This document shows, in pieces, positions 1 through 24,652 of a stretch of 24,652 nucleotides of DNA (the first letter of the stretch is position 1; the number at the start of each line of letters is the position of its first letter). The stretch lies in IMG/VR virus record IMGVR_UViG_2778261572_000014; one strand, 5' to 3'. The translations under genes were made by a program, and so were the position numbers. The DNA is from a virus. Taxonomy: Duplodnaviria > Heunggongvirae > Uroviricota > Caudoviricetes. The notes under the pieces are model-generated. The model was not told the origin of the DNA, ran no database searches, and worked only from the letters and a program-made list of their open reading frames with translations.

Positions 1-252
1 TTACCATATTTCGTCACCCGCAGGGGTGGATTTACCCCAGACATCCTGCTCGCTAAGTTCCGCGGCGTTCATGTCACACTGTGCCAGCAGTTCATCAAGC
101 GAGTAGCGCCTGGAGATGGGTGTCAGAATCAGTTGGTTGTTGCTCACCTGCGCTTCCACGCTCTGCCCCGGCTGTAAGTTAAGTTCTTTCATTACGATAT
201 TGGGAATGACCATACCTGCACTGTTCCCCCATCTTTTTATGGTAATACGCAT
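1..252 (-). CDS. chpS: MazE/ChpS-family antitoxin (AbrB-fold); most likely chromosomal ChpS (ChpBI)
   Basis: Minus-strand ORF with stop at 1-3. ATG at 252-250 sits 5 nt after AAGGAGG; the ORF track starts 2 codons earlier at a GTG. Product MRITIKRWGNSAGMVIPN... carries the KRWGNS signature of MazE-like antitoxins and matches my recollection of E. coli ChpS. Partner toxin would lie off-window. Confidence 0.8.
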   Translation of the reverse strand: MRITIKRWGNSAGMVIPNIVMKELNLQPGQSVEAQVSNNQLILTPISRRYSLDELLAQCDMNAAELSEQDVWGKSTPAGDEIW

Positions 253-457
253 CTGCACCTCCTTAAGTTATACAAAGTATAACTCACGGTGCTACAGGAA
301 ACGTTTTACCCCTGCACATTTGTGAACGCCAGCAGAGTTTTTTATGCGATTGCAGATATGGAAAGCGGCTCGGAGAGAAAAGCAAAAGATGGAAAAGTTA
401 CAAAAAAAAATCGCGAGATACATCGCATAAAACAACGCCACCCGAAGGTGACATGAA

Positions 458-480
458 GGAGGCCGAGCACACTGGCCTCC
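458..480 (-). terminator. Stem-loop GGAGGCC-N9-GGCCTCC downstream of int; weak terminator candidate
   Basis: Perfect 7-bp inverted repeat with 9-nt loop, 64 bp past the int stop on the int strand; no clean U-tract follows, so function is uncertain. Confidence 0.25.
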
Positions 481-543
481 CTTTGATATATCAATTAGTT
501 ACATTAATACACATAGTCTTAAATGGGCTTATTTAGTCCTATT

Positions 544-1539
544 TTATGGGCAATATCTGGACAACTCAGCCACAGGATTAAAGCGCACAGCATCCTGCAG
601 ATAATCCGGTGCAAAATGGGCATAAGTCATCGTCTGCTGAATAGTGCTATGCCCAAGTATTCTCTGCAAAGTGATGATATTCCCACCATTAATCATGAAG
701 TGAGTGGCAAAGGTATGCCGTAAAACATGTATCGACTGCCCTTCAGGAAGATCAGGCCTCACCTTTCTGATAGCAGCTCTGACAGCGGCATAACTTGGAT
801 AAATTAAACGACCAGTGGCCTTTGTTTTAATCATGCACTCCAGTTCTGACGATATAGGTATAACGCGACGCTTCCCATTTTTGGTTTCCATAAAAATGAC
901 TTTGCCGCTAATAACATGCTCCCCCTTGATATTTGCAACCTCACTCCATCTTCCACCTGTTGCCAGACACAACAAGACAGCTTTTAATTCATCACCAGAT
1001 AACAACTCCAGTAATCGTGGAATATCTTCATGATACAAATAAGCCATTTCAGGCTGTTTGATATTAAGTTTTTTCACATCATGAAACGGATTAGCCCCAG
1101 AATATTCCTCTGCGTCAATTAGTTTTGTGAAGAAACCACTCATCATTGCGCAATAACGATTAACCGTGGATTGTTTTATTCCGCGGTTAAGCAACAATAA
1201 CCGATAATTAATTATGTTCTTACGAGTAAGTTGGTCGCTGCGTGTAACATTAATACTCTCAAGATCACTAATGACCGCAGAAATACGCACTCGCTCCATC
1301 GCACCGTAAGGATGATTTTTCCCGTGGTATAGCCACCAACAATCCAGCAACTCCCTCAGCGAGCGCCGTTCTGTTGGCTTATCAACCCAGTCTTTGTCGT
1401 GGTAATGCTGCAATACATGACGCTCATACAAAACAGCCTCACCACGAGTATCAAATCGCCGCCTGAATCTTTTTCCTTCTGATCCAGCTGGCCGCACGTC
1501 CACACAGAATTTGCCATTAGCGAGCTTCTTAATCGACAT
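544..1539 (-). CDS. int: Tyrosine integrase, P2 Int family
   Basis: 331 aa from ATG 1539, which has GGAGGG 7 nt upstream; the ORF track's upstream ATG at 1575 lacks an SD. N-terminus MSIKKLANGKFCVDVRPAGSEGKRFRRRFD parallels P2 Int; C-terminal HVLRHTFATHFMINGGNIITLQRILGHSTIQQTMTYAHFAP carries the R..H-R-H..Y catalytic box. Confidence 0.9.
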   Translation of the reverse strand: MSIKKLANGKFCVDVRPAGSEGKRFRRRFDTRGEAVLYERHVLQHYHDKDWVDKPTERRSLRELLDCWWLYHGKNHPYGAMERVRISAVISDLESINVTRSDQLTRKNIINYRLLLLNRGIKQSTVNRYCAMMSGFFTKLIDAEEYSGANPFHDVKKLNIKQPEMAYLYHEDIPRLLELLSGDELKAVLLCLATGGRWSEVANIKGEHVISGKVIFMETKNGKRRVIPISSELECMIKTKATGRLIYPSYAAVRAAIRKVRPDLPEGQSIHVLRHTFATHFMINGGNIITLQRILGHSTIQQTMTYAHFAPDYLQDAVRFNPVAELSRYCP

Positions 1540-1605
1540 AAGGAAGCCCTCCAATGAAAACATCATCTTGATCACAGCTCTGGGAAATAAATGCCTGGTG
1601 AACCG

Positions 1606-1905
1606 TTAACCAGTCTTCTTGCCGGAGCGGGATGATTCCGCTTCGCCTTGCCCAATGTGTGCGAGAGCCGGTACAACCTGCCCGGCCTTGGGTTCAACTT
1701 CATCAAACAAAAACCAGTCGCGGTACTTACGGAACATGGGGGCTTTCAGAAGCTTTTTTGTTGACTCAAGGTTGGGTTCATTTCGTCCTTGCTCATATTG
1801 CCTTAATGCAGCAAGAGTAAGCCCAGTAATCTCTGCCATTTTTTCTTGTGTAAGCATTTCTGACTTCCGCATGATGCGAATTTTCATAGCTACGGTAGTT
1901 GACAT
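1606..1905 (-). CDS. C: Immunity repressor, P2 C family
   Basis: 99 aa, the same length as P2 C. MSTTVAMKIRIMRKSEMLTQEKMAEITGL... and C-terminal PALAHIGQGE...SGKKTG align with remembered P2 C (IVLMRKSEYL...PALAHFGQNE...SGQKTG). Divergent from cox as in P2. No SD before the ATG. Confidence 0.85.
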   Translation of the reverse strand: MSTTVAMKIRIMRKSEMLTQEKMAEITGLTLAALRQYEQGRNEPNLESTKKLLKAPMFRKYRDWFLFDEVEPKAGQVVPALAHIGQGEAESSRSGKKTG

Positions 1906-2013
1906 AGTAAGTTAACTCACTTAGTTTATACATCAATTAACACACAACGAATTGCGCTAACTAGTTCTAAATGGTGCTAGTTAGAAGAAAGCACCAATAG
2001 CGGAGGATATCAG
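1906..2013. promoter_or_regulatory. C/cox divergent switch region (Pe/Pc-type promoters and operator)
   Basis: 108-bp gap between divergent C and cox starts. Contains inverted repeat CTAACTAG (1957-1964) / CTAGTTAG (1977-1984) and SD GGAGGA at 2002-2007 for the rightward gene. Confidence 0.5.
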
Positions 2014-2439
2014 ATGCAAGAAAGCACTCAAAACGCGCCTGAGTCACTTTGCGGAACACGATGCGATCGCCTGTCAGAAATGCCAGAGGGGGTGCATCAA
2101 AAAACAGGACGCAAAGCACGTGAACGTGAAGAAATTCGACTTTCAGAAAATCCCTCGCATCTCCTGTCAAAAGAAGGATTTGCGATGTATATCGGAAAGA
2201 CCGTTGACGCCATCGTAAGCATGGCCAAAGCAGGAAAGCTACCTGCGGTGTATATGGCGGACCCTCTTAAACCAGGCGGAAACGCTGAACTCTACATCAA
2301 CAGAAAAGCGTGGGATGAAGCATGCGATCGCCTCATCGAAAACGCACCTCAGGAATGGCACGACTGGGAAAACCGTCTGTTTTTGTTTAAGCCAACAAGT
2401 GGCAGACGAAACAGAAACATCAGCGGTAAAGCAGCATAA
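2014..2439 (+). CDS. cox: Cox-like excisionase/transcriptional switch protein (start uncertain)
   Basis: ATG 2014 has GGAGGA 6 nt upstream. Segment FAMYIGKTVDAIVSMAKAGKLPAVYMADP resembles the P2 Cox HTH region. 141 aa is long for Cox (about 90 aa); internal ATGs at 2080 and 2185 are alternatives. Confidence 0.55.
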   Translation: MQESTQNAPESLCGTRCDRLSEMPEGVHQKTGRKAREREEIRLSENPSHLLSKEGFAMYIGKTVDAIVSMAKAGKLPAVYMADPLKPGGNAELYINRKAWDEACDRLIENAPQEWHDWENRLFLFKPTSGRRNRNISGKAA

Positions 2440-2476
2440 CTCAAACCATAACTCATTTTAGGCGGAGTATTTTGAT

Positions 2477-2827
2477 ATGAAGGAACGGCGCAATTCTTCA
2501 CAGCAGCGCTTCCGCAACGGGGCGGAACGCCACGCTAACCGTTTCGCTACCAGCGCATCACGCAGCAGCTCTCGCTACAGCCTGAGCGAAACACACGCAA
2601 CACCTGATGGCCATCCCGTAAAACAAATTGGCGAACACACCTGGCTGATTGAAAAAGCTGGAATCGTGGTCCACAAATGCCCACGCAATCCGTTTACCGG
2701 AAACCGCATTTTTGCACTGTTCAACGGCGACAATCAGTTCGGACAGGATTTCACATTGTACGAAGCACTACGCACGGTTGATCGTCTGCTGCGTGGACAG
2801 AGTTTTATTAAACAGGCTGATTTATAA
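2477..2827 (+). CDS. Hypothetical early protein (116 aa), R/S-rich N-terminal half
   Basis: ATG 2477 with GGCGGAG 9 nt upstream, co-oriented in the early operon. No family recognised. Confidence 0.5.
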   Translation: MKERRNSSQQRFRNGAERHANRFATSASRSSSRYSLSETHATPDGHPVKQIGEHTWLIEKAGIVVHKCPRNPFTGNRIFALFNGDNQFGQDFTLYEALRTVDRLLRGQSFIKQADL

Positions 2828-2837
2828 CAGGTGCTTT

Positions 2838-3116
2838 ATGACTAAAGACCATACTCAAGGTGTATTTATCCGCTTTATTGATTCTCGCGGTGAACTGTTA
2901 TTGCGTGCATCAGCTATTAATGGTGTGGCCCAGGCAAAAGACGCAACCACTCATATTTATTTGGACAGCGCCGCACAACTGATCGTGGAGCTTCCGTACC
3001 AGACTGTACGTGAAGTCATTAGCGAAGCTGAAAAGGCACGTCAGATTAATAGCGATGAACCATACATCGAAATTATCTGCATGGATTCAGAAGCTGAAAT
3101 TAAGAAAGCAGATTAA
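2838..3116 (+). CDS. Hypothetical early protein (92 aa)
   Basis: ORF beginning MTKDHTQGVFIRF. The longer track ORF from 2649 overlaps the previous gene by 180 nt in another frame, so the internal ATG 2838 is preferred. Confidence 0.45.
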   Translation: MTKDHTQGVFIRFIDSRGELLLRASAINGVAQAKDATTHIYLDSAAQLIVELPYQTVREVISEAEKARQINSDEPYIEIICMDSEAEIKKAD

Positions 3117-3127
3117 AGGGCGTTGTG

Positions 3128-3370
3128 ATGGGCAAAGAATATAAAACTCTCATTAACAAAGCACTTGAGCGTTTTTATTTTCGCTTAAGCGCATCAGGCG
3201 CTCATGCTGAACGTGCAGCCCGTGACTCATTGACCAGGGCAATCCGGAGTCTGTATGACGTGGCTTTTTACGCTGATGATCTGGATGCACTTAACGAACT
3301 TTCCGAGCTTATCTGCGCAGCAGAATGCGGGGAACATATTGAACCGTATAAGCTGGGGAATATCGCATGA
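3128..3370 (+). CDS. Hypothetical early protein (80 aa)
   Basis: ATG 3128; the track start at 3125 is a GTG one codon upstream. Stop overlaps the next small ORF (ATGA at 3367-3370). Confidence 0.5.
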   Translation: MGKEYKTLINKALERFYFRLSASGAHAERAARDSLTRAIRSLYDVAFYADDLDALNELSELICAAECGEHIEPYKLGNIA

Positions 3371-3480
3371 ATATATTTATTTCGTGGCTTGTTCTGATTT
3401 TTTCGGTGGTTTGCGCAATTGGTATTATGCGAATTATTCATTCAGTAAAAAAGATTGAACGTTTTTTCACTGGCGAATAA
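3367..3480 (+). CDS. Small hydrophobic peptide (37 aa), predicted single-pass membrane peptide
   Basis: MNIFISWLVLIFSVVCAIGIMRIIHSVKKIERFFTGE: one hydrophobic helix followed by a basic tail. Translationally coupled to the upstream ORF by ATGA overlap. Below the ORF-track size cutoff. Confidence 0.3.
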   Translation: MNIFISWLVLIFSVVCAIGIMRIIHSVKKIERFFTGE

Positions 3481-3573
3481 CAGCATAAACAAAACACAAG
3501 ATTAAATACGAAAACATGAAAACCATCCGCATTCGCGGAGGCGTTCGCACACGTAAATAACGGAGATACAAAA

Positions 3574-3948
3574 ATGTACGCAAAAGAAGAAGGCATTATT
3601 CACAACCTGAATGAAATCGCAGATATGCAAGGTGAAGTAGCAAAAGAAGCCATGGCGAATGGCCACATGGACACCGCAACTCTCTCATTAATAATCGCCA
3701 AAACTGCTACTGAAGCCGCTGAAATCATCGAAAAACAGGCTGCCGAGCTGGAAGTTATCAGGGCACAGCAAACAAAAGAAAATTCGCCAGCCACCAATAT
3801 CGGCAAGCGAGTTCGCCTCGCTGTTGCTGACGACAAAATTTACATCATCGTAGCCGAGTCTAAAGACCAGGAGAAACTCTTAATTAAGGAGATCTCCGCC
3901 AACCCCGCTCTGGAAGCTAATAAAAAAGAAGTCCGCTTCATTGACTGA
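3574..3948 (+). CDS. Hypothetical early protein (124 aa), acidic, helical-looking
   Basis: ATG 3574 with GGAGA 7 nt upstream; the antisense ORF 3600-3836 is rejected. Confidence 0.55.
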   Translation: MYAKEEGIIHNLNEIADMQGEVAKEAMANGHMDTATLSLIIAKTATEAAEIIEKQAAELEVIRAQQTKENSPATNIGKRVRLAVADDKIYIIVAESKDQEKLLIKEISANPALEANKKEVRFID

Positions 3949-3960
3949 CGGAATAACGCA

Positions 3961-4287
3961 ATGGAGAGACTGAAATACATCGTGGCCCTGCTGGGCCACA
4001 TCATCAGGACCGCAACCGGCTTTTACTATCGCCCGTTCAGTGCGTCATGGGATGGGGCATTAGAACAACTACTGGGTGAAGGTTCACTCGTAACCGTGAA
4101 TCGGCATAACGCGATTTTTTATTACGGCGAGAACTTCTTTGAGGTGTGGGTAGCTAACCGCTGGTATGGCTACGGCTGGCTTAACCGCGTTAATGGTTCT
4201 GACGCCAACAATCGAACTCGCCCACGCTTTCGCACCATGTACCGCCTGCATCAAATGGTGCAGGCCTTCCAGGCTAAGGAAACGTAA
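3961..4287 (+). CDS. Hypothetical early protein (108 aa), aromatic-rich
   Basis: ATG 3961, co-oriented. No family recognised. Confidence 0.5.
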   Translation: MERLKYIVALLGHIIRTATGFYYRPFSASWDGALEQLLGEGSLVTVNRHNAIFYYGENFFEVWVANRWYGYGWLNRVNGSDANNRTRPRFRTMYRLHQMVQAFQAKET

Positions 4288-4490
4288 TGGCAATTAAGAA
4301 ATTTACCGTCATTCGTTTCACCTCCAGAGGGCGTGAATACGAAGTTGACGAACGGCTGATTAAAACGCTCGACCGTCACCGTTCGCAACCTGACGCGCAT
4401 CACATTTATCTCATAGACGACACATACTTCTGCGCCACGAATGTGGTGCAAGTGAACCTTATCCGACAGATACAGGAGTCACGAAGATGA
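4287..4490 (+). CDS. Hypothetical early protein (67 aa)
   Basis: ATG overlaps the preceding stop (TAATG), AAGGA upstream. Stop overlaps the next start (ATGA at 4487-4490). Confidence 0.5.
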   Translation: MAIKKFTVIRFTSRGREYEVDERLIKTLDRHRSQPDAHHIYLIDDTYFCATNVVQVNLIRQIQESRR

Positions 4491-4786
4491 CCATTCTGGA
4501 CTATATCGCCGCCAATCCGGGGTGTAGTGGCGGAGAAATCGCCGCAGCACTGAATACCCCAACCACAGCTATTAATGCGGAGTTACGCCGACTCTGGCGC
4601 AGCGGCTTAGTCATCAGAGAAGAACGCAAAACAGGTGGTCGGTTCTCTTACCAGGTAAACCCGATGCCGTTCGGGTGTGGCAACCCACTAACCCTCATGT
4701 TTAACCAGCTACTGAAGGAAGCCAGAGCATGCACAAAGCCTTTGAACGATGGATGCGCCAGCGTTATGGCAATCGCTACGACCTGA
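4487..4786 (+). CDS. Winged-helix DNA-binding protein (99 aa)
   Basis: ATG 4487 with CAGGAG 9 nt upstream. LDYIAANPGCSGGEIAAALNTPTTAINAELRRLWRSGLVIREERKTGGRFSY has the helix-turn-helix-wing pattern of MarR/wHTH domains. Confidence 0.55.
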   Translation: MTILDYIAANPGCSGGEIAAALNTPTTAINAELRRLWRSGLVIREERKTGGRFSYQVNPMPFGCGNPLTLMFNQLLKEARACTKPLNDGCASVMAIATT

Positions 4787-4876
4787 CGAGAGATACCGAT
4801 GGCTACTACTGTCGCGAAATTGTGAAACGAATGTTTGAAGTGTGGTGCCACCGCCGCGGTTTATACGCCGTGTAAA
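4730..4876 (+). CDS. Possible small overlapping ORF (48 aa)
   Basis: ATG 4730 with AAGGAAG 8 nt upstream; MHKAFERWMRQRYGNRYDLTRDTDGYYCREIVKRMFEVWCHRRGLYAV. Overlaps the 3' end of the previous gene in another frame. Confidence 0.25.
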
Positions 4877-4902
4877 GCACCACCACTAACGGGGTAAGAA
4901 AT

Positions 4903-5463
4903 ATGCACAACTTCAAACTCAAACCAATGGGTACACCTGGCGTGGCTCCGGCACATGTAAAGCCATGGACACAACAGGAAGATGAAATGCTTATCTCGCT
5001 TTATCCGGAGTGCAACACGCACCAGATAACTGAACGAATTCAACGAACCCATGACGCAGTTATGCACCGACTTAGTTTTTTACGTGATCGTGGATTGATT
5101 GGCCGCAAGAAAAAGACACTGAGTGCAAAAGAGATCGCCTTTCTCATCGAAAACCGCCGCGCCAGAACAGCGCGGGAACTGGCCGCCGAGGCGGGATGCA
5201 CCCCTCGCACCGTACAAGCACACCTGAATAAACGTGGTTACAGCCTACAAAAATGCGGGGAACTCCATCACCTGACCAAATACAGCGATCACCTGGTAGA
5301 ACTGGTGACTGAACTACATGATGAGCAGCACATGACGTTCGCCATGATAGCAAAACACATTAATCACACACTGCAAATAAAAATCACCACTCGCACAGCA
5401 CGTTCTCTTTACGGTCGCCGAGTCGCTGCTGACGCCGTACTGTACGAGCTATTACCAAACTGA
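4903..5463 (+). CDS. Putative DNA-binding early protein with two HTH-like segments (186 aa)
   Basis: ATG 4903. HTH-like stretches THQITERIQRTHDAVMHRLSFL and TARELAAEAGCTPRTVQAHLNKRG. Confidence 0.5.
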   Translation: MHNFKLKPMGTPGVAPAHVKPWTQQEDEMLISLYPECNTHQITERIQRTHDAVMHRLSFLRDRGLIGRKKKTLSAKEIAFLIENRRARTARELAAEAGCTPRTVQAHLNKRGYSLQKCGELHHLTKYSDHLVELVTELHDEQHMTFAMIAKHINHTLQIKITTRTARSLYGRRVAADAVLYELLPN

Positions 5464-5583
5464 GTGATCATAATGCACACACAAAAAAACCGCTTGCCAT
5501 GCCGCAATCAGTCAGGTTACATTTCCGCTGCACCTCATAAAACGGGTGCCGGGTTTCGCAGCCTGCTGACTACAAGAGCGCAC

Positions 5584-5604
5584 AACCGCGCCAGCGGTTT
5601 TTTT
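5584..5604 (+). terminator. Intrinsic terminator candidate inside the early operon
   Basis: AACCGC-GCCA-GCGGTT stem-loop followed by a T-run (TTTTTTT through 5604), about 120 bp after the 4903-5463 ORF. Confidence 0.45.
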
Positions 5605-5783
5605 GTGCGTACTGTATTGCCACGTTTTTTTCGCGTCAGAATTATGGCGGGGCGTACGGGGCCGACTTCGGTCGGGCCGGGATCTCTTGTAGCCGGTACT
5701 GCGAACCTCGTACGTCTCGCCACCCACAGTTTCGCAGCTCTGGATGGTGAGTTTTCACAACTTACTACAAGAGGCCACATATC

Positions 5784-6014
5784 ATGGCAAACCGCAAACA
5801 GCACCGCACTATCGCGGAGCGTCGTCACATCCAGACTGAAATCAACCGCAGACTTTCCCGCGCATTCCGCGTCGCTAAAATCATGCACATCAATATGCTG
5901 CATGAGCGTAGCTGCGAACTTTCAAACCTCTATTCATCCGCTGTTTTCAGCTATCTGGCGGATGATCTGCGCGAGCTTCAACAGCTCATCCAGCAGCAAA
6001 ACAAACTCCATTAA
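5784..6014 (+). CDS. Hypothetical early protein (76 aa), basic
   Basis: ATG 5784 with AAGAGG 9 nt upstream. Balanced composition, unlike the overlapping S/T/R-rich 5464-6090 frame, which is rejected. Confidence 0.5.
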   Translation: MANRKQHRTIAERRHIQTEINRRLSRAFRVAKIMHINMLHERSCELSNLYSSAVFSYLADDLRELQQLIQQQNKLH

Positions 6015-6086
6015 TTCCTGTTCCGGGCCTTTCCTGCACCTTGCGGCGGGAGGCCTTCGCACATCTGTAACAAGAGGATTGCCGCA

Positions 6087-6452
6087 ATGATTCTCGCCAA
6101 CGACTTTCTTGAATACCTGCTCAACACAGAACGTGATCTTGCCGCTCGCGTGCGTGATCGTTATGACATGTACCTGAAATCCCTGCCTGTACCGCAGCTC
6201 GCTGACGGAAAGATTGTTATTGATGGTCGCTACATGATTGACAGCCACGAGGGAAATTACAGGCTTTACCGCATTGAAGGTGGCACCCCGTCCGTTATTG
6301 GCATTTACCAGCGCCCATCCTCTGCAATTGTCGATGTGATTGCCGACAGCATCCGCATCACACATCGCCATGCCGACACAGAAGACACCGTGCTGGAAAT
6401 TCAGCGGCTGGCTGCCGTCTGCCGCGACACCCTGAATGGCATGACGAAGTAA
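6087..6452 (+). CDS. Hypothetical early protein (121 aa), immediately upstream of A
   Basis: ATG 6087 with AAGAGG 9 nt upstream. Confidence 0.5.
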   Translation: MILANDFLEYLLNTERDLAARVRDRYDMYLKSLPVPQLADGKIVIDGRYMIDSHEGNYRLYRIEGGTPSVIGIYQRPSSAIVDVIADSIRITHRHADTEDTVLEIQRLAAVCRDTLNGMTK

Positions 6453-6458
6453 ATCACT

Positions 6459-9281
6459 ATGACGGCAGAGTACATCAGGGACTGGCAACAACCGCGCCAC
6501 GCAGTGGGACGTGAAGGAACGGGGATCCCCGTTCCTGAATCTGCGCTTTCCTCCTGGCTGGATGCCTACCGGGCAGAGAACGAGCGCCGCCAGGAAATGG
6601 CTGATGCGGCGTTCTCCGCCACGCCGCTGGGCAACCTGATTAATAAAAGCCTGGATGCACAGGAAAAACAGGACAAAACCATCACACTGGCAGGAGACGC
6701 CAGAAAACAGGCACGCGGCGCGGTGGATGAAGCCATGGCCTCGCTGCGCCTGCTGCCGTCCTATCTGCGCGATCCGCTTATTCGCCACCTCTCCTTCCTG
6801 CGCAAAAAACAGGAAGTCGATCGCCGGAAAGGCAAAAAGAGCTGGCAGGCTGAACGCTACGCGCGCGGAACCCTGCGCAAAATATTCGAACGTCTGGATC
6901 GCACTGACGGACACTGGCTGACACCGGGTTATCGCTTCCTTGCCGGACGCGAACGCCTGGACGATTTGCTTTACCTGCCGCAGCTCAACAAACACCAGAT
7001 ACAGACGCTGGCCACCATGACGGCGGCGATGTTCAGCAGCACCTTCGAAAAACTCTGCGATGGCTTTGGCGCGACCGATGGCGAACTGACCATGGATGTA
7101 ACGCTGAAGGCGTATCAGATGCTGGCCCGCATGGCGTTACACCTGCACATCATGCCTCCACATTATGACGCACTGACAACAGATAAAGACCGGAGGAACG
7201 AACCGGACACGGAGCTGCTGCCGGGCGCAATCCTTCGCCTGACCTGTGCGGAATGGTGGAAACGCAAACTGTGGCTGTTACGTTGCGAGTGGAGAGAAGA
7301 ACAACTCCGCGCCGCCTGTCTGGTTTCCAGAAAAACATCACCCTATCTGAGCCAGGACGCGTTAAGCGAGTTTCGCGCACAGCGCGAGAAAACACGCGAT
7401 TTCCTGAAAAGTTTCATGCTGGAAAACGAAGACGGGTTCACGATTGATCTCGAGACAGTGTATTACGCGGGAGTAAGTAACCCGGTTCACCGTAAGGCAG
7501 AAATGATGGCCACCATGAAGGGGCTGGAACTTCTGGCCGAAGCCCGTGGCGACAAAGCGGTGTTTCTGACTGTCACCTGCCCGTCAAAATACCACGCCAC
7601 AACAGAGAACGGTCATCCGAATCCCAAATGGAACGGGGCCACCATGCGCGACTCCAGCGATTACCTGGTTAACACGTTTTTTGCAGCGGTCCGCAAGAAA
7701 CTGAACCGCGACGGCCTGCGCTGGTATGGCATCCGCACGGTGGAGCCTCACCATGACGGCACCGTGCACTGGCATATGATGGTCTTTGCTCATCCGGAAG
7801 AAATCGACACCATTGTGTCCCACACCCGCGATATTGCCATTCAGGAAGATCGTCACGAGCTGGGTGATGATATTACCCCACGCTTTAAGGCGGAGTACGT
7901 CGACGGCTCAAAAGGCACGCCAACCAGCTACATCGCCACCTACATCGGAAAGAACCTGGACAGCCGCGCCGTGGATGGCATCGACCCGAAAACGGGCAAG
8001 CCACGCGTTGACCACGAAACAGGTAAATCAATGGCCGAGAGCGTGGAGCGCGCCATCGGCTGGGCGCGCCTTCACCGGGTCCGCCAGTTCCAGTTCTTTG
8101 GCATCCCCTCCCGTCAGGTGTGGCGTGAACTCCGCCGCCTTGCCAGCCAGATGGCACGCAACCCGGAAGGCCCGCAACGGCTGAAGGATGACGCAATGGA
8201 TGCGGTACTCGCTGCCGCTGATGCCGGATGTTTTGCCACCTACATTGAAAAACAGGGTGGCGTACTTGTTCCGCGCAAGGACTACCTGATTCGCACAGCC
8301 TACGACCTCGCAGATGAGCTGAACGATTACGGCGAACAGAGTGTACAGATTTACGGGATCTGGTCGCCATTCATCGGGGAATCCTCCCGTGTGTGCACGC
8401 ATCCGGATAACTGGAAGCTGGTAAGACGTAAACCGGAAGCGGAAGACAGCGCCCGCGAAAATGGTTTTGACCTTCAGGGCGGCCCTGCCGCCCCTTGGAC
8501 TCGTGGCAATAACTGTCCCCGTGTACAGGAAACGGACAACAACGGGACAGAACAGCCGGAAGAACGGCCAGCACCGTGGCCGCAGCTCCCTGACGGCGTT
8601 GAAGTGAACGAATGGATGCGCTCACTGAAACGGCACGAACGCCGGGCGCTGATGCGTTCGCTTCGTGACAAACAGGCAAAAAACAGCAGTGATGAAATGC
8701 AGAGCTGGACACAGAGCCGCAAACAGCAGCGGCCTTTGCCTGATAACCACGAATTACTCGCTAAAGAATGGCGGGAGTCTGCCGAATCTCTCGGCCTGCA
8801 TATCGGTGAACAGCAGATGCAGCACCTGTTACGGGGCGGCAGCCTGTACGTTGACGGCAGCATCATTGCACCGCAGGGATTTGAAATTGTACGCAAACCG
8901 GATACCCGCCCGGACAGCCGAATCACGCAGCTCTGGCAGCGCCTGAGCCGTAATCACGGCGTAAGCAGCACGGAGATCCGCCATAACCCGGTCGCCGGCT
9001 ATCTGGAACAGCTGGGGATATCAGACCCCGAAGCCGCCGCACGCCTGGCATCCACACTTCAGCAGGACCAGAACACCATGAAAACCCCCGTTACCGTGCT
9101 TTCTGACATGCTGCGCGCCATCCGTGACGCAGAGCACGCACAGAGAATCAGTGAAACCACTGAACGCGCCCGCCGCAAAGCAGACCTGCTGCGGGGTAGC
9201 CTGACCAGTGGAAACAAAAAACAGACAGAAACGGGATTCATAAAACCCGTAAATGAGCAAAAAACGCGCCGCGATATATGA
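6459..9281 (+). CDS. A: Rolling-circle replication initiator endonuclease, P2 gpA family
   Basis: 940 aa. Contains TVTCPSKYH and RTVEPHHDGTVHWHMMVF (HUH-type motif), followed by YIATYIGKN, as in P2 A (LTAPSKYH, RVVEPHHDGTPHWHMMLF). C-terminal third is long and low-complexity. Confidence 0.9.
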   Translation: MTAEYIRDWQQPRHAVGREGTGIPVPESALSSWLDAYRAENERRQEMADAAFSATPLGNLINKSLDAQEKQDKTITLAGDARKQARGAVDEAMASLRLLPSYLRDPLIRHLSFLRKKQEVDRRKGKKSWQAERYARGTLRKIFERLDRTDGHWLTPGYRFLAGRERLDDLLYLPQLNKHQIQTLATMTAAMFSSTFEKLCDGFGATDGELTMDVTLKAYQMLARMALHLHIMPPHYDALTTDKDRRNEPDTELLPGAILRLTCAEWWKRKLWLLRCEWREEQLRAACLVSRKTSPYLSQDALSEFRAQREKTRDFLKSFMLENEDGFTIDLETVYYAGVSNPVHRKAEMMATMKGLELLAEARGDKAVFLTVTCPSKYHATTENGHPNPKWNGATMRDSSDYLVNTFFAAVRKKLNRDGLRWYGIRTVEPHHDGTVHWHMMVFAHPEEIDTIVSHTRDIAIQEDRHELGDDITPRFKAEYVDGSKGTPTSYIATYIGKNLDSRAVDGIDPKTGKPRVDHETGKSMAESVERAIGWARLHRVRQFQFFGIPSRQVWRELRRLASQMARNPEGPQRLKDDAMDAVLAAADAGCFATYIEKQGGVLVPRKDYLIRTAYDLADELNDYGEQSVQIYGIWSPFIGESSRVCTHPDNWKLVRRKPEAEDSARENGFDLQGGPAAPWTRGNNCPRVQETDNNGTEQPEERPAPWPQLPDGVEVNEWMRSLKRHERRALMRSLRDKQAKNSSDEMQSWTQSRKQQRPLPDNHELLAKEWRESAESLGLHIGEQQMQHLLRGGSLYVDGSIIAPQGFEIVRKPDTRPDSRITQLWQRLSRNHGVSSTEIRHNPVAGYLEQLGISDPEAAARLASTLQQDQNTMKTPVTVLSDMLRAIRDAEHAQRISETTERARRKADLLRGSLTSGNKKQTETGFIKPVNEQKTRRDI

Positions 9282-9329
9282 AGCGCGCATAAAACAGGCA
9301 AAAACGGGATTTAAAAACCCCGTAAACGA
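9229..9329. repeat. Two 28-bp direct repeats (24/28 identical), each with internal ACGGG...CCCGT dyad; candidate parC-like centromere/operator
   Basis: R1 9229-9256 AAACGGGATTCATAAAACCCGTAAATGA and R2 9302-9329 AAACGGGATTTAAAAACCCCGTAAACGA, 73 bp apart, directly upstream of parM. R1 overlaps the last codons of A. Confidence 0.45.
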
Positions 9330-9357
9330 TTAATTAATCAACATAAGGAAAATCGAC

Positions 9358-10317
9358 ATGAAAATTTGTATCGACGACGGCTCCACCAACATCAAGCTGG
9401 CATGGACTGAGAACGGCGAACGCCGCAACGCCATCAGCCCGAACAGCTTCAAATCGGAATGGTCTGCGCCGTTCGGTGGCATACAGCCCGCGAACTACAT
9501 GCTTGATGGCGTGCGCTATGGTTTTGATCCGGTCAGCGATCGCTTTGTCCAGACGACCGACACGCAATACCAGTACAGCGATGTGAATGTAATTGCCATT
9601 CATCACGCGCTGGTCAAATCAGGCATCACGCCACAGGAGGTGGATGTGGTTGTCACCCTGCCACTGAGCGAGTATTTCGACACAAACGCACAGCCGGACA
9701 TGGCCAACATCAACCGCAAAAAAGCAAACGTCATGCGCCCGGTGGCGTACCAAAACGGAAAAGCATTCACTATCCGTAACGTACGGGTTATGCCTGAATC
9801 CATTCCGGCTGGTTTTAAAGCACTGGCTGACATGAGTCCGTTTGAATCCCTGCTGATTGTGGATTTAGGCGGAACCACGCTGGATGTGGCAAAGGTTCAG
9901 GGGCAACTGGCAGGTATCAGCCAGGTGTTTTGCGATCCACACGTAGGCGTTTCCCTGATGGCCGATGCCGTACTGTCGGTGATGGCCACTAACGGTATGC
10001 GTACCAGTCACCACATCGCCAATACCATTATCGAACATCGCCATGATGAAGCCTGGCTGCGCCAGCACATCCACAATGACGCGCATTACGCCAGCCTGAT
10101 GGCGGTTATTCGTGAAAAGGAAGAAACACTGAAACAACGCGTGATCCGCGCGCTGGCGGGTTTTTCGGGTTACGGGCGGGTGATGGTTGTCGGTGGTGGG
10201 GCGGAGATTGTGGCACCCGCTATCCGCGAAGCCTGCGGAGTTAATGCGACTTTCATCACGGACGGGGTGCCACAGTTTGCTCTGGTTAATGGGCTGTACG
10301 CAATGGACAAGGAGTAA
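9358..10317 (+). CDS. parM: ParM/StbA-family actin-like segregation ATPase
   Basis: 319 aa, ATG 9358 with AAGGAA upstream. MKICIDDGSTNIKLAW..., YSDVNVIAIHHAL, VMPESIPAG, LIVDLGGTTLD, VMVVGGGAE, LVNGLY run in register with remembered plasmid R1 ParM (MLVFIDDGSTNIKLQW..., LIIDLGGTTLD, VMVIGGGAE, LVNGMY). Confidence 0.85.
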   Translation: MKICIDDGSTNIKLAWTENGERRNAISPNSFKSEWSAPFGGIQPANYMLDGVRYGFDPVSDRFVQTTDTQYQYSDVNVIAIHHALVKSGITPQEVDVVVTLPLSEYFDTNAQPDMANINRKKANVMRPVAYQNGKAFTIRNVRVMPESIPAGFKALADMSPFESLLIVDLGGTTLDVAKVQGQLAGISQVFCDPHVGVSLMADAVLSVMATNGMRTSHHIANTIIEHRHDEAWLRQHIHNDAHYASLMAVIREKEETLKQRVIRALAGFSGYGRVMVVGGGAEIVAPAIREACGVNATFITDGVPQFALVNGLYAMDKE

Positions 10318-10321
10318 ACCA

Positions 10322-10633
10322 ATGACGACACCAACCAGACGGATAAGTTTCTATCTGAAGCCCGCCGCCGTCAAGAACGAAGGTGAAGCATGCGCCTGGC
10401 TGGACAGCCTTACACCAGAAGCTCGCAAAAGCGGCCAACGCGTGGCTTTTCTGGCCGGGCTGGCACTTCTGAAAATGAATCCGGCAGAGGCTTACCGACT
10501 GGCTGCATGGGCTGATGATGAGGCGTTATCAGTGACACAAACCAGGGCAGAACACCACATGTTACAGCCAGCGCCCACCGCACAGATAACCAGCCAGCTA
10601 GCCGGAAATATCCGGGCGTTATTTCCTGAATAA
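10322..10633 (+). CDS. parR: ParR-like centromere-binding adaptor (ribbon-helix-helix)
   Basis: 103 aa, ATG 10322, 4 nt after the parM stop, AAGGAG upstream. RRISFYLKPAAV...LDSLTPEARKSGQRVAFLAGLALL...IRALFPE parallels R1 ParR (RRTIAFKLNPDV...LDSIPQGERSRLNRAALTAGLALY...LRSLFPKE). Confidence 0.7.
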   Translation: MTTPTRRISFYLKPAAVKNEGEACAWLDSLTPEARKSGQRVAFLAGLALLKMNPAEAYRLAAWADDEALSVTQTRAEHHMLQPAPTAQITSQLAGNIRALFPE

Positions 10634-10639
10634 CACAAC

Positions 10640-10661
10640 ATCAGGGCGAGTTCGCCCTGAT
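10640..10661. promoter_or_regulatory. Perfect 22-bp palindrome between parR and the PP-loop gene
   Basis: ATCAGGGCGA-GT-TCGCCCTGAT (9-bp arms), no U-tract; followed 12 bp later by AAAGGAGG and the GTG start of the next gene. Confidence 0.4.
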
Positions 10662-10685
10662 AACACTATCCAAAGGAGGCAAACA

Positions 10686-11693
10686 GTGAGCATCATTCAG
10701 CGCTGCCGAGCAGAAAACACTTTTAATTTGGTTTCCATGTCTGGCGGGAAAGACTCACTGGCGCAATGTTTGTATGCCATAGAAAACGATATACAGCATG
10801 AGCGAGTGTTTGCTGATACGGGACACGAACACCCACAAACGATGGAGTACCTTGACTACCTGGAACAAAAGCTGGGCCCAATTCGTCGCGTAAAAGCCGA
10901 CTTCACTCGCCAGATAGAAGGTAAGCGCAAATTCATTGCTGAAAAATGGCCAGTATCTCTTGTTGCAGAGTGCGGAATGACGCCTGATGAAGCAGCGGAA
11001 CGTGTTGCTCGTGCGCTGGAAATCCTCCACCCAACCGGAAATCCATTTCTTGACCTGTGCATGTGGAAAGGTCGTTTCCCGAGCACTAAAGCGCGGTTCT
11101 GTACATTCGAACTGAAACACGAACCAGTGCGCACTCAGGTGGTGCAACCTGCGCTTGATGAATATGACGAAGTTATCTCCTGGCAGGGCGTGCGTGCTCA
11201 GGAATCGCCATCGAGGGCACGCCTGCAAGTGTGGGTGGAGGATGCGGACAATACCCCCGGATTGCATGTCTATCGTCCGATTCTCAACTGGCTACATGAG
11301 GATGTTTTCGCTATTGCCAGGCGTCACGGGATTAAACCCAACCCACTCTACCAACAAGGATGCAGCCGCGTTGGGTGTATGCCATGCATTCATGCCAGAA
11401 AATCTGAACTGGCGGAAATTTTTCAGCGCTGGCCAGAGGAAATCGCCAGAGTGGCAGAGTGGGAACGATTAGTTGCAGCCTGCTCTCGCCGCGGCAACTC
11501 AACGTTTTTCCCGTCAACTCATGACCCGCGCCGGGCAGAATGTCGCATAGATGTTGTTACCGTAGACAGCTACGGAATCGAAACCTATCGCGACTGGGCA
11601 ATGACAACCCGGGGCGGCGCTCAATTTGACCTGCTGGCGAGCACGAACGATAAGGCGGTGTGCAACAGTGTTTATGCGGGAGTATGCGAATGA
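10686..11693 (+). CDS. PAPS-reductase-family PP-loop ATP pyrophosphatase-like protein (DndC/CysH-like fold), function unknown
   Basis: 335 aa. GTG start 10686 with GGAGG 6 nt upstream; no upstream in-frame ATG. N-terminal VSMSGGKDS PP-loop, FADTGHEHPQT, WQGVRAQESPSRA, and C-terminal cysteine cluster CSRVGCMPC. Confidence 0.8.
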   Translation: MSIIQRCRAENTFNLVSMSGGKDSLAQCLYAIENDIQHERVFADTGHEHPQTMEYLDYLEQKLGPIRRVKADFTRQIEGKRKFIAEKWPVSLVAECGMTPDEAAERVARALEILHPTGNPFLDLCMWKGRFPSTKARFCTFELKHEPVRTQVVQPALDEYDEVISWQGVRAQESPSRARLQVWVEDADNTPGLHVYRPILNWLHEDVFAIARRHGIKPNPLYQQGCSRVGCMPCIHARKSELAEIFQRWPEEIARVAEWERLVAACSRRGNSTFFPSTHDPRRAECRIDVVTVDSYGIETYRDWAMTTRGGAQFDLLASTNDKAVCNSVYAGVCE

Positions 11694-11768
11694 ACAGCAT
11701 GAAAATATTGTTACCCGACATCTGATTTTACTTCTTCAAATCAGGGCAATAATCACGCATCGCCCTGC

Positions 11769-11795
11769 TGCACAATAGTGCACAAATTTGCACAA
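11769..11795. repeat. Three TGCACAA direct repeats at exact 10-bp phasing
   Basis: TGCACAA at 11769, 11779 and 11789, followed by a T-run, in the non-coding interval where P2 architecture places cos and the cargo-locus promoters. Confidence 0.4.
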
Positions 11796-12167
11796 TTTTT
11801 TTGAACGACTTTTTACCCTTCCGGCCCGCATGGCGGCTGGATCCGTCAAGGATCCGTGCGTGCACAAAAAAACGCGTTTTTTCTGCGCGCAGGTGACGGG
11901 GGAACAGCCCGCGTTTCTGGGGGTAAATAGCGTTCCCTTAACGATGTCGCAGCGACACGACAGAATGGCCGTATTTCTCACGCTGAGCGTGAAAAATACG
12001 TGAGGGATTCTGGTTTGATGGGGTGAAAGGTAAGGCCGTCAAAATCGCACTGAGGCGGCGAGAACATGCAGTCAGCGCAGTGGGATTGCGTAAGAATCTG
12101 ACCGTCGATGATGGCAATAAGCAGGAAAGCATCGTGAAATTATCTGACTGATACAGGAGCTGGAGAG

Positions 12168-12192
12168 TCGGGGCATAAATTTTTTATGCCCC
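12168..12192 (-). terminator. Strong stem-loop 28 bp downstream of Q; terminator or packaging-region element
   Basis: CGGGGCATAAA-TTT-TTTATGCCCCG, a perfect 11-bp inverted repeat; lacks a clean U-tract on the Q strand. Confidence 0.35.
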
Positions 12193-12219
12193 GGCGAAGC
12201 AGCAGACAAGCGAAGCGCG

Positions 12220-13266
12220 TCAGGATGTGGGCTGGGTATCTAACAGTGCGTAAGGGTTAAAGCGGATCACCTCTTCGCCAAGCCAGTCATTGATGTGCTT
12301 CATGGCCTCCATGACGGGCATCAGCTCGTTAATTGCGTAAACCCGCGCGGCCTTCTCCACATCACCAAACGCACTTTTTTCGCCCGGCATCGCCCCCATC
12401 AGTTGCGGCGGAACGCGGTGCGCAGCCAGCACATCATCACGGGATGCCGCCTTAACATTCATGAACTCATCCTTTGCGGTGATCTGCTGGAACGGCAAAA
12501 TTTGCACCCCCTCTTTGCCCCCGTTGGGCGCATGAATGAGCACGTTTTTAAACGCACCACCACCACGTGCCCCCTGTAGCGTTTCTTTCAGGGAGTCCAT
12601 GCTTTCGCGGTTTACCTGCGCTGCACCGATGTAGATGATGCACCCGGCGTGGGATCCGTTGTCGTAGTACAGTTTTCTGAACATGTCCGCCGAATGAGAA
12701 AGGCTGGCCGAGAGTAATGCGCCAAGATATTCCGGCATGCCGTAGATTTCCTGGTTAATATCCGGATTCATCAGGTGGCACACTTTGCCAGGACGAAACT
12801 GAAACGCGTCCTTGCCATCCTGCACATACCACCATGATTCAAGATCGCTTCCGCGTCGCATGTATTTCGCCAGGGCGTGCCGTAATTTAAGCGGTTCGCC
12901 GAGCATATTGCTCCGAAGCTCAAGGAATGCGTTACCGAACACAAACCAGTCCAGCGCCAGCGCCGAGAAATCCTGCCGGGAAAGCAGCGGGTGCGGAATA
13001 TAGCAGCCGAGCAATACATTGCGCTTAAAGTAAAGCGCAGACTGATGCCAGGACGTTTGCCGGGCAGCTCTTGCCAGACCGTACCAGTTCACCGGGGTTT
13101 CATACCACCGCCCGTTATCAGCACAGTACATATTGTCCAGCAGGTCATGCCCGGTCAGGCGATAAGGACCATCAAATGTGAATGCACTGAGCGATGATTC
13201 TTTCCTGAGCGCATCAGCGAGATCAATGCGTGAACTCATGCGCACTTTTTTATTTTTTCTGCTCAT
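12220..13266 (-). CDS. Q: Portal protein, P2 gpQ family
   Basis: 348 aa (P2 Q about 344 aa). Minus strand directly downstream of P, with its ATG overlapping the P stop. Position and size match the P2 Q-P capsid operon. Confidence 0.85.
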   Translation of the reverse strand: MSRKNKKVRMSSRIDLADALRKESSLSAFTFDGPYRLTGHDLLDNMYCADNGRWYETPVNWYGLARAARQTSWHQSALYFKRNVLLGCYIPHPLLSRQDFSALALDWFVFGNAFLELRSNMLGEPLKLRHALAKYMRRGSDLESWWYVQDGKDAFQFRPGKVCHLMNPDINQEIYGMPEYLGALLSASLSHSADMFRKLYYDNGSHAGCIIYIGAAQVNRESMDSLKETLQGARGGGAFKNVLIHAPNGGKEGVQILPFQQITAKDEFMNVKAASRDDVLAAHRVPPQLMGAMPGEKSAFGDVEKAARVYAINELMPVMEAMKHINDWLGEEVIRFNPYALLDTQPTS

Positions 13267-15017
13267 CAGAACTCCATAACCGTGAAACGCTCGTTTTCTC
13301 CTTCGCCGCCAATCGGTTCATTAATGACAGCAAGCATGGTTGCCCACGCAAGGTCGCCGTGGCTGATCCCCCTCGCTCGGTCCGTTTCGTAAGTGATAAA
13401 GCCGCCCGGTGTTTTCACCTTACGTACGGCGTTAAAGGCCGCGACCAGCTCGCGTTCGGCACGATCGTATTCCCACCGCCCGGCACGCATTATTTGCAGC
13501 ATTTTCAGTACCAGCGACCGTTTTGATGACAGCGTGAAGGTGTACGGAATAGCAGCAGGGAAAAACCGTTTCACTATCTGATAAACGGCATCCCCGTGCC
13601 CGCCAGTCGCATCAATGCCGATGTGTTCCACGTTGTAGCGACACGTGAACTCTTCAATGACTCTGGCCTGTTCTTCAAACTCCAGCCCCTGAACGCGTCG
13701 CGTCTCCACCGTTCGAAAACGGCCACCAGGAACAGCCGGAGGAACCACCACGGACACCGCGCCGCTGTCGCCGTTTCCACTGCTGCCGTTTGCGTCATAC
13801 CCAATCCATACCGGACGATTCCCCATCGGGCGGGGAGCAAAAGGTTTCCAGTCTTTCCAGTCGTCGTATCCGTCAACACCGCAGCCAATCAGGATATTCA
13901 GGTTAAATGCCGATTCCCCTTCGCGGACAAACTCACACATATAGAGATTGCGGAACTCGTCTTCGGTGTTTTCATCACGAATTTCATCAATATCGGTGTG
14001 TTTCCAGCCGTGATTAACCACATCTTCCAGCGTGACAATTTGCCGCCACGTCCGGTCGGGGCAGATAAGTCCGTTATGCAGCGTTTTCCAGTCCACAGAA
14101 AAACGCTGGCGTTTATGCGCGGCCTTTTTCTCGTTCCAGCGGTCGCCGTTCCAATAGACGTATGCCTCGTGCGTTTCGGTGGATGGCGTGGAGAAGTAGG
14201 TGCGCCGCAGTCCGCTGAGGGTTGCCATAGCGCCAGCCACCTTGCGCAGTTCAGCAAAGCGACTGACCCAGAAAAATTCATCAAAATAAAAATTGCCTGT
14301 GTAGGACTGTGCCGTCGCAGCAGAAGTACCGAGAAAATGCAGTTCTGCGCCGTTGGAGAGGATGATTTTATCGCCCCCTTTCAGCTCCACATCAACTTCA
14401 GCCGCGGCCTTCTGAATAATGCTTTTAAACTGGAACGCCTGACGACGCGACGCAGACAAAAAAATCTGGTTACGCTGGTAAGGTTGTGCCACATCGTCAC
14501 GCAGCGCCATCAGCAGTGCTTCCTGTGCAAAATACCAGGTCGCCCCAATCTGTCGGGATTTCAGGATCATCCTGTTACGTATCCCGGCTTCACTGCAAAG
14601 GGTCAGGGAGTCAAACCAGCCCCGCTGATGCCACTCCAGCCTGCTGATGATTTTTTCCCGCAGTGCGGCAATCTGCTCCGGCGTGAAATGATTTTTAAGT
14701 TTTTTCGCCCGGCCTTTCTTTCCTGTGGCCGTCGCATCCGGCTGGCCATCATGCAGTTTTTTAAGCTGCCGGGTCAGCAGGTCTATTTCCTTAAAGTCAC
14801 CACCTGTTTTATTCTGTTTTTCAGTAAGCTGGATGAGGCGCGCATCGATGGACTGCGTGACACGCTGCACGGGTGGCGTTTCATCCCACTGGTCGCGTTT
14901 TTTCCACGCATAAATCGTGTTCGGGTTTATTCCCATCAGACGTGATATTTCTGCGGGCGGATAACCCTGCCAGTAAAGTTGCCGCGCACGCTGGCGCACA
15001 AAAGCGTCCTGAATCAT
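13266..15017 (-). CDS. P: Terminase large (ATPase) subunit, P2 gpP family
   Basis: 583 aa (P2 P about 590 aa), divergent from O as in P2. Confidence 0.85.
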   Translation of the reverse strand: MIQDAFVRQRARQLYWQGYPPAEISRLMGINPNTIYAWKKRDQWDETPPVQRVTQSIDARLIQLTEKQNKTGGDFKEIDLLTRQLKKLHDGQPDATATGKKGRAKKLKNHFTPEQIAALREKIISRLEWHQRGWFDSLTLCSEAGIRNRMILKSRQIGATWYFAQEALLMALRDDVAQPYQRNQIFLSASRRQAFQFKSIIQKAAAEVDVELKGGDKIILSNGAELHFLGTSAATAQSYTGNFYFDEFFWVSRFAELRKVAGAMATLSGLRRTYFSTPSTETHEAYVYWNGDRWNEKKAAHKRQRFSVDWKTLHNGLICPDRTWRQIVTLEDVVNHGWKHTDIDEIRDENTEDEFRNLYMCEFVREGESAFNLNILIGCGVDGYDDWKDWKPFAPRPMGNRPVWIGYDANGSSGNGDSGAVSVVVPPAVPGGRFRTVETRRVQGLEFEEQARVIEEFTCRYNVEHIGIDATGGHGDAVYQIVKRFFPAAIPYTFTLSSKRSLVLKMLQIMRAGRWEYDRAERELVAAFNAVRKVKTPGGFITYETDRARGISHGDLAWATMLAVINEPIGGEGENERFTVMEF

Positions 15018-15171
15018 TGCTCCCCCTGAGTAATTACAGGAAGATTACCCGCGCGCGAAACCGTTCTCCTTAACCCCCTGTTCTGGCCGTTTCCTTACAA
15101 CAAAAGACCTTTGTATCAGCCTGTTACGCTTTGCCATCATGACTGAAGAACCAGTCAGAGGGGCAAAAACT
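15018..15171. promoter_or_regulatory. Divergent late promoter region (P-Q leftward, O-N-M-L rightward); Ogr-type activation expected
   Basis: 154-bp gap between divergent P and O starts, the position of the P2 PP/PO late promoters. Contains a TGT...ACA dyad, TGTTCTGGCCGTTTCCTTACAACA, with non-canonical spacing. Confidence 0.4.
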
Positions 15172-16008
15172 ATGGCTAATGAAAAAAAGACATCCCGCAA
15201 AAAGTTTCGCGTGGCTGTCTCCGGATCAACTGTTGATGGCCGTGAAATCAGTCCGGTGCATCTGCGTGAAGCCGCCGAGAACTTCAACCCGGATGTTTAC
15301 GCTGCCCGCGTGAACGTTGAGCACTATCTCTCGCCATGCCCGTCAAGCGAATTTTCCGCAATGGGCGATGTCACCGCACTGAGTACGGAAGACATTACGG
15401 AAGGTCCGCTGGCCGGACGTACTGCGCTGTATGCAGAAATCGAACCGACCGAGCGCATGAAGCAGCTTGTCGCGGACGGCAAGAAAATCTATTCCAGTAT
15501 CGAACTGCACCCGCAGTTCTCCGTTAACGGGCGCGCCTATCTGGTCGGGCTGGCGATGACCGACACCCCGGCAAGCCTGGGCACTGAGCGCCTGAAATTC
15601 ACGGCACAGCAACGTCAGGCGGTGATGACGTTCAACAGTGTCCAGGGTGAAGCACCGCTCATTTCCGAAGCCATCGAGTCTGAAATCATCGAAATGGCAG
15701 AACAACGCCAGGAAGAAGGCACCCAGTGGTTTAACCGCGTAATGGGGATTATTGGTCGTGGCCGCAAAGCGGATGACGCCAGTTTCTCCCGTATTCAGGA
15801 AGCGGTGGAAGGCGTCGCAACGTCACAGGCCGACATTATCGACCGTTTTAATGTGCTGGAAACCCGCCATCAGCAGGACCGCCAGAAAATCACGTCACTG
15901 ACCACAGAGCTGACAGCACTGAAGGAAAAACTGCGCACGCAGGACGGCGATCCGCAGAACCGGTTCACCGCAACGGGCGCAGCCTCCGACCAACTGGCTG
16001 ACTTCTGA
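15172..16008 (+). CDS. O: Capsid scaffold protein, P2 gpO family
   Basis: Start chosen at ATG 15172 (MANEKKTSRKKFRVAVSGSTVDGREIS), which aligns with the remembered P2 O N-terminus; the track start 15139 is 11 codons upstream. YLVGLAMTDTPASLGTERLKF matches P2 O. Confidence 0.85.
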   Translation: MANEKKTSRKKFRVAVSGSTVDGREISPVHLREAAENFNPDVYAARVNVEHYLSPCPSSEFSAMGDVTALSTEDITEGPLAGRTALYAEIEPTERMKQLVADGKKIYSSIELHPQFSVNGRAYLVGLAMTDTPASLGTERLKFTAQQRQAVMTFNSVQGEAPLISEAIESEIIEMAEQRQEEGTQWFNRVMGIIGRGRKADDASFSRIQEAVEGVATSQADIIDRFNVLETRHQQDRQKITSLTTELTALKEKLRTQDGDPQNRFTATGAASDQLADF

Positions 16009-16031
16009 TAAGACAAAGGAGCAAATTTTTT

Positions 16032-17084
16032 ATGAATCTGGTGATGTCAGATAATGCCCGTAACAAGCTGGGCTGCTACATGACGCAGCAGGCGTCGCTT
16101 AACAATATCCCGGTTTCTGCGCTGGTATCGCGATTTACCGTCAATCCATCGGTACAACAGCGTTTTGAAAACGCTTCAAAGGAAAGTACCGAATTTACGA
16201 AAAGAATTAACGTAATCGGTGTAACTGACCAGAAAGGCGAAAAAGTTCTCCTGGACACCACCGGGCCGATTGCGCGCACGAATACCAGTTATGACGGCAC
16301 AGATCGCCGTAATCCGATTAACGCTGTCGATATGAAGGCTCGTCAGTACCAGTGTGAACAGGTGAACTACGACACCTTTATTTCGTATCCGAAGCTTGAT
16401 GCCTGGGCGGCTCACAGCGATTTTCAGTCGCGCATCAGCACACAGATTGCCCGGCAGGTGGCGCTTGACCGCATCATGATCGGCTTTAACGGCACATCAC
16501 ACGCGGAAAAATCCAATTTCAGCACCAACAAGCTGCTTCAGGACGTTAACGTGGGCTGGCTGGAGCACATCAGAACCGATGCCAGTGAACGCGTAATGAA
16601 TGACGTGACGCTGACTTCCCGCAACATGGACAACACCGTGGCGCACGCGGGTAAGTATGCGAACGCTGATGCACTCGTACAGGACGCGCGCTCATCCCTG
16701 CTGGATGAATGGCACAAGGAAGCAGACGACCTCGTGGTGATTATGGGGCGCAACCTGTTTAACTCGCTGCGTCTGCCCGTTCTGAACAGCATCAGCGGCC
16801 AGAATCCCAATGCGGAATTACTCGCCGGACAGCTCATCCTGTCATCGCGCACCATTGGCGGGCTGGATGTATTCCTTGCGCCGTTCTTCCCGGATGCAAC
16901 GATGCTGATTACCTCATTCAACAACCTGTCAATTTACTGGCAGAGAGGCTCAATGCGTCGCCTGATGAAAGACGAGCCGGAATACAACCGTATCGCCACT
17001 TACCAGTCCATCAATGACGCTTATGTCGTTGAAGACTATGGCAAGTGCGCGATGGTCACTGGCCTGAAGTTCGCCGACAGCTAA
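16032..17084 (+). CDS. N: Major capsid protein, P2 gpN family
   Basis: 350 aa, ATG with AAGGAG upstream. RFTVNPSVQQRF, IMIGFNGTSHAEKS, GWLEHIRTDASERVM, YVVEDY track remembered P2 N. Confidence 0.9.
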   Translation: MNLVMSDNARNKLGCYMTQQASLNNIPVSALVSRFTVNPSVQQRFENASKESTEFTKRINVIGVTDQKGEKVLLDTTGPIARTNTSYDGTDRRNPINAVDMKARQYQCEQVNYDTFISYPKLDAWAAHSDFQSRISTQIARQVALDRIMIGFNGTSHAEKSNFSTNKLLQDVNVGWLEHIRTDASERVMNDVTLTSRNMDNTVAHAGKYANADALVQDARSSLLDEWHKEADDLVVIMGRNLFNSLRLPVLNSISGQNPNAELLAGQLILSSRTIGGLDVFLAPFFPDATMLITSFNNLSIYWQRGSMRRLMKDEPEYNRIATYQSINDAYVVEDYGKCAMVTGLKFADS

Positions 17085-17093
17085 TCAACTCAC

Positions 17094-17112
17094 GGCGGGC
17101 ATCATGCCCGCC
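17094..17112. other. 19-bp palindrome between N and M (stem-loop; possible attenuator or processing site)
   Basis: GGCGGGCAT-C-ATGCCCGCC, 10 bp after the N stop; no U-tract. Confidence 0.3.
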
Positions 17113-17129
17113 TGTAACGGAGAGAAAGA

Positions 17130-17930
17130 ATGATTACCCCTGCACAGCAACACTGGCAGAACGTGATGGCGCAGCGCGCAGGCCGGGCGAATGAAGGCGT
17201 GGATCACGCCGCACGTACCGCGCATGAAGAGGTGCTGTATCGTCTGCGTCTGGCACAGGCCCGACTTAAGGGCGTACAGGCCAGAAGCGCCAAAGCCGCC
17301 ATCAAAAAAGAGTTGTTACCGGACTTTTCCGGCTGGATTGAAGGAACGCTGGAGGCTGACGGCGGGCAGCAGGATGAGGTGATTGCCACGCTGATGGTGT
17401 GGGCGATTGACTGTGGCGATCTTCCGCTGGCATTGCGTATTGGTGCGTATGTGGTCCGTCACAACCTCATCATGCCGGATAACTTTGGCCGTACTGCTGC
17501 CACAGTGCTGACCGAAGAAATCTGCAACCCGGTACTGACGCAGGCCGGGACGGATGCCGACGCGGATTTGTCCGCCTTTATCGAACCACTGGACACCCTC
17601 CGGGAGATTGTCACCGACCAGGATATGCCGGACGAAGTACGCGCCAAATTATGCAAGGCGTGCGCCTTTGCCCGCCGTGGCCTGAGCGATGCGGACAGCA
17701 TGGCCCTGTCACTGAAGCTGCTGCGCGAAGCGATGCACCTGAACCCGAACGCAGGTGTGAAACGCGAGATTGCAACCCTTTCCCGCGCCCTGAAAAAAGC
17801 CGATTCCGCAGCCGCCCCAGATGACGCCAGCGCACAGCAGGCGCAGGACGAAAGCAGCAAAAGTAAAAAGACAACGCGGAAGCCTGCAACACGAAAAACC
17901 ACCGCGACGCAGAAGGCGAAGCGCGTTTAA
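17130..17930 (+). CDS. M: Terminase small subunit, P2 gpM family
   Basis: 266 aa. N-terminus MITPAQQHWQNVMAQRAG and internal MPDEVRAKL parallel remembered P2 M; basic K/R/T-rich C-terminus. Confidence 0.85.
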   Translation: MITPAQQHWQNVMAQRAGRANEGVDHAARTAHEEVLYRLRLAQARLKGVQARSAKAAIKKELLPDFSGWIEGTLEADGGQQDEVIATLMVWAIDCGDLPLALRIGAYVVRHNLIMPDNFGRTAATVLTEEICNPVLTQAGTDADADLSAFIEPLDTLREIVTDQDMPDEVRAKLCKACAFARRGLSDADSMALSLKLLREAMHLNPNAGVKREIATLSRALKKADSAAAPDDASAQQAQDESSKSKKTTRKPATRKTTATQKAKRV

Positions 17931-18031
17931 CGACTGACCCCGTCAGCGGGCGGCGTGCACGGTGTTCCGGTTTGACTCCGTGACCGTTTACACCGCGCAC
18001 CCACCGCCCGATTTTTTCAGGAGTGAACCCC

Positions 18032-18526
18032 ATGAGTATGGTTGCCAGAACTGACCCCAGACCCGCAGAGGACGACATCACCGATACCGATGATGGCGAC
18101 ACTCGCATTTCAGCGGGCGCATTCTGGCCGGATATTGTGCTGCGAGATCTGCGTCTGGCGGTACGACTGCCGGGGCGTGTGACCACCTCCCGCCTGCTGC
18201 ATACCGCCACCGGGGCCGTGGCACACGTTATCCGCGAGCTGGAAGCGTGGCAGCAGGAACAGCAGGCGGCTGGCCATCAGACGCTGGCCGATGTTCCGGC
18301 ACCCGTAATTAACGGAGAAAGCGTCAATCTCTGGCACTGGCGTAATGCCGTTTATACCGCCACACGCGCCCTGATTCTGGAGCGTTACCGCGATGCGGAC
18401 ACAACGGATAAAGGCGAGCGCCGGGCAGACGCACTGGACGCACAGGCTGCGGATCTGTGGCGCGATGTGAGCTGGGCCATCTCTGACATTCTGTGCCGCC
18501 CGCGAATCTTTGCGGAGTTGTGCTGA
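18032..18526 (+). CDS. L: Head completion/stabilisation protein, P2 gpL family
   Basis: ATG 18032 with AGGAG 8 nt upstream; the track start 18023 is a GTG. LADVPAPVINGESVNLWHWRNAVY...ILERYRDADTTDKGERRAD matches remembered P2 L. Confidence 0.8.
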   Translation: MSMVARTDPRPAEDDITDTDDGDTRISAGAFWPDIVLRDLRLAVRLPGRVTTSRLLHTATGAVAHVIRELEAWQQEQQAAGHQTLADVPAPVINGESVNLWHWRNAVYTATRALILERYRDADTTDKGERRADALDAQAADLWRDVSWAISDILCRPRIFAELC

Positions 18527-18726
18527 TGAAAGTGAAGGCACTGGAAGGCGACACCGTGGATTCGCTCTGTTTCCGGTACTACGGCACGACGCAGGGCGTC
18601 ACCGAAAAGGTGCTGGATGCCAACCCCGGACTCTGTCAGCAGGTATTTCTGGACGCCGGGCAGGAGGTGGAGATGCCGGAGCCGGAGAAGAAGAAACGAG
18701 AAATGATTCAGTTGTGGGGGGAGTAG
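18526..18726 (+). CDS. X: Tail protein X, P2 gpX family
   Basis: 66 aa. MKVKALEGDTVDSLCFRYYGTTQGVTEKVLDANPGL matches remembered P2 X. ATG overlaps the L stop. Confidence 0.8.
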   Translation: MKVKALEGDTVDSLCFRYYGTTQGVTEKVLDANPGLCQQVFLDAGQEVEMPEPEKKKREMIQLWGE

Positions 18727-18728
18727 CA

Positions 18729-19052
18729 GTGAGCACCATTCAAACAGGGATCACAGAGCAGGTTATTGCGTGGCTCTTTGACCACCTGCCAACGGTGTAT
18801 GCAGTAGGCGCGGCGGTCAGCATTTCCGCGCTGATGAGTCTTTATGACGGACGAACACTGGTTCAGACCGTAACGGGATCGCTGGCGTGCGGCGTTCTTG
18901 CCATGGCCGTGGCCGGGTCGTTGCGCTTCTTCGGGTTTCCTGAAGATGCCGTGACGTTTATCGGCGCATCAATCGGTTTTATGGGTGCAGAGAAAGCACG
19001 CGACAAGGTTATTGCGGCCTTTAATCGCAGGGTGAAGGAGAAGGACGAATGA
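18729..19052 (+). CDS. Y: Holin (P2 gpY position)
   Basis: GTG start 18729 with GGGGGAG upstream. About 107 aa with hydrophobic segments (AVGAAVSISALM, LACGVLAMAVAG); lies directly upstream of the endolysin. Confidence 0.6.
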   Translation: MSTIQTGITEQVIAWLFDHLPTVYAVGAAVSISALMSLYDGRTLVQTVTGSLACGVLAMAVAGSLRFFGFPEDAVTFIGASIGFMGAEKARDKVIAAFNRRVKEKDE

Positions 19053-19441
19053 GCAACACATTTAAATTCAGCAGCCGGAGCGAAAAGAATTTGCAGGGCG
19101 TAAATCCTGATCTGGTGAAAGTGACCCGACGGGCACTGGAAATCTCGGAAGTGGATTTTGGTATCACCGAAGGGTTGCGCAGCCGTTACCGCCAGAAGCA
19201 ACTGGTGGCCACGGGTAAGAGCCAGACCATGAACAGCCGCCACCTTACGGGGCATGCCGTGGATGTTGTGGCTTATATCGGCAGCCAGGTGTCATGGGAA
19301 TGGCCGCTGTACGAAAAAATCGCAGCAGCATTCAGACAGGCCAGCCGGGAACTGAATATTCCGGTGGAATGGGGCGGCGACTGGAAGACCCTGAAAGACG
19401 GACCGCATTTTCAGTTACCACACGGAGCCTATCCGGCATGA
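19049..19441 (+). CDS. K: Endolysin, peptidase M15 family (L-alanyl-D-glutamate peptidase type)
   Basis: 130 aa. MSNTFKFSSRSEKNLQGVNPDLVKVTRRALEIS...SRHLTGHAVDV...GPHFQLP follows the pattern of small M15 zinc peptidase endolysins such as T5 endolysin; not the lysozyme found at P2 K. Confidence 0.8.
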   Translation: MSNTFKFSSRSEKNLQGVNPDLVKVTRRALEISEVDFGITEGLRSRYRQKQLVATGKSQTMNSRHLTGHAVDVVAYIGSQVSWEWPLYEKIAAAFRQASRELNIPVEWGGDWKTLKDGPHFQLPHGAYPA

Positions 19442-19845
19442 AGCTCTGGCCCACGCTGGGCGTCGCTTTCCTTCTGATTGCTGGATGGGGAACATCCATG
19501 CGTCTGTCGTGGTCGCTGGGCCGGGAGAACGCCAGAAACGAAGCGCAGGCCAGCACCCTGAAAAGTACCGCCGACACCCTGAATATTATCAGCGCCGGGG
19601 TACAGGATATGCAGCAGGTGCTGGCGCAACTCCGCGTGGAAAATCAGCAACGCAATCAGGACGGAGAGGCCAGACGTGAACAGCTACGCAACGATATTGC
19701 AAAAGATGAATGCGCCCACGCTTTGCCTGACGCTCGTTTTACTGACAGGCTGCGCAGGCACGCAGAACGCGCCACTGCCAGCGCCGTCAGTCCGGCTTAT
19801 ACCGCAGACGCTGACCATACCGGTAACGCCGCCCCCCTTCCCTGA
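19438..19845 (+). CDS. lysB: Rz-like inner-membrane spanin (P2 LysB position)
   Basis: ATG 19438 overlapping the K stop. N-terminal TM segment (LWPTLGVAFLLIAGWG), then a Q/R-rich coiled-coil-like region. Confidence 0.65.
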   Translation: MKLWPTLGVAFLLIAGWGTSMRLSWSLGRENARNEAQASTLKSTADTLNIISAGVQDMQQVLAQLRVENQQRNQDGEARREQLRNDIAKDECAHALPDARFTDRLRRHAERATASAVSPAYTADADHTGNAAPLP

Positions 19846-19996
19846 CACTCCCACATGGGGAAATCTCGGTATATGGGGCGACCGCCTTCTGGATGCACTG
19901 GAAACCTGTAACGCGGATAAACGGGCCATTGAATTACTGGAACAGCGCAGGCTGCAACGACTGAACAACGAGGATAACAACCATGCTGAAAACTGA
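19676..19996 (+). CDS. lysC: Rz1-like outer-membrane lipoprotein spanin (P2 LysC position), embedded in lysB in another frame
   Basis: GTG 19676 with GGAGAG 7 nt upstream (alternative ATG at 19706). Lipobox LLTGC after a hydrophobic stretch; proline-rich mature region. Confidence 0.6.
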   Translation: MNSYATILQKMNAPTLCLTLVLLTGCAGTQNAPLPAPSVRLIPQTLTIPVTPPPFPDTPTWGNLGIWGDRLLDALETCNADKRAIELLEQRRLQRLNNEDNNHAEN

Positions 19997-20450
19997 TTCC
20001 CTGCGTGAAACCATGACCCGTTCATGCCGATGGTGTCAGGCTAACCCGGAAAAATTCACCATTTTCGTGGAGAGCGGCAACATTGAAACGACCGGAGAAA
20101 CACCCTCGTTTGTTTACCGCTATCAGATGGTGATGTTTGTCATGGATTACGCCGGAGAGCTGGACGACCTCACGCTGCCGCTGCTGGCGTGGTTATCCGA
20201 AAATCAGCCACAGTTGTTGCTCAATCCGGAGCGTAATCAGGACATCAAATTTTCCGCCGTTATCAATGACGATGACAGCGCCGATCTCCTGTTTACGCTC
20301 CCCTTGCGGGAACGCGTTCGCATTACGCGCAGCAGTCAGGGGACACCGCAGGCAGAACACCTGCCGGAGCCAAAATCCCGTCTGCCCTCTTCCGAAGGCG
20401 ACTGGTCGCATGTATTCCAGGATGTGACGTGGGGTGAAAGCGATGGATAA
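19983..20450 (+). CDS. R: Tail completion protein, P2 gpR family
   Basis: 155 aa, the same length as P2 R. MLKTDSLRE...PLLAWLSENQP matches remembered P2 R (MLKPDSLRR...PVLAWLRENQP). Confidence 0.85.
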   Translation: MLKTDSLRETMTRSCRWCQANPEKFTIFVESGNIETTGETPSFVYRYQMVMFVMDYAGELDDLTLPLLAWLSENQPQLLLNPERNQDIKFSAVINDDDSADLLFTLPLRERVRITRSSQGTPQAEHLPEPKSRLPSSEGDWSHVFQDVTWGESDG

Positions 20451-21078
20451 GGCATTCACCCGCGTGGATGAAACCTTTGAGGCTATCCACGACAGCCTGA
20501 ATCAGCAGGCCATCAATAACATCGCCAGAAAGCTGGCACAGGATTTACGTCGCGCCCAGCAGGCACGTATCCGGTCACAGAAAGCGCCGGACGGGACCGC
20601 ATGGACACCACGCAGACGCCGCGTAACCCGGATACAGGAGCGCATTCGCTTTATCTGGAATAACGAAGCACGCACGCTGAAAAACTGGCATCACGACACG
20701 GGGAAATACGGGCGAACCATTACCGGGTGGGATGAGGATAAAAACAATATCCGCACGTTTTACCGGGATGACATCGACCGTTTTCTGGAAATACGCACCC
20801 GGCGCATCAACCAGGACAGCACAAAGCGCGTCCCCATGTTCGTAAAACTGCGCACCGCCCGCTACCTGAAAGCCCGTGCAGATGCTTCCGGTGTGACGGT
20901 GGGTTACAGCGGCGTGGCTGCACGTATTGCACGCGTTCATCAGTTCGGTGAGCGCGATCAGGTTGCGCCGGGCATTTTCACCGATTACCCGGTACGTGAG
21001 CTGCTGGGTATCAGCCAGACAGATGAACGCCTGATTTATAACACGGTGCTGGGCCGGATTGCGGAGGCTGTACGGTGA
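20443..21078 (+). CDS. S: Tail completion/virion morphogenesis protein (P2 gpS position)
   Basis: ATG 20443 overlapping the R stop (the track uses GTG 20434). 211 aa, longer than P2 S (about 150 aa). Confidence 0.7.
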   Translation: MDKAFTRVDETFEAIHDSLNQQAINNIARKLAQDLRRAQQARIRSQKAPDGTAWTPRRRRVTRIQERIRFIWNNEARTLKNWHHDTGKYGRTITGWDEDKNNIRTFYRDDIDRFLEIRTRRINQDSTKRVPMFVKLRTARYLKARADASGVTVGYSGVAARIARVHQFGERDQVAPGIFTDYPVRELLGISQTDERLIYNTVLGRIAEAVR

Positions 21079-21656
21079 GCGCAGAACTCATGCGGCTGCT
21101 GAGCAACATCATCCGCACCGGGATCATCTCTGAAGTTGATGAGGAATCCTGGTGCGTGCGCGTTCGCAGCGGCGAACTGGAAACAGGCTGGCTGCGCTGG
21201 AACACCACGCGCGCGGGTGCCTTCAATGTGTGGTTGCCGCCATCACCAGGCGAACAGGTGGTAATTGCCTGCATTGGCGGCAACCCGGAAACCGCCATGA
21301 TAATTGGCAGCCTGTGGAGTGATGCCAGTCCGGCCCCCGGCAAAAGCCTGAAAGAAATCGTGATCAGCGCGCCGGATGGCGCGGTGTTCCGCTACGACGC
21401 GGACGCAGGCGCACTGAGCGCCAGCGGCATGAAAACGGCCACTTTACAGGCATCCGTCAGCGTGACACTGGACACGCCCGTCGTGGAATGCACAAACCTT
21501 CTGAGAACAGCGACGCTTGACGTCACAAAAGGAGGAAAGATGAGCGGCAATATCACGCACAGCGGCGGCGATTTCACCTCAAACGGCATCACAGTGCATA
21601 CGCATAAGCACGGTGGCGTTAAAGGTGGCAGCGATTCGACAGGAGGCCCGCAGTGA
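21075..21656 (+). CDS. V: Baseplate spike/assembly protein, P2 gpV family
   Basis: GTG start with GGAGG upstream. NIIRTGIISEVD, PSPGEQVVIACIGG, TLDTPVVECTNLL, HTHKHGG parallel remembered P2 V. Confidence 0.85.
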   Translation: MSAELMRLLSNIIRTGIISEVDEESWCVRVRSGELETGWLRWNTTRAGAFNVWLPPSPGEQVVIACIGGNPETAMIIGSLWSDASPAPGKSLKEIVISAPDGAVFRYDADAGALSASGMKTATLQASVSVTLDTPVVECTNLLRTATLDVTKGGKMSGNITHSGGDFTSNGITVHTHKHGGVKGGSDSTGGPQ

Positions 21657-22003
21657 CAACCCGCTACACAGGAATGAACCCGGACGGAACGGGAAACCTG
21701 AACGATATGGAGCACCTGAAACAGTCAGTCAGGGACATCCTGACCACCCCGCTGGCCAGCCGGGTTATGCGACGGGAATATGGCAGCCTTGTGCCTGATT
21801 TGATTGACGAACCCATGAATAACACCACGCGTCTGCAATGCATGAGTGCTGCCGTGATTGCGCTGACACGATGGGAACCCCGCATTGCCCTGGACGCCAT
21901 CGACGTTGTCTGGAAGGCAGGAGGCCGCGCCGGGGTGACGCTGTCGGGCACTGTCATGCAGACCATGCAGAATGTTGAATTAACCATCACGCTGAGAGAG
22001 TAA
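21653..22003 (+). CDS. W: Baseplate wedge protein, P2 gpW (gp25-like) family
   Basis: GTG start with AGGAGG 6 nt upstream. MTTRYTGMNPDG...RVMRREYGSL matches remembered P2 W (MTARYLGMNRSDG...RVMRRDYGSL). Confidence 0.85.
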   Translation: MTTRYTGMNPDGTGNLNDMEHLKQSVRDILTTPLASRVMRREYGSLVPDLIDEPMNNTTRLQCMSAAVIALTRWEPRIALDAIDVVWKAGGRAGVTLSGTVMQTMQNVELTITLRE

Positions 22004-22006
22004 ATC

Positions 22007-22903
22007 ATGCCTGCTGTTGACCTTTCCCAGTTACCGGAACCCGCCATCATCGCGGAGCCTGATTTTGAGGCAATTCTGGCTGACACAAAGGCCATGATGA
22101 TTGCGTCCTATCCTGCCGAACAGCGTGAAGCCGTCTCCGCCGCGCTGGAGCTGGAATCGGAACCCCTGAACGTTATCGCTCAAACCATGTCTTTTCGTGA
22201 AATGCTGTTACGCCAGCGGGTTAACGAGGGCGCACGCGCCTGCATGTTAAGCCACGGTTCAGGGACAAACCTGGACAACCTCGCGGGCAATATGAACACA
22301 AAGCGCCTGGTTATCACTCCGGCAACGGATACCACCGACGCGGTGATGGAGAGCGACACCTCGCTGAGATTGCGGGCGCAACGGGCGTATGACGGCCTGA
22401 GTGTTGCTGGCCCGTCAGGTGCATACGAGTATTTTGCACGCAGCGCCAGCGGTCTGGTGCGTGATGCGCGGGCCATCAGCCCGTCTCCGGCCTGTGTGAC
22501 GGTTTCCATCCTGTCCACTGAAGGCGACGGCACAGCAACGGAGGCGTTGCTTAATACCGTTCGCGCCGTTCTGAATGCAGAGGATACCCGCCCGGTGGCC
22601 GACCGCCTGACCGTACAGAGCGCCAGAATCGTGACATGGCGGCTGAATGCAAAACTGTACTTTTACCCCGGCCCGGAATCCGAACCTATTCTGGCCGCGG
22701 CTGAATCGTCGTTCAGGAAGTGGCTGGCTGAGCAGGGGCTTATCGGTCAGGACGTGGCGTTGTCCGCCATTGCTGCCGCACTGCATGTGCACGGTGTGCA
22801 ACGCGTGGAGATAATCGAACCCACACAGAATATGGCCATCAGCGACATACAGGCGGCGCGCTGTGAGTCATTCACCATCAGCGAAGGTGGGCGCAATGAG
22901 TAA
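22007..22903 (+). CDS. J: Baseplate protein, P2 gpJ family
   Basis: 298 aa (P2 J about 302 aa), in conserved order after W. Confidence 0.8.
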   Translation: MPAVDLSQLPEPAIIAEPDFEAILADTKAMMIASYPAEQREAVSAALELESEPLNVIAQTMSFREMLLRQRVNEGARACMLSHGSGTNLDNLAGNMNTKRLVITPATDTTDAVMESDTSLRLRAQRAYDGLSVAGPSGAYEYFARSASGLVRDARAISPSPACVTVSILSTEGDGTATEALLNTVRAVLNAEDTRPVADRLTVQSARIVTWRLNAKLYFYPGPESEPILAAAESSFRKWLAEQGLIGQDVALSAIAAALHVHGVQRVEIIEPTQNMAISDIQAARCESFTISEGGRNE

Positions 22904-23504
22904 TTCGTTGTTACCACCATCAGCCAGCAATTTCATGCGTTGTGCCGAAGCCATCGGAACACGCATTACAGACATTCCGGTAGACCTCAACACGCTGTGG
23001 TCGCCGGATACCTGCCCGGTGCATCTGCTGCCTTATCTCGCCTGGGCATTTTCCGTTGACCGCTGGGATCGCAACTGGCCGGAAGAGACAAAGCGACAGG
23101 TGATTCGTGATGCATGGCTGATACACCGACACAAAGGGACCATCAGCGCACTGCGAAGAGCCGTGGAGCCTCTCGGCTACCTGATTGAAGTAAAGGAGTG
23201 GTGGCAACTCAACGAGGAGCCGGGAACATTTCGCATTGTTGTCGGAGTACTTGATCAGGGCATCACCGATGAAATGTATCAGGAACTTGAGCGCCTTATT
23301 GCGGATGCAAAACCAGTAAGTCGCCATCTGACGGGGCTGGCGATCAGCCTGAGTGTGAACGGAAAGATTTTCGTTGGTACGGGATGCTATCACGGCGATG
23401 CCCTGACGGTTTATCCCTACACCCCGGAGTCCATTATTGTCGAAGGGGATTATTTCCCTGCCCCGGCCATTCATTTAATTGATAATCTGAGAGTAAACGC
23501 ATGA
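22896..23504 (+). CDS. I: Baseplate/tail-fibre attachment protein, P2 gpI family
   Basis: ATG 22896 overlapping the J stop; the track start 22863 lies inside J. Conserved order before H. Confidence 0.8.
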   Translation: MSNSLLPPSASNFMRCAEAIGTRITDIPVDLNTLWSPDTCPVHLLPYLAWAFSVDRWDRNWPEETKRQVIRDAWLIHRHKGTISALRRAVEPLGYLIEVKEWWQLNEEPGTFRIVVGVLDQGITDEMYQELERLIADAKPVSRHLTGLAISLSVNGKIFVGTGCYHGDALTVYPYTPESIIVEGDYFPAPAIHLIDNLRVNA

Positions 23505-24652
23505 CAGTGAAATACTACGCCATTCTGACTAATCAGGGCGCGGCACGACTGGCTAACGCGACGATGCTCGGCAGTAAGCTGAATCTGACGCAAATGGCCG
23601 TTGGTGATGCAAATGGTGTGTTACCAACACCAGACCCTGCACAAACAAAACTGATTAACCAGAAACGCATTGCACCGCTGAATCTTCTGAGTGTTGACCC
23701 TAACAATCAGAGCCAGATTATTGCGGAGCAAATCATCCCTGAAAACGAGGGAGGATTCTGGATCCGTGAGATTGGTCTTTATGATGATGAAGGTGTACTC
23801 ATTGCGGTGGCAAACTGCCCGGAAACGTACAAACCGCAGTTGCAGGAAGGCAGTGGACGCACCCAGACTATCCGCATGATTCTGGTTGTCACGAACACCG
23901 AAGCCATCACGCTGAAAATCGACCCGTCTGTGGTTCTGGCAACCCGCAAATATGTGGATGATAAAATATCAGAGCACGAACAATCACGACGTCACCCGGA
24001 CGCCTCGCTGACCGTAAAAGGTTTTACTCAGTTAAGCAGTGCAATTAACAGTGAATCAGAAACACTGGCCGCAACACCGAAAGCGGTTAAGGCTGCATAT
24101 GACCTGGCTAACGGGAAATATACCGCCCAGAACGCCACCACTACACAAAAAGGGATTGTTCAGCTCAGTAGCGCCACGAACAGCACGTCTGAAACGCTGG
24201 CAGCGACACCAAAAGCTGTTAAGGCGGTAATGGATGAAACGAACAAGAAAGCACCATTAAACAGCCCGGCACTGACCGGAACGCCAACAACACCAACAGC
24301 GCCACAGGGGACTAATAGTACCCAGATCGCAAGCACGGCTTTCGTTATGGCCGCGATTGCCGCACTTGTAGACTCGTCACCTGATGCACTGAACACGCTG
24401 AACGAACTGGCTGCGGCGCTGGGCAATGACCCGAATTTTGCGACCACCATGACTAACGCGCTTGCGGGTAAGCAACCGAAGGATGCCACCCTGACGGCGC
24501 TGGCGGAGCTTGCTACATCAGCAGATAAACTCCCATATTTTACAGGGGCAGATCGTGCCGCGTTAACCGCGTTGACAAGTGTTGGACGTGCCATTCTTGG
24601 CAAAACCAGCACTCAGGGAGTTCTTGATTACCTTGGTTTGGGGGAAGGCTCT
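23501..24652 (+). CDS. H: Tail fibre protein, P2 gpH family (5' partial, continues beyond window)
   Basis: ATG 23501 overlapping the I stop; no stop before window end. GGFWIREIGLYDDEGVLIAVANCPETYKPQLQEGSGRTQT, EHEQSRRHPDASLTVKGFTQLSS and SETLAATPKAVKA repeats closely match remembered P2 H. Confidence 0.85.
   Translation, partial: MTVKYYAILTNQGAARLANATMLGSKLNLTQMAVGDANGVLPTPDPAQTKLINQKRIAPLNLLSVDPNNQSQIIAEQIIPENEGGFWIREIGLYDDEGVLIAVANCPETYKPQLQEGSGRTQTIRMILVVTNTEAITLKIDPSVVLATRKYVDDKISEHEQSRRHPDASLTVKGFTQLSSAINSESETLAATPKAVKAAYDLANGKYTAQNATTTQKGIVQLSSATNSTSETLAATPKAVKAVMDETNKKAPLNSPALTGTPTTPTAPQGTNSTQIASTAFVMAAIAALVDSSPDALNTLNELAAALGNDPNFATTMTNALAGKQPKDATLTALAELATSADKLPYFTGADRAALTALTSVGRAILGKTSTQGVLDYLGLGEGS
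24029..24226 (+). repeat. Internal direct repeat within H (two copies of QLSSA.NS.SETLAATPKAVKA, 132-nt period)
   Basis: Copy 1 starts near 24029 and copy 2 near 24161; both nucleotide and peptide repeat are visible. Confidence 0.4.

What the first reader, a model, noticed from the sequence alone, without database searches (positions are those of the whole stretch)
2477..6452. Expanded early operon: about 11 small ORFs between cox and A
P2 has roughly 2 kb and about 6 genes between cox and A; here there are about 4 kb and at least 11 co-oriented small ORFs, most with SD sequences and several with overlapping stop/start codons. None shows a recognisable enzymatic motif; two look DNA-binding (4487-4786 winged helix, 4903-5463 double HTH). 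Early small proteins of temperate phages are often host-takeover or anti-defence factors.
Basis: partly seen in the sequence, partly recalled or inferred. Interest (0 to 1): 0.55.

Follow-up and report, generated by a model that had tools for sequence, protein, structure and literature searches.

The report
P88-type early operon hiding an antisense-RNA switch
The run of small genes is the normal, mosaic early operon of a very common P88-like E. coli prophage, but it contains an overlooked antisense-RNA switch of the kind used by satellite phage P4, placed over the ribosome-binding site of a gene related to P4's helper-derepression protein.

Summary
The ORFs are real: 12 co-oriented small genes lie at 2477-6452, most with SD sequences and three with stop/start overlaps. 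P2 is the wrong yardstick, though. The window is a P88-like (Xuanwuvirus) prophage, and related DNA occurs in 1639 of 5426 complete E. coli genomes.

In 85 related loci the distance from p1 start to A start runs from 2.0 to 4.4 kb (3982 bp here). Seven ORFs are lineage core: DUF4761, phrog_3800, DUF4754, a 37-aa membrane peptide, a 67-aa protein, a MarR-type wHTH, and a probable DUF5405 relative just upstream of A. The extra DNA sits in two cargo hot spots.

The "gap" at 5464-5783 is not coding. It holds an IsrK-like leader and a C4 antisense RNA, both above their Rfam thresholds. The C4 loops a'/b' match two target pairs exactly, and b2 covers the SD of p11, a homologue of P4 epsilon. Across 68 relatives there are 18 a'/b' combinations, and both target copies co-vary with them.

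No ORF matches a known defence or anti-defence family. The anti-defence idea is therefore untested. It stays open only for the rare cargo genes p5, p6, p9 and p10.

The parts
2014..2439 (+). cox (141 aa), first gene of the early operon; context
   Evidence: Pfam Phage_Cox E 5.5e-28. 36% identical to P2 Cox. 99% identical to P88 gp03.
2477..2827 (+). p1, DUF4761 protein (116 aa); lineage core
   Evidence: PF15958 228.7 bits. Present at 80-97% identity in nearly all 85 P88-like loci.
2838..3116 (+). p2 (92 aa), phrog_3800; lineage core
   Evidence: PHROG E 4.4e-47. Corresponds to P88 gp05. Present in nearly all loci.
3128..3370 (+). p3, DUF4754 protein (80 aa); lineage core
   Evidence: PF15946 181.7 bits. 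76-100% identity across loci.
3367..3480 (+). p4, 37-aa hydrophobic peptide; lineage core; ATGA overlap with p3
   Evidence: Conserved at 62-100% across loci. Annotated as a membrane protein in P88. No family hit.
3554..4269 (.). Cargo block 1 (hot spot between p4 and p7), absent from the minimal relative L021
   Evidence: Block map by blastn. The hot spot is empty (88-100 bp) in 40 of 82 loci. This block occurs in only 8 of 5426 complete E. coli genomes.
3574..3948 (+). p5 (124 aa), phrog_9338; cargo. N-terminal helical hairpin plus a poorly predicted C-terminal domain.
   Evidence: 31 database clusters, all 'hypothetical'. In the AF2 model, helices 3-28 and 32-69 have pLDDT >85 and the rest <50.
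3961..4287 (+). p6 (108 aa), phrog_16975; rare cargo with a conserved C-terminal RP(R/S)FRTMYRLH motif
   Evidence: 9 database clusters. Alignment A5. Found in only 4 of the 82 loci that could be scored for this hot spot.
4287..4490 (+). p7 (67 aa), phrog_3459; lineage core
   Evidence: PHROG E 1.5e-42. Present in nearly all loci.
4487..4786 (+). p8, MarR-type winged-helix protein (99 aa); lineage core. The last ~18 codons read into cargo block 2; relatives are 81 aa.
   Evidence: MarR_2 33.8 bits against a cut-off of 27. The PHROG match covers residues 1-82 only. The protein is 81 aa in P88 and L021. Homology breaks at 4731.
4732..5971 (.). Cargo block 2 (hot spot between p8 and p12): p9, p10, the RNA module and most of p11
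   Evidence: Block map. The hot spot is 132 bp in 17 loci and up to about 2 kb in others.
4729..4875 (+). p9 (48 aa), phrog_3871; cargo shared with lambdoid prophages
   Evidence: PHROG E 1.9e-30. DNA matches in phiP27 and phi467 and in about 260 E. coli genomes, mostly outside P88-like phages.
4903..5463 (+). p10 (186 aa), multi-HTH putative DNA-binding protein; rare cargo
   Evidence: phrog_323 'transcriptional regulator' E 4.7e-30. Pfam HTH hits are all below their cut-offs. The full block occurs in 7 of 5426 genomes.
5494..5523 (+). Promoter-like site TTGCCA-N18-TACATT, ending 7 nt before the IsrK-like 5' end
   Evidence: consensus match only, and promoter-like sites are not enriched over shuffles. 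The sequence is identical in P88 and the Citrobacter phage although the upstream genes differ.
5530..5604 (+). IsrK-like leader RNA (P4 'seqA' equivalent). Carries a1 (5555-5561), b1 (5570-5578) and an intrinsic terminator (stem 5584-5599 plus a T run).
   Evidence: Rfam RF01394 66.7 bits, gathering score 50. Terminator scan. Fold.
5640..5727 (+). C4-type antisense RNA (P4 CI / P1 C4 equivalent). b' CTCTTGTAG at 5684-5692 lies in a hairpin loop; a' CTGCGAA at 5699-5705 lies in a single-stranded junction.
   Evidence: Rfam RF01695 81.1 bits, gathering score 45. MFE -47 kcal/mol, z -4.18, same structure as the Rfam consensus. 99.8% of cells paired in 22 distinct relatives and 5 pairs changed on both sides.
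5731..5773 (+). Downstream target pair: a2 TTCGCAG (5731-5737) and b2 CTACAAGAG (5765-5773). b2 overlaps the SD AAGAGG of p11.
   Evidence: Exact complements. The a..b pattern occurs 3 times in the window: at the two target pairs, and once on the minus strand at 5684-5705, which is C4's own a'/b' segment read in reverse complement. 0 matches are expected by chance. Co-varies with C4 in relatives.
5784..6014 (+). p11 (76 aa), homologue of the P4 epsilon helper-derepression protein; the gene controlled by C4
   Evidence: BLASTP against P4 epsilon: 30% over 66 aa, E 2e-9. PF25738 30.1 bits, cut-off 27. Reciprocal PHROG hits. hhalign 93.4%. Present in exactly the 68 of 85 loci that have C4.
6087..6452 (+). 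p12 (121 aa), phrog_3237; lineage core, 96-100% conserved. Probable remote relative of DUF5405 (P2 Orf81/Orf83), which also lies just upstream of A.
   Evidence: Alignment A1. hhalign against a DUF5405 profile 91.7%, E 7.9e-7. AF2 pLDDT 81.6. No informative fold match.
6459..9281 (+). A, rolling-circle replication endonuclease (940 aa); right boundary
   Evidence: Phage_GPA E 5.8e-132. 31-35% identical to P2 and 186 A.

Best explanation
The interval is the early (Pe) operon of a P88-like (Xuanwuvirus, P2-family) prophage.

It has two layers. The first is a conserved backbone of seven small genes: p1, p2, p3, p4, p7, p8 and p12. The second is cargo in two recombination hot spots, one between p4 and p7 (p5, p6) and one between p8 and p12 (p9, p10, an RNA cassette, p11).

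The RNA cassette is an IsrK/C4-type antisense immunity module. It has the same architecture as the P4 seqA-CI-seqC region and P1/P7 immI.

Shown by sequence:
- A promoter-like site lies just upstream of an IsrK-like leader. The leader carries decoy sites a1/b1 and ends at an intrinsic terminator.
- A C4 RNA follows, with loops b' and a'.
- A second target pair a2/b2 comes next, and b2 lies on the Shine-Dalgarno of p11.

Inferred by analogy with P1 C4 and P4 CI:
- Read-through transcripts are processed to yield C4.
- In the lysogen C4 pairs with a2/b2 and blocks p11 translation.
- It probably also provokes Rho-dependent termination, which would limit expression of p12 and the replication gene A from this repressor-independent promoter.
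- The terminated IsrK-like RNA and extra Pe read-through transcripts carry more targets than C4 copies, so they could titrate C4 and flip the switch.

p11 is a homologue of P4 epsilon. It most likely acts as an antirepressor of a P2-C-type repressor.

The many a'/b' variants would define RNA-based immunity specificities.
For: Lineage and backbone:
- 93% DNA identity to phage P88 over 67% of the interval. Related DNA is in 1639 of 5426 E. coli genomes.
- A gene-presence matrix over 85 loci, a minimal locus L021 and a block map define the core genes and two insert blocks.

RNA module:
- Rfam isrK scores 66.7 bits (gathering score 50) and C4 scores 81.1 bits (gathering score 45), adjacent on the + strand.
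- C4 folds to the family structure with z -4.18.
- Helices are kept in 22 distinct relatives: 99.8% of cells paired against about 40% in slid controls.
- The a'/b' complements flank C4 exactly twice, with 0 expected by chance. b2 overlaps the SD of p11.
- In 68 relatives there are 14 b' loops and 5 a' junctions, giving 18 combinations. In 62 of 68 loci all four target sites are perfect Watson-Crick complements, 4 more need G.U pairs, and 2 have one mismatch.

Closest relative:
- P4's own immunity region hits the same two Rfam models and has the same a1-b1 / CI / a2-b2-on-SD layout upstream of epsilon.
- p11 and P4 epsilon are homologous by four tests.
- Lambdoid phages carry the same module in front of Rha/antirepressor genes. 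In Gifsy-1 the cargo AnrP is an anti-repressor (PMC7380047, PMC4825925).
- C4 and p11 co-occur in 68 of 68 loci and are both absent in 17 of 17.
Against: - There are no expression data. The promoter is only a consensus match, and promoter-like sites are not enriched over shuffles (4 found, 6.2 expected).
- A second promoter-like site at 5617-5645 would start transcription inside C4.
- The p11 Pfam score is only just above threshold (30.1 against 27). p11 lacks the last ~28 residues of epsilon.
- p11 variants are not obviously linked to C-repressor type across loci, so its target may not be the phage's own repressor.
- The 17 module-less loci look like one or two clonal lineages and still carry a 43-nt remnant of the p11 3' end. 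The co-occurrence therefore reflects few independent events.
- Polarity on p12 and A is pure inference. The p12 RBS does not co-vary with C4 type.
- Functions of the backbone genes and of p5, p6, p9 and p10 remain unknown.
Confidence: 0.8

Rival explanations
1. One reading: the small early ORFs, or at least the cargo ones p5, p6, p9 and p10, are host-takeover or anti-defence factors expressed early in infection.
For: - p5/p6 and p9/p10 sit in variable hot spots and are rare: 8 and 7 of 5426 genomes respectively.
- They are co-oriented with the early operon.
- They belong to narrow families of unknown function.
- p9 is exchanged with unrelated lambdoid phages, which is moron-like behaviour.
Against: - None of the four matches a known defence or anti-defence family, a Pfam domain above its cut-off, or a solved structure.
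- p10 looks like a DNA-binding regulator.
- The p5 model is only a generic helical hairpin.
- 7 of the 12 ORFs are lineage core, and p11 is regulatory.
- No phenotype data exist.
Confidence: 0.2
2. The IsrK/C4 and epsilon-like cassette mainly serves competition between mobile elements rather than the phage's own lysis-lysogeny decision. The C4 RNA would silence incoming phages or P4-like satellites that share its specificity. The epsilon-like protein would derepress other resident P2-type prophages.
For: - The RNA family and the protein family are the same as in satellite P4.
- Specificity is strongly diversified and a' and b' are shuffled in a modular way, as expected under an arms race.
- The same C4 specificity occurs with different C types and p11 variants, and in a divergent phage, L097.
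- Barquist et al. suggested a protective role against satellites for such modules in lambdoid prophages (PMC3632133).
Against: - All 12 IMG/VR contigs carrying this window's exact b'/a' 22-mer are P88-like phages. None is a satellite.
- P4's own a'/b' sequences differ.
- No satellite survey was done and there are no functional data.
Confidence: 0.12
3. The RNA matches are an inert relic, for example DNA captured from a P4-like satellite, and the interval is functionally just a string of ORFs.
For: Recombination is rampant in this region. A lineage without the module exists.
Against: - The RNA and both target copies co-vary three ways across 18 types, with perfect pairing in 62 of 68 loci.
- Helices are retained through compensatory changes.
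- The module occurs at >=80% coverage in 1154 of 5426 complete E. coli genomes.
Confidence: 0.03
4. It is an ordinary P2-type early operon whose ORFs are diverged equivalents of orf78, B and orf80-83.
For: - C, cox and A are P2-family homologues.
- p12 is probably a DUF5405 relative in the same position as P2 Orf83.
- There is a weak p3 to P2 B match, E 0.007 over 45 aa.
Against: - BLASTP and hhalign of p1-p11 against all P2 and 186 early proteins give nothing above 4% probability.
- The Pfam families differ: DUF4761, DUF4754 and MarR_2 here against DUF2732, zf-dskA_traR and DUF5405 in P2.
Confidence: 0.05

Closest known systems
Immunity region of satellite phage P4 (PLE - seqA - CI RNA - seqC - ... 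- epsilon - orf151 - orf106 - alpha)
   Same: - The same two Rfam families occur in the same order and on the same strand: isrK 60.8 bits and C4 74.9 bits in P4.
- The layout is the same: a1/b1 upstream, b' and a' in the C4 loop and junction, a2/b2 downstream with b2 on an SD.
- A homologous epsilon-family gene lies downstream.
- A replication gene lies further downstream.
   Different: - The host element is a complete P2-family phage with its own C/Cox switch, not a satellite.
- The epsilon-like gene follows b2 directly. P4 has a 65-aa ORF in between.
- p11 is 76 aa against 95 aa for epsilon, and only 30% identical.
- The replication gene is the A endonuclease, not the alpha primase-helicase.
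- The a'/b' sequences differ.
immI of phages P1 and P7 (P51 - c4 - icd - ant)
   Same: A processed antisense RNA of the same Rfam family has a' and b' sites that pair with a2/b2 over the RBS of the first downstream ORF and so hold an antirepressor in check. Specificity variants make phages hetero-immune, as with P1 versus P7. This rests on established knowledge and on Citron & Schuster 1990 as cited in PMC7313666.
   Different: The cargo here is a small epsilon-like protein, not Icd/Ant. There is no evidence here for a C1-type operator on the promoter. The module is embedded in a P2-type early operon.
Gifsy-1 IsrK - orf45 - anrP - isrJ locus (Salmonella)
   Same: An IsrK leader has a Rho-independent terminator, and read-through gives a downstream processed RNA (STnc1160, C4-like). 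The cargo is an anti-repressor (PMC4825925, PMC7380047).
   Different: In Gifsy-1 the short IsrK RNA was shown to activate translation in trans. That role is only inferred here, as a decoy for C4. The phage family is lambdoid and the cargo protein is different.
Early operon of Escherichia phage P88 and Citrobacter phage phiSM (Xuanwuvirus)
   Same: The backbone genes occur in the same order, and the same RNA module and p11/p12/A follow.
   Different: - P88 carries ead/Ea22-like, membrane and SPFH genes in hot spot 2 and nothing in hot spot 1. This window carries p5+p6 and p9+p10 instead.
- The C4 specificity differs: the P88 b' is CTGTAGTTG and the a' is GTGGAAA.
- P88's annotated minus-strand gp13 lies over isrK and C4 and is probably spurious.
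P2 early operon (cox - orf78 - B - orf80 - orf81 - orf82 - orf83 - A)
   Same: It has a Cox-first, A-last early operon next to a divergent C repressor. A DUF5405-type gene lies directly upstream of A. Internal terminators are annotated in the early operons of P2 and 186.
   Different: There are no detectable B, orf78, orf80 or orf82 homologues. Different small-gene families are present, along with an RNA module and an epsilon-like gene that P2 lacks.

Membership tests
IsrK/C4 antisense immunity module (P4 seqA-CI-seqC; P1/P7 immI) | C4-type RNA matching the family covariance model above its gathering score | tested here: met
   RF01695 81.1 bits against 45, E 4.8e-15, full length 1-87.
IsrK/C4 antisense immunity module (P4 seqA-CI-seqC; P1/P7 immI) | IsrK/seqA-like leader with a Rho-independent terminator, upstream on the same strand | tested here: met
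   RF01394 66.7 bits against 50 at 5530-5604. Stem at 5584-5599 followed by a T run.
IsrK/C4 antisense immunity module (P4 seqA-CI-seqC; P1/P7 immI) | Long closing stem with two inner hairpins; b' exposed in a loop and a' in a single-stranded junction | tested here: met
   The MFE structure equals the family structure, z -4.18. 27 pairs, 99.8% of cells paired, 5 pairs with changes on both sides.
IsrK/C4 antisense immunity module (P4 seqA-CI-seqC; P1/P7 immI) | Two target pairs complementary to a'/b' flanking the RNA gene, with the downstream b site over the RBS of the next ORF | tested here: met
   a1 5555-5561, b1 5570-5578, a2 5731-5737, b2 5765-5773. b2 overlaps AAGAGG, 10 nt before the ATG at 5784.
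IsrK/C4 antisense immunity module (P4 seqA-CI-seqC; P1/P7 immI) | RNA and targets co-vary between relatives (specificity variants) | tested here: met
   18 a'/b' combinations in 68 loci. 62 of 68 are perfectly complementary at all four sites.
IsrK/C4 antisense immunity module (P4 seqA-CI-seqC; P1/P7 immI) | The RNA is made in the lysogen by processing (RNase P) and represses downstream translation or causes transcription termination | not testable with these tools
   Needs Northern blot or RNA-seq and reporter fusions.
P4 epsilon / Derepression protein family (PF25738) | Sequence membership above the curated threshold | tested here: met
   30.1 bits against 27, a marginal pass (P4 epsilon itself scores 170 bits). 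BLASTP E 2e-9. hhalign 93.4%. Reciprocal PHROG hits.
P4 epsilon / Derepression protein family (PF25738) | Full-length correspondence to epsilon (95 aa) | tested here: inconclusive
   p11 is 76 aa. The match covers profile positions 8-71 of 95, and the C-terminal part of epsilon has no counterpart.
P4 epsilon / Derepression protein family (PF25738) | Binds and inactivates a P2-type C repressor | not testable with these tools
   The window's C is 44% identical to P2 C, so a target of the right type is present. No binding data exist. p11 variant and C type are not clearly linked.
P2-type early operon (cox, orf78, B, orf80-83, A) | C, Cox and A homologues in P2 order | tested here: met
   C 44%, Cox 36%, A 31% identical to the P2 proteins. 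Pfam Phage_Cox and Phage_GPA.
P2-type early operon (cox, orf78, B, orf80-83, A) | Homologues of B, orf78, orf80 (DUF2732) and orf82 (zf-DksA/TraR) | tested here: not met
   No BLASTP hit (E<1e-3), Pfam hit or hhalign match.
P2-type early operon (cox, orf78, B, orf80-83, A) | DUF5405 gene (orf81/orf83) directly upstream of A | tested here: inconclusive
   The p12 profile against a DUF5405 profile gives 91.7%, E 7.9e-7. A shallow alignment gives only 15.8%, and there is no Pfam hit.
Xuanwuvirus (P88-like) early region | Backbone genes p1, p2, p3, p4, p7, p8, p12 and A in P88 order, with high DNA identity | tested here: met
   93.2% identity to P88 over 67% of 2000-6500. Gene matrix.
Known anti-phage defence or anti-defence proteins | Significant match of any ORF to a described family | tested here: not met
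   PADLOC gave only weak matches (E >= 8e-4, 14-17 bits) to HTH regions of p8 and p10 and nothing for the other eight ORFs tested. No relevant Pfam or NCBIfam hits. No dedicated anti-defence library was available.

The most novel reading that the evidence does not exclude
P88-like phages, which occur in about a fifth of complete E. coli genomes, run a second, RNA-based immunity layer of the P4 type on top of the C/Cox switch. The C4 RNA would gate both an epsilon-like antirepressor and, by polarity, the replication genes p12-A. Its 18 or more shuffled a'/b' specificities would decide which co-resident or incoming P88-like phages, and possibly which P4-like satellites using the same RNA and epsilon families, are silenced or derepressed. 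This would also suggest that P4's immunity and derepression cassette shares its origin with a module of its helper-type phages.
Probability: 0.25. Interest if true: 0.65.

Novelty: new member of a known kind. Interest (0 to 1): 0.4.

Why it matters
As stated, the finding is ordinary: a long early operon of small ORFs is the usual mosaic early region of a very common prophage lineage.

The value lies in what the interval hides. It contains a complete IsrK/C4 antisense switch wired to a P4-epsilon homologue, inside a P2-family phage of the helper type. The module is neither annotated in the public records examined nor discussed in the P88 and phiSM papers. It is present at >=80% coverage in 1154 of 5426 complete E. 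coli genomes.

Three questions become experimentally approachable:
- How P88-like prophages are induced.
- Whether they have RNA-determined hetero-immunity.
- Whether they cross-talk with P4-like satellites.

The analysis also narrows the search for accessory or anti-defence functions from 12 ORFs to four rare cargo genes: p5, p6, p9 and p10.

Tried and rejected
- **p12 RBS as a third C4 target.** In this window it reads ACAAGAGG, similar to b2. The p12 leader is essentially invariant across all C4 types, so there is no co-variation. Rejected.
- **LexA or C-repressor control of the module promoter.** The only CTGT-N8-ACAG match lies inside A and is chance-level. The only sequence shared with the Pe/Pc switch region is one 8-mer. 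No support.
- **Defence or anti-defence identity of the ORFs.** PADLOC, NCBIfam and PDB sequence searches for p10, p11 and p12 gave nothing meaningful.
- **p5 structure.** Only a generic helical hairpin was confident, so I did not run a fold search.
- **Equivalence to P2 and 186 early genes.** Rejected for all ORFs except p12.
- **Other ORFs in the interval.** The 208-aa ORF at 5464-6090 overlaps the RNAs and p11 out of frame. The 353-aa minus-strand ORF at 5934-6995 runs antisense to p12 and A. I treat both as spurious.
- **GTDB species-representative scan with p12.** Only one extra locus, from E. albertii. The family is narrow.
- **Linkage between C-repressor type and p11 variant.** No clear association in the identity matrix, so it cannot be used as evidence for the target of p11.
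- **Literature.** I found no paper in the searchable library describing IsrK/C4 in P2-like or P88-like phages, or dealing with DUF4761 or DUF4754.

Full report
**What the window is.**
The left part of the window reads as follows:
- a host antitoxin-like gene at 1-258, minus strand
- a tyrosine integrase at 544-1575, minus strand
- a P2-C-type repressor at 1606-1905, minus strand
- cox at 2014-2439
- the interval in question
- a 940-aa Phage_GPA replication endonuclease at 6459-9281
- ParM, a plasmid-stability protein and a PAPS-reductase-like gene

Megablast shows that this is a P88-like prophage (genus Xuanwuvirus, Peduoviridae). It is 93.2% identical to phage P88 over 67% of 2000-6500. Matches occur in 1639 of 5426 complete E. 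coli genomes. Only one genome, TUM1881, covers more than 80% of the interval, at 97.6% identity.

**Checking the observation.**
RefSeq annotation of TUM1881 and of P88, together with the ORF list, gives 12 + strand genes, p1 to p12; coordinates are in the parts list.
- Eleven of the twelve match PHROG families at E 1e-20 to 1e-55. The exception is p4, a 37-aa hydrophobic peptide that is nevertheless conserved in almost every relative.
- SD-like purine runs precede nearly all starts. p3/p4 and p7/p8 share ATGA, p6/p7 share TAATG, and p8/p9 overlap by 58 nt.
- p8 is a MarR-type winged helix, at 33.8 bits against a cut-off of 27.
- p10 has several HTH matches below their cut-offs and a PHROG 'transcriptional regulator' match at E 4.7e-30.
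- P2 does have 1754 bp and six ORFs between cox and A.

The descriptive part therefore holds, with one important exception: 5464-5783 is not coding.

**Why the operon is "expanded".**
I collected 85 related loci: the window, TUM1881, P88, Citrobacter phage phiSM, one E. albertii locus and 80 IMG/VR contigs.

A tblastn matrix shows two classes of gene.
- p1 (DUF4761), p2, p3 (DUF4754), p4, p7, p8, p12 and A are present in essentially all loci.
- p5 has only distant relatives (34-48% identity). p6, p9 and p10 are rare.

The distance from p1 start to A start ranges from 2034 to 4406 bp and is 3982 bp here. Seventeen loci have a minimal ~2.0-kb form (2034-2043 bp where both ends are held) containing just the backbone.

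Alignment to that minimal form divides the window into five segments:

| Segment | Coordinates | Content |
|---|---|---|
| Core | 2525-3553 | p1-p4 |
| Insert 1 | 3554-4269 | p5, p6 |
| Core | 4270-4731 | p7, p8 |
| Insert 2 | 4732-5971 | p9, p10, RNA module, most of p11 |
| Core | 5972 onwards | 3' end of p11, p12, A |

A census of the two hot spots gives:
- Hot spot 1 is empty in 40 of 82 loci.
- Hot spot 2 is empty in 17 of 85 loci. It most often holds an ead/Ea22-like gene plus the RNA module and p11 (924 bp).
- Some loci carry an SPFH/membrane gene pair in hot spot 2.

In complete E. coli genomes, insert 1 occurs in 8 of 5426. The p9-p10 block occurs in full in 7 of 5426. The p9 part alone matches about 260 genomes, mostly in other prophages.

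The expansion relative to P2 is real, but it is normal variation for this lineage and comes from cargo in two hot spots.

**The overlooked RNA module.**
An Rfam scan places an IsrK-like RNA at 5530-5604 (66.7 bits, gathering score 50) and a C4 antisense RNA at 5640-5727 (81.1 bits, gathering score 45).

Around them:
- A TTGCCA-N18-TACATT promoter-like site ends 7 nt before the IsrK-like 5' end.
- A GC-rich stem at 5584-5599 followed by a T run closes the IsrK-like RNA.
- C4 folds into the family structure: -47 kcal/mol, z -4.18.
- Its hairpin loop carries b' CTCTTGTAG and its single-stranded junction carries a' CTGCGAA.

Exact complements occur at a1 5555-5561 and b1 5570-5578, inside the IsrK-like RNA. 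They occur again at a2 5731-5737 and b2 5765-5773. The combined a..b pattern is found nowhere else in the 24.6-kb window, and 0 matches are expected by chance. b2 overlaps the AAGAGG Shine-Dalgarno of p11, whose ATG is at 5784.

**Comparative test of the pairing.**
P88 and phiSM carry different a'/b' sequences, and both of their target copies have changed to match.

I built a covariance model from seven C4 sequences. It finds C4 in 68 of the 85 loci. Among those 68:
- There are 14 b' loops and 5 a' junctions, in 18 combinations.
- All four target sites are perfect Watson-Crick complements in 62 loci. Four more need G.U pairs, and two have one mismatch.
- The C4 helices are maintained: 99.8% of cells are paired against about 40% in slid controls, and 5 pairs have changes on both sides.

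This three-way co-variation is strong evidence that the RNA-target interaction is under selection. It also indicates that specificity is being diversified by modular exchange of a and b.

The 17 loci without C4 are exactly the 17 without p11. However, they look like one or two clonal lineages and keep a 43-nt remnant of the p11 3' end. This reflects deletion in few events and is only weak independent evidence.

**What the controlled gene is.**
p11 (76 aa) is a homologue of the P4 epsilon helper-derepression protein, by four tests:
- BLASTP: 30% identity over 66 aa, E 2e-9.
- PF25738: 30.1 bits against a cut-off of 27. P4 epsilon itself scores 170 bits.
- Reciprocal PHROG hits.
- hhalign: 93.4%, E 2.4e-7.

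NCBI names it 'derepression protein' in some genomes.

P4's own immunity region hits the same Rfam models, C4 at 74.9 bits and isrK at 60.8 bits. It also has the same geometry: a1/b1, then CI with b' and a', then a2/b2 with b2 on the AGGAGG of a 65-aa ORF whose stop overlaps the epsilon start.

The literature identifies IsrK and C4 as structural homologues of P4 seqA and CI RNA, and notes similar systems in P1, P7, N15 and lambdoid prophages (PMC3632133, PMC4825925). In Gifsy-1 the cargo is an anti-repressor (PMC7380047). In the lambdoid phages I fetched, the same module precedes Rha/antirepressor genes.

I found no paper describing the module in P2-like or P88-like phages. The P88 and phiSM papers do not mention it. 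In the P88 RefSeq record a minus-strand 'gp13' is annotated on top of the two RNAs.

**Mechanism, with status of each step.**

Shown by sequence and comparison:
- the RNA genes
- the fold of C4
- the exposed a'/b' sites
- the two target pairs
- b2 lying on the RBS of p11
- co-variation between RNA and targets
- homology of p11 to epsilon

Inferred from P1 C4 and P4 CI:
- A repressor-independent promoter makes the IsrK-like RNA. I found no operator shared with the Pe/Pc switch and no LexA box.
- Read-through transcripts are processed to C4.
- C4 blocks p11 translation.

More speculative:
- The untranslated p11 stretch is C-rich (C 31%, G 21%). It may allow Rho termination and so limit p12-A expression. 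In module-bearing phages the cassette lies between Pe and A.
- Terminated IsrK-like RNA and Pe read-through transcripts carry two target sets per C4 copy. They may titrate C4 during induction.
- p11 inactivates a P2-C-type repressor. The window's C is 44% identical to P2 C.

Against the simplest version of that last step, p11 variants are not obviously linked to C type.

**The other ORFs.**
- p12 is 96-100% conserved across the 84 other loci in the matrix, phiSM included and belongs to a very narrow family: about seven full-length clusters among 1.84 billion representatives.
- Its model (pLDDT 81.6: two helices, a four-stranded sheet, then two helices) has no informative fold match.
- A profile-profile comparison links residues 42-120 of p12 to DUF5405, the family of P2 Orf81/Orf83 and 186 gp31: 91.7%, E 7.9e-7. 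A shallower alignment gives only 15.8%. DUF5405 occupies the same position directly upstream of A in P2 (Orf83); in 186 the DUF5405 gene gp31 is separated from A by orf84. I regard this as probable.
- No other ORF relates to P2, 186 or P4 early proteins.
- p5 is a confident helical hairpin plus an unmodelled C-terminal part, in a family of 31 clusters that are all 'hypothetical'.
- p6 has nine clusters and a conserved C-terminal RP(R/S)FRTMYRLH motif.
- Nothing matches PADLOC or NCBIfam meaningfully.

The anti-defence idea therefore remains open only for the four rare cargo genes, with no positive evidence.

**Verdict.**
As written, the finding describes an ordinary feature of a very common prophage lineage. 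Its functional interpretation is unsupported.

The interval does contain a well-supported, literature-silent instance of a known kind of regulatory system: an IsrK/C4 antisense switch wired to a P4-epsilon homologue inside a P2-family phage, with 18 co-varying specificities.

I rate this as a new member of a known kind, of moderate interest.

Noticed in passing
L002 (P88, NC_026014) 5033-5221, minus strand; window 5464-6090 (+) and 5934-6995 (-): P88's annotated 'gp13' lies exactly over the IsrK-like and C4 RNAs and is probably a spurious ORF. In the window, a 208-aa + strand ORF over the RNAs and a 353-aa ORF antisense to p12 and A are likewise artefacts. RefSeq/PGAP records list no RNA feature here.
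   Followed up: partly
window 9358-10317 and about 10330-10633: A ParM (StbA) actin-like segregation ATPase and a Plasmid_stab_B protein lie directly after the replication gene A in an integrated P2-family prophage. The same pair is annotated in P88 and phiSM. This suggests a plasmid-like maintenance option.
   Followed up: no
window 10686-11693: A PAPS-reductase-domain protein is 82% identical to phage 186 orf84. Here it lies downstream of A and ParM. In 186 it lies immediately upstream of A, where its translation is said to be needed for A translation.
   Followed up: no
window 6459-9281: The A protein is 940 aa. The Phage_GPA domain covers only residues 179-503, and similarity to P2 and 186 A ends near residue 740. 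About 200 C-terminal residues are specific to the P88-like lineage.
   Followed up: no
window 1-258, minus strand: The ORF at the left edge looks like a MazE/ChpS-type antitoxin of the host chromosome (recognised from memory, not tested). If so, attL lies between 258 and the integrase gene at 544. The near-identical early region in TUM1881 sits next to pheA with a different integrase, repressor and cox. The immunity and integration module has therefore been swapped.
   Followed up: no
L097 (IMGVR_UViG_3300021279_000026): A much more divergent phage (A 52% and p1 65% identical, no p12 hit) carries exactly the same C4 b'/a' 22-mer as the window. This indicates horizontal movement of the RNA cassette between distant relatives.
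   Followed up: partly
window 4732-4786 (3' end of p8): p8 is 99 aa here but 81 aa in P88 and in the minimal locus. Homology breaks at 4731, so the last ~18 codons are a read-through created by the junction with the p9-p10 cargo block.
   Followed up: partly
L021 and 16 similar loci, between p8 and p12: Loci without the RNA module still carry the last 43 nt of p11 (equivalent to window 5972-6014) but no start codon. The module-less form therefore looks like a deletion derivative, not the ancestral state.
   Followed up: partly
P0061 and P0063 (1112 and 1409 aa), hits of p12 residues 37-86: Two large proteins match the beta-meander part of p12 in eight separate stretches each. This part of p12 may resemble a repeat unit of some large repeat protein.
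   Followed up: no

Follow-up and report, generated by a model that had tools for sequence, protein, structure and literature searches.

A 37-codon open reading frame that begins inside the stop codon of its upstream neighbour, in the early region of an E. coli prophage, raises two questions: is it a gene and, if so, what would its product do during phage growth? We examined it in a window of 24,652 nucleotides, by which we mean the whole stretch of DNA that was analysed. The initial annotation had described two overlapping frames encoding 80 and 37 amino acids, and their boundaries proved right to the base (Table 1), the ATG of the second frame (3367-3369) overlapping the TGA of the first (3368-3370).

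Genomic context of the gene pair

The prophage in the window is of the P88-like type (Xuanwuvirus, Peduoviridae, the P2 family) found in E. coli, and is integrated beside a chpS/MazE-like antitoxin gene. The pair belongs to its early lytic operon, where it lies between cox and the gpA nuclease gene and downstream of the P2 C-like repressor gene on the opposite strand. Several variable small genes are found between the 37-aa frame and the 'derepression' gene, and the late genes, including the lysis cassette, begin at about 12 kb. Within this cassette DUF2570 is matched only weakly (E = 0.0013, short of the Pfam cut-off); we read this match as the i-spanin, with LysC as the o-spanin. On the plus strand of the early operon in the window, the 37-aa frame is the sole strongly hydrophobic frame of 20-70 aa. 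A search for an internal promoter for the pair found promoter-like sites to be no commoner than in shuffled sequences.

Table 1 Positions of the features discussed, numbered from the first nucleotide of the window
Feature	Position	Strand	Remark
ChpS/MazE-type antitoxin gene	1-258	-	Left end of window, integrase adjoining
Integrase gene	544-1575	-	P2-like layout
C-type repressor gene, 99 aa (P2 C-like)	1606-1905	-	Faces the rightward early operon
cox-like gene (Phage_Cox)	2014-2439	+	Early operon
DUF4761 gene	2477-2827	+	Early operon
PHROG-3800 protein gene, 92 aa	2838-3116	+	Early operon
DUF4754 gene, 80 aa and TGA	3128-3370	+	Soluble, helical product; upstream partner of the pair
Shine-Dalgarno-like GGGGA	3355-3359	+	Within the DUF4754 frame; 8 nt upstream of the ATG of the peptide
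ATGA start/stop overlap	3367-3370	+	Read directly from the sequence; architecture of translational coupling
37-aa single-pass membrane protein gene and TAA	3367-3480	+	MNIFISWLVLIFSVVCAIGIMRIIHSVKKIERFFTGE; transmembrane helix at about residues 3-21, amphipathic net-positive tail 22-37
Hairpin UCCGC-AUUC-GCGGA, 5-bp stem	3526-3539	+	Conserved; closes the module
'Derepression' gene	5784-6014	+	Early operon
gpA-type replication nuclease gene (Phage_GPA)	6459-9281	+	Early operon
ParM/StbA gene	9358-10317	+	Between the gpA gene and the portal gene
PAPS-reductase-domain gene	10686-11693	+	Between the gpA gene and the portal gene
Lysis cassette: Phage_holin_3_1 holin (PF05106), M15 endolysin, spanins	about 18.7-20.0 kb		Late region

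Two RNA elements were matched at Rfam gathering level in the gap of about 320 nt directly upstream of the 'derepression' gene, namely the Hfq-binding sRNA isrK (5530-5604, plus strand; 66.7 bits) and the C4 antisense RNA (5640-5727, plus strand; 81.1 bits), and this region looks like a P1/P7 c4-ant-like control module within a P2-family early region. Further to the right, the variable region of the prophage carries as cargo the genes for an actin-like segregation protein, ParM/StbA (full length, E = 1.5e-81), and for a protein with a PAPS-reductase domain (E = 2.2e-36). Among relatives of the prophage, the diverged L088 has integrated next to the same PemK/MazE pair as the window (268-519 of that locus); the neighbouring gene is pheA in L002, glsA in L090 and one for a molybdopterin oxidoreductase in L094. 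In L086, a Mu-type transposase gene (1-1795, minus strand; HTH_Tnp_Mu_1, Mu-transpos_C) replaces the integrase, C and cox genes of other relatives and is followed by a DUF4761-DUF4754-peptide-…-gpA early region; this locus may be a hybrid or contain an adjacent element.

Evidence that the 37-codon frame is a gene

We sampled the pair from either side. From the DUF4754 side, 84 loci were drawn from IMG/VR and GTDB genomes, and 83 of them have the 37-aa frame open and overlapping DUF4754 by the same ATGA. The 84th (L002; NZ_CP128979.1, about 3629-3871) is the closest relative of the window, at 98.3% identity. From the peptide side, a DUF4754 gene ending in ATGA was found at 80 of 80 loci, a contig end cutting it in three. 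Conservation in related prophages had been named beforehand as a test of the frame, and it was found throughout: the pair is present in 164 of 164 loci sampled from either side, including the three cut by contig ends and one with a nonsense change in DUF4754. This last case is L002, in which the stop falls at codon 4 of DUF4754 (MGK*), PGAP calls a shortened product of 72 aa and the 37-aa frame is intact; it may represent a natural uncoupling of the pair.

More distant homologues of the peptide were sought with phmmer, exhaustively over 1.84 billion representatives. This gave eight peptide clusters at identities down to 44% (E = 1.9e-13 to 6.4e-4 for the eight representatives), and the homologues at 44-62% identity retain both frame and motif. 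A tblastn search with the most diverged peptide yielded no additional phage records. For the peptide, mean dN divided by mean dS is 0.22 in 476 pairwise comparisons between distinct alleles, or 0.26 when the first two codons are left out, similar to the 0.27 obtained for DUF4754. Variable sites of the peptide gene are distributed over the three codon positions as 8:4:15 in the close group and 24:13:30 overall. Together, the low dN/dS, the third-position bias and the conserved homologues indicate that the frame encodes a protein under purifying selection. The 37-codon frame is a real, conserved gene.

The reading most at odds with this is that of a frame without a functional product, either a chance occurrence or a leader whose translation controls the hairpin or the genes downstream. 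The frame is indeed very short and a conserved hairpin follows it. Nevertheless, conservation of the amino-acid sequence down to 44% identity and a dN/dS well below 1 stand against both versions, and the stop codon, 45 nt before the hairpin, is too far away for ribosome-hairpin coupling; we regard this reading as most improbable.

The peptide and its DUF4754 partner

A single transmembrane helix followed by a basic tail had been predicted for the peptide at the outset, and this description held. The Kyte-Doolittle mean over the 19 residues 3-21 is 2.7, the AF2 model is one uninterrupted helix from residue 2 to 35 (pLDDT 90.8), and the tail (RIIHSVKKIERFFTGE) has a net charge of +2 and is strongly amphipathic (muH 0.72). 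Among homologues the tail carries a net charge of +1 to +7, and the N-terminus has no charged side chain. By the positive-inside rule for membrane topology, the peptide would be oriented with its N-terminus out and its C-terminus in.

We define the family as P88 gp07-like 'prophage membrane proteins' of 37-41 aa whose gene immediately follows one of the DUF4754 type and shares the four nucleotides ATGA with it. The window peptide is found in exactly this location and carries the family motif M-[SN]-[IV]-[FL]-x-S-W…L…A-[IV]-G-[IT]-[MV]-[RK]-[IV]-I…K-x-I-E-x-x-F-[TS]-[GDE]. In the family alignment M1, S6, W7, L10 and I24 are invariant, and F4, I11, A17, G19, I20, M21, I23 and K28 nearly so. Two surfaces stand out, a conserved small-residue face on the transmembrane helix, [S/A]13xxxA17xG19, and a hydrophobic seam along the tail, I23/[VIL]27/I30/F34; these would be surfaces of the type used in helix-helix or protein binding. 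The C-terminus exists in three forms, …FFTGE (37 aa), …LFTGEERRK (41 aa) and …FSLxNNxxNKTxx (45 aa), which places the conserved core at residues 1-28. The 45-aa allele, …FSL[VAM]NNxxNKTxx, is recurrent (L076, L030, L070, L055 and L073 from IMG/VR; P0064 and P0067) and retains the transmembrane helix and the start of the tail, so that the FFTGE end is not universally required. Comparison of the peptide with Pfam, PHROGs, NCBIfam, PADLOC and PDB sequences gave no family match, and an all-Pfam scan of the window peptide and five diverged homologues gave none even at E <= 10.

One transmembrane helix with a charged C-terminal tail is a holin-like outline, and a lysis regulator had been among the roles first proposed. 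A regulator of lysis timing, whether holin-, antiholin- or pinholin-like, is however very unlikely here, since the pair, at 3.1-3.5 kb, is part of the early operon and a complete late lysis cassette is found about 15 kb away, at 18.7-20.0 kb. Also, the peptide has no holin family match in Pfam, whose models we take to include holins as well as Kil and DicB.

The upstream protein is a member of the Pfam family DUF4754 (PF15946; E = 2.8e-54; score 181.7 bits, where the cut-off is 27; match over the full length, residues 1-80) and matches PHROG 2549, where its function is given as unknown. Its AF2 model (pLDDT 89.7) has helices at residues 4-48 and 52-66 and a disordered C-terminal tail (…EPY…), which is conserved although unstructured (pLDDT < 50 at residues 78-80). 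Searches of this model against the PDB and BFVD gave only non-significant helical-bundle matches, and a DUF4754 profile against the PDB gave designed helical repeats only. A second search for DUF4754 homologues added little diversity.

Junction, recombination and downstream hairpin

The ATGA overlap was found at every intact junction examined, including those of five diverged DUF4754 types. In the diverged lineages the DUF4754-type proteins are 26-40% identical to that of the window and the arrangement is the same, with purine-rich Shine-Dalgarno-like motifs before the ATG (GAGGTGG, GAAGGGGAA, GAGGAG and CAGGAGGAA). This purine run is retained in each lineage despite differences in the DUF4754 C-terminus that it overlaps. 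As a separate matter, an RNA structure occluding the Shine-Dalgarno site and start codon of the peptide was considered and rejected, with a z-score of -1.2 for the single sequence and a consensus showing a weak, invariant 5-bp stem without covariation.

Sequence exchange occurs at this junction. Two loci, L086 and L088, have identical peptide DNA (dS = 0) and DUF4754 alleles that are only 42% identical, the identity rising from about 50% to 100% within some 30 nt of the junction, which marks a breakpoint. Window-type DUF4754 is paired with both 37-aa and 41-aa peptide types. At the other end, numerous matches to the window, from E. coli as well as from phages, stop at about 3553, just past the hairpin, at a mosaic breakpoint. 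Recombination independent of DUF4754, combined with the breakpoint near 3553, indicates that peptide and hairpin behave as an exchangeable cassette, which in the sampled loci is nonetheless always found behind a DUF4754 gene. This pattern of linkage argues for co-expression or a generic functional link, and against a tightly co-adapted toxin-antidote or lock-and-key pair.

These observations bear directly on whether the two proteins form a complex, a heterodimer at the inner membrane in which the peptide would anchor or recruit DUF4754, or DUF4754 would chaperone or regulate the peptide. Linkage, gene order and overlap are invariant over the five DUF4754 types and all sampled loci, translational coupling favours matched and co-localised synthesis, and the conserved unstructured tail of DUF4754 could serve as a docking peptide. 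Against this stand the independent recombination of the two genes and the occurrence of window-type DUF4754 with peptides of two lengths. Natural fusions of the two proteins would have been of interest in this context, but the longer database proteins that suggested them are frameshifted assembly artefacts. On balance we consider such a complex rather unlikely, if worth keeping in view.

The hairpin begins 45 nt past the peptide stop, is preceded by an A-run (flanks 3511-3553) and is present in all lineages except L094. Over 24 distinct variants, 99.2% of cells are consistent with its pairing; in five variants the loop-closing C-G pair is replaced by U-A, a compensatory change. Two one-sided changes produce G.U and U.G wobbles that would be A.C mismatches on the opposite strand; as they are workable only in plus-strand RNA, they favour an RNA element of this strand. 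Its plus-strand tail (GGCGUUCGCACACG) has no U-tract, unlike that of an intrinsic terminator, and a pattern scan found the hairpin to be terminator-like on the minus strand only, where a U-rich tail exists. Rfam gave no match for it. P2 and 186 have annotated early-operon terminators at the equivalent point, after B and after dhr (tR1), respectively, and the hairpin may be a degenerate or leaky counterpart of these or, alternatively, a processing or stability element. A 14-codon frame spanning it (3517-3561, plus strand; MKTIRIRGGVRTRK) was set aside as a chance occurrence, its start codon being absent in P88 and other relatives.

Distribution and existing annotation

The region 3000-3700 is matched at 84-92% identity by 14 phage records (P88, P884B11, vB_EcoM-569R5, Citrobacter phage Shae_phiSM and others) and in 1362 of 5426 complete E. 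coli genomes (about 25%), including O157:H7 and ST131. The DUF4754 family as such is essentially limited to prophages of Escherichia, Shigella, Salmonella and Citrobacter. One sampled locus is labelled Vagococcus sp. (Firmicutes; L083, NZ_JBQPOM010000071.1) and carries DUF4754 at 98% identity with an E. coli-type peptide, probably because the assembly is contaminated with enterobacterial DNA.

Contrary to the expectation that a frame of this size would fall below annotation thresholds and be easy to miss, it has already been annotated. The RefSeq record of P88 lists the same two genes as SF19_gp06, 'DUF4754 family protein', and SF19_gp07, 'membrane protein', and in E. coli PGAP calls a 'DUF4754 family protein' and a 'hypothetical protein'. 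The peptide is named 'Prophage membrane protein' in UniProt, the identical sequence is present in NCBI and UniRef, and two phage RefSeq records omit the gene. Identity to P88 is 100% for the DUF4754 protein and 92% for the peptide, the allelic differences of the window peptide being N2/F12/V15. Existing public records of the pair give no function, and the literature searched contained no mention of DUF4754, of the peptide or of a function for either. The 37-aa gene is therefore best described as encoding an uncharacterised small phage single-pass membrane protein, which is very widespread, unsurprising and already annotated.

Discussion

In this study, we asked what a short frame overlapping the end of a DUF4754 gene contributes to a P88-like prophage. 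The proposal of a small membrane-active phage peptide stands in its general class: our data support a small membrane protein that spans the bilayer once and that a temperate phage co-expresses with the upstream gene from its early lytic operon. Among the specific roles first suggested, lysis regulation is disfavoured, and our results do not discriminate between division inhibition and toxicity.

A toxic peptide that damages the membrane, in the manner of Hok, TisB, Fst or Ldr and perhaps with DUF4754 as its protein antidote, was one candidate. Type I toxins (Hok/Gef, Ldr, TisB, Fst) resemble the peptide in size and in having a short hydrophobic helix followed by a charged tail. In the usual type II toxin-antitoxin layout an upstream soluble gene precedes a downstream toxic gene with an ATGA overlap, and the pair has this type II/IV arrangement of a small soluble gene first and a 4-nt overlap, a likeness of architecture alone. 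In contrast to such systems, the peptide matches no toxin family in PADLOC or in Pfam, which presumably includes Hok, Ldr, TisB, Fst and Ibs models, and PADLOC returned no meaningful match to a recognisable toxin-antitoxin or defence family at the pair. No antisense RNA family came near its gathering score in Rfam, which leaves room for a new sRNA, and no promoter was found above chance. The early operon is repressed and polycistronic, and within it the peptide gene is an internal cistron with translational coupling to its neighbour, not a self-standing constitutive cassette. Natural non-cognate combinations of DUF4754 and peptide add to this, and a depolarising toxin made early would starve the phage's own replication. 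We thus consider a toxin improbable.

Small membrane proteins can also block phage entry, T4 Imm and the roughly 30-aa PfsE of Pf4 being examples of exclusion proteins. By analogy, the peptide might bind some inner-membrane component that competing or sibling phages require to bring in their DNA while the lytic cycle is under way, and a small single-pass inner-membrane protein made early, with allelic diversity that includes three alternative tails, would suit such a role. Most prophage exclusion genes, however, lie in positions that are expressed in the lysogen, unlike this gene; the pair also lies outside the known P2-family defence hotspots and is without a PADLOC match, and its dN/dS indicates purifying and not diversifying selection. 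Superinfection exclusion appears quite unlikely.

The closest parallel in position is found in phage 186, likewise a member of the Peduoviridae and the nearest relative that has been characterised by experiment. Its fil-dhr-tR1 segment occupies the slot after the switch genes and before a hairpin or terminator and replication gene A, and, like our pair, fil and dhr are two small overlapping genes. According to the annotation of the 186 record, Fil prevents the cell from dividing and Dhr lowers replication of the host. The parallel ends there: DUF4754 does not align to Fil or Dhr, a profile of the peptide compared with Fil gives an hhalign probability of 0.4%, neither Fil nor Dhr is a membrane or hydrophobic protein, and tR1 has a U-tract, which the hairpin of the window lacks. 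Further, no small transmembrane frame comparable to the peptide was found in the early operons of P2 and 186. Given this and the absence of homology to Fil or Dhr, the analogy is one of position alone. In the hhalign comparison and the all-Pfam scan, the peptide likewise showed no sequence homology to the phage division inhibitors as a group (186 Fil, lambda Kil, DicB). It is only through its place, matching that of fil-dhr-tR1, that a role in division inhibition or host takeover is plausible.

In terms of its build, the peptide resembles the small single-pass regulators of larger membrane proteins, such as Caulobacter SidA (29 aa, a divisome inhibitor), E. coli Blr, AcrZ, MgtS and MgrB, and Pf4 PfsE. 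These regulators are about 30-50 aa long, have one transmembrane helix, a short charged tail and small-residue packing motifs, and act by binding, not catalysis. The window peptide shares their size, its one helix, the short charged tail and the small-residue helix-packing motifs. In contrast, it has no sequence relationship to them in the all-Pfam scan, is phage-encoded in an early lytic operon and is always coupled to DUF4754.

On these grounds, our tentatively preferred reading, to which we would give somewhat less than an even chance, is that the peptide is an early-lytic modulator that binds a host inner-membrane protein. It would be transcribed together with DUF4754 from the C-repressed early (Pe/cox) operon, and as such be made on infection or induction and not in the quiescent lysogen, a timing deduced from operon layout. 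Its own Shine-Dalgarno-like site would start translation, aided by ribosomes terminating at the overlapping DUF4754 stop. In the inner membrane, the N-terminal helix would span the bilayer with its N-terminus outside, leaving the amphipathic positive tail in the cytoplasm, and the [S/A]13xxxA17xG19 face together with the I23/V27/I30/F34 seam could then dock on a host inner-membrane protein or complex. Such docking would change a host process early in lytic growth, which would amount to host takeover and involve neither pores nor lysis timing, with a block of cell division or envelope growth as the leading specific guess. Topology, expression timing, target and phenotype are all predictions in this scheme. 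Since the equivalent slot of 186 holds two overlapping host-shut-off genes, host takeover is the most economical reading. The presence of the gene in every sampled lineage member is as compatible with a regulatory or structural role as with a takeover gene that could be dispensed with.

As it stands, the finding introduces no new principle, for the gene is an ordinary kind of already-annotated hypothetical gene. Small membrane proteins are under-studied, and several that are phage-encoded or SOS-induced precisely inhibit essential membrane machines. With purifying selection and a defined regulatory context, the peptide is a cheap and well-posed candidate for an expression or deletion study. 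A bolder possibility, which we rate as rather unlikely, is that the peptides are a new family of phage-encoded single-pass membrane effectors which, with DUF4754, make up a lineage-wide early-lytic module of host takeover directed at an essential machine of the inner membrane, for instance the divisome or elongasome, through the small-xxx-small face and the tail. If true, this would yield a novel inhibitory peptide and a way into a step of P2-family development that is still uncharacterised.

Follow-up and report, generated by a model that had tools for sequence, protein, structure and literature searches.

The 320-bp island at positions 5464-5783 of the window, the 24,652-nucleotide stretch of viral DNA analyzed here, is very probably an IsrK–C4 antisense 'immunity' cassette that guards an antirepressor gene in a P2-like prophage. 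The cassette is real and functional-looking, yet ordinary in kind: it is a known phage regulatory module of two small RNAs, and it is homologous to immI of phages P1 and P7, to seqA–CI–seqC of P4, and to isrK–STnc1160 of Gifsy-1. Sequence matching the island is present in 1282 of 5426 complete E. coli genomes. The name 'IsrK-C4 immunity system' has already been used by Barquist et al. 2013 (PMC3632133); a literature search for an IsrK–C4 cassette in P2-like, Peduoviridae, or P88 phages found nothing. The understanding of how C4-type systems work is unchanged by the cassette. Its significance is one of placement: in a P2-family phage, it would put an antisense-RNA second layer of immunity, coupled to an ε-type antirepressor, into the early replication operon. 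This would offer a route, open to testing, by which induction and cross-talk with P4-like satellites could occur.

Table 1. Elements of the IsrK–C4 cassette and the genes that follow it, with positions in the window.
Feature	Position	Strand	Evidence and description
Candidate IsrK/C4 promoter	5494-5523	+	-35 TTGCCA (5494-5499), 18-nt spacer, -10 TACATT (5518-5523); promoter scan
IsrK-family small RNA	5530-5604	+	Rfam RF01394, 66.7 bits (gathering 50), model 1-77 of 77; three hairpins, the last being the terminator; equivalent to the a1/b1 leader (P4 seqA equivalent)
a1 box	5555-5561	+	TTCGCAG; loop of IsrK hairpin 2; complementary to a'
b1 box	5570-5578	+	CTACAAGAG; single-stranded IsrK linker; complementary to b'; first 10-mer of the first-pass annotation
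IsrK intrinsic terminator	5584-5604	+	6-bp stem AACCGC/GCGGTT followed by a T7 run
AAUUAU leader	5640-5645	+	Directly 5' of the 5' G of mature C4
C4 antisense RNA match	5640-5727	+	Rfam RF01695, 81.1 bits (gathering 45), model 1-87 of 87
Predicted mature C4	5646-5724	+	~79 nt; ends by homology to P1 C4 (77 nt); 17-bp outer stem and ACC 3' tail
C4 hairpin 1	5662-5675	+	UUCG loop
C4 hairpin 2	5676-5697	+	
b' box	5684-5692	+	CUCUUGUAG; 12-nt loop of C4 hairpin 2; reverse-complement copy of the first-pass annotation
a' box	5699-5705	+	CUGCGAA; single-stranded C4 junction; same position as P1 a' (CUGUCAA)
a2 target box	5731-5737	+	TTCGCAG; downstream of C4
b2 target box	5765-5773	+	CTACAAGAG; over 5 of 6 nt of the Shine-Dalgarno AAGAGG (5769-5774)
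Guarded gene, 76-aa P4 ε homologue (helper derepression/antirepressor)	5784-6014	+	Pfam, BLASTP, PHROG
121-aa protein gene, no assigned function	6087-6452	+	Same transcription unit
Replication endonuclease gpA	6459-9281	+	Same transcription unit

Two small RNA families in the island

A covariance-model search of the island with Rfam returned two curated families at full length, isrK followed by C4, and a search of the island for tRNA and tmRNA found none. The first-pass annotation had read the interval as an internal terminator plus restart point or, alternatively, as a small RNA; the latter is right, the small RNAs being two. The same pair of families is found by Rfam in P88, Shae_phiSM, lambdoid phages, P4, and Gifsy-1. 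A sub-threshold match to RF03163, c4-a1b1, covers 5517-5569 with 20.5 bits. The hairpin and T-run that had been described as terminator-like were recovered by the scan inside the early operon, fold at -8.5 kcal/mol, and form the end of IsrK. Every one of the seven sequences in an alignment of related phages (A1) has a terminator hairpin in these columns, nearly the same in six of them and with a differing stem in P1.

The C4 RNA folds with a minimum free energy (MFE) of -46.5 kcal/mol (z = -5.2), and the MFE structure is the Rfam structure. The UUCG hairpin picked out in the first pass is real, with a 5-bp stem (5662-5666/5671-5675), and is hairpin 1 of C4. The fold is maintained across 50 distinct relatives, in which 98% of cells are paired and double changes occur in 14 of the 27 pairs; in a control with the pairing partners slid, 36-48% (about 40%) are paired.

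In P1, RNase P releases the mature C4-type RNA from a longer precursor, and the product has a tRNA-like ACC(A) 3' end. The AAUUAU leader and the ACC tail are both present here, as in P1, and, following the P1 and P4 literature, AAUUAU is presumably the RNase P leader. AATTAT is found in 49 of the 50 C4 relatives, a count that is partly circular because AATTAT was part of the pattern by which 48 of them (counting the window) had been collected or screened. Independent evidence comes from P1, in which the annotated mature C4 RNA starts directly after AATTAT. Judged by sequence comparison, AATTAT at 5640-5645 is the conserved 5' leader of C4 and not a -10 box.

It is very improbable that the island consists of just an intrinsic terminator and, after it, a sigma-70 restart promoter (5617-5622 and 5640-5645), together splitting the early operon, with the hairpins being incidental. 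The sigma70-like site that the first pass had described does exist, with 9 of 12 consensus matches, and a consensus scan finds both terminator-like and promoter-like sites. Promoter-like matches are, however, no commoner than in shuffled sequences, and the supposed -10 is the leader found just ahead of the mature C4 5' end in P1. The -35 is not conserved, reading TCGCCA in P88 and Shae_phiSM, and 11 nt of the spacer are missing in the lambdoid relatives and P1. A transcript starting 6-8 nt past AATTAT would lose the 5' strand of the 17-bp outer stem of C4, and it would be left unexplained why the a and b boxes vary together at three sites.

A second promoter-like site, missed in the first pass and found by the promoter scan at 5494-5523, appears to be the better promoter candidate. 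It likewise matches the consensus at 9 of 12 positions, in a region where promoter-like sites as a class are not enriched (2 found versus 2.6 expected from shuffles). The site ends 6 nt before the isrK match, and its predicted transcription start lies at ~5530, where that match begins. Its -10 falls in the same A1 columns as the annotated P1 promoter P1c4 (= P51b; NC_005856), and the -10 and a1 are 32 nt apart in the window and in P1 alike.

Mechanical ORFs also run through the island, namely a 208-aa frame at 5464-6090 and two reverse ORFs, and some RefSeq genomes annotate the former as an 'Ash family protein'. The frame is open, NZ_CP173472 labels a homologous ORF 'ash family protein', and there is a weak match to Pfam PF10554 (Phage_ASH), which at 23 bits falls short of the cut-off of 26. 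The frame overlaps the well-supported ε-like gene out of frame, and the conservation of the region is that of an RNA, with compensatory pairs, hypervariable boxes, and frame-breaking gaps of 1, 2, and 11 nt. A RefSeq record that is 100% identical leaves the island without a CDS, in agreement with the first-pass view that no believable protein gene covers it. The founding member of the family, the P4 'cI protein', overlies a locus that is regarded as an RNA gene in the P4 literature. A protein-coding island is almost certainly a misreading, and the Pfam Ash family is probably the translation of an RNA gene. For annotation, the cassette explains a recurrent unannotated gap that some genomes fill with a spurious 'ash family protein' CDS.

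Specificity boxes and their concerted variation

The repeats in and around the two RNAs provide the link to the downstream gene. The 10-mer ACTACAAGAG is present at 5764-5773 and at 5569-5578 (the first pass had placed the latter copy at 5568, off by one), and its reverse complement CTCTTGTAG is present at 5684-5692. These three copies all lie within 205 bp; with at most one mismatch allowed, the ACTACAAGAG pattern should match 0.75 times per window by chance, and at least three matches arise in 3 of 100 shuffles. The repeats are not generic motifs that accompany Shine-Dalgarno sequences; they belong to a C4-type system, as its antisense boxes and its target boxes. A second repeat had been missed, with GTTTCGCAGC at 5553-5562 and 5729-5738 and its complement in the C4 junction. 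The b' box pairs with b2 over 9 nt and a' pairs with a2 over 7 nt. The ATG of the ε-like gene is 11 nt beyond the end of b2, the same spacing as between b2 and icd in P1.

The boxes differ among relatives and change in concert. Seven different box sequences are found in the seven aligned phages (A1), each compensated at all three sites, and a1 covaries with a' and a2. Across 91 unique islands, 43 distinct (b2, a2) pairs were counted, again with concerted change at all three sites. The downstream complementarity score in these islands is 15.5 for cognate and 9.6 for non-cognate combinations, reaching at least 14 in 95% versus 1.4%; the upstream (a1/b1) score is 14.0 for cognate versus 10.2 for non-cognate combinations. 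In some relatives, b1 or b2 is imperfect. The 24 P2-like islands contain 10 loops and 5 junctions, and they share single boxes with ORF6N-type and other prophages. RNAduplex energy was rejected as a measure of specificity: cognate values of -10.5 to -13.6 kcal/mol do not discriminate from the non-cognate P88 loop, which reaches -12.9 kcal/mol on the a1/b1 region by alternative wobble pairing.

The related repeat that the first pass had listed further downstream, AACAAGAGG at 6070-6078, is a real sequence that lies outside the C4 system, in the Shine-Dalgarno region of the 121-aa gene. This stretch is the same in 13 of the 24 listed P2-like relatives, which have about ten different C4 specificities between them. 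A third target before the 121-aa gene (TTCGCA at 6054-6059, ACAAGAG at 6071-6077) was rejected, as its differences do not track the C4 boxes.

The guarded gene and a proposed mechanism

The 76-aa protein encoded directly after the cassette is a modest homologue of P4 ε, with 30% identity over 66 aa (BLASTP, E = 2e-9). It matches Pfam PF25738 'Derepression' with 30.1 bits against a gathering threshold of 27, and belongs to PHROG 3688 (E = 7.8e-45), with relatives annotated as 'derepression protein'. A BLASTP comparison with P1 Icd found no similarity, and a KilAC-type Ant (PF03374) was not found downstream of the cassette. The gene directly 3' of the cassette is always of an antirepressor type, be it ε-like, Icd followed by Ant, Rha, ORF6N, or Bro-N with P22_AR_C. 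The order of ε-like gene, 121/129-aa ORF, and gpA is kept in 24 unique P2-like islands.

The host element is, by its gene content and DNA similarity, a P88-like (Xuanwuvirus) prophage of the P2 family, Peduoviridae. It has the P2-type layout int–C–cox–early operon–gpA (PHROG and Pfam), the region is 91-96% identical in DNA sequence to P88-type phages, and the C repressor of the prophage is 44% identical to P2 C. Phage ΦSM can lysogenize E. coli K-12 (PMC6456863). The IsrK–C4 cassette is absent from phage P2 itself. The P2 C repressor is the target of P4 ε.

Family membership, fold, complementarity and concerted change of the boxes, colinearity with P1, and the ε homology of the cargo gene are results of the present analysis. 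Processing, translational repression, polarity, IsrK as a decoy, and the target of the ε-like protein enter the proposed mechanism from published work on P1, P4, and Gifsy-1. The ~5494-5523 promoter would start transcription near 5530, and most transcripts would end at the terminator as an IsrK of ~75 nt that displays a1 and b1. Read-through transcripts, together with early-operon transcripts from upstream, would carry the C4 precursor, which would be trimmed to a tRNA-like RNA with b' and a' single-stranded. C4 would then pair with a2 and b2 on the mRNA, covering the ε-like Shine-Dalgarno and leaving the antirepressor gene untranslated. The P1 antisense RNA acts as a translational repressor and causes Rho-dependent polarity. 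The loss of translation would probably also lower transcription of the 121-aa gene and of replication gene A; these two genes may be affected by polarity, through which C4 would presumably control them.

The a1 and b1 boxes of IsrK would pair with the same C4 boxes, in cis within the read-through RNA and in trans from the short RNA, and would therefore act as a second target or decoy that sets the level of free C4. If early transcription rose, target RNA would outnumber C4, the ε-like protein would be made, and the P2-type C repressor would be inactivated.

Comparison with P4, Gifsy-1, lambdoid prophages, and P1

The P4 immunity region, PLE–seqA–CI RNA–seqC–…–ε–orf151–α, resembles the window in that seqA matches isrK and CI matches C4 (Rfam), the antisense RNA has an ε-family gene downstream of it, and the operon ends with a replication gene. 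The replication proteins differ, gpA being a rolling-circle nickase and P4 α a primase-helicase, and orf121 of the window is unrelated to P4 orf151, with no homology between the two proteins and no Pfam or NCBIfam match for the former. The window also has a protein repressor, C, whereas P4 is without one as its immunity factor. In P4, ~245 nt with nested kil/eta ORFs separate CI from ε; in the window the distance from C4 to the ε-like start is 59 nt, with b2 on the Shine-Dalgarno, and therefore there is no room for kil/eta.

The CI RNA of P4 causes premature transcription termination, summarized as CI-dependent termination via seqA and seqC (PMC4825925). It is possible, if rather unlikely, that such logic dominates here, with C4 acting on nascent RNA at a1/b1 and a2/b2 mainly to terminate transcription prematurely. 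The chief role of the cassette would then be to keep gene A silent, as a second layer of immunity over replication and not as a guard of the ε-like gene. The gene order is parallel in the two, isrK–C4–ε-like–small ORF–replication gene here and seqA–CI–…–ε–orf151–orf106–α in P4, the homology of the 76-aa protein to P4 ε fits, and the cassette is directly upstream of gpA in 24 of 24 unique P2-like islands. However, a scan of the + strand finds no terminator-like site between C4 and gpA, the spacing to the ε-like start differs as described above, and b2 covers the Shine-Dalgarno exactly as in P1, where the primary step is translational repression. Termination of this kind is compatible with an antisense cassette guarding the antirepressor gene, the two not being exclusive.

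The two RNA families recur in Gifsy-1 in unchanged order, in the locus isrK–orf45(STnc1160)–anrP, which like the window continues with an antirepressor-type gene. Both have a short terminated IsrK and a read-through mRNA, predicted in the case of the window, with IsrK pairing to downstream RNA in cis. Gifsy-1 is a lambdoid prophage, its cargo is the larger antirepressor-like AnrP, and its C4 region has been read as a 45-codon ORF (PMC4825925). The Gifsy-1 cassette is located 3' of antQ in the late regulatory region, whereas that of the window is inside the early replication operon.

In Gifsy-1, the short IsrK activates translation (Hershko-Shalev et al. 2016, PMC4825925), raising that of anrP >100-fold, and the isrK promoter is required for prophage induction; mutations that disrupted and then restored the pairing of IsrK with downstream RNA altered both the conformation of the RNA and the translation of anrP in the way expected from the pairing model (PMC4825925). 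A Gifsy-1-type logic would make the cassette chiefly an induction trigger and not a repressor, with the read-through RNA locked inactive by pairing of a1/b1 in cis to a'/b', a pairing that is present in the MFE fold of 5530-5800. That this logic dominates in the window is likewise possible, if rather unlikely. The same experiments did not establish that the free C4-like STnc1160 is dispensable, and C4 and CI are defined as repressors by P1 and P4 genetics. It is not exclusive of C4 guarding the antirepressor gene because an anti-C4 decoy IsrK gives the same phenotype. The outcome differs between P1, P4, and Gifsy-1, and any of the three might dominate here.

The resemblance to P4 invites a wider, more speculative reading, in which P88-like helper phages carry their own RNA-guarded ε antirepressor on the immunity and helper-derepression cassette of satellite P4. 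If so, the P4 CI/ε and P2-family modules might share a recent origin, the satellite having borrowed its weapon against the helper repressor from the helper, or the helper from the satellite. A second possibility is that the a and b boxes make up a combinatorial RNA 'immunity code', by which co-resident prophages and satellites could silence or trigger each other's antirepressors. P2-type phages are not known to have an SOS-cleavable repressor, and the box code could also supply an induction route for them.

Lambdoid Stx and E. coli prophages, such as PhiR63_1 and 1720a-02, contain the same two RNA families at ~70% identity to the window. Their cassette is in the early rightward operon between cro/ymfL and the replication genes, with Rha (PF09669) as cargo, an isrK–C4 spacer 11 nt shorter, and other box sequences.

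With the annotated P1 version of the P1/P7 immI operon (P51b–a1–b1–c4–a2–b2–icd–ant), the layout in the window is colinear almost base for base. Both have an Rfam C4-family RNA with a three-helix fold, b' in the loop of hairpin 2, a' in the junction, and AAUUAU before the mature 5' G. In both, target pairs lie upstream and downstream of C4 at nearly identical spacings, with b2 on the ribosome-binding site of a first gene of ~75 aa. The boxes are TTCGCAG / CTACAAGAG in the window and TTGACAG / GTTAGTG in P1, and the upstream element of the window scores as isrK rather than c4-a1b1. The first gene is ε-like here and Icd in P1, followed by the 121-aa ORF and gpA here and by Ant in P1; the host is an integrated P2-like myovirus in the one case and a plasmid prophage in the other.

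An IsrK–C4 cassette in the island

The non-coding island harbors the only two matches that an Rfam scan at curated thresholds detected in the whole window, isrK and the C4 antisense RNA (Table). A permissive search added one sub-threshold match, RF03163 ('a1, b1 targets of C4 antisense RNA', 5517-5569), and no tRNA or tmRNA was detected in the searched sequence. The C4 segment folds as predicted by Rfam, at -46.5 kcal/mol (z = -5.2), with none of 200 shuffles as stable. Two hairpins described in the first-pass annotation are components of these RNAs: the terminator-like hairpin with its T-run (-8.5 kcal/mol) is the 3' hairpin of IsrK, and the UUCG hairpin is C4 hairpin 1.

The repeated 10-mer ACTACAAGAG of the same annotation is present in both copies, the first starting one nucleotide later than the 5568 originally given, and its reverse complement falls within the loop (12 nt) of C4 hairpin 2. 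A second repeat, GTTTCGCAGC, had gone unseen; its core, TTCGCAG, is complementary to CUGCGAA in the single-stranded C4 junction. The two repeats contain the upstream (a1, b1) and downstream (a2, b2) target boxes, with a' and b' as their complements within C4. The related AACAAGAGG copy is unrelated to the box system and belongs to the Shine-Dalgarno region of orf121, the 121-aa gene. As a candidate third target, together with a nearby TTCGCA, it was rejected: the site is unchanged in 13 of the 24 listed P2-like relatives, whose C4 boxes take many forms, and its differences among P2-like relatives do not follow those boxes.

Features of the island and its flanking genes
Feature	Position	Strand	Detail
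186-aa gene	4903-5463		helix-turn-helix
Island	5464-5783		after the 186-aa gene stop codon, up to the 76-aa gene
Candidate IsrK promoter	5494-5523		promoter scan; TTGCCA, 18 nt, TACATT; ends 6 nt before isrK match
isrK (RF01394)	5530-5604	+	66.7 bits vs gathering score 50; whole model covered
a1	5555-5561 (repeat 5553-5562)		GTTTCGCAGC
b1	5570-5578 (repeat 5569-5578)		ACTACAAGAG
IsrK 3' hairpin and T-run	5584-5604		
C4 antisense RNA (RF01695)	5640-5727	+	81.1 bits vs gathering score 45; whole model covered
Predicted mature C4	5646-5724		from homology to P1
C4 hairpin 1	5662-5675		UUCG
b'	5684-5692		
a'	5699-5705		
a2	5731-5737 (repeat 5729-5738)		GTTTCGCAGC
b2	5765-5773 (repeat 5764-5773)		ACTACAAGAG
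Shine-Dalgarno of ε-like gene	5769-5774		AAGAGG
76-aa gene	5784-6014		ε-like
GC-rich hairpin	6025-6056		
AACAAGAGG copy	6070-6078		
orf121	6087-6452		121 aa

Concerted variation of the boxes

When the islands of the window, P88, Citrobacter phage Shae_phiSM, one E. coli prophage, two lambdoid phages, and P1 were aligned, two hypervariable boxes stood out from a conserved backbone; the boxes are unlike in all aligned phages and display compensation at each of the three sites (a1/a'/a2 and b1/b'/b2). Scanning viral contigs for the C4 5' end yielded 91 unique genuine islands with 43 distinct (b2, a2) pairs. Complementarity was scored by adding the lengths of the two best colinear complementary matches between C4 nucleotides 29-64 and a flank. 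Across the 91 islands, the mean downstream score was 15.5 for cognate vs 9.6 for non-cognate combinations, and a score of 14 was attained by 95% of cognate and 1.4% of non-cognate combinations; upstream, the scores were 14.0 vs 10.2. Duplex energies did not separate cognate from non-cognate RNAs.

The conservation of hairpins in related prophages, on which the first-pass annotation had staked its reading, is evident in the C4 helices: across 50 distinct sequences, pairing is observed in 98% of cells and double changes in 14 of 27 pairs, and sliding the partners lowers pairing to 36-48%. The near-invariance of the AATTAT leader in the sample is partly built in, because the collecting pattern contained AATTAT. 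Only P1 and P4 were neither collected with nor screened by this pattern; the annotated mature end of P1 C4 directly follows the hexamer, and P4 is devoid of it.

In several relatives (L005, L013, L037, L077, and others), b1 and sometimes b2 fit the C4 loop only through G-U pairs or with one to two mismatches, and the a boxes are perfect. The b1 box seems less constrained than b2; alternatively, these sequences may represent partial escape variants. The a boxes reassort independently of the b boxes, with 10 loop and five junction sequences occurring in 13 combinations among the 24 unique P2-like islands, and two P2-like junction sequences are common to ORF6N-type prophages. No full box combination in the sample is common to different phage classes, with the exception of one found in Rha-type islands and in one island that the crude classifier did not place. 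Freely reassorting boxes may mediate cross-talk among co-resident prophages and satellites. One viral contig (L074) contains two C4 5' pattern matches, at 7025 and 7894, 870 nt apart.

The gene downstream of the cassette, its host element, and annotation

Directly after b2, the 76-aa gene encodes a protein that matches the Pfam 'Derepression protein family' (30.1 bits vs 27), is 30% identical to P4 ε over 66 residues (E = 2e-9), and has relatives annotated as 'derepression protein'. All 91 islands have a gene of antirepressor type at this position: an ε-like gene in the 24 unique P2-like islands, Icd then Ant in P1-like elements, Rha in lambdoids, and ORF6N or Bro-N with P22_AR_C in the others. 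The cassette resides in a P2-family prophage of the P88/Xuanwuvirus type, which contains an integrase, C repressor, Cox, early operon, and gpA nickase; P88-type phages share 91-96% identity with the island and its downstream genes. Of 5426 complete E. coli genomes, 1282 had a megablast match to the island, in up to four places per genome. The target of P4 ε is P2 C, to which the C protein of the prophage is 44% identical. Neither C4 nor isrK is present in the immunity and early region of phage P2.

Similarity to P88-type phages begins ∼10 nt past the stop codon of the 186-aa gene (∼5473; query position 174 of 5300-6100), marking a mosaic junction, and the gene 5' of the cassette varies: that of P88 encodes an SPFH-domain protein, that of the window and of Shae_phiSM a DNA-binding protein. 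Based on this junction and the variable upstream gene, the cassette, the ε-like gene, orf121, and gpA behave as one module. A GC-rich hairpin, nearly invariant in P2-like relatives and followed by no T-run, lies in the 72 nt that separate the ε-like gene from orf121 (segment 6010-6090 folds at -24 kcal/mol). The 121-aa protein has no match in Pfam or NCBIfam and a sole match to PHROG 3237, of unknown function; some relatives encode an alternative 129-aa protein in its place.

In RefSeq the island is unannotated or mis-annotated. Proteins named 'ash family protein' or assigned to PF10554 coincide with conceptual translations of the isrK–C4 region, as also at 2501-3118 of L008, a relative. Considered as a protein, the 208-aa ORF across the island (5464-6090, +) reaches only a sub-threshold match to Phage_ASH (PF10554; 23 bits vs 26) and was rejected; the old P4 'cI protein' ORF (8168-8584, -) scores 59.7 bits. 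Given these two scores, Phage_ASH appears to be a translated RNA region and, as a protein family, is probably an artefact of a conserved RNA gene. Some lambdoid records place the Rha/antirepressor start far upstream, spanning isrK and C4: the 'Rha protein' of PhiR63_1 (2141-3292) overlaps isrK (2501-2577) and C4 (2602-2689), and the true Rha start is likely ∼139 nt past the C4 5' end.

Putative regulation and comparison with P1, P4, and Gifsy-1

The system is of a well-known kind, both RNAs being already in Rfam, and Barquist et al. (PMC3632133) named it the 'IsrK-C4 immunity system', listing P4, P1, P7, N15, and lambdoid prophages. The literature searched contained no account of the cassette in P2-like/Xuanwuvirus phages, nor any connection with a helper-type phage's ε-type gene.

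In the P1 record (NC_005856), the annotated features run from promoter P1c4 (= P51b) through a1, b1, a 77-nt C4 RNA, a2, b2, and icd to ant, and the window has a colinear layout. The two -10 hexamers share alignment columns, and both elements have 32 nt from the -10 to a1, b' in the loop of hairpin 2 with a' in the junction, AATTAT immediately 5' of the first G of the mature RNA, and 11 nt from the end of b2 to the start codon. From this homology, the 5494-5523 scan match would be the cassette promoter. Promoter-like sites are no more frequent in the scanned sequence than in shuffled sequence. The restart promoter postulated at 5617-5645 is not accepted as a conserved feature, since its -10 is the AATTAT leader, its -35 lacks conservation, lambdoid relatives and P1 have a spacer shorter by 11 nt, and such sites occur at shuffle-level frequency.

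Onto the observed families, fold, complementarity, covariation, and cargo homology, a most likely mechanism can be projected from P1, P4, and Gifsy-1. The candidate promoter would drive IsrK, and C4 would be processed from read-through and early-operon transcripts. By pairing with a2/b2, C4 would occlude the Shine-Dalgarno of the ε-like gene and repress its translation, with any polarity extending to orf121 and gpA, and the a1/b1 copy in IsrK would compete for the same C4 boxes. The role of IsrK as decoy or activator, as well as the target of the ε-like protein, would likewise follow these precedents. The P1 precedent emphasizes translational repression with polarity, P4 premature termination, and Gifsy-1 trans-activation by IsrK; as they are non-exclusive and cannot be ranked from sequence alone, all three are retained.

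Gifsy-1 harbors isrK, then a C4-family RNA ('orf45'/STnc1160 region), then the antirepressor-like anrP. Its IsrK occurs in two forms, a short terminated RNA and a read-through mRNA; the central part of IsrK base-pairs in cis with downstream RNA, as revealed by disrupting and then restoring mutations, and short IsrK switches on antirepressor translation in trans; the likeness to P4 seqA and CI was also pointed out (Hershko-Shalev et al., PMC4825925). The minimum free energy fold of 5530-5800 likewise pairs a1/b1 with a'/b' in cis. In P4, the Rfam C4 model matches CI RNA and isrK matches the seqA leader, both 5' of ε, orf151, and the α replication gene; the 121-aa protein occupies the orf151 slot but is not similar to orf151. 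The P4 immunity/ε module and the P2-family module may be recent relatives.

Follow-up and report, generated by a model that had tools for sequence, protein, structure and literature searches.

Two probably unrelated modules, a parMR pair and a mobile PAPS-reductase-fold PP-loop gene, in the gpA-gpQ hotspot of a P88-like prophage

Directly after the replication gene A of a P2-like prophage, genes for an actin-like ATPase, its adaptor and an enzyme with a PAPS-reductase fold follow each other, and the question arises whether these three genes form one system or are neighbours by accident. The window, i.e. the whole analysed stretch of 24,652 nucleotides (IMGVR_UViG_2778261572_000014), belongs to a P88-like prophage (Xuanwuvirus, Peduoviridae). 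It is inserted beside chpSB of E. coli and has retained its integrase, in agreement with an earlier note made from the sequence alone, which had described an integrase-bearing chromosomal prophage. The interval 3' of gpA up to the gpQ portal gene is the variable gpA-gpQ hotspot of P2 at the tin/old position, as that note had also recognized: both flanking genes are present, and the contents vary among P88-like phages. This hotspot is defined by its position beside cos, flanked by replication gene A and portal gene Q, and by its variable content, and anti-phage systems are known from it (PMC9122126). The three co-oriented ORFs were found again at the same coordinates (Table 1), and tin and old are indeed absent, since the interval contains no further family-assignable ORF. 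Most probably (at a probability of about 0.8), the interval consists of two unrelated modules, a backbone parMR pair and one mobile cargo gene, which became neighbours by an accident of insertion.

Table 1. Coordinates of the features in and around the gpA-gpQ interval.
Feature	Position	Strand	Remarks
gpA replication endonuclease, 940 aa	6459..9281	+	PF05840 at 5.8e-132; left hotspot boundary
Repeat 1, palindromic candidate ParR-binding site (parC-like/operator)	9230..9253		inside 3' end of gpA coding region
Repeat 2, palindromic candidate ParR-binding site	9303..9326		73 bp from repeat 1; 32 nt upstream of parM start
ParM actin-like ATPase, 319 aa	9358..10317	+	PF06406 at 1.5e-81, PF21523 at 1.5e-68; lineage backbone
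ParR/StbB adaptor, 103 aa	10322..10633	+	PF10784 Plasmid_stab_B at 6e-24, phrog_2515 at 1.4e-56; lineage backbone
GC-rich hairpin, backbone/cargo junction	10639..10662		fold -18.6 kcal/mol, z -4.2
Variable cargo slot, one gene	10665..11735		pairwise blastn breaks vs P88 (L088) and O103 prophage (L089)
PAPS-reductase-fold PP-loop enzyme, 335 aa	10686..11693	+	PF01507 at 2.2e-36; mobile single-gene cassette
Terminator-like hairpin and T-run	11778..11803	+	within right flank common to P88/L089
gpQ portal protein	12220..13266	-	99-100% identity to portal-annotated proteins of L001/L002; right hotspot boundary

As had been proposed, parM and parR constitute a genuine type II pair, preceded by a repeat; this is based on the Pfam profiles and on the match of ParM to the R1 ParM structures (E 2.6e-92; 46% identity over 317 columns). 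In the alignment with R1 ParM, the nucleotide-binding motifs DDGSTNIK, DLGGTTLD and GGGAE are kept, and the small parR gene lies directly 3' of parM with 4 nt between stop and start codon, as is characteristic of type II (ParMRC) systems. The phrog_2515 match to ParR spans residues 46-148 of a longer mechanical ORF, and the same 103-aa gene was called in another E. coli assembly (L002). A solved-structure homologue of ParR was not found by sequence search. ParM is under strong purifying selection (dN/dS 0.06-0.09 versus relatives); for ParR, values of 0.33-0.42 were obtained in four of five comparisons. The earlier note had regarded a plasmid segregation cassette in such a prophage as unexpected. 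This does not hold, since Rousset et al. (2022) reported a putative plasmid partition system in the hotspot of about a quarter of the E. coli P2-like phages (PMC9122126), and the annotation of P88 and RefSeq already includes ParM/ParR.

Upstream of parM, a motif of about 24 nt occurs in exactly two copies, each with a 20-bp palindrome (ACGGGATT-N4-AAYCCCGT), for which 100 shuffles gave no match. Both palindromes are conserved in the alignment of P88-like relatives, and a scan of a whole 34.5-kb P88-like genome revealed exactly two candidate ParR sites. The repeats, which had been called iteron-like, are thus real, but they form two palindromic copies only and no iteron array. In plasmid R1, parC consists of ten direct 11-bp iterons around the promoter, whereas the two palindromes here are 73 bp apart and one of them lies within gene A. 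As their number is far below that of the iterons in R1 parC, these candidate ParR sites might serve as an operator only, rather than as a centromere.

The PAPS-like gene has a GTG start codon with AAGGAGG 6 nt upstream. Because it is co-oriented with parR at a distance of 52 nt, with no + strand terminator found between the two genes and no sigma-70-like promoter found in 9000-12300, it is probably co-transcribed with parMR, as judged from the sequence, and a functional interplay may exist. The junction hairpin lacks a U-run on the + strand and resembles a terminator on the - strand only; the + strand hotspot transcript probably ends at the hairpin in the right flank. Co-orientation, tight spacing and a probable common transcript would suit the proposal that ParM, ParR and the PP-loop enzyme act as one functional system, for example as a filament-forming exclusion or defence module. 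A hotspot known for anti-phage systems and the presence of the trio in at least three E. coli assemblies (L001-L003) would suit it as well.

The distribution of the genes argues against this proposal. ParM-ParR was present in 1308 of 5426 complete E. coli genomes (about 24%) and tracked almost exactly the gpA type found here, which occurred in 1321 of them (counted as present at a coverage of at least 80%). In P88-like phages, parMR is a fixed backbone feature directly after gene A; the description of the locus as variable cargo is therefore right for the PAPS-like gene, a single-gene cassette, but not for parMR. The family of the PAPS-like gene comprises 362 clusters at E ≤ 1e-30 and was detected in 68 of the 5426 genomes, where most of the matches listed abut gpA of other P2-like phages. 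Co-conservation of the trio in related prophages, which the earlier note had set as a test of its three-gene island, failed in this survey: only one of the 1308 genomes bearing ParMR also contained the PAPS-like gene, and this copy was a pseudogene. Furthermore, ParM or ParR occurred near the enzyme in none of 80 related IMG/VR loci (81-98% identity). In these loci, gpA was encoded immediately downstream of the enzyme in 60 cases, and a Dam methylase (32) or a TraR/DksA zinc finger protein (28) upstream of it; lambdoid relatives have ParB-HTH partners. The typical placement is Dam-X-gpA in P2-like phages and a position after a ParB-HTH gene or in the nin-like region in lambdoid phages.

The junctions point in the same direction. 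Since the homology to P88 (L088) and to an O103 prophage (L089) stops at 10659/10664 and returns at 11736/11769 in pairwise blastn, the true cargo is one gene. In other P88-like phages, the same slot is occupied by Ead/Ea22-like, ClpX-zinc-finger or hypothetical genes, and positions 10671-11693 share 97.6% identity with a lambdoid prophage locus (L008), in which the cassette neighbours are DnaT-like, lambda-P, DUF1064 and Ead/Ea22 genes. In addition, neither ParM nor ParR had a match in PADLOC. With the genes so rarely together, a one-gene homology break and no such match, a single three-gene system is hardly credible, and two modules brought together by insertion remain the preferred reading. 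Because this association is incidental, no importance attaches to a new three-gene system.

For parMR, a role in the handling of phage DNA can be proposed. ParR dimers would bind the two palindromes, ATP-ParM filaments would capture the ParR-DNA complexes, and the filaments might then move or position circular phage genomes. The likeliest targets would be unintegrated, excised or replicating copies, at establishment or after induction. Tests of a role of ParMR in P2-like phages were not found in the literature searched, which contained speculation only. Rousset et al. speculated that such phages persist as plasmids (PMC9122126), and a low-copy plasmid state of P88-like phages (a phage-plasmid or stable pseudolysogenic lifestyle) would agree with a close homologue of R1 plasmid ParM accompanied by ParR and an upstream repeat, and with the strong purifying selection on ParM. 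Moreover, a complete circular P88-like genome of 34,461 bp was deposited as a plasmid (NZ_CP148288.1). However, 1457 of the 1459 matches in E. coli lie on chromosomes, and the prophage in the window is integrated beside chpSB and keeps its integrase. gpA of P2 is a rolling-circle initiator, and no theta-type plasmid replicon was identified in the window. The circular record may represent excised phage DNA caught by the assembly, as a region 99.9% identical to it is chromosomal in another strain. Persistence as a plasmid is hence unlikely, and the presence of ParMR does not mean that the prophage lives as a plasmid.

The third gene encodes a PAPS-reductase-fold PP-loop enzyme outside any named system, as the earlier note had assumed; it matches PF01507 and failed the curated CysH/APS and DndC models. 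The PP-loop SGGKDS (residues 19-24) is intact, invariant in 57 relatives and conserved in at least 70-90% of 124 representatives of the family (clustering at 50%), and Cys139, Cys231, Cys234 and Cys334 are invariant across these representatives. The AF2 model has a core of high confidence (pLDDT >85, residues 1-230), and Foldseek retrieved PAPS/APS reductases as best matches (E about 1e-7), followed by TtuA. With an SGGxDS motif on a Rossmann-like alpha/beta fold, the enzyme belongs to the PP-loop ATP pyrophosphatase superfamily; it has a C-terminal cysteine and probably a [4Fe-4S] site. Its dN/dS is 0.094.

The name given by Pfam and RefSeq, the structural matches and cysteines of the Fe-S type like those of APS reductases, with a CxxC matching, in the alignment to APS reductase 2goy, the region of its Fe-S CxxC, could indicate an auxiliary metabolic PAPS/APS reductase of the CysH type, which boosts sulfur assimilation. 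The core fold is indeed that of CysH, but every curated CysH/APS model remained below its cut-off (NF002537 62.8 versus 154, TIGR02057 39.9 versus 254 and TIGR02055 49.9 versus 235 bits), and the protein contains a helical insert of about 65 aa and a 100-aa extra C-terminal region. It ends in ...AGVCE and does not possess the ECGLH motif of CysH. To our knowledge, sulfonucleotide reductases have no intact ATP-type SGGKDS PP-loop as is found here. Its gene is found consistently beside those for DNA methylases, gpA and ParB-HTH proteins, and a function in sulfur assimilation is very improbable.

Among the defence profiles of PADLOC, SspD (5.5e-25), BrxP (1.7e-13) and DndC (4e-08), PP-loop enzymes of DNA phosphorothioation and type 4 BREX, were most similar. 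DndC itself was rejected (TIGR03183, 22 versus 290.4 bits; no dnd genes in the window), and so were SspD and BrxP, which matched partially only (70-202 of 277 and 212-335 of 779) and whose partner genes (sspABC; brxC/pglZ/brxL) are absent. This resemblance and the position in the P2 defence hotspot might suggest anti-phage cargo that protects the lysogen as a modification or defence component of the BrxP/SspD/DndC kind. However, Ssp, Dnd and BREX partner genes are missing from the interval and the window, the DndC score is far too low, and 60 of the 80 relatives are located outside the hotspot, directly before gpA in an early lytic operon. Such a protective function is quite unlikely, and since most relatives occupy this early lytic operon, a lytic-phase role to the benefit of the phage is argued for instead.

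The PAPS-like gene is a cassette exchanged among prophages, which in other phages resides in early, replication-linked operons, and we infer an early-expressed, adenylation-dependent and probably thiolating enzyme of nucleic-acid modification or counter-restriction. Because the gene is habitually located beside DNA methylases and a replication initiator, its product is a plausible candidate for an activity, not yet described, in modifying nucleic acids or countering restriction.

Taken jointly, a counter-defence enzyme that installs a new adenylation-dependent modification and a ParMR pair that positions or segregates P2-like phage genomes are a tentative interpretation, possible rather than probable. 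Neither the modification nor the genome positioning needs the trio to be one system. If true, the stand-alone PP-loop/[4Fe-4S] enzyme would represent a widespread uncharacterised phage family, acting for example in the thio-modification of phage DNA or RNA, and ParMR would constitute an actin-based step in the life cycle of a classical temperate phage, at establishment or induction. In any case, the enzyme is encoded by a mobile and well-conserved gene of phages, and about 24% of the complete E. coli genomes contain, in an integrated P2-like prophage, an R1-type ParMR under strong purifying selection; for ParMR, episomal carriage and lytic DNA positioning are the candidate roles to be separated.

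With DndC, SspD and BrxP, the enzyme shares the PAPS-reductase-fold PP-loop domain and an Fe-S-compatible cysteine pattern, but it stands alone without Dnd, Ssp or BREX partners and is phage-borne in early operons. PAPS-reductase-like proteins of the IbrA/YbdN type pair with the ParB-like IbrB/YbdM. The genes of close lambdoid relatives of the enzyme, whose start codons overlap the stop codon of a preceding ParB-HTH gene, are reminiscent of IbrB-IbrA, although the window contains no ParB-like partner and no DUF3440 domain was detected in the enzyme; this resemblance is a lead only.

ParMR resembles the ParMRC of R1 in the full-length ParM with its conserved motifs, in a ParR that shares its Pfam family with R1 StbB/ParR, in the gene order site-parM-parR and in repeated DNA sites upstream. 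It differs in its location in an integrating P2-like phage, directly after the rolling-circle initiator gene A. The best functional precedent, by analogy, is the AlpA/AlpC system of the CGP3 prophage of Corynebacterium glutamicum, which likewise combines an actin-like ATPase with a DNA-binding adaptor in a chromosomally integrated prophage and is reported to be needed if viral DNA is to be replicated and transported efficiently (PMC4446434, PMC5539076). It belongs to a distant actin-like family of a Gram-positive host, and the likeness is an analogy only. P88 and other Xuanwuvirus phages possess the same ParM/ParR cassette, which occupies the same position at 96-98% nucleotide identity. The occurrence of ParMR in about a quarter of the E. 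coli genomes agrees with the frequency of partition systems given by Rousset et al., and the difference from these known cassettes is confined to the downstream cargo gene.

The window is a piece of E. coli chromosome in which the prophage is integrated directly beside the toxin-antitoxin locus chpS-chpB. Bases 1-560 of the window show a 100% match to this locus, and the same junction is annotated as 'phage integrase' in the strains cq9 and U90 (100% match). Between gpA and the portal gene, which is the gpA-gpQ hotspot of P2, exactly three ORFs could be assigned to a family. The earlier note had already described these co-oriented genes and had correctly placed them at the tin/old position of P2. 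The last of them starts with GTG, preceded by the ribosome-binding site AAGGAGG.

Features of the prophage and of its gpA-portal interval
Feature	Coordinates	Strand	Remarks
Integrase	544-1575	minus	P2-like prophage
HTH repressor and Cox			P2-like prophage
isrK	5530-5604	plus	66.7 bits, Rfam gathering level
C4 antisense RNA	5640-5727	plus	81.1 bits, Rfam gathering level
gpA	6459-9281		PF05840, 5.8e-132
Repeat motif, first copy	9230-9253		candidate ParR site
Repeat motif, second copy	9303-9326		candidate ParR site
ParM	9358-10317	plus	PF06406, 1.5e-81; PF21523, 1.5e-68
ParR	10322-10633	plus	PF10784, 6e-24; phrog_2515, 1.4e-56; start 4 nt past the parM stop
Hairpin	10639-10662		-18.6 kcal/mol, z -4.2
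PAPS-reductase-domain protein (PP-loop enzyme)	10686-11693	plus	PF01507, 2.2e-36
Terminator-like element	11778-11803		conserved right flank
Portal and terminase genes	from 12220	minus	

The three genes, which the earlier note regarded as one cargo island, are not co-conserved in the related prophages that were checked. A megablast comparison of 9200-11800 with 5426 complete E. coli genomes gave a match to the entire query in one genome only (NZ_CP136025), as against 1308 genomes with the part comprising the gpA end, ParM and ParR. Even in NZ_CP136025 the third gene carries an internal stop and is marked as a pseudogene in the annotation, which was confirmed. The gpA type of the window was present at a coverage of at least 80% in 1321 of the 5426 genomes, and all phage matches belonged to P88-like Xuanwuvirus (family Peduoviridae). 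The close agreement of 1308 genomes with ParMR and 1321 with this gpA type shows that ParMR accompanies essentially every member of the P88-like lineage and is backbone rather than cargo.

Homology breaks were located by pairwise blastn. Identity to P88 ends at 10664 and restarts at 11769, while identity to the O103:H2 prophage ends at 10659 and restarts at 11736. These breaks delimit a variable slot of about 10665-11735 with just one gene in it. Ead/Ea22-like, ClpX-type zinc-finger or hypothetical genes occupy the slot in other P88-like phages. ParMR and the PP-loop gene lie side by side in a cargo configuration that is rare and incidental.

ParM matched the structures of R1 ParM with an E-value of 2.6e-92 and 46% identity, whereas ParR gave no match in the PDB sequence search. 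Purifying selection is stronger on ParM (dN/dS 0.06-0.09) than on gpA (0.12-0.15); ParR is less constrained, with values of 0.33-0.42 in four of five comparisons. The pair, which had been considered unexpected in a prophage, is already on record (Rousset et al.; P88 and RefSeq annotations), although its function is still putative. Further combinations of StbA and Plasmid_stab_B are listed in the supplementary tables of Rousset et al. No functional study of ParMR or of the PAPS-like enzyme in P2-like phages was found in the searched literature, and ParM and PAPS are unmentioned in the 2026 surveys of P2-like phages.

Upstream of parM, repeats are indeed present, but they form two palindromes and not the iteron array that had been suspected. 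Two copies of a motif of about 24 nt lie 73 bp apart, and each includes a 20-bp palindrome, none of which would be expected by chance. These candidate ParR sites are conserved in P88-like phages, in several of them as a near-perfect ACGGGATT-N4-AATCCCGT, and the complete P88-like genome of 34.5 kb contains no further such sites. gpA comprises 940 aa in the window and 723 aa in a Dickeya P2-like phage. The additional C-terminal part of the longer protein reaches across the first candidate site, so that the coding sequence of gene A and a parC-like candidate site are interleaved.

A scan of 9000-12300 revealed no sigma-70-like promoter. The GC-rich hairpin directly 3' of parR sits exactly at the junction of backbone and cargo; it has no U-run on the plus strand and is terminator-like for the minus strand only. 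It would shield parR from antisense transcription out of whichever cargo inserts. Since no sigma-70-like promoter was found, the hairpin after parR lacks a plus-strand U-run and a terminator-like element follows in the right flank, parMR and the cargo gene are plausibly transcribed together as an extension of the early A operon.

Two further regions of the early operon were observed. The isrK and C4 matches fall within a mechanically called ORF (5464-6090, weak Ash-family match) upstream of gpA, and this region looks like a C4 antisense-RNA immunity or antirepressor module of the P1/P7/P4 style inside a P2-like prophage. At 3574-4287 (plus strand), between DUF4754 and a MarR-like gene, two functionally uncharacterised ORFs (phrog_9338 and phrog_16975) start right after a stretch of low GC content (41% at 3001-3500). 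The E. coli assemblies L001 and L002, which carry the trio, possess other small genes at this position, which may be a second variable slot.

The PP-loop gene belongs to a phage family that is widely annotated as 'PAPS reductase' yet uncharacterised. Among the scored candidates 5713 matches were obtained at E<=1e-5, and copies with 75-99% identity occur across Enterobacterales; a library clustered at 50% contained 2757 clusters at E<=1e-3 and 362 at E<=1e-30. The family is present in 68 of the 5426 complete E. coli genomes, the close allele in one, and among the matches listed the gene adjoins a 'replication endonuclease' in most cases. The stretch 10671-11693, which begins 15 nt ahead of the start codon and ends with the stop codon, shares 97.6% identity with a contig of a lambdoid prophage (L008), where the neighbours are DnaT-like, lambda-P-like, DUF1064 and Ead/Ea22 genes. 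In 80 IMG/VR loci encoding PP-loop proteins with 81-98% identity, ParM or ParR never occurred within about 4 kb. The gene directly downstream was gpA of other P2-like phages in 60 of these loci, and a D12 Dam methylase (32/80) or a TraR/DksA zinc-finger protein (28/80) was found upstream. A Dickeya prophage shows the order Dam, Dcm, PP-loop gene, gpA, and in lambdoid prophages the gene comes after a ParB-HTH protein near exc/int. With a dN/dS of 0.094 against the lambdoid copy, the cargo gene is under purifying selection. These varied contexts and this selection mark the gene as functional and promiscuous, a phage gene of the early region that here landed by chance in the P88 hotspot slot.

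A ParB-HTH partner of 260-300 aa precedes close relatives of the enzyme in the loci L004-L006, L013-L014, L066, L069 and L085, and the stop and start codons overlap in L004-L006, L066 and L069; the partner is missing from the window. We take this recurrent pair to be reminiscent of IbrB/IbrA and YbdM/YbdN.

The enzyme has an intact PP-loop (SGGKDS, residues 19-24). Of 124 diverse representatives, 98-100% share Cys139, Cys231, Cys234 and Cys334, and about 80% share Cys125 and Cys326. In the AF2 model (mean pLDDT 77) most of the core (residues 1-230) exceeds 85, and the C-terminal 65 residues or so are of low confidence. Foldseek against the PDB ranked PAPS/APS reductases first (E about 1e-7), ahead of the [4Fe-4S] tRNA sulfurtransferase TtuA; this reflects the generic fold only. 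Longer homologues in a domain-fusion search mostly had larger internal inserts, and one showed a weak N-terminal methyltransferase-like match. An identity as CysH/APS reductase or DndC is very unlikely, as every curated model for these misses its cut-off by a wide margin; no curated NCBIfam cut-off was passed by ParM, ParR or the enzyme.

Three features, namely an ATP-type PP-loop, the pattern of cysteines and the recurrent proximity of DNA methylase, gpA and ParB-HTH genes in the family, lead us to infer an adenylating, probably sulfur-transferring and Fe-S-dependent enzyme that would act on nucleic acid early in infection, likely in protective modification or counter-restriction. No experiment or paper addressing this predicted role was found in the searched literature. 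The trio is not a catalogued defence system. PADLOC gave no match for ParM or ParR, and for the enzyme alone only partial similarity to SspD, BrxP and DndC, the best in the defence library; unlike those systems, the enzyme stands without partner genes.

Both modules belong to known kinds, and the remaining value lies in their putative functions. The favoured view is that ParMR handles circular phage genomes, either while the phage establishes itself or once it is induced, because 1457 of 1459 E. coli matches are chromosomal. A plasmid-prophage lifestyle, an idea of Rousset et al., is less probable. It would agree with L090 (NZ_CP148288.1, 1-34461), a complete P88-like genome with integrase, ParMR, structural genes, Hok/Gef and a Com/methyltransferase pair that was deposited as a circular non-mobilizable 'plasmid'. 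However, a region 99.9% identical to it is chromosomal in another strain, and excised phage DNA caught by assembly would yield the same record, so that L090 represents either a genuine episomal state or such excised DNA. Its host assembly was not among the best matches listed from the E. coli collection. The favoured role in genome handling has an analogue in AlpA/AlpC of the CGP3 prophage, which are reported to be needed for efficient viral DNA replication (PMC4446434, PMC5539076); like the P88-like ParMR, they are encoded on an integrated prophage.

Follow-up and report, generated by a model that had tools for sequence, protein, structure and literature searches.

A two-box GGG-N10-CCC site upstream of parMR in a P88-like prophage, probably a split parC centromere

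The parC site of plasmid R1, which belongs to a type II ParMRC system, consists of two sets of five tandem 11-bp direct iterons (AAAACCC-like) with a 39-bp promoter-bearing core, 159 bp in total. This DNA is strongly curved and its two parts are bound as two separate ParR clusters (PMC2241845), and the C-terminal end of R1 ParR is the tail by which it binds ParM (PMC5016525). Other arrangements have been described. [quoted passage not shown] The parC of pSK41 comprises four contiguous 20-bp repeats, and on each of them ParR sits as a dimer of dimers (Schumacher 2007, cited in PMC5016525 and PMC9426499). In phages, the AlpAC/alpS system of the C. glutamicum prophage CGP3 combines a filament-forming actin-like protein with a DNA-binding adaptor and cis sites, and is reported to be needed for efficient viral DNA replication and transport, not for plasmid inheritance (PMC4446434, PMC5539076). 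With regard to P2-like phages, Rousset et al. 2022 mention a 'putative plasmid partitioning system', located in the gpA-gpQ hotspot and carried by about a fourth of the E. coli representatives; that paper notes genes only and speculates on plasmid maintenance (PMC9122126). A cis site, a two-box architecture or an overlap with the A 3' end is not described in the passages of that paper that were searched, and literature searches brought up no account of the site considered here.

The window, i.e., the whole stretch of 24,652 nucleotides analysed here, is a P88-like (P2-family) prophage. Its gene order is gpA, parM, parR, a PAPS-reductase-like ORF and portal, and the parMR cassette occupies the gpA-gpQ cargo hotspot (Table 1). 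The parM product matches the Pfam StbA_N and ParM C-terminal domains over their full length as well as the R1 ParM structure 1MWK (E 2.6e-92); the gene is preceded by a Shine-Dalgarno sequence AAGGA at 9346-9350 and has a dN/dS of ~0.10. The parR product has a conserved N-terminal RHH-type domain, followed by a linker that is hypervariable, and ends in an invariant NI..LFPE tail, which aligns with the R100 ParR C-terminus KKNAMKLIN. A PDB search with the single ParR sequence gave no match, and the solved pB171 ParR (2JD3) was reached only by the family profile (E 3.6e-15). In the low-confidence AlphaFold2 model of the monomer (pLDDT 56), helices are predicted and the N-terminal strand is not formed; we infer a ribbon-helix-helix fold from homology to 2JD3 only. 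By these homologies, the two proteins are bona fide ParM and ParR, and neither had a defence-system match in PADLOC. The hairpin found directly 3' of parR possibly marks the end of the cassette or of its transcript.

Table 1. Features of the A-parMR segment (window coordinates)
Feature	Position	Strand	Remarks
Gene A, P2 gpA-type replication endonuclease, 940 aa	6459..9281	+	PF05840, E 5.8e-132
Repeat unit 1 (42 nt; box 1 within)	9215..9256	+	Reference copy; inside last codons of A
Whole proposed parC region	9216..9335	.	A/T tracts phased at 10-11 bp
Box 1, 20-bp near-palindrome ACGGGATTCATAAAACCCGT	9231..9250	.	GGG 9233-9235, CCC 9246-9248; proposed ParR-binding site
Spacer between repeat units	9257..9287	+	A stop TGA 9279-9281; GC-rich segment CGCGCC-N-GCGCGC
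Repeat unit 2 (42 nt; box 2 within)	9288..9329	+	A-parM intergenic region; 83% identical to unit 1
Box 2, 20-bp near-palindrome ACGGGATTTAAAAACCCCGT	9304..9323	.	GGG 9306-9308; proposed ParR-binding site
parM, actin-like segregation ATPase, 319 aa	9358..10317	+	StbA_N 1.5e-81; ParM C-terminal domain 1.5e-68
parR, centromere-binding adaptor, 103 aa	10322..10633	+	PF10784, 6e-24; homology to pB171 ParR
Perfect 10-bp-arm hairpin	10640..10661	.	Directly 3' of parR stop; terminator-like on minus strand only

Two direct 28-bp copies, AAACGGGATTCATAAAACCCGTAAATGA at 9229-9256 and AAACGGGATTTAAAAACCCCGTAAACGA at 9302-9329, are identical at 24 positions and lie 73 bp apart from start to start, just as the first-pass annotation had described them; it had also correctly placed the first copy within the last codons of A, the stop of which falls between the two. 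The repeat goes beyond the 28 bp described there, each unit measuring 42 nt. The degenerate repeat pattern occurs twice only in the 24.6-kb window, as against 0.00 occurrences expected from 100 dinucleotide-preserving shuffles, and the core GGGATT-N4-AATCCC, with up to two mismatches allowed, is found at 9233 and 9306 only. The internal 5-bp dyad previously noted in each copy is present, although it understated the symmetry: each copy contains a 20-bp near-palindrome with 8-bp arms of the pattern ACGGGATT-N4-AATCCCGT, degenerate in the window (one arm mismatch) and perfect in most related prophages, where the forms ACGGGATT-CACA-AATCCCGT and ACGGGATT-TCAG-AATCCCGT are encountered. The term 'iteron-like' is therefore apt only loosely, these being two dyad-symmetric boxes and not a tandem direct iteron array. 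Variant spacer sequences between the repeat units are present in some relatives.

The phasing of A/T tracts over the proposed parC region ranks first among the 4907 120-bp segments of the window, and its power is reached by none of 2000 shuffles; R100 parC shows it as well, whereas significance is not reached at the Plesiomonas and second Hafnia loci considered below. R1-like 11-bp A-tract iterons (AAAAC-N) were also looked for and rejected, no consistent 11-bp unit being definable beyond the two boxes. Given these last two observations, the phasing is retained only as a sign that the DNA is probably intrinsically curved.

As in type II partition loci, a repeated site is found immediately upstream of parM, and parR directly downstream of it. 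We consider it likely that the two repeats together make up the parC centromere of a type II ParMRC cassette, in a split form with two boxes. The parC centromere/operator arrangement put forward earlier can thus be kept in part: a centromere fits the position, the two-box geometry and the homology of ParR, whereas an R1-style operator is not supported, no recognisable promoter lying between the boxes. Mechanistically, ParR dimers of the RHH type would bind each box (consensus ACGGGATT-N4-AATCCCGT, in which GGG and CC(C), spaced by one helical turn, are invariant); a dimer of dimers on each box is the probable form. A distance of 73 bp, i.e., seven helical turns, would bring the two boxes onto one face of the A-tract-curved DNA and allow two ParR clusters to form one U-shaped or looped complex. 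The clustered NI..LFPE tails would capture the growing end of ParM filaments, and the filaments would push sister copies of the circular phage genome apart. Since parMR appears to be transcribed together with A as part of the early operon, the system would work on the phage circle while this is free, replicating or not yet integrated, and not in the repressed lysogen.

As for the purpose of such a cassette, a more speculative proposal, to which we attach a rather small probability, is that it does not serve plasmid maintenance at all. With a minimal two-box centromere joined to the end of the replication gene and transcribed along with it, ParMRC might separate and position replicating phage circles during infection or induction, as AlpAC does for CGP3. 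Alternatively, it might serve in competition, or through incompatibility, as a weapon against replicons that enter the cell with cognate boxes, or might even pull on the host chromosome when derepressed; these variants are suggested by the location of the cassette in the P2 anti-phage cargo hotspot and by its integration in about a quarter of E. coli chromosomes.

The attribution of the repeats to parMR comes from comparisons between prophages. In NZ_CP055048, which has a different A gene and an extra ORF, homology to the window sets in at ~9216, where repeat 1 starts, and continues through both boxes and parMR; in further IMG/VR loci, other upstream sequences are joined directly before box 1. 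Prophages with unrelated A 3' ends hence carry the repeats and parMR together, with homology beginning at or just before copy 1. Conversely, E. coli SE11 and Ceylon31, which combine the P88-type A gene with other cargo, contain neither box, and their homology to the window ends at ~9187 and ~9169, respectively. These alignments support the earlier view that the repeats belong to the cassette, not to A or the origin. They also agree with its claim of an insertion at the A 3' end: because homology starts at or just before copy 1 behind unrelated A ends, the cassette, as judged from the alignments, adjoins the 3' end of A and supplies its last ~22 codons. Since box 1 lies inside these codons, the cassette provides the replication protein with a C-terminal tail, which is dispensable. 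Natural copies with frameshifted or altered A tails still keep the boxes, which shows that the constraint acts on the DNA and not on the A protein. Among 5426 complete E. coli genomes, 1372 contained the cassette; roughly one in four sequenced genomes of the species has it in a prophage, O157:H7 and ST131 lineages included (PMC9122126). Linkage of this kind would equally be expected for any other regulatory element internal to the cassette.

The same comparisons bear on the idea that the boxes merely adjoin parMR and bind another protein, be it A (as an origin accessory site or iteron), Cox, C or Ogr, or a host factor. The P2-family origin is located within the A gene and box 1 is inside A too; moreover, 20-bp dyad-symmetric sites suit many dimeric regulators, and Cox and a C-type repressor are encoded in the window. 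However, the boxes are absent where the same A occurs without parMR and present where an unrelated A occurs with it, so that, unlike origin iterons, they are not inherited with the rep gene and origin. The A segment conserved across Fels-2-, 186-like and Klebsiella P2-like phages, a likelier origin region, lies ~700 bp upstream (8481-8546), and the 24.6-kb window contains no other copy of the box, the early control region included. Furthermore, the type of box changes together with the N-terminal strand of ParR, two classes having been seen: all box-bearing lineages have the strand TRR[I/V]SFYL, invariant across ParR alleles that are otherwise only ~50% identical, and in Serratia and Enterobacter, where the strand encoded by the cassettes is NRKISFYL, other repeats are found upstream. 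None of the GGG-N10-CCC boxes is present in R100, in IncL/M plasmids or in phage D6. Binding by a protein other than ParR is thus very unlikely.

The geometry of the site is conserved. Both boxes occur in 122 of 124 loci, at a spacing of 73 bp in 115 of these, 72 bp in five and 74 bp in two; one locus has box 2 only, and in another the natural loss of 73 bp between the repeats has left a single hybrid box and an intact parMR. Across 40 distinct site variants, G3, G4, G5, A14, C16 and C17 are invariant. In three diverged lineages, one from Plesiomonas and two from Hafnia, there are exactly two GGG-N10-CCC boxes with a spacing of 72-73 bp, located near -125 and -52 relative to the parM ATG as in the window, with diverged spacers and flanks; ParM is 62-63% identical in Plesiomonas and the second Hafnia lineage, and ParR 75% identical in the other Hafnia lineage. 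In Plesiomonas and the first Hafnia lineage, box 1 is again within the last A codons. The conservation argument rests on these three lineages because in the E. coli-type copies (94 unique upstream regions compared per column, 95-99% identical overall) the boxes are not more conserved than their flanks, at a depth too shallow for footprinting. A scan of genome contigs with ParM yielded three near-identical loci only and hence no diversity; the ParR homologue P0081 (40% identity) is a frameshifted copy, and the P0029 contig begins inside parM and is without the upstream region.

Could the boxes act as RNA hairpins instead, either as minus-strand intrinsic terminators shielding A from antisense transcription of the cargo hotspot, or as plus-strand stem-loops stabilising or processing the A-parM mRNA? 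Box 2 is terminator-like on the minus strand (8-bp stem, 4-nt loop, then TTTTTGCC; -9.8 kcal/mol, z = -2.6), the A-run preceding each box on the plus strand belongs to the repeat unit, and the dyad is kept in 89% of cells. Yet the folds are weak in the other three strand/box combinations (-6.3 to -6.7 kcal/mol, with 5-bp stems and 10-nt loops), no U-tract follows the plus-strand hairpins, and only box 2, on the minus strand, scores as terminator-like. Compensatory change is nearly absent (4 double-sided against 34 unpaired cells), and where only one side has changed, wobble pairing is possible on one strand in some variants and on the other strand in others; on such counts, it is the sequence of the boxes that is conserved rather than their pairing. 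The Plesiomonas stems are only 3-4 bp long, although GGG-N10-CCC and the 72-bp box spacing are kept. Moreover, there is no leftward gene immediately downstream, parM, parR and the PAPS-reductase-like ORF all being rightward, and a terminator function leaves the fixed 73-bp spacing without reason. A role as RNA hairpins is likewise very unlikely. Similarly improbable is that the repeats have no function and are left over from a duplication or recombination event at the junction of the cassette, persisting only through linkage and recent shared descent. Such an origin would suit the near-identity of the E. coli copies and the natural deletion that left parMR intact, but not the persistence of two boxes with invariant GGG/CCC and near-constant spacing in the three diverged lineages, nor their joint retention in almost all loci although recombination-prone, nor the perfect palindromes of most copies, which a decaying scar would not maintain.

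One point of the first-pass annotation is not supported, namely the placing of a parM promoter between the repeats. A scan of 9000-10800 gave no sigma-70-like promoter, and a relaxed scan, which recovered the promoter-like match TTGATT-16-TAAACT in the R100 parC core, found none between the boxes in the window or its relatives. A candidate overlying box 2, TTTAAA-17-ATTAAT, was rejected: key -10 positions are missing, and the commonest variant (TTTCAG) does not preserve the -35. The site is thus probably not wrapped around its own promoter. No plus-strand terminator was found between A and parM, and parMR is therefore more likely to be transcribed by read-through of the early operon, probably from A.

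While the cassette is already known and the site is a useful but incremental addition to it, a probable centromere that lacks its own promoter and consists of two 20-bp boxes, with GGG/CCC invariant and the spacing fixed at 73 bp, provides a handle for testing the role of the cassette in the phage. Point mutations in the boxes could separate cis from trans functions, and a 115-bp fragment could be used in assays of ParR binding, plasmid stabilisation, incompatibility and ParM-filament capture. The locus also shows how an essential phage gene can have its dispensable 3' end overwritten by a hotspot cassette. As a minimal split centromere of natural origin, the site would further allow one to ask how few ParR dimers can hold a ParM filament. 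In this respect two boxes are few: with ten iterons in R1 and ~12 ParR dimers per turn of the ParR helix (PMC5016525), a four-dimer complex may be too small, unless the intervening A-tract DNA is covered by spreading ParR as well.

Compared with the known systems, the site proposed here is, like R1/R100 parC (Dam & Gerdes 1994; PMC2241845), situated immediately upstream of parM-parR and split into two putative ParR-binding parts with unbound DNA between them, and the single looped complex envisaged would resemble that of the split parC of R1. R100 ParM is 46.5% identical to the ParM described here, and R100/R1 ParR aligns with its counterpart from end to end, N-terminal strand and C-terminal end included, at 24% identity. 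The R1-type architecture itself is not found: in place of tandem arrays of 11-bp iterons, of which 5+5 are seen in R100 parC, there are two 20-bp dyad boxes 73 bp apart, no recognisable core promoter separates them, and the first extends into the coding sequence at the end of a replication gene. Among solved structures, pB171 ParR (2JD3) is the closest homologue of the ParR family; parC1 of pB171 differs in having 10-bp direct repeats, as against palindromic boxes 73 bp apart in a prophage. Characterised ParR proteins are said to bind direct repeats (PMC9426499), whereas each box here is internally dyad-symmetric. The likeness to pSK41 concerns the 20-bp unit with two ~10-bp half-sites, which is the stoichiometry proposed for each box; the pSK41 repeats, however, are contiguous and in tandem, on a Gram-positive plasmid, and the ParR that binds them has no detectable sequence similarity to the one considered here. 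AlpAC, whose actin-like protein is of another family, whose adaptor is different and whose phage and host are unrelated, is likened by function, and as such is a plausible model for the role of ParMRC in a P2-like phage. Lastly, the cassette noted by Rousset et al. 2022 is the same cassette, at the same locus, as the one to which the two boxes belong.

The two direct repeats reported upstream of parM in the first-pass annotation were borne out, with 24 of 28 positions identical between 9229-9256 and 9302-9329 and a start-to-start distance of 73 bp. The full repeat length is 42 nt (83% identity). Within each unit is a near-palindrome of 20 bp whose arms are 8 bp long; these are referred to here as box 1 and box 2. 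The degenerate repeat pattern has no third copy in the window, none being expected from shuffles, and the core GGGATT-N4-AATCCC, with up to two mismatches allowed, gives only the two boxes. As the stop codon of the phage replication gene A falls between the copies, copy 1 lies inside A. Comparative evidence makes these boxes a good candidate, and probably the actual site, for the centromere (parC) of a ParMRC segregation system.

Features of the prophage around the parMR cassette
Feature	Position	Strand	Remark
Integrase	544-1575	minus	
C-type repressor	1606-1905	minus	
Cox	2014-2439	plus	early genes then gpA downstream
gpA (A)	6459-9281	plus	
Conserved stretch inside A	8481-8546		
Repeat unit 1	9215-9256		box 1 at 9231-9250
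A stop codon	9279-9281	plus	
Repeat unit 2	9288-9329		box 2 at 9304-9323
ParM	9358-10317	plus	
ParR	10322-10633	plus	variable linker at 10517-10606
Hairpin	10640-10661		7 nt past parR stop
PAPS-reductase-domain ORF	10686-11693	plus	
Portal and terminase	after PAPS-reductase-domain ORF	minus	

Among 124 P88-like junctions, gathered from an IMG/VR pattern scan and other fetched loci, both boxes can be found in 122, with a spacing of 73 bp in 115 loci; five others have 72 bp and two have 74 bp. The commonest boxes are perfect palindromes, ACGGGATT-CACA-AATCCCGT (60 loci) and ACGGGATT-TCAG-AATCCCGT (61 loci); those of the window are minor variants with one right-arm mismatch each (AAaCCC, AAcCCC). 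Positions G3, G4, G5, A14, C16 and C17 are invariant in the 40 distinct box variants. The E. coli copies resemble one another too closely overall for the boxes to be set off from the DNA around them; more distant relatives tell more. ParMR cassettes likewise lie between gpA and portal in P2-like prophages of Plesiomonas and of two Hafnia lineages, with ParR 75% identical to that of the window in the first Hafnia lineage and ParM 62% and 63% identical in the second and in Plesiomonas, respectively. In all three lineages the GGG-N10-CCC boxes number exactly two, are spaced by 72-73 bp and lie near -125 and -52 relative to the parM ATG; box 1 is again within the last codons of A in the first Hafnia lineage and in Plesiomonas. 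Natural single-box variants also exist. In one IMG/VR contig (L116), an exact 73-bp deletion between the repeat units leaves a single hybrid box about 130 bp 5' of parM, with A terminating at a new TAA and both parM (319 aa) and parR (103 aa) intact; in another locus (L039), unrelated DNA extends up to box 2, the only box present.

Conservation of the repeats in prophages lacking parMR would make them a feature of A or of the origin, as the first-pass annotation had pointed out; in natural variants they follow parMR, not A. The E. coli strains SE11 and Ceylon31 have prophages with a P88-type A gene but different cargo between A and portal. Their homology to the window ends at ~9187 and ~9169, respectively; both boxes are missing, and their A genes finish in short, unrelated tails. 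Conversely, the SWHEFF_58 prophage has a different A gene, its remnant annotated as a pseudo 'DNA replication protein', and an extra ORF; homology starts at ~9216, where repeat unit 1 begins, and continues through the two boxes into parMR. In other IMG/VR contigs, still different upstream sequences are fused directly to box 1. These variants indicate that the parMR cassette has the repeats at its left end and provides A with its final ~22 codons, and the breakpoints support the earlier proposal that the cassette was placed at the A 3' end. The A C-terminal tail (9176-9281 and homologous positions) is altered in about 10 of the 124 loci, e.g., to ...LLRWPDQRKQKTDRNGIHKSRK* or to a read-through version terminating past box 2. 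Frameshifted tails, in several loci, differ greatly in sequence and length, and others carry non-synonymous changes mid-box 1; the boxes are kept in both cases. Since natural copies have frameshifted tails, the last ~25 residues of the 940-aa A protein appear dispensable.

Regarding expression, the proposed R1-like promoter between the repeats is not supported, nor is the operator reading: a consensus scan of 9000-10800 gives no promoter, and neither in the window nor in relatives does a relaxed scan yield one between the boxes. The same relaxed scan recovers a promoter-like match, TTGATT-16-TAAACT, within the parC core of plasmid R100. With no plus-strand terminator found between A and parM either, we infer that parMR shares the early-operon transcript of A and would hence be expressed on infection or induction. 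An RNA structure is an unlikely explanation for the dyads. Single-strand folds are weak: energies are -6 to -10 kcal/mol, stems have 5 bp and loops 10 nt, and Plesiomonas stems are down to 3-4 bp. Pair counting shows the dyad kept in 89% of cells, with only 4 double-sided changes against 34 unpaired cells; conservation lies in the sequence, not in the pairing. Terminator-like character is limited to box 2 on the minus strand, where no gene feeds in. At the DNA level, A/T-tract phasing at 10-11 bp peaks at 9216-9335 (rank 1 among the window's 4907 segments of 120 bp; reached by 0 of 2000 shuffles). Such phasing is also present in R100 parC, and R1 parC is strongly curved (PMC2241845).

The StbA/ParM domains are full-length in ParM, which matches structures of R1 ParM (E 2.6e-92) and shares 46.5% identity with R100 ParM and no more than about 52% with any plasmid ParM; a parM dN/dS of about 0.10 denotes purifying selection. 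ParR matches PF10784, and its family profile matches the solved pB171 ParR 2JD3 (E 3.6e-15); because the AlphaFold2 monomer is of low confidence, its ribbon-helix-helix fold rests on homology. ParR alleles of these prophages fall to about 50% identity, the divergence being confined to a linker (residues about 66-95) that is hypervariable. Conservation covers the N-terminal ~65 residues, TRRISFYLKP and AFLAGLAL among them, and the C-terminal NI..LFPE, which aligns with the R100/R1 ParR C-terminus, the ParM-binding tail in R1 (PMC5016525). The linker occurs in several allele classes between a fixed N-terminal domain and fixed last 8 residues, yet parM and the upstream boxes are 95-98% identical among the same prophages, a pattern that suggests recombination or diversifying selection.

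Related parMR cassettes (ParM 54-58% identical) can be found at the same hotspot in Serratia and Enterobacter P2-like prophages (L139, L140; region 3383-3450). Their upstream element is a 14-20 nt inverted repeat, GGGAAC.A.ATAGAAAAAT / ATTTTTCT.TTTC..., with arms 26-28 nt apart, and their ParR N-terminal strand reads NRKISFYL, as against TRR[I/V]SFYL in box-bearing lineages. This inverted repeat is presumably the cognate site of NRKISFYL-type ParR; with differing strands accompanied by differing elements, box type tracks the ParR recognition strand. GGG/CCC boxes were not found in R100, an IncL/M plasmid, an IncF plasmid or phage D6.

The prophage is of the P2-family P88/Xuanwuvirus type, and across the A-parM junction it shares 95-97% identity with phages P88, 520873, Shae_phiSM and others. 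Of 5426 complete E. coli genomes, 1372 contain the A 3' end with the parM 5' end (8700-9900), which is nearly always chromosomal. One E. coli isolate has an entire P88-like phage genome deposited as a closed circular 'plasmid' (NZ_CP148288.1, 34,461 bp), with int, C, cox, A, parMR, structural genes and a Hok/Gef-family toxin gene beside ogr; this anecdotally backs an extrachromosomal state, and could equally be an excised replicative form. P88-like prophage sequence with A and parMR is also contained in the conjugative IncC KPC plasmid pC-Ec2-KPC (NZ_MK439959.1) and several very large 'plasmid' records (PLSDB). A contig labelled Vagococcus sp. WN89Y, a Gram-positive, encodes a ParM 97% identical to that of E. 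coli prophages and is most likely enterobacterial DNA contaminating the assembly.

Within A, a 43-66 bp stretch including GGCGGCCCTGCCGCCCCTTGGACTCGTGGCAATAACTGTCCCCGTGTAC keeps 82-93% identity in Fels-2, SopEPhi, SEN8, Yersinia, Cartapus and dozens of Klebsiella P2-like phages, while elsewhere in their A genes divergence prevents blastn alignment; the stretch is probably an origin/nick-site region carried within A by P2-family phages. Downstream, the hairpin with perfect 10-bp arms (ATCAGGGCGA-GT-TCGCCCTGAT) has no T-run 3' on the plus strand, scores as terminator-like on the minus strand only, and may mark where the parMR module ends on the right. The PAPS-reductase-domain ORF matches the PADLOC models SspD (5.5e-25), BrxP and DndC, is swapped for other genes in relatives retaining parMR, and may be a cargo gene related to defence or DNA modification.

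The cassette itself is already known: Rousset et al. [quoted passage not shown] What is new is that the probable centromere is delineated: two dyad boxes at a fixed distance, the first overlapping the coding end of A, and apparently no promoter belonging to the cassette. In the proposed mechanism, ParR dimers would bind the half-sites of each box, and the 73-bp spacing (7 turns) with a curved spacer would set two ParR clusters on one face, yielding a split, looped partition complex resembling that of R1 (PMC2241845), in which clustered ParR C-terminal tails would hold the ParM filament end (PMC5016525). The site departs in some respects from that of R1, and the main weakness of the mechanism is that the four proposed ParR dimers are few compared with R1's ten. 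Precedents can be found for a ParR site of two repeats in pB171 and for 20-bp units in pSK41 (PMC9426499).

What the first reader, a model, noticed from the sequence alone, without database searches (positions are those of the whole stretch)
10640..10661. Perfect palindrome separating parR from the PP-loop gene
ATCAGGGCGA-GT-TCGCCCTGAT is a 22-bp perfect palindrome with no U-tract, placed immediately before the SD and GTG start of the PP-loop gene. It could be an operator that puts the third gene under separate control, an RNA stability hairpin, or a recombination scar marking module fusion.
Basis: seen in the sequence. Interest (0 to 1): 0.4.

Follow-up and report, generated by a model that had tools for sequence, protein, structure and literature searches.

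The report
Border hairpin of a prophage cargo slot
The palindrome is real: it is a conserved stem-loop that closes the partition (parM-parR) unit of a P88-type, P2-like prophage and marks the fixed left edge of an already known swap-in slot for accessory and defence genes, so it is a tidy border element rather than a new kind of switch.

Summary
The inverted repeat ATCAGGGCGA-GT-TCGCCCTGAT is at 10640-10661, 6 nt after the parR stop and 11 nt before the SD of a PAPS-reductase (PP-loop) gene. It is non-random. The window is a P88-like (Xuanwuvirus, P2-family) prophage. The palindrome lies in the known gpA-gpQ, cos-proximal cargo hotspot. Across about 230 related loci the same 9-bp stem follows parR, with at least seven loop variants and at least seven unrelated downstream cargoes. 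Sequence homology ends exactly at its 3' arm. The arms are more conserved than parR synonymous sites, the loop is as variable as the cargo, and two compensatory pair changes exist. A second, diverged copy (11742-11767) sits at the right border of the slot. The element does not travel with the PP-loop gene, does not occur at internal cassette junctions, and is essentially absent from other phages. It has no + strand U-tract, no promoter, and no resemblance to the candidate parC repeats. Best reading: a backbone RNA stem-loop that forms, protects or insulates a transcript end at the slot border; which strand uses it is unresolved. An operator is not supported. "Recombination scar" is wrong in detail, because the hairpin predates the cargo, but "module boundary" is right. 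Modest interest.

The parts
9358..10317 (+). parM (actin-like partition ATPase), first gene of the backbone unit that the hairpin closes
   Evidence: Pfam StbA_N 1.5e-81 and ParM_N 1.5e-68
10322..10633 (+). parR (Plasmid_stab_B family); stop codon TAA at 10631-10633
   Evidence: Pfam PF10784 2.4e-24. Relatives are found almost only in P88-like prophages
10634..10639 (+). CACAAC spacer between the parR stop and the hairpin; the least variable non-coding stretch at the junction. On the - strand it is the start of a U-containing tail (GUUGUG UUA UU)
   Evidence: Per-site diversity 0.013, against 0.078 for the parR 3' end
10640..10661 (.). The palindrome (left border hairpin, 'H-L'): 9-bp stem ATCAGGGCG/CGCCCTGAT with a 4-nt loop AGTT
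   Evidence: dG -16.3, z -6.2; conserved in relatives
10662..11741 (+). Variable cargo of this particular prophage. It holds 9 nt of unknown origin, then the SD (10673-10679), the GTG start (10686), the PP-loop/PAPS-reductase gene 10686-11693, and a 27-nt remnant ORF at 11699-11725
   Evidence: Homology to relatives is lost between 10661 and 11769. Homology to PP-loop genes in other phages begins at CAAAGGAGG. Pfam and PADLOC hits
11742..11767 (.). Right border copy ('H-R') of the same element: CAGGGCAAT-AATCACGC-ATCGCCCTG. It is degenerate here, with one A.C mismatch on the + strand that is a G.U pair on the - strand. The consensus in relatives is CAGGGCGAT-AATCGCGC-ATCGCCCTG
11769..11802 (+). 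Invariant right anchor of the slot: TGCACAA repeated three times, followed by T7. It is a weak-stem, good-T-tract, terminator-like site for + strand transcripts
12220..13266 (-). Portal gene (gpQ homologue), the backbone gene on the far side of the slot, converging on parR
   Evidence: ORF; annotated as phage portal protein in relatives

Best explanation
The palindrome is a conserved structural stem-loop of the phage backbone, not of the cargo. It sits 6 nt past the parR stop, at the point where rightward parM-parR transcription meets the variable slot of the P2-family gpA-gpQ hotspot. It most likely acts at the RNA level as a transcript-end or insulating element. On the + strand it would be an intercistronic stem-loop with no U-tract. 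Such a structure blocks 3'-to-5' exonucleases and so gives the parMR message a defined, stable 3' end, whatever cargo follows and however that cargo's RNA decays. It may also dampen read-through into the cargo. The PP-loop gene has no promoter of its own between the hairpin and its SD, so it must be transcribed through the hairpin. On the - strand the same stem is followed by GUUGUGUUAUU and could stop leftward read-through (from the late P-Q operon or from - strand cargo) before it runs antisense into parR. Because selection keeps this element intact, cargo replacements end exactly at its edges, and it therefore appears as the left border of the slot. Shown: the structure, its conservation, the exact breakpoint, its backbone origin, and the absence of a promoter or a + strand U-tract. 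Inferred: RNA-level action, and which strand matters.
For: (1) Context. The window is a P88-like prophage. The region between parR and the portal gene is the gpA-gpQ cos-proximal hotspot described by Rousset et al. 2022 (PMC9122126). (2) Breakpoint. Megablast hits to 1448 E. coli records cover query 1-1381, which is window 9281-10661, and then resume at 11769. Relatives carry ead/Ea22, ClpX-Zn-finger (+/- a Doc/Phd toxin-antitoxin pair), DUF3800, HTH+PIN or DUF4760 genes in the slot instead. (3) The same stem is followed by at least 7 unrelated sequences: AACACT, GACTTTAA, CTCCAYCTC, GCACAAA, GTCCCATT, ATCCCC/ATTCCC, GCCAACG. It occurs both with a + strand and with a converging - strand first cargo gene. 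(4) Selection on the stem. In 69 distinct contexts, per-site diversity is 0.078 for the parR 3' end (0.102 at third codon positions), 0.013 for the spacer, 0.045 and 0.044 for the two arms, 0.40 for the loop and 0.46 for downstream sequence. 96.5% of stem cells are paired, against 34-49% when the partner columns are slid. (5) Compensatory changes. The closing pair changes from G:C to A:T in L082 and L157, and T:A changes to C:G in the diverged L006-type copy CCAGGGCGG-AAA-CCGCCCTGG. (6) Functional analogues at the same positions. At the right border the H copy alternates with three different canonical intrinsic terminators. Eight of 10 left-junction types have a hairpin of -8 to -22 kcal/mol within 70 nt of the parR stop. 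(7) Stable stem-loops not followed by U-rich sequence are the documented steady-state 3' ends of Rho-dependent E. coli transcripts and protect them from PNPase and RNase II (Dar & Sorek 2018, PMC6061677). (8) There is no sigma-70-like promoter in 9000-12400 and no Rfam family match.
Against: There are no transcript data, so function and strand are inferred. Covariation is thin: one pair with double changes in the close set, and 93 of 500 shuffles reach the observed count of pairs with a change on both sides. The relatives are about 92-97% identical, so much of the stem conservation could reflect recent common descent or recombinational homogenisation. Symmetric changes in a DNA palindrome can also arise by templated (quasipalindrome) mutation without any selection. 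Wobble evidence for strand is weak and conflicting: two G.U-on-plus events in the left copy, and two G.U-on-minus against one G.U-on-plus in the right copy. Five junction types have replaced the hairpin altogether, and one (L008) has no hairpin at all, so it is dispensable. Several of the 'analogous' hairpins are simply terminators of converging cargo genes. The - strand tail is a poor U-tract. A downstream gene whose SD lies 11 nt after the stem argues against Rho termination at this site.
Confidence: 0.5

Rival explanations
1. DNA-level recombination element. The palindrome and its right-hand copy would be the substrates for cargo swapping, acting through short homology, hairpin-promoted template switching, or an unknown hairpin-specific recombinase. 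They would then cause the breakpoints, in the manner of PeSL stem-loop cassettes in T4-type phages, rather than merely surviving them.
For: Breakpoints fall at the last base of the 3' arm in at least 7 cargo types. Two copies sharing the 8-nt arm core CAGGGCGA/TCGCCCTG bracket the slot. The same loop occurs with different cargoes and different loops with the same cargo (CATC+ead and AGTT+ead). One allele has the loop exactly inverted, AGTT to AACT (L020). One 83-bp 'empty' slot is an exact deletion between the 5' arm 10-mer ATCAGGGCGC and an identical 10-mer inside a cargo gene, with 83 of 83 bases matching the reconstruction. The mechanism of swapping at P2 hotspots is stated to be unknown (PMC13586616). 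PeSL precedent: PMC2839356.
Against: None of 31 cargo arrangements has a copy at an internal cassette junction. The PP-loop gene in 80 other phage contexts carries no such hairpin, so the element is not part of a mobile cassette. Five junction types break right at the parR stop without using the hairpin. The two flanking copies are explained more simply as one ancestral hairpin, with insertions on either side of it followed by ordinary homologous recombination between phages. No recombinase is associated. Nine to ten bp is very short for homology-driven exchange.
Confidence: 0.15
2. Minus-strand intrinsic terminator only. The stem plus GUUGUGUUAUU would stop leftward transcription (late P-Q read-through across cos, or - strand cargo genes) before it becomes antisense to parR and parM. 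On this reading the + strand hairpin is incidental.
For: The terminator scan ranks it first among - strand sites (10 pairs, 6 G-C, tail TTGTGTTATT). The - strand fold is -17.1 kcal/mol. The spacer that encodes the tail is the most conserved non-coding segment (diversity 0.013). The right copy is always preceded on the + strand by CAAAY, which is RUUUG after the stem on the - strand. The window's right copy pairs better on the - strand.
Against: The U-tract is interrupted and weak. The diverged L006-type copy has the - strand tail CUCUGCUUAC. Converging - strand cargo genes bring their own terminators, even when the hairpin is present (L022, L182). Part of the tail is constrained anyway by the parR stop codon and last codons.
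Confidence: 0.15
3. Protein operator or centromere-like site. A dimeric regulator (ParR, the phage repressor, or another backbone protein) would bind the palindrome as duplex DNA to control the downstream gene or partition.
For: It is a perfect 10+10 inverted repeat directly upstream of a gene. The arm sequence, not only the pairing, is conserved in three contexts: the left copy, the L006-type copy and the right copy.
Against: No promoter is found to regulate. The centre and spacing vary, with 3-, 4- and 8-nt loops. There is no similarity to the 42-nt repeats upstream of parM that are the candidate parC, and no half-site with 2 or fewer mismatches lies in 9200-9357. The element is retained whatever gene follows, including converging genes.
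Confidence: 0.05
4. Functionless relic. On this reading it is a leftover hairpin, for example an old terminator that lost its U-tract when cargo was inserted. It would persist only because the relatives are recent and palindromes self-correct by templated repair.
For: It is dispensable in several lineages. Covariation is thin. Mismatched alleles exist: L002, L005, and the CT variants.
Against: The arms are less variable than parR third-codon positions, while the 4-nt loop between them is as variable as unrelated cargo. The element is kept intact next to at least 7 independent replacements, and again as a second copy at the other border.
Confidence: 0.15

Closest known systems
Protective 3' stem-loops of Rho-dependent or processed E. 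coli transcripts (Dar & Sorek 2018, PMC6061677), and intercistronic stabiliser hairpins such as the REP element between malE and malF (the latter from my own knowledge)
   Same: It is an energetically stable G+C-rich stem-loop with no following U-tract. It lies just after the last codon of an operon segment and could block 3' exonucleases.
   Different: No RNA 3' end has been mapped here. A translated gene begins 24 nt downstream, so Rho termination right after the stem is unlikely. It is a single-locus element, not a dispersed family like REP.
Intrinsic (Rho-independent) terminators, including bidirectional ones
   Same: It has a strong stem. On the - strand it is followed by a partly U-rich tail. 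At the right border of the same slot, canonical terminators replace its sister copy in other phages.
   Different: There is no U-tract on the + strand in any cargo type. The - strand tract is interrupted.
PeSL (promoter-early stem-loop) cassettes of T4-type phages (Arbiol et al. 2010, PMC2839356; Comeau et al. 2014, PMC4122927)
   Same: These are conserved stem-loops at the edges of hyperplastic regions, where insertions, deletions and replacements begin and end. A deletion through arm microhomology is seen here too.
   Different: There is no associated promoter. There are only two copies per genome, none between cassettes, and no evidence of mini-circles.
P2-family gpA-gpQ cos-proximal defence hotspot (Rousset et al. 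2022, PMC9122126; Moura de Sousa et al. 2026, PMC13586616)
   Same: The locus is the same (between replication gene A and portal gene Q, next to cos), as is the behaviour: dozens of alternative gene sets.
   Different: Those papers define the hotspot by its genes. A text search found no mention of hairpins, palindromes or terminators at its borders. In P88-like phages the parMR pair lies inside the A-Q interval, and the variable part starts only after this hairpin.
Integron attC sites
   Same: These are imperfect palindromes at cassette borders that fold as hairpins.
   Different: attC travels with its cassette and needs an integrase. Here the hairpin stays with the backbone, is much shorter, and no integron integrase is present.

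Membership tests
Intrinsic terminator (+ strand) | G+C-rich stem-loop | tested here: met
   9-10 bp stem with 6 G-C pairs, -16.3 kcal/mol
Intrinsic terminator (+ strand) | Run of U immediately 3' of the stem | tested here: not met
   The tail is AACACTATCC in the window, and no cargo type supplies a T-run
Intrinsic terminator (- strand) | Run of U immediately 3' of the stem | tested here: inconclusive
   The tail GTTGTGTTATT passes the simple scan's criterion of at least 5 T in 8 bases but is interrupted. The L006-type copy lacks it
Protective 3' stem-loop of Rho-dependent or processed transcripts | Stable stem-loop not followed by U-rich sequence | tested here: met
   definition from PMC6061677
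Protective 3' stem-loop of Rho-dependent or processed transcripts | Steady-state RNA 3' end immediately downstream of the stem; stabilisation against PNPase and RNase II | not testable with these tools
   Needs Term-seq or 3' RACE and decay measurements in a lysogen
Palindromic operator | Half-sites at fixed spacing, overlapping or next to a promoter | tested here: not met
   No promoter-like site in 9000-12400. The centre is 3, 4 or 8 nt long and freely variable
parC centromere of a ParMR system | Shares the repeat unit bound by ParR, normally an array upstream of parM | tested here: not met
   The candidate parC repeats (9215-9256 and 9288-9329, core ACGGGATT..AACCCGT) are unrelated to ATCAGGGCG. 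Actual ParR binding is not testable here
PeSL-like shuffling cassette | Composite of a strong promoter plus a stem-loop | tested here: not met
   No promoter consensus is adjacent to the stem
PeSL-like shuffling cassette | Copies flank each variable ORF, and rearrangement endpoints lie in the element | tested here: inconclusive
   Endpoints coincide with the element, and two copies bracket the slot. However, none of 31 arrangements has an internal copy
Integron attC / cassette-borne recombination site | The site moves together with the gene cassette | tested here: not met
   None of 80 loci encoding the PP-loop protein elsewhere has a CAGGGCR..YGCCCTG hairpin within 1.5 kb
Dispersed repeat (REP/BIME-like) or known RNA family | Many copies in unrelated contexts, or a match to an Rfam model | tested here: not met
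   54 of 60 exact matches in IMG/VR lie at the parR flank of P88-like phages, and 6 lie in unrelated G+C-rich contexts. No Rfam hit at E <= 1
P2-family gpA-gpQ hotspot (locus membership) | Lies between replication gene A and portal gene Q, with many alternative gene contents | tested here: met
   Gene order. About 30 cargo arrangements of 83-2328 bp in 73 loci. Definition in PMC9122126

The most novel reading that the evidence does not exclude
The two related hairpins that bracket the slot (left copy at 10640-10661, right copy at 11742-11767, shared core CAGGGCGA/TCGCCCTG) might be the actual recombination substrates through which P88-like phages exchange, delete and capture cargo. That would be a minimal, promoter-less counterpart of T4 PeSLs, or a hairpin-targeted exchange site. 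It would supply a mechanism for the rapid defence-gene swapping at P2-family hotspots, which recent surveys leave unexplained.
Probability: 0.12. Interest if true: 0.6.

Novelty: new member of a known kind. Interest (0 to 1): 0.3.

Why it matters
The finding gives nucleotide-level borders to a well-studied defence hotspot in one P2-family lineage: ...CGCCCTGAT on the left, and a sister hairpin followed by TGCACAA x3 on the right. It also shows that + strand cargo placed directly after the hairpin (window, P88 and ead types) has no room for a promoter of its own and is presumably transcribed from the parMR unit through the stem-loop. That is useful in three ways. Cargo, including un-annotated defence candidates, can be extracted automatically. 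Expression of such cargo in lysogens can be predicted. Reporter or swap constructs can be designed. If the hairpins were shown to promote exchange, they would bear on the open question of how defence genes are swapped so quickly. As it stands the element is an ordinary-looking transcript-boundary hairpin.

Tried and rejected
(1) Rfam scan of 9000-12400 at E <= 1: no hit. (2) ParR or parC site: the half-site is absent from the parM upstream repeats. (3) General module-boundary motif in other prophages: the exact pattern in IMG/VR is confined to this locus. (4) An 'empty' slot with a single hairpin abutting TGCACAA: the pattern search returned only the L022 cargo type, not a true empty site. (5) A cassette-borne hairpin: rejected, because none of 80 PP-loop loci elsewhere has one. 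(6) Plasmid ParMR modules as the source of the hairpin: ParR relatives in PLSDB are only 7 records, mostly P88-like DNA. The GTDB species-representative scan gave only 3 loci, two of them probable contaminant contigs, so no distant lineage was available for stronger covariation. (7) Sequestration of the cargo SD by the parR 3' end (UUUCCU with AAGGAGG) with the hairpin nested inside: it is predicted in the MFE fold of the window and, with a different partner, of P88, but not of the ead type, and it is not in the centroid fold. I dropped it as unsupported. (8) Assigning the strand from G.U against A.C changes: there are too few events and they conflict between the two copies. (9) A megablast search with the cargo DNA against GenBank phages found nothing. 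The protein search showed the nearest named relative to be the PAPS-reductase gene next to gene A in phage 186. (10) The Nilsson et al. 2004 paper on P2 TO-region recombination is not held in the library. (11) The P2 cos 19-mer is not present in the window with 3 or fewer mismatches.

Full report
**Observation**

The sequence ATCAGGGCGA-GT-TCGCCCTGAT is at 10640-10661, as reported (pair I21).
- It has perfect 10-nt arms around a 2-nt centre that is not self-complementary.
- As a single strand it forms a 9-bp stem with a 4-nt loop: -16.3 kcal/mol on the + strand and -17.1 on the - strand, and none of 200 shuffles is as stable.
- The window holds three distinct inverted repeats with arms of at least 10 nt and loops of at most 8 nt, against a mean of 0.28 in dinucleotide shuffles.
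parR is 10322-10633 (Plasmid_stab_B), preceded by parM at 9358-10317. The SD AAGGAGG lies at 10673-10679. A 335-aa PAPS-reductase/PP-loop ORF starts with GTG at 10686.
- There is no T-run after the stem on the + strand. On the - strand the tail is GTTGTGTTATT.

**Context**

- The window is a P88-like (Xuanwuvirus, Peduoviridae) prophage. The gene order is replication endonuclease A, parM, parR, cargo, then the converging portal (Q) and terminase genes.
- The A-Q interval next to cos is the P2-family defence and accessory hotspot described by Rousset et al. 2022 (PMC9122126) and revisited by Moura de Sousa et al. 2026 (PMC13586616). The later paper says the swapping mechanism is unknown. A text search of both papers found no mention of hairpins or terminators.
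- Megablast of 9281-12220 against 5426 complete E. coli genomes finds 1448 records.
- The shared left block is query 1-1381, which is window 9281-10661. It ends on the last base of the palindrome. Homology resumes at 11769.
- Only one genome carries the PP-loop cargo in this slot, and there it is a pseudogene.
- Other relatives carry ead/Ea22, ClpX-Zn-finger with or without Doc/Phd, DUF3800, HTH+PIN, DUF4760 and other genes.

**Comparative anatomy of the left border**

I collected about 230 related loci from IMG/VR, metagenomes, GTDB genomes and RefSeq.
- In 73 loci with both anchors the slot holds about 30 arrangements, 83-2328 bp long.
- Directly after TAA-CACAAC, most loci have the same 9-bp stem with loops CATC, TATC, AGTT, AACT, TGTT, GGTT or TATT.
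- At least seven unrelated sequences start right after ...CCCTGAT.
- The first cargo gene can be co-directional (window, P88, ead, L123) or converging (L022, L020).
- Loop alleles and cargo types are mostly linked but do recombine: CATC and AGTT both occur with ead.
- Five junction types diverge right at the parR stop and have other hairpins or none.

Per-site diversity in 69 distinct contexts:

| Segment | Diversity |
|---|---|
| parR 3' end | 0.078 |
| parR third codon positions | 0.102 |
| Spacer CACAAC | 0.013 |
| 5' arm / 3' arm | 0.045 / 0.044 |
| Loop | 0.40 |
| Downstream sequence | 0.46 |

- Pairing is kept in 96.5% of stem cells, against 34-49% when the partner columns are slid.
- There are two compensatory double changes. 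The closing pair goes from G:C to A:T in L082 and L157. T:A goes to C:G in the diverged homologue CCAGGGCGG-AAA-CCGCCCTGG of the L006 type.
- Formal covariation support is nevertheless weak, because the sequences are close relatives.

**A second copy at the right border**

- At 11742-11767 the window has CAGGGCAAT-AATCACGC-ATCGCCCTG, immediately before the invariant right anchor (TGCACAA three times, then T7).
- In relatives the consensus is a perfect 9-bp stem, CAGGGCGAT-AATCGCGC-ATCGCCCTG. It is preceded by CAAAY and found after at least five different cargo ends.
- It shares the 8-nt arm core with the left palindrome, which chance does not explain.
- Other lineages have canonical intrinsic terminators at that position instead.
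- No arrangement has a copy at an internal junction.
- Some loci have only the left copy (P88 type), some only the right copy (L044, L041, L047), and some both (window, ead).
- The simplest history is one ancestral hairpin between parR and the TGCACAA repeats, with cargo inserted on either side of it. Ordinary recombination between such phages would then give genomes with two copies. This history is inferred.

**Whether the hairpin belongs to the cargo**

It does not.
- The PP-loop protein has 275 close relatives in IMG/VR. None of the 80 loci examined has a CAGGGCR..YGCCCTG hairpin.
- Homology to the window starts at CAAAGGAGG, 9 nt after the palindrome.
- The nearest named relatives are PAPS-reductase genes next to gene A in phage 186, Yersinia phage P37 and a P2-like record, at 82-83% amino-acid identity.
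- The exact palindrome pattern in IMG/VR occurs 54 of 60 times at the parR flank of P88-like phages. The other 6 are in unrelated G+C-rich contexts.

**Mechanism**

- The consensus scan finds no promoter in 9000-12400, and only 24 nt separate the hairpin from the GTG. The PP-loop gene must therefore be transcribed through the hairpin, from the parMR promoter or one further upstream. That step is inferred.
- A stable stem-loop without a U-tract at the end of an operon segment is the documented form of exonuclease-protective RNA 3' ends in E. coli (PMC6061677).
- The positional equivalence with canonical terminators at the other border, and with other hairpins in junction types that lack this one, supports a transcript-boundary role.
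- The strand is unresolved. The very conserved spacer and the RUUUG motif next to the right copy favour a - strand terminator-like role. Two G.U-preserving substitutions in the left copy favour the + strand.
- I therefore commit to a backbone RNA stem-loop that defines or insulates transcript ends at the slot border, at about 0.5. This figure is for the + strand stabiliser or attenuator reading, with a dual-strand role also possible. The purely - strand terminator reading is scored separately as a rival (0.15).

**Rivals**

- A DNA-level recombination role has some support. The breakpoints are exact, two copies bracket the slot, and one allele has an inverted loop. The 83-bp slot of L018/L019 also reconstructs exactly (83 of 83 bases) as a deletion between the arm 10-mer ATCAGGGCGC and an identical 10-mer inside a cargo gene.
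- Against that role: there are no internal copies, the hairpin does not travel with cargo, and several junctions ignore it.
- An operator or parC role is not supported. There is no promoter, the spacing varies, and the half-site does not resemble the 42-nt repeats upstream of parM.
- A functionless relic remains possible, but it fits poorly with arms that are more conserved than synonymous sites beside a hypervariable loop.

**Verdict**

The element is a newly described but ordinary kind of feature: a border stem-loop of a known hotspot. Interest is modest (0.3). The most novel reading still open is that the paired hairpins drive cargo exchange (probability about 0.12).

Noticed in passing
window 6515-6536: There is a fully self-complementary 22-bp palindrome, AGGAACGGGGATCCCCGTTCCT, inside the 5' end of the replication endonuclease (gene A) ORF. 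It is one of only three inverted repeats in the window with arms of at least 10 nt.
   Followed up: no
window 12169-12193: There is an 11-bp-arm palindrome, CGGGGCATAAA-TTT-TTTATGCCCCG, 27 nt past the portal gene stop on the - strand. It folds at -17.6 kcal/mol and also has no U-tract, so it is the same style of operon-end hairpin as the one studied.
   Followed up: partly
window 11769-11802: TGCACAA is repeated three times at 10-nt spacing and followed by T7. This is the invariant right anchor of the cargo slot in all cargo types. It could be a weak + strand terminator or a protein-binding array near cos.
   Followed up: partly
window 9215-9256 and 9288-9329: Two 42-nt direct repeats (83% identical) each contain a small hairpin, ACGGGATT..AACCCGT. 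They straddle the end of gene A, just upstream of parM, and are a likely parC centromere/promoter region of the ParMR system.
   Followed up: no
window 10686-11693: The PP-loop cargo protein matches PADLOC SspD (5.5e-25), BrxP and DndC profiles. It is 82-83% identical to the PAPS-reductase gene that sits next to gene A in phage 186 and Yersinia phage P37. Here it lies in the hotspot instead. That placement is rare: 1 of 5426 E. coli genomes, and there it is a pseudogene.
   Followed up: partly
window 11699-11725: A 27-nt ORF remnant (MKILLPDI*) follows the PP-loop gene. It matches the first codons of the gene that follows PP-loop genes in other phage contigs. This points to capture of the cargo followed by a deletion.
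   Followed up: partly
L018 and L019 (IMG/VR), slot of 83 bp: This near-empty slot was produced by an exact deletion between two ATCAGGGCGC 10-mers. One is the hairpin's 5' arm plus the first loop base, and the other lies inside a cargo gene. The reconstruction from L013 matches 83 of 83 bases.
   Followed up: yes
L020 (IMG/VR), hairpin after parR: The loop is the exact reverse complement of the window's (AACT against AGTT) while the arms are unchanged. This is the signature of an inversion or template switch within the palindrome.
   Followed up: no
NZ_CP148288.1 (PLSDB), 34,461 bp record: A P88-like parR (91% amino-acid identity) lies on a phage-sized record deposited as a non-mobilizable plasmid. 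This hints that these ParMR-carrying phages may sometimes be recovered as extrachromosomal circles.
   Followed up: no
L151 and L153 (GTDB genome contigs): P88-like parR DNA appears in assemblies labelled Vagococcus sp. and Fredinandcohnia humi. The latter is a 229-bp contig with coverage of about 1. Both are probably contamination.
   Followed up: no

Follow-up and report, generated by a model that had tools for sequence, protein, structure and literature searches.

A one-gene cargo cassette in a P88-like prophage carries a phage 186 Orf84 homologue that resembles DndC/SspD-type sulfur-transfer enzymes

The gene at positions 10686-11693 of a 24,652-nucleotide stretch of Caudoviricetes DNA (IMG/VR record IMGVR_UViG_2778261572_000014, hereafter the window) is, by its sequence, a typical representative of a long-known but uncharacterised family of phage proteins, that of Orf84 of phage 186. 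Its product looks like an ATP-using, iron-sulfur enzyme of the DndC/SspD sulfur-transfer type rather than the CysH of the usual annotation. We tentatively propose, with a probability of roughly 0.4, that it encodes an adenylating sulfurtransferase, expressed early, whose action on DNA serves counter-defence, and we infer ATP use, the Fe-S cluster, sulfur transfer, the DNA substrate and the counter-defence role alike. An earlier note on this DNA had presented the protein as a lone enzyme; it is not a novel one, given its 81.7% amino-acid identity to 186 Orf84 over residues 3-335 and the presence of the exact protein on at least 21 public contigs.

In a blastn comparison with phage P88, window positions 9300-10664 and 11769-12250 align and the interval between them does not. 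The remainder of the window is a P2/P88-type backbone (integrase, repressor, Cox, gpA, ParM/ParR, portal, terminase, capsid, lysis and tail genes), and the locus comprises the following features:

6459-9281, plus strand: replication endonuclease gpA (Pfam Phage_GPA)
9358-10317, plus strand: ParM (Pfam StbA_N/ParM_N)
about 10322-10633, plus strand: ParR/StbB (Pfam Plasmid_stab_B)
10640-10661, no strand: hairpin with a perfect 10-bp stem, just 3' of parR in the conserved left flank and also found in P88
10665-11768, no strand: single-gene cargo cassette (1.1 kb), the sole P88-non-homologous stretch between parR and the cos-proximal flank
10673-10678, plus strand: Shine-Dalgarno sequence AGGAGG, 7 nt before the GTG
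10686-11693, plus strand: coding sequence of a 335-residue PAPS-reductase-like PP-loop protein, with a GTG start and the stop codon inside the end coordinate
11739-11803, plus strand: hairpin (11742-11767) at the cassette 3' end, followed by a terminator-like stem-loop with a T-run (11778-11803)
12220-13266, minus strand: portal gene gpQ, right border of the gpA-gpQ hotspot (syntenic E. coli annotation, Pfam Phage_portal in identical loci)

The gene shares its strand with gpA-parMR and is preceded by a Shine-Dalgarno sequence of its own, which also accompanies it in lambdoid contigs (L010-L012), where homology begins at window position 10671. Its nearest relatives at the DNA level are lambdoid contigs (98% identity), and the cassette is mobile. 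No T-run follows the hairpin at 10640-10661 on the plus strand; the structures at 11739-11803, of which the stem-loop at 11778-11803 lies in the conserved flank, likely mark the end of the transcript. A consensus scan of positions 9200-12300 found no sigma-70-like promoter, which is weak evidence because such a scan is crude. The gene order gpA-parM-parR-X-gpQ is common to P88-like prophages and X varies among them (Ead/Ea22, carboxylate-amine ligase, DUF4760 and others), Ead/Ea22-like genes being the cargo of most relatives at this slot. The position between A and Q and the variable content place the cassette in the gpA-gpQ interval, a P2 hotspot that houses old, tin and other anti-phage systems (Rousset et al. 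2022, PMC9122126), in agreement with the earlier description of a cargo locus in a phage hotspot; PAPS reductase is absent from the main text of that paper and from part of its supplementary tables. We rejected parMR as a functional partner of the enzyme: it is a conserved part of the P88-like backbone that accompanies cargos of many kinds and occurs in 1447 of 5426 complete E. coli genomes, and ParM is found near none of 80 close relatives of the gene in IMG/VR.

The open reading frame is genuine and intact, and purifying selection on it is strong, with dN/dS values of 0.03-0.09 (a range that leaves out the comparisons with L003 and L016, which were saturated or mis-registered). In NZ_CP136025 the PGAP start is an internal ATG (M18); the GTG start is favoured because homologue alignments begin at residues 1-3 of the window protein. 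One E. coli lysogen copy is a pseudogene with a premature stop at codon 304, so the gene is dispensable for the prophage, a point against our proposal. The only domain detected in the protein, which is near-neutral (pI 6.2), is PAPS_reduct (PF01507), matched far beyond chance (E 2.2e-36; 125.9 bits against a cut-off of 22.5). This match above the gathering threshold, together with an SGGxDS at the N-terminal end of a Rossmann-like fold, places the protein in the PP-loop ATP-pyrophosphatase superfamily, as previously suggested. Membership in the 186 Orf84 family (PHROG 424, 'phosphoadenosine phosphosulfate reductase family protein', E 1.7e-82) is equally clear: the similarity is full-length and includes a helical insert, a C-terminal extension and a terminal CSSxYGLCE. 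The family is large (at least 362 clusters at 50% identity match at E<=1e-30) and its members in Yersinia phage P37 (83% amino-acid identity) and Burkholderia phage phiE125 (gp57, about 46%) have equal length and the same motifs. Among ten longer relatives scanned for domain fusions, one gave a weak N-terminal methyltransferase-like match and the rest merely have longer inserts.

The conserved motifs of the protein are given below; unless stated otherwise, percentages refer to 123 family representatives, and a second set comprised 48 full-length sequences:

10740-10757, plus strand: PP-loop SGGKDS, residues 19-24, of canonical ATP-pyrophosphatase form (89-94% conserved)
10815-10829, plus strand: DTGHE, residues 44-48, a nucleotide-binding motif common to PAPS/APS reductases, aligned with the DTG of CysH and APS reductase (D44 95%, T45 90%, G46 88%, E48 98%)
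11097-11117, plus strand: FCTFELK, residues 138-144 (C139 100%, K144 100%), with C139 a candidate Fe-S ligand
11187-11216, plus strand: GVRAQESPSR, residues 168-177, a G.R..ES..R motif (G168 99%, R170 98%, E173 98%, S174 96%, R177 98%)
11367-11387, plus strand: RVGCMPC, residues 228-234, with the CxxC pair C231 (100%) and C234 (98%), candidate Fe-S ligands
11661-11690, plus strand: C-terminal tail CNSVYAGVCE, residues 326-335, family consensus CSSxYGLCE at the C-terminus (C334 98%, E335 89%, G332 90%)

All the motifs on which the earlier note had relied, SGGKDS, FADTGHEHPQT (residues 42-52), GVRAQESPSRA (168-178) and CSRVGCMPC (226-234), are present in the translation. The cysteine cluster that it had drawn from the last of these stands only in part: C231 and C234 are conserved, C226 occurs in only 7% of the representatives, and C139, C326 and C334 had been missed. 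C125 is 81% conserved; C326 is 78% conserved among the 123 representatives, and both C326 and C334 are invariant across the 48 full-length sequences. In this second set the position after C139 is T or S, leaving a single cysteine where APS reductase has CC (FCTFELK is, we presume, the counterpart of the CCxxRK motif of APS reductase). RVGCMPC aligns to SIGCEPC, which holds the Fe-S CxxC (C228/C231) in APS reductase 2GOY; the CysH counterpart is SVGD. A [4Fe-4S] cluster carried by C139, C231 and C234 is the most likely arrangement. DndC is described as having a 4Fe-4S centre on three cysteines, along with a cysteine dyad proposed as a sulfur relay (PMC10853773), and its cluster ligand C280 is essential for phosphorothioation (PT; PMC11662687); the invariant C139/C231/C234 and the tail pair C326/C334 of the window protein would fit such a pattern. 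The predicted structure is a PAPS/APS-reductase-like fold, in which the tail (residues 319-335) is predicted to be flexible because its pLDDT is below 50. The structural check advocated in the earlier note bore out the fold; the comparison did not tell DndC-like from APS-reductase-like enzymes, and the PDB matches of the model included neither a DndC nor an SspD structure.

Profile comparisons point to the phosphorothioation enzymes as kin. The specific families whose models come closest to the window protein are, at the sequence level, SspD (86.6 bits; a partial match to profile positions 70-202 of 277 and to one further stretch) and BrxP (a weak match of 47.7 bits, profile positions 212-335 of 779), followed by the PADLOC DndC model (30.7 bits, residues 132-214 only). 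Across 48 diverse members, SspD matched 48 (best E 4e-28), BrxP 48 and DndC 35, which upholds the suggested DndC-type kinship. The likeness is that of a shared PP-loop ATP-pyrophosphatase class, with scores far below membership level (DndC TIGR03183, 22 against 290.4 bits). We found no dndD, dndE or dndA/dndB in the window or in eight loci with an identical arrangement, and within the window no sspA/B/C, no DUF4007 fusion or neighbour, no brxC, pglZ or brxL, no other Dnd, Ssp, Brx, Que or Dpd partner, and no DndD/SspC/BrxC-type NTPase; a dedicated desulfurase and a DndE/SspB/DUF4007 DNA-recognition partner are absent from the window and from the identical-arrangement loci. Nor was a QueC domain with queD, queE or dpdA nearby found, which removes a 7-deazaguanine assignment. 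The gene is therefore stand-alone, as had been claimed. The lack of an NTPase or DNA-recognition partner at the window locus and of a recognisable DNA-binding domain in the protein (domain search), like its near-neutral pI, weighs against our proposal.

By analogy with DndC/SspD, the enzyme would adenylate a nucleic-acid oxyanion with release of PPi and then swap the AMP for sulfur. The sulfur would be supplied by IscS, the cysteine desulfurase of the host, and would pass through the tail cysteines, the free iron of a three-cysteine cluster, or both. It would be expressed together with early replication genes and act on replicating phage DNA. The outcome would be evasion of host restriction or of a phosphorothioate-sensing defence, or subversion of the host phosphorothioation machinery, and the window copy would have reached its place in the gpA-gpQ hotspot, in a P88-like prophage, by moving as a cassette of one gene. 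We consider it rather doubtful that the lone polypeptide, helped by the housekeeping IscS, puts a phosphorothioate or thio-base on phage DNA, or plugs into a host Dnd/Ssp system so that phage DNA is marked as self. Such an enzyme would work with no DndD/SspC-type NTPase or DNA-recognition subunit, unlike every known PT system: all four established ones need a P-loop NTPase and a DNA-recognition component beside the PAPS-domain protein, and gut isolates with a lone PAPS-reductase gene had no PT dinucleotides (PMC12914056), findings that count against our main proposal. The enzyme might exploit nicks or single strands made by an adjacent initiator (gpA, O/P), much as SspD does with the SspB nickase.

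The neighbourhoods of relatives bear on whether the gene benefits the phage or protects the lysogen. In 66 of the 80 close relatives in IMG/VR the gene lies in the early lytic operon, immediately 5' of replication gene A, as does orf84 in phage 186, where it is translationally coupled to A; the window copy differs in being a lone cassette after parMR. Dam is the upstream neighbour in 32 of the 80. In lambdoid, Burkholderia and Cupriavidus phages the gene sits among replication and nin-type genes, and within two genes on either side at 28 dereplicated diverse loci DNA methyltransferases are the top annotated domain (6 loci, three classes), followed by the replication/recombination genes RusA, DnaB, GPA, dUTPase, ParB and NinB/G. 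phiE125 has methyltransferase, PAPS-reductase and ParB genes in a row; the window itself holds no methyltransferase gene. The only experimental phenotype for a phage PAPS-reductase domain that we found in the literature is consistent with counter-defence: escape from the host Dnd system is transferred by a PAPS-domain::Dam fusion of a Vibrio phage (p0018) in combination with the gene next to it (Piel et al., bioRxiv 10.1101/2021.05.05.442762). As in the 32 relatives with Dam upstream, a phage PAPS-reductase domain is linked there to an orphan Dam; it differs in being a short domain (about 170 residues) of another subclass, fused to Dam and tested jointly with the second gene. Beyond this anti-Dnd result, full-text literature searches on the Orf84-type family turned up only speculation (auxiliary metabolism versus DNA modification).

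These positions also weaken the competing idea that the gene is a prophage defence gene, active in the lysogen through the parMR transcript or a promoter that escaped recognition and harming superinfecting phages, for instance through ATP consumption or through modification or adenylation of their nucleic acid. PAPS-reductase domains are known in PT-based defence and in BREX type 4, and in a PANGU-like candidate system a PAPS reductase is partnered by a nucleoid protein; the slot houses anti-phage systems (PMC9122126) and P88-like cargo is variable. Yet early lytic positions 5' of gpA or among lambdoid replication/nin genes are those of phage-benefit genes, no restriction or effector partner, sensor or promoter-like site was found at the locus, and the Ead/Ea22-like cargo of most relatives is likewise lambdoid early-region material. 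We therefore regard a lysogen-expressed defence gene as unlikely, and of the two roles put forward in the earlier note, defence or evasion, defence is less supported than counter-defence or another early phage function. The cargo slot, as a published defence hotspot, fits a lysogen-expressed defence gene equally well, an observation that runs against our counter-defence proposal.

Another possibility is that the target is not DNA at all and that the protein acts in tRNA or RNA thiolation or modification, in small-molecule adenylylation (FAD-synthetase-like) or in IbrA-like prophage regulation. Phage phi458 has a family member that carries the annotation of a transcriptional regulator, and the window protein is without an obvious DNA-binding module. 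Against this, domain searches found no THUMP, PUA or other RNA-binding domain in it, its top specific-family matches are the DNA-PT enzymes SspD and BrxP, and in the loci described above the gene has DNA methyltransferase and replication genes beside it and no tRNA genes. IbrA consists of PAPS_reduct with a C-terminal DUF3440 and is paired with the ParB-like IbrB; membership in that group was rejected, as PF01507 is the only domain found in the window protein and in its phi458 relative, neither of which contains DUF3440, and no ParB-like gene occurs in the window. A non-DNA target is, in our judgement, also unlikely.

Phage 'PAPS reductases' are among the genes most often labelled auxiliary metabolic genes (AMGs) in virome studies, where they are read as sulfur-assimilation helpers (PMC13369170; bioRxiv 10.64898/2026.02.18.706556; PMC2920897). 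Applied to the window, this reading makes the protein an APS or PAPS reductase that raises the supply of sulfite and cysteine in infection or in the lysogen. The resemblance is genuine, because the fold, the DTG, the G.R..ES..R motif and the aligned Fe-S CxxC are all common to APS reductase, and a cysteine on a flexible C-terminal tail recalls the catalytic cysteine of CysH/APR. Nevertheless (i), every curated reductase model was missed by a wide margin: PRK02090 (62.8 against 154 bits), TIGR00434 (43.3 against 165.1) and TIGR02057 (39.9 against 254.2) for CysH, whose matches span residues 153-250 only, and TIGR02055 (49.9 against 235.3) for APS reductase. (ii), SGGKDS is a canonical ATP-binding loop, where CysH and APS reductase have the degenerate SSSFG.. 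and SFSGAED at the aligned position. (iii), the C-terminus is CSSxYGLCE (...VYAGVCE in the window protein) and not ECGLH, the C-terminal catalytic motif of CysH. (iv), two segments of the window protein are extra relative to APS reductase 2GOY and CysH 1SUR/6VPU: a helical insert (74-135, about 60 residues) and about 100 residues more at the C-terminus. (v), none of the about 110 loci examined has a sulfur-metabolism or sulfate-assimilation neighbour, the recurrent neighbours being replication genes and DNA methyltransferases. (vi), enterobacterial hosts already own cysH. A housekeeping CysH, which the earlier note had named as the finding that would overturn it, is thus excluded by the ATP-type PP-loop, the missed cut-offs and the neighbours, and a metabolic role appears very unlikely.

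The view that the family as a whole is not CysH is supported by the ATP-type PP-loop, the pattern of three cysteines plus tail cysteines, the SspD/BrxP matches and the non-sulfur neighbours. If lone sulfur marking, or plugging into a host machine, proved true, thousands of phage genes annotated as 'cysH AMG' would in reality serve DNA modification or anti-defence. A family that by itself modifies DNA or disables PT-based immunity would represent a new minimal modification or anti-defence enzyme and would call for re-annotation of a large number of virome 'AMGs'; a true reductase would vindicate the AMG view. The question of function is three decades old ("unknown function" in the 186 record) and answerable, because phage 186 and the inducible E. 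coli prophages that carry the gene are fully tractable.

One might lastly regard the gene as inert baggage, kept in 186-like phages solely through translational coupling to gene A: the 186 record states that orf84 is not essential and that translating it to its end appears needed for translation of A, and the lysogen pseudogene points the same way, yet the conservation data contradict this reading, to which we give hardly any credence, since dN/dS is low, catalytic-type residues are 98-100% conserved across sequences only 40-55% identical, and the gene is intact where there is no gpA coupling (in the window, lambdoid contigs, and Burkholderia and Cupriavidus phages). A minor observation concerns PDB chain 21fy_C, named 'PptA'. 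Our literature search found no paper describing it, and its identification as the IncC plasmid homologue was rejected, as it is not that protein; the chain gives a weak profile match to the window protein (E 3e-4), has a degenerate PP-loop and has the CxxC-plus-helix region in common with it.

The window is a P88-like (Xuanwuvirus, P2-related) prophage with integrase, repressor, Cox and early genes. The gene under study, hereafter ORF335, encodes a PAPS-reductase-like protein and lies between the replication gene A and the portal gene Q:

6459-9281, + strand: gpA replication endonuclease, 940 aa
9358-10317, + strand: ParM
up to 10633, + strand: ParR/StbB, with ORF335 next
10686-11693, + strand: ORF335, 335 aa, GTG start
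12220-13266, opposite (-) strand: portal, with terminase, then P2-type head, lysis and tail genes

Alignment with phage P88 runs to 10664 and resumes at 11769, the gap of 1104 bp holding ORF335 only, and in other P88-like prophages the slot content differs (Ead/Ea22-like, 'carboxylate-amine ligase' and DUF4760 genes among them). The gpA-gpQ interval is the P2 hotspot of Rousset et al. (1,650 arrangements in 18,150 occurrences; PMC9122126). Since ORF335 fills this variable interval, the description of a phage cargo locus in an earlier note, made from the sequence alone, is borne out. ParM/ParR belong to the backbone: 1447 of 5426 complete E. coli genomes have them, combined with a wide range of cargos. 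The absence of partner genes also held: neither the window nor eight public loci of identical arrangement contain a Dnd, Ssp, Brx, Que or Dpd gene or a DndD/SspC/BrxC-type NTPase. ORF335 lies on the same strand as gpA-parM-parR, 52 nt past parR and with its own SD; a scan of 9200-12300 found no sigma-70-like promoter (2.6 expected), the hairpin at 10640-10661 lacks a T-run and is thus no obvious terminator, and a terminator-like stem with T-run follows the gene at 11778-11803. From this layout, the gpA-parMR transcript(s) probably end with ORF335.

ORF335 is a member of an already known, uncharacterised family, not a new one. The exact protein occurs on at least 21 public contigs, all in the order gpA-ParM-ParR-X-portal, and it belongs to PHROG 424 ('phosphoadenosine phosphosulfate reductase; moron/AMG'). 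Its identity to Orf84 of phage 186 is 81.7% over the full length; a Yersinia phage P37 protein is 83% identical, and homologues in Burkholderia phiE125 (gp57), Stenotrophomonas S1, Serratia Parlo and Pseudomonas Riah are ~44-47% identical. When 1.84 billion representatives were searched exhaustively, 362 clusters (50% identity) matched at E<=1e-30 and 977 did so at E<=1e-10. The RefSeq record of 186 Orf84 reads 'unknown function; not essential; translation to end of orf84 appears necessary for translation of A protein', and we found no published test of this 186-Orf84 family in the literature; phage 186 and the P88-like prophage make the long-standing question of its function directly testable. 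A distant PAPS-reductase-family gene (~25% identical) lies at 5842-6957 of the IncC plasmid NC_020180.1. Genes of this type sit a few kb from the record start in IncC and other plasmids (1479 records, 1117 of them conjugative), a conservation which indicates that PAPS-reductase-like genes recur in mobile-element backbones beyond phages.

An AGGAGG precedes the GTG of ORF335 at proper spacing, and this start is preferred over the internal ATG (M18) because homologues align from residue 1-3. M18 is the PGAP start of the syntenic copy (13387-14394 of NZ_CP136025.1) in the sole complete E. coli genome that is arranged like the window, so that the annotated CDS loses the strand before the PP-loop; this copy is a pseudogene, a stop at codon 304 replacing the conserved W304.

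The translation contains all the motifs quoted in the earlier note, SGGKDS (19-24), FADTGHEHPQT (42-52), GVRAQESPSRA (168-178) and CSRVGCMPC (226-234), and scores 125.9 bits against Pfam PAPS_reduct (E 2.2e-36; cut-off 22.5 bits). The last two cysteines of the fourth motif are conserved, whereas its first, C226, is kept in 7% only; with the cysteine pattern so corrected, the observation is confirmed.

Conserved residues among 123 representatives only 40-57% identical to ORF335
SGGKDS, residues 19-24: canonical ATP-pyrophosphatase PP-loop, 89-94%
D44-T-G-x-E48: 88-98%
F138-C139-x4-K144: C139 and K144 100%
G168-x-R-x-x-E-S-x-x-R177: 96-99%
N219-P-L-Y222: 90-100%
R228-V-G-C231-x-P-C234: C231 100%, C234 98%
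K239, E260, W304: 90-98%
C-terminus G332-x-C334-E335: 89-98%

C326 is invariant in an alignment of 48 full-length diverse members but drops to 78% in the larger family alignment, where C125 is conserved in 81%. In the AF2 model (mean pLDDT 82, core >90), the PP-loop core is Rossmann-like, residues 74-135 form a helical insert, the C-terminal extension is helical too, and the tail (319-335), which bears C326 and C334, is disordered. All its neighbours among solved structures are PAPS-reductase-like PP-loop enzymes (scores: APS reductase 2GOY, 14.1; CysH, 13.7; CysD, 13.5; FAD synthase, 12.9; TtuA, 12.3; QueC, 8.0). The family profile also matches weakly (E 3e-4) the solved PDB chain 21fy_C 'PptA' (270 aa), which has a degenerate PP-loop (HFSCGAPS) and shares with the family a CxxC and the following helical segment; we found no paper describing it in the literature.

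Identification as CysH is rejected on four grounds: (i), the curated cut-offs are missed (PRK02090, 62.8 bits against 154; TIGR00434, 43.3 against 165; TIGR02057, 39.9 against 254; TIGR02055, APS reductase, 49.9 against 235), CysH-model matches being limited to residues ~150-250; (ii), the PP-loop is of the ATP type; (iii), the C-terminus differs and, (iv), so do the gene neighbourhoods. Orthology to a housekeeping CysH, raised in the earlier note, was therefore not found. In a PDB profile search, RVGCMPC aligns with SIGCEPC of APS reductase, whose C228 and C231 (chain numbering) are Fe-S ligands, whereas CysH has SVGD there; opposite SGGKDS, the loops of CysH and APS reductase are degenerate (SSSFG.. 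/ SFSGAED). The 186-Orf84 family enzyme is very likely an ATP-using, Fe-S protein distinct from CysH.

The DndC model TIGR03183 is missed as well (22 bits against 290). With PADLOC, ORF335 matches SspD (86.6 bits; the two matched stretches span most of the model's 277 positions), BrxP (47.7) and DndC (30.7); every one of the 48 diverse members matches SspD (E down to 4e-28) and BrxP (down to 2e-26), and 35 match DndC. DndC has been described as an ATP pyrophosphatase of the PP-loop class in which three cysteines carry a 4Fe-4S centre and a cysteine dyad is proposed to pass on sulfur received from DndA/IscS (PMC10853773); its cluster ligand C280 is essential for DNA phosphorothioation (PT; PMC11662687). 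The invariant C139, C231 and C234 and the conserved tail cysteine pair of the family would form a DndC-like arrangement, the resemblance being one of pattern. The PADLOC model PDLC03333 (MTase_II, 'Type II methyltransferase') matches the PAPS-reductase core (ORF335 residues 132-211; 5/48 relatives), so its seed includes PAPS-reductase::methyltransferase fusions; a 560-aa relative has a weak N-terminal methyltransferase-like region.

The family sits consistently in the early module of temperate phages, close to the replication genes. Of the 80 IMG/VR loci nearest to ORF335 (81-98% aa identity), 66 have gpA directly 3' on the same strand; on the 5' side stands a Dam methylase in 32, a TraR/DksA zinc-finger gene in 19 and Orf83/DUF5405 in 9; ParM is near the gene in none. 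Remoter relatives have similar contexts: in phiE125 the PAPS-like gene stands directly between genes for an N4/N6 MTase and a ParB-like protein, and replication genes come next; a methylase lies two genes 5' in S1 and Dam two genes 3' in Parlo, and a Cupriavidus prophage has the order HTH, PAPS-like gene, YbcO, replication initiator. Across 28 diverse, dereplicated loci, counting two genes to either side, DNA methyltransferases are the commonest Pfam family (6 loci; C5, Dam and N4/N6 types), followed by RusA, GPA, DnaB, dUTPase, ParB_N, NinB, NinG and VRR-NUC. The nearest DNA relatives (98% nt identity) are three lambdoid IMG/VR contigs (5986-7008; order replication protein P, DUF1064, gene, Ead/Ea22 gene) which share only SD and ORF with the window (10671-11693) and whose flanks differ mutually and from it, indicating that the gene travels as a one-gene cassette. 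A near-identical SD context (AGGAGGCAACCAGTG) is reused by their downstream gene, and this sequence pattern suggests that cassettes are exchanged at short, conserved sites of translation initiation.

We propose that the PP-loop would bind ATP, an oxyanion of a nucleic-acid substrate would be adenylated with release of PPi, and AMP would be displaced by IscS-derived sulfur, carried on the cysteines of the tail and/or on the open iron of a [4Fe-4S] cluster bound by three Cys. Because the context is early, replication-linked and methyltransferase-rich, the data suggest replicating phage DNA as substrate and escape from restriction or PT-sensing defence as benefit. A Vibrio phage PAPS::Dam fusion and its neighbouring gene together transfer escape from host Dnd (bioRxiv 10.1101/2021.05.05.442762; cited as such in bioRxiv 10.64898/2026.07.27.740549), the only experimental phenotype for a phage PAPS-reductase domain found in the literature; its PAPS domain is a shorter subclass, which makes it an analogy only. 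The full reading, a DNA-directed counter-defence enzyme, is tentative (probability about 0.4), and the interpretation of the earlier note, defence or evasion, is partly supported. All four established PT systems require a P-loop NTPase and a DNA-recognition subunit, and PT dinucleotides are absent in gut isolates with lone PAPS-reductase genes (PMC12914056). Also counted against it are the near-neutral pI of 6.2 and the lack of a recognisable DNA-binding domain in ORF335, the slot being a defence hotspot, and the one E. coli copy stopped at codon 304.

That hotspot location would suit a defence gene expressed in the lysogen, which we consider unlikely beside the early context. A role on RNA or a small molecule, or in regulation, would suit the domain content and is slightly less likely still. 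A true APS/PAPS reductase AMG, the common virome reading of such genes, is improbable: the ORF335 evidence contradicts it, and no sulfate- or cysteine-metabolism gene was found within two genes to either side in the 28 loci. Inert baggage is contradicted by purifying selection (dN/dS 0.03-0.09) and is very improbable.

Around the counter-defence candidate, several features of the prophage were recorded. The plasmid-type ParM/ParR (StbA/StbB; 9358-10633) is conserved in an integrative P2-like prophage, its genomic copies being almost always chromosomal. A 42-nt element occurs twice (9215-9256, in the gpA 3' end, and 9288-9329, between gpA and parM; 83% identical, 73 nt apart), each copy with a hairpin AACGGGATT.A.AAAACCCGT, and is a candidate parC-like centromere or ParR operator. 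The Phage_GPA domain spans only residues 179-503 of the 940-aa gpA (186 A has ~694 aa by record coordinates), and its C-terminal part of ~430 residues has no Pfam match. At 4903-6090, ORFs of 186 aa (weak HTH matches) and 208 aa (weak Ash-family match) are variably present among otherwise identical prophages, marking a second small variable spot 5' of gpA. Between cassette and portal, a conserved cos-proximal non-coding stretch (11769-12219) is rich in repeats and palindromes: TGCACAAT twice, GGATCCGT twice (11839-11857), 15-nt inverted repeats (11857-11891 and 11970-12000) and a perfect 11-bp hairpin (12169-12193), probably serving as cos or terminase-binding sites and as terminators.

Follow-up and report, generated by a model that had tools for sequence, protein, structure and literature searches.

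The cohesive-end sites (cos) of phages P2, 186 and PSP3 and of the satellite P4, all with 19-nt 5′ cohesive ends, are the closest described counterparts of the locus presented here. In the records of P2 and 186, cos lies directly before the portal gene, while accessory genes, e.g., old, are found on the opposite side. cos is also the only homologous region between P2 and P4 (PMC9122126). Longer flanks around the "55-bp" P4 cos carried on a cosmid improve transduction by P2 about 10^4-fold (PMC9594776), an effect that would fit a role for distal elements. Another member of the P2 family, phiCTX, has a 21-nt cohesive end and its record annotates repeats R3-R6 and an IHF site around cosL/cosR. 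Finally, the cosB of phage lambda, which uses IHF, combines the gpNu1 R-sites with the IHF site I1 and is alike in principle, with short terminase-recognition repeats placed beside the nicking site at a fixed distance.

We have analysed the interval 11694-12219 of a 24,652-nt stretch of viral DNA, hereafter the window. The element that it very probably holds is of an ordinary, expected kind, namely a P2-family cos with a lineage-specific motif, and its predicted position can be given within a few bases.

Genomic context

The window represents a P88-type prophage of the P2 family (genus Xuanwuvirus), and the best DNA matches to positions 11600-12300 are phage P88 (98%), 520873, Chuche and P88_4B11. 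The interval extends from the stop codon of the cargo ORF to the stop codon of the portal gene Q, and the genes relevant to its position are:

6459-9281, gpA replication protein
9358-10317, ParM
10322-10633, ParR/StbB-like protein
10686-11693, plus strand, cargo protein of 335 aa, PAPS-reductase / SspD / DndC-like
12220-13266, minus strand, portal gene Q (Phage_portal), which anchors the P2-type layout
13266-15017, minus strand, large terminase P (Terminase_6N, Terminase_6C, Terminase_5)
17130-17930, plus strand, small terminase M (Phage_term_smal)

The gene order is P2-type: gpA, the cargo, the interval, Q and P on the minus strand, then O, N and M on the plus strand. From this architecture the preliminary description, made from the sequence alone, had expected cos between the cargo locus and Q, and the expectation is sound because of where the P2 and 186 records place the cohesive end. 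As at the cos of P2, 186, PSP3 and P4, the site is located between the accessory or cargo region and the portal gene, with the terminase genes adjoining; the distance from the core to Q is 309 bp in the window versus approximately 167 bp in P2. The same expectation is supported by the repeat layout, which is that found at the cos of these four elements, and by the retention of the site in a satellite (see below). Overall, the interval very probably contains cos, and we regard it as likely that it is the packaging site of this P88-type (Xuanwuvirus) P2-family prophage, with a functional unit spanning approximately 11769-11930.

The cargo gene sits in the P2 defence hotspot beside cos, alone and without other Ssp/Dnd partners; its PAPS-reductase-domain product gives SspD, BrxP and DndC as best PADLOC matches. 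In the early region, Rfam matches at gathering score were obtained for isrK (5530-5604) and for C4 antisense RNA (5640-5727), which suggests a P1/P7/P4-style antisense-RNA immunity element in a P2-family phage.

Layout of the repeats

The elements of the candidate site are, from left to right:

11769-11795, plus strand, distal array R1-R3, three copies of TGCACAA
11796-11803, plus strand, T7-G run directly 3′ of R3
11804-11860, plus strand, spacer of conserved length and variable sequence
11861-11872, plus strand, proximal repeat R4, TGCACAA plus A-run
11892-11910, plus strand, predicted core of the cohesive end (cosN-like), GGTGACGGGGGAACAGCCC, with a single exact occurrence in the window
11911-11930, plus strand, right flank of the core, GCGTTTCTGGGGGTAAATAG, the last stretch in common with the satellite

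The three TGCACAA repeats reported initially are indeed spaced by exactly 10 bp from start to start (11769, 11779, and 11789), and a fourth copy is present at 11861. Taken singly, the heptamer shows no enrichment (8 copies in the window vs. 7 expected), and the phased triple occurs once in the window and in none of 100 shuffles, even with three mismatches allowed.

The records of the four reference elements (P2, 186, P4 and PSP3) either begin at the cohesive ends or have them annotated, and the right and left termini of each were joined so that the positions could be compared. Counted from the base at which the cohesive end begins, all four have TGCAT repeats at about -123, -111, -101, and -29, the last of them, TGCATTAAAACC, being the counterpart of R4. 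In the window, the TGCACAA copies are found at -123, -113, -103, and -31 from the core start, i.e., R1-R3 occupy the same positions as in the references. The layout derived in this analysis from the four reference sequences, with three distal repeats some 100-125 bp and a single proximal one some 30 bp leftward of the core, is thus also that of the window. We then considered 11 elements, i.e., P2, 186, PSP3, P4, the window, phiT5282H, the satellite, the prophage L010, and prophages in Arsenophonus, Symbiopectobacterium and Salmonella diarizonae. Across this set the distance is 82 bp from R2 to R4, 72 bp from R3 to R4, and 36 bp from R4 to the CGGGG of the core, each being off by 1 bp in at most one element. 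The spacers of the P2 group and of the P88 group have no alignable similarity, and yet the repeat frame is the same. The comparison with the cos of P2 and 186 that had been proposed at the outset therefore places the window repeats in the same 82/72/36-bp frame.

The likeness to P2, 186, PSP3 and P4 comprises four TGCA-containing repeats in the same orientation with identical spacing, a G-rich core with GCA|GG on its left and CGGGG inside, an inverted repeat separating the proximal repeat from the core, and the sharing of the site by helper and satellite. In the window, R4 lies in the left arm of this inverted repeat, which is imperfect (11857-11871 / 11877-11891). On the other hand, the references have the repeat TGCAT(N) and known ends, whereas the window has TGCACAA and predicted ends; R1 and R2 are 10 bp apart in the window and 9-13 bp apart in the references; and the T7 run after R3, near-invariant in the window lineage, is absent from P2, 186 and P4. 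Judging from these sequence comparisons, the TGCACAA repeats very probably represent the lineage version of the four-repeat cos layout.

A conservation profile built from 37 representatives below 90% identity shows that most spacer columns between approximately 11828 and 11857 have less than 60% agreement. The spacer also contains a semi-conserved CCCTTCCGGCCC at 11816-11827 and two copies of GGATCCGT (11839-11846 and 11850-11857), the latter specific to P88-like phages.

The array directly abuts the variable cargo hotspot, whose right-hand edge coincides with the first base of R1, since homology to other P88-like phages begins at 11768/11769 and the DNA to the left is variable cargo. In addition, R2/R3 together with the T-run give the only terminator-like call of the region, a weak one, and the TGCAT array of P2 is found approximately 25-55 bp upstream of the mapped old-tin transcript starts. 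These features could indicate a transcriptional element of the cargo hotspot (a terminator or insulator, an operator, or a promoter) located near cos incidentally, an explanation that we consider very unlikely. The terminator-like stem is just 5 bp, no sigma-70-like promoter was found in 11600-12320, and in 186 a terminator is annotated separately, upstream of the array. Moreover, the array is unchanged next to unrelated cargoes in either orientation, the satellite retains it without that operon, and fixed distances to the core would be unexpected of a terminator. A second, transcriptional role for an array belonging to cos is possible.

Conservation of the array

About 115 P2-like loci were retrieved from IMG/VR using the core 16-mer alone. 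Conservation of the core within this core-selected set is circular; that of the array is not, because the search key excluded it. The full three-plus-one repeat pattern is found in 82 of the 87 distinct upstream sequences, and four more differ by single bases. Despite the divergence of the spacer, R1 and R4 are separated by 92 bp in 80 of these 82 full-pattern sequences, and R4 and the core by 31 bp in 78. The array is kept even in phages whose gpA is about 32% and whose Q is about 70% identical, and which have no ParM. The presence of the array in related phages, which the preliminary description had singled out for checking, is thus near-invariant, and its spacing persists in diverged P2-like phages. 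A scan of genome contigs for GCACAA-N4-GCACAA-N4-GCACAA was too loose and returned mostly unrelated repeats; the only useful matches were those in Arsenophonus, Symbiopectobacterium and S. diarizonae.

Type II centromeres consist of phased direct repeats, as does the array, and homologues of ParM and ParR are encoded 1.1 kb upstream of it; the array could therefore be taken for a parC-like centromere recognized by the ParR/StbB protein of the phage ParM-ParR system (9358-10633). However, the array occurs without ParM in phiT5282H, in many IMG/VR phages, and in the satellite, and P2, 186 and P4, none of which is known to have a partition system, possess an equivalent array. Furthermore, parC of type II (ParMRC) systems co-occurs with parM/parR and lies just upstream of parM, whereas the array is downstream of parR, and the usual parC position is held by separate 25-bp near-repeats. 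A centromere function of the array is hence so improbable that it can practically be set aside.

The partition genes form a type II pair, ParM (StbA_N / ParM_N) plus the ParR/StbB-like protein (9358-10633), in an integrating P2-like prophage. The near-repeats, AAACGGGATT(C/T)A(T/A)AAA(A/C)CCCGTAAA, are found just upstream of parM at 9229-9253, within the 3′ end of gpA, and at 9302-9326, and could be the parC of this parM.

The cos region of the window is present in approximately 1,150 of 5,426 complete E. coli genomes. Placing cos in such a common E. coli prophage type helps to set genome start points, to predict which satellites a helper can mobilise, to build P2/P4-style transducing particles, and to interpret the defence hotspot that abuts cos.

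Two IMG/VR contigs (L069 and L132) contain a hybrid prophage whose left part (gpA, ParM) is P88-like, while the portal and large terminase of its head module are only 30% and 34% identical, respectively, to those of the window; the phage collection holds no relatives of the L132 head module. In both contigs R2 is fused directly to R4, so that R3 and the spacer are missing (an 82-bp deletion). This prophage may be a recombination product formed at the repeats. If these prophages are viable, the distal array would be dispensable for their different terminase, and they thus represent a natural test of the need for it.

A satellite island with the same site

A low-identity match led to an island of approximately 10 kb in E. 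coli NCTC9082 (L009, about 1000-10640). Its products include an Icd-like protein, a Toprim replication protein, an integrase, an Ogr/Delta activator, and a major capsid protein of the P2 family (423 aa), whereas its annotation lists no genes for a portal, a terminase or a tail. From this gene content we infer that the island depends on a helper. A P4-style satellite with its own capsid protein seems unusual. A MazEF pair follows the capsid gene.

With the cos region of the island as query, the island was found in 53 of 5,426 complete E. coli genomes. Approximately 400 further records also matched, and nearly all the matches listed cover only query positions 302-468, which extend from R1 to about 20 bp past the core and correspond to window 11768-11930. 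Seen from the window, the stretch shared with the satellite (H99) covers 11768-11928. The functional unit was delimited to approximately 11769-11930 because this segment is all that the satellite and the P88-like prophages have in common. Sharing of the site with satellites that depend on the helper terminase, typical of cos, thus extends to the NCTC9082 island, where, as for P2 and P4, cos alone is common to helper and satellite.

The predicted cohesive-end core

The core was placed at 11892-11910 on the basis of its alignment with the P2-like core of L010 and of the left context of 186. It aligns column for column with GGCGAGGCGGGGGAGCAAGC of L010, a prophage of E. coli 23CRST028, which in turn closely resembles the P2 cos GGCGAGGCGGGGAAAGCAC, and the left context GCA|GG is common to 186. 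The direct alignment of GGTGACGGGGGAACAGCCC with the P2 sequence requires the removal of 2 nt from the left half. The window therefore has the G-rich core and the GCA|GG and CGGGG landmarks of experimentally defined cohesive ends, with a 2-nt gap needed in the comparison. In an alignment of seven elements the array is invariant and the spacer variable; TGCACAAAAAA, again conserved, comes next and is followed by GCGCGCA-GGTGACGGGGGAACAGCCC. In Enterobacter phage phiT5282H (Novemvirus) only 11769-11913 is matched: the core is identical and the similarity ends just after it. Hence, GGTGACGGGGGAACAGCCC at 11892-11910 is the best cohesive-end candidate. The predicted nick positions carry an uncertainty of about 2 nt, since homology points to 11892, while counting the conserved 29 bp from R4 would put the nick at 11890 (11890-11908).

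The more distant phiCTX has an R4-like element, GTGCAGAAAAAGAGG, and AGTGCAGAAAAAGAGG...TTTAGAGCGG|AGGCGTGGCGGGG, its proximal element, is similar to the combination of proximal repeat and core in the window and in L010. It differs in having the heptamer GCAGAAA at -82, -36, and -27, and distal repeats of the AATTACC type that are further away.

Could cos be located elsewhere in the interval? The preliminary description had noted the weak resemblance of a G-rich motif, GAGGCGGCGAG (12052-12062), to a P2-type cos end, and one linear GenBank record, that of P88_4B11, starts 78 bp upstream of the core (window ~11813/11814). The motif is present but is not the core: it is found in a spacer that is absent from the Novemvirus-type phages (e.g., phiT5282H) and from the satellite, which have the same core as the window. 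Likewise, position 11814 lies in the variable spacer and resembles no mapped P2-type end, and we read the start of the P88_4B11 record as arbitrary. As the core at 11892 does align with P2-type cohesive ends, either alternative location is highly improbable.

Among the records of the phage collection, none has the predicted core as its start. Some loci seemed to start 5-61 nt before it; these starts were rejected as DNA ends because they are storage-block edges and not contig ends. In the IMG/VR contig L083 an IS1 end (GGTAATGACTCC...) abuts 2 bp before GGTGACGG; the IS1 insertion, 2 bp to the left of the core, splits all four repeats from it, and this contig was likewise discarded as evidence for a physical end.

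Phage Chuche (L003 3156-3170, corresponding to window 11892-11910) is without 7 bp (GGAACAG or equivalent) inside the predicted core. This could be either an assembly artefact at physical DNA ends or a real variant; in the former case it would support the placement of the core.

Candidate readers of the repeats

The repeats are most likely terminase-recognition elements of an extended cos, a proposal based on their cos-linked layout, their conservation in diverged phages, and their sharing with a satellite. In the mechanism that we propose, the phage terminase would read the four same-orientation TGCACAA heptamers through either the N-terminal helix-turn-helix (HTH) of gpP or the small subunit gpM. 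Counted from R4 (0 bp), R2 and R3 are at distances of 82 and 72 bp, which are close to whole numbers of helical turns, and the bound subunits would therefore lie on about the same face of the DNA. The bound terminase would then position the nuclease at the core, a fixed 36 bp from R4, and staggered nicks at the G-rich 11892-11910 would generate P2-style cohesive ends.

The preliminary description had suggested that the array suits cooperative binding by a packaging or architectural protein, such as a small terminase, an IHF-like protein, or a regulator. The packaging part agrees with the P2-type layout and with retention by the satellite, binding itself being predicted; the IHF part finds no counterpart in the sequence, as no match to WATCAANNNNTTR with at most one mismatch exists in 11694-12219. 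The window therefore differs from lambda cosB, where an IHF site lies between the repeats. Furthermore, the window repeats are direct and those of lambda inverted, the two terminase families are unrelated in sequence, and the lambda repeats are placed between the nick site and the small-terminase gene, whereas here they are to the left of the core with Q, P and M to the right.

These data also bear on the possibility that the repeats are part of cos and serve as binding sites for an architectural protein of the host, such as IHF, Fis or H-NS, or act by intrinsic bending, the terminase reading only the proximal 55-bp region. The precedent of lambda cosB, the IHF site annotated approximately 300 bp from cos in the phiCTX record, the invariant T7 run after the array, and the accessible literature, which gives only a 55-bp conserved P2/P4 cos, would all be compatible with this explanation. 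However, besides the lack of an IHF consensus, the motif switches from TGCAT to TGCACAA between lineages that both infect E. coli, which favours a co-varying reader encoded by the phage over a common host protein. On balance, we judge a host protein or DNA bending to be an unlikely basis for the repeats.

As for a terminase reader, two sequence types can be distinguished in the N-terminal HTH of gpP, and likewise two at the N-terminus of gpM; in both proteins the division follows that of the repeats into a TGCAT and a TGCACAA group. In the gpP HTH, for instance, P2 and 186 have RPTVQSWKQRD, while all the TGCACAA elements have N-x-N-T-I/V-Y-A/S-WKKRD. This covariation does not identify the reader, because it is confounded by phylogeny and both proteins co-vary with the repeat type; no solved structure matches gpM or gpP by sequence.

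It is conceivable, and we put this forward tentatively as somewhat less than an even chance, that the one or more bases following TGCA serve as a recognition code for the terminase within the fixed 72/82/36-bp frame, co-evolving with the gpP HTH or gpM and defining packaging-compatibility groups. The members of such a code would be TGCAT (P2, 186, PSP3, and P4), TGCACAA (P88- and Novemvirus-type phages plus the satellite), and possibly TGCAG in phiCTX. If true, the code would divide P2-family helpers and satellites into groups compatible for packaging. In any case, repeats of fixed geometry and variable motif offer a direct handle on DNA recognition by P2-type terminases. The prophage L010, in which a TGCACAA array is combined with a P2-like core, hints at separable modules, one for recognising the repeats and one for cutting the core.

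Hairpins and small ORFs in the remainder of the interval

To the right of the candidate cos unit the following features were found:

11970-12000, no strand assigned, inverted repeat with 15-nt arms, outside the shared cos module
12023-12151, plus strand, ORF of 42 aa, hypothetical in P88, which contains GAGGCGGCGAG; judged non-coding and not cos
12169-12193, minus strand, hairpin with a perfect stem of 11 bp and a loop of 3 nt, located 26 nt past the stop codon of Q

The absence of convincing coding sequence, reported earlier for the interval, held up. None of the four ORFs of 42-81 aa matches a PHROG family, and an Rfam search of the interval gave no match at E ≤ 1. A small protein from 12023-12151 was rejected: in addition to the lack of a PHROG match, variable sites are distributed 22/19/20 over the three codon positions, i.e., with no periodicity, and frameshifts or stops occur in 7 of 57 distinct homologues. 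The remainder of the interval, 11931-12219, is a lineage-specific non-coding spacer.

The inverted repeat at 11970-12000 is stable, with a z-score of -5.6 for the minus strand. The inner part of the stem does not vary, the pair 11973/11997 is an A.G mismatch in 42 of 57 homologues, and neither convincing covariation in these homologues nor a U-tract was detected.

The strong hairpin mentioned in the preliminary description corresponds to 12169-12193, whose arms (12169-12179 / 12183-12193) are 100% complementary. In a 76-nt context it folds with -26 to -33 kcal/mol (z = -4.6 to -5.5), and it is almost invariant in 57 homologues, with no informative covariation. No T-run flanks it on either strand and the intrinsic-terminator scan makes no call. 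It is the positional counterpart of tQ of P2 and tW of 186, which are annotated just after the portal gene, and we propose with moderate confidence that it terminates or stabilises the P-Q transcript.

Finally, some P88-like phages have an insertion of approximately 620 bp between cos and Q, so that Q starts 955 instead of 332 bp after the core. It is present in L025, L032, L034, L061, L066, L094 and other loci, as well as in phages vB_EcoM-569R5, vB_EcoM-705R2 and PhiR44_2, and is annotated in one record as encoding a putative exported protein. The insertion has the look of a further, small cargo slot located across cos from the hotspot.
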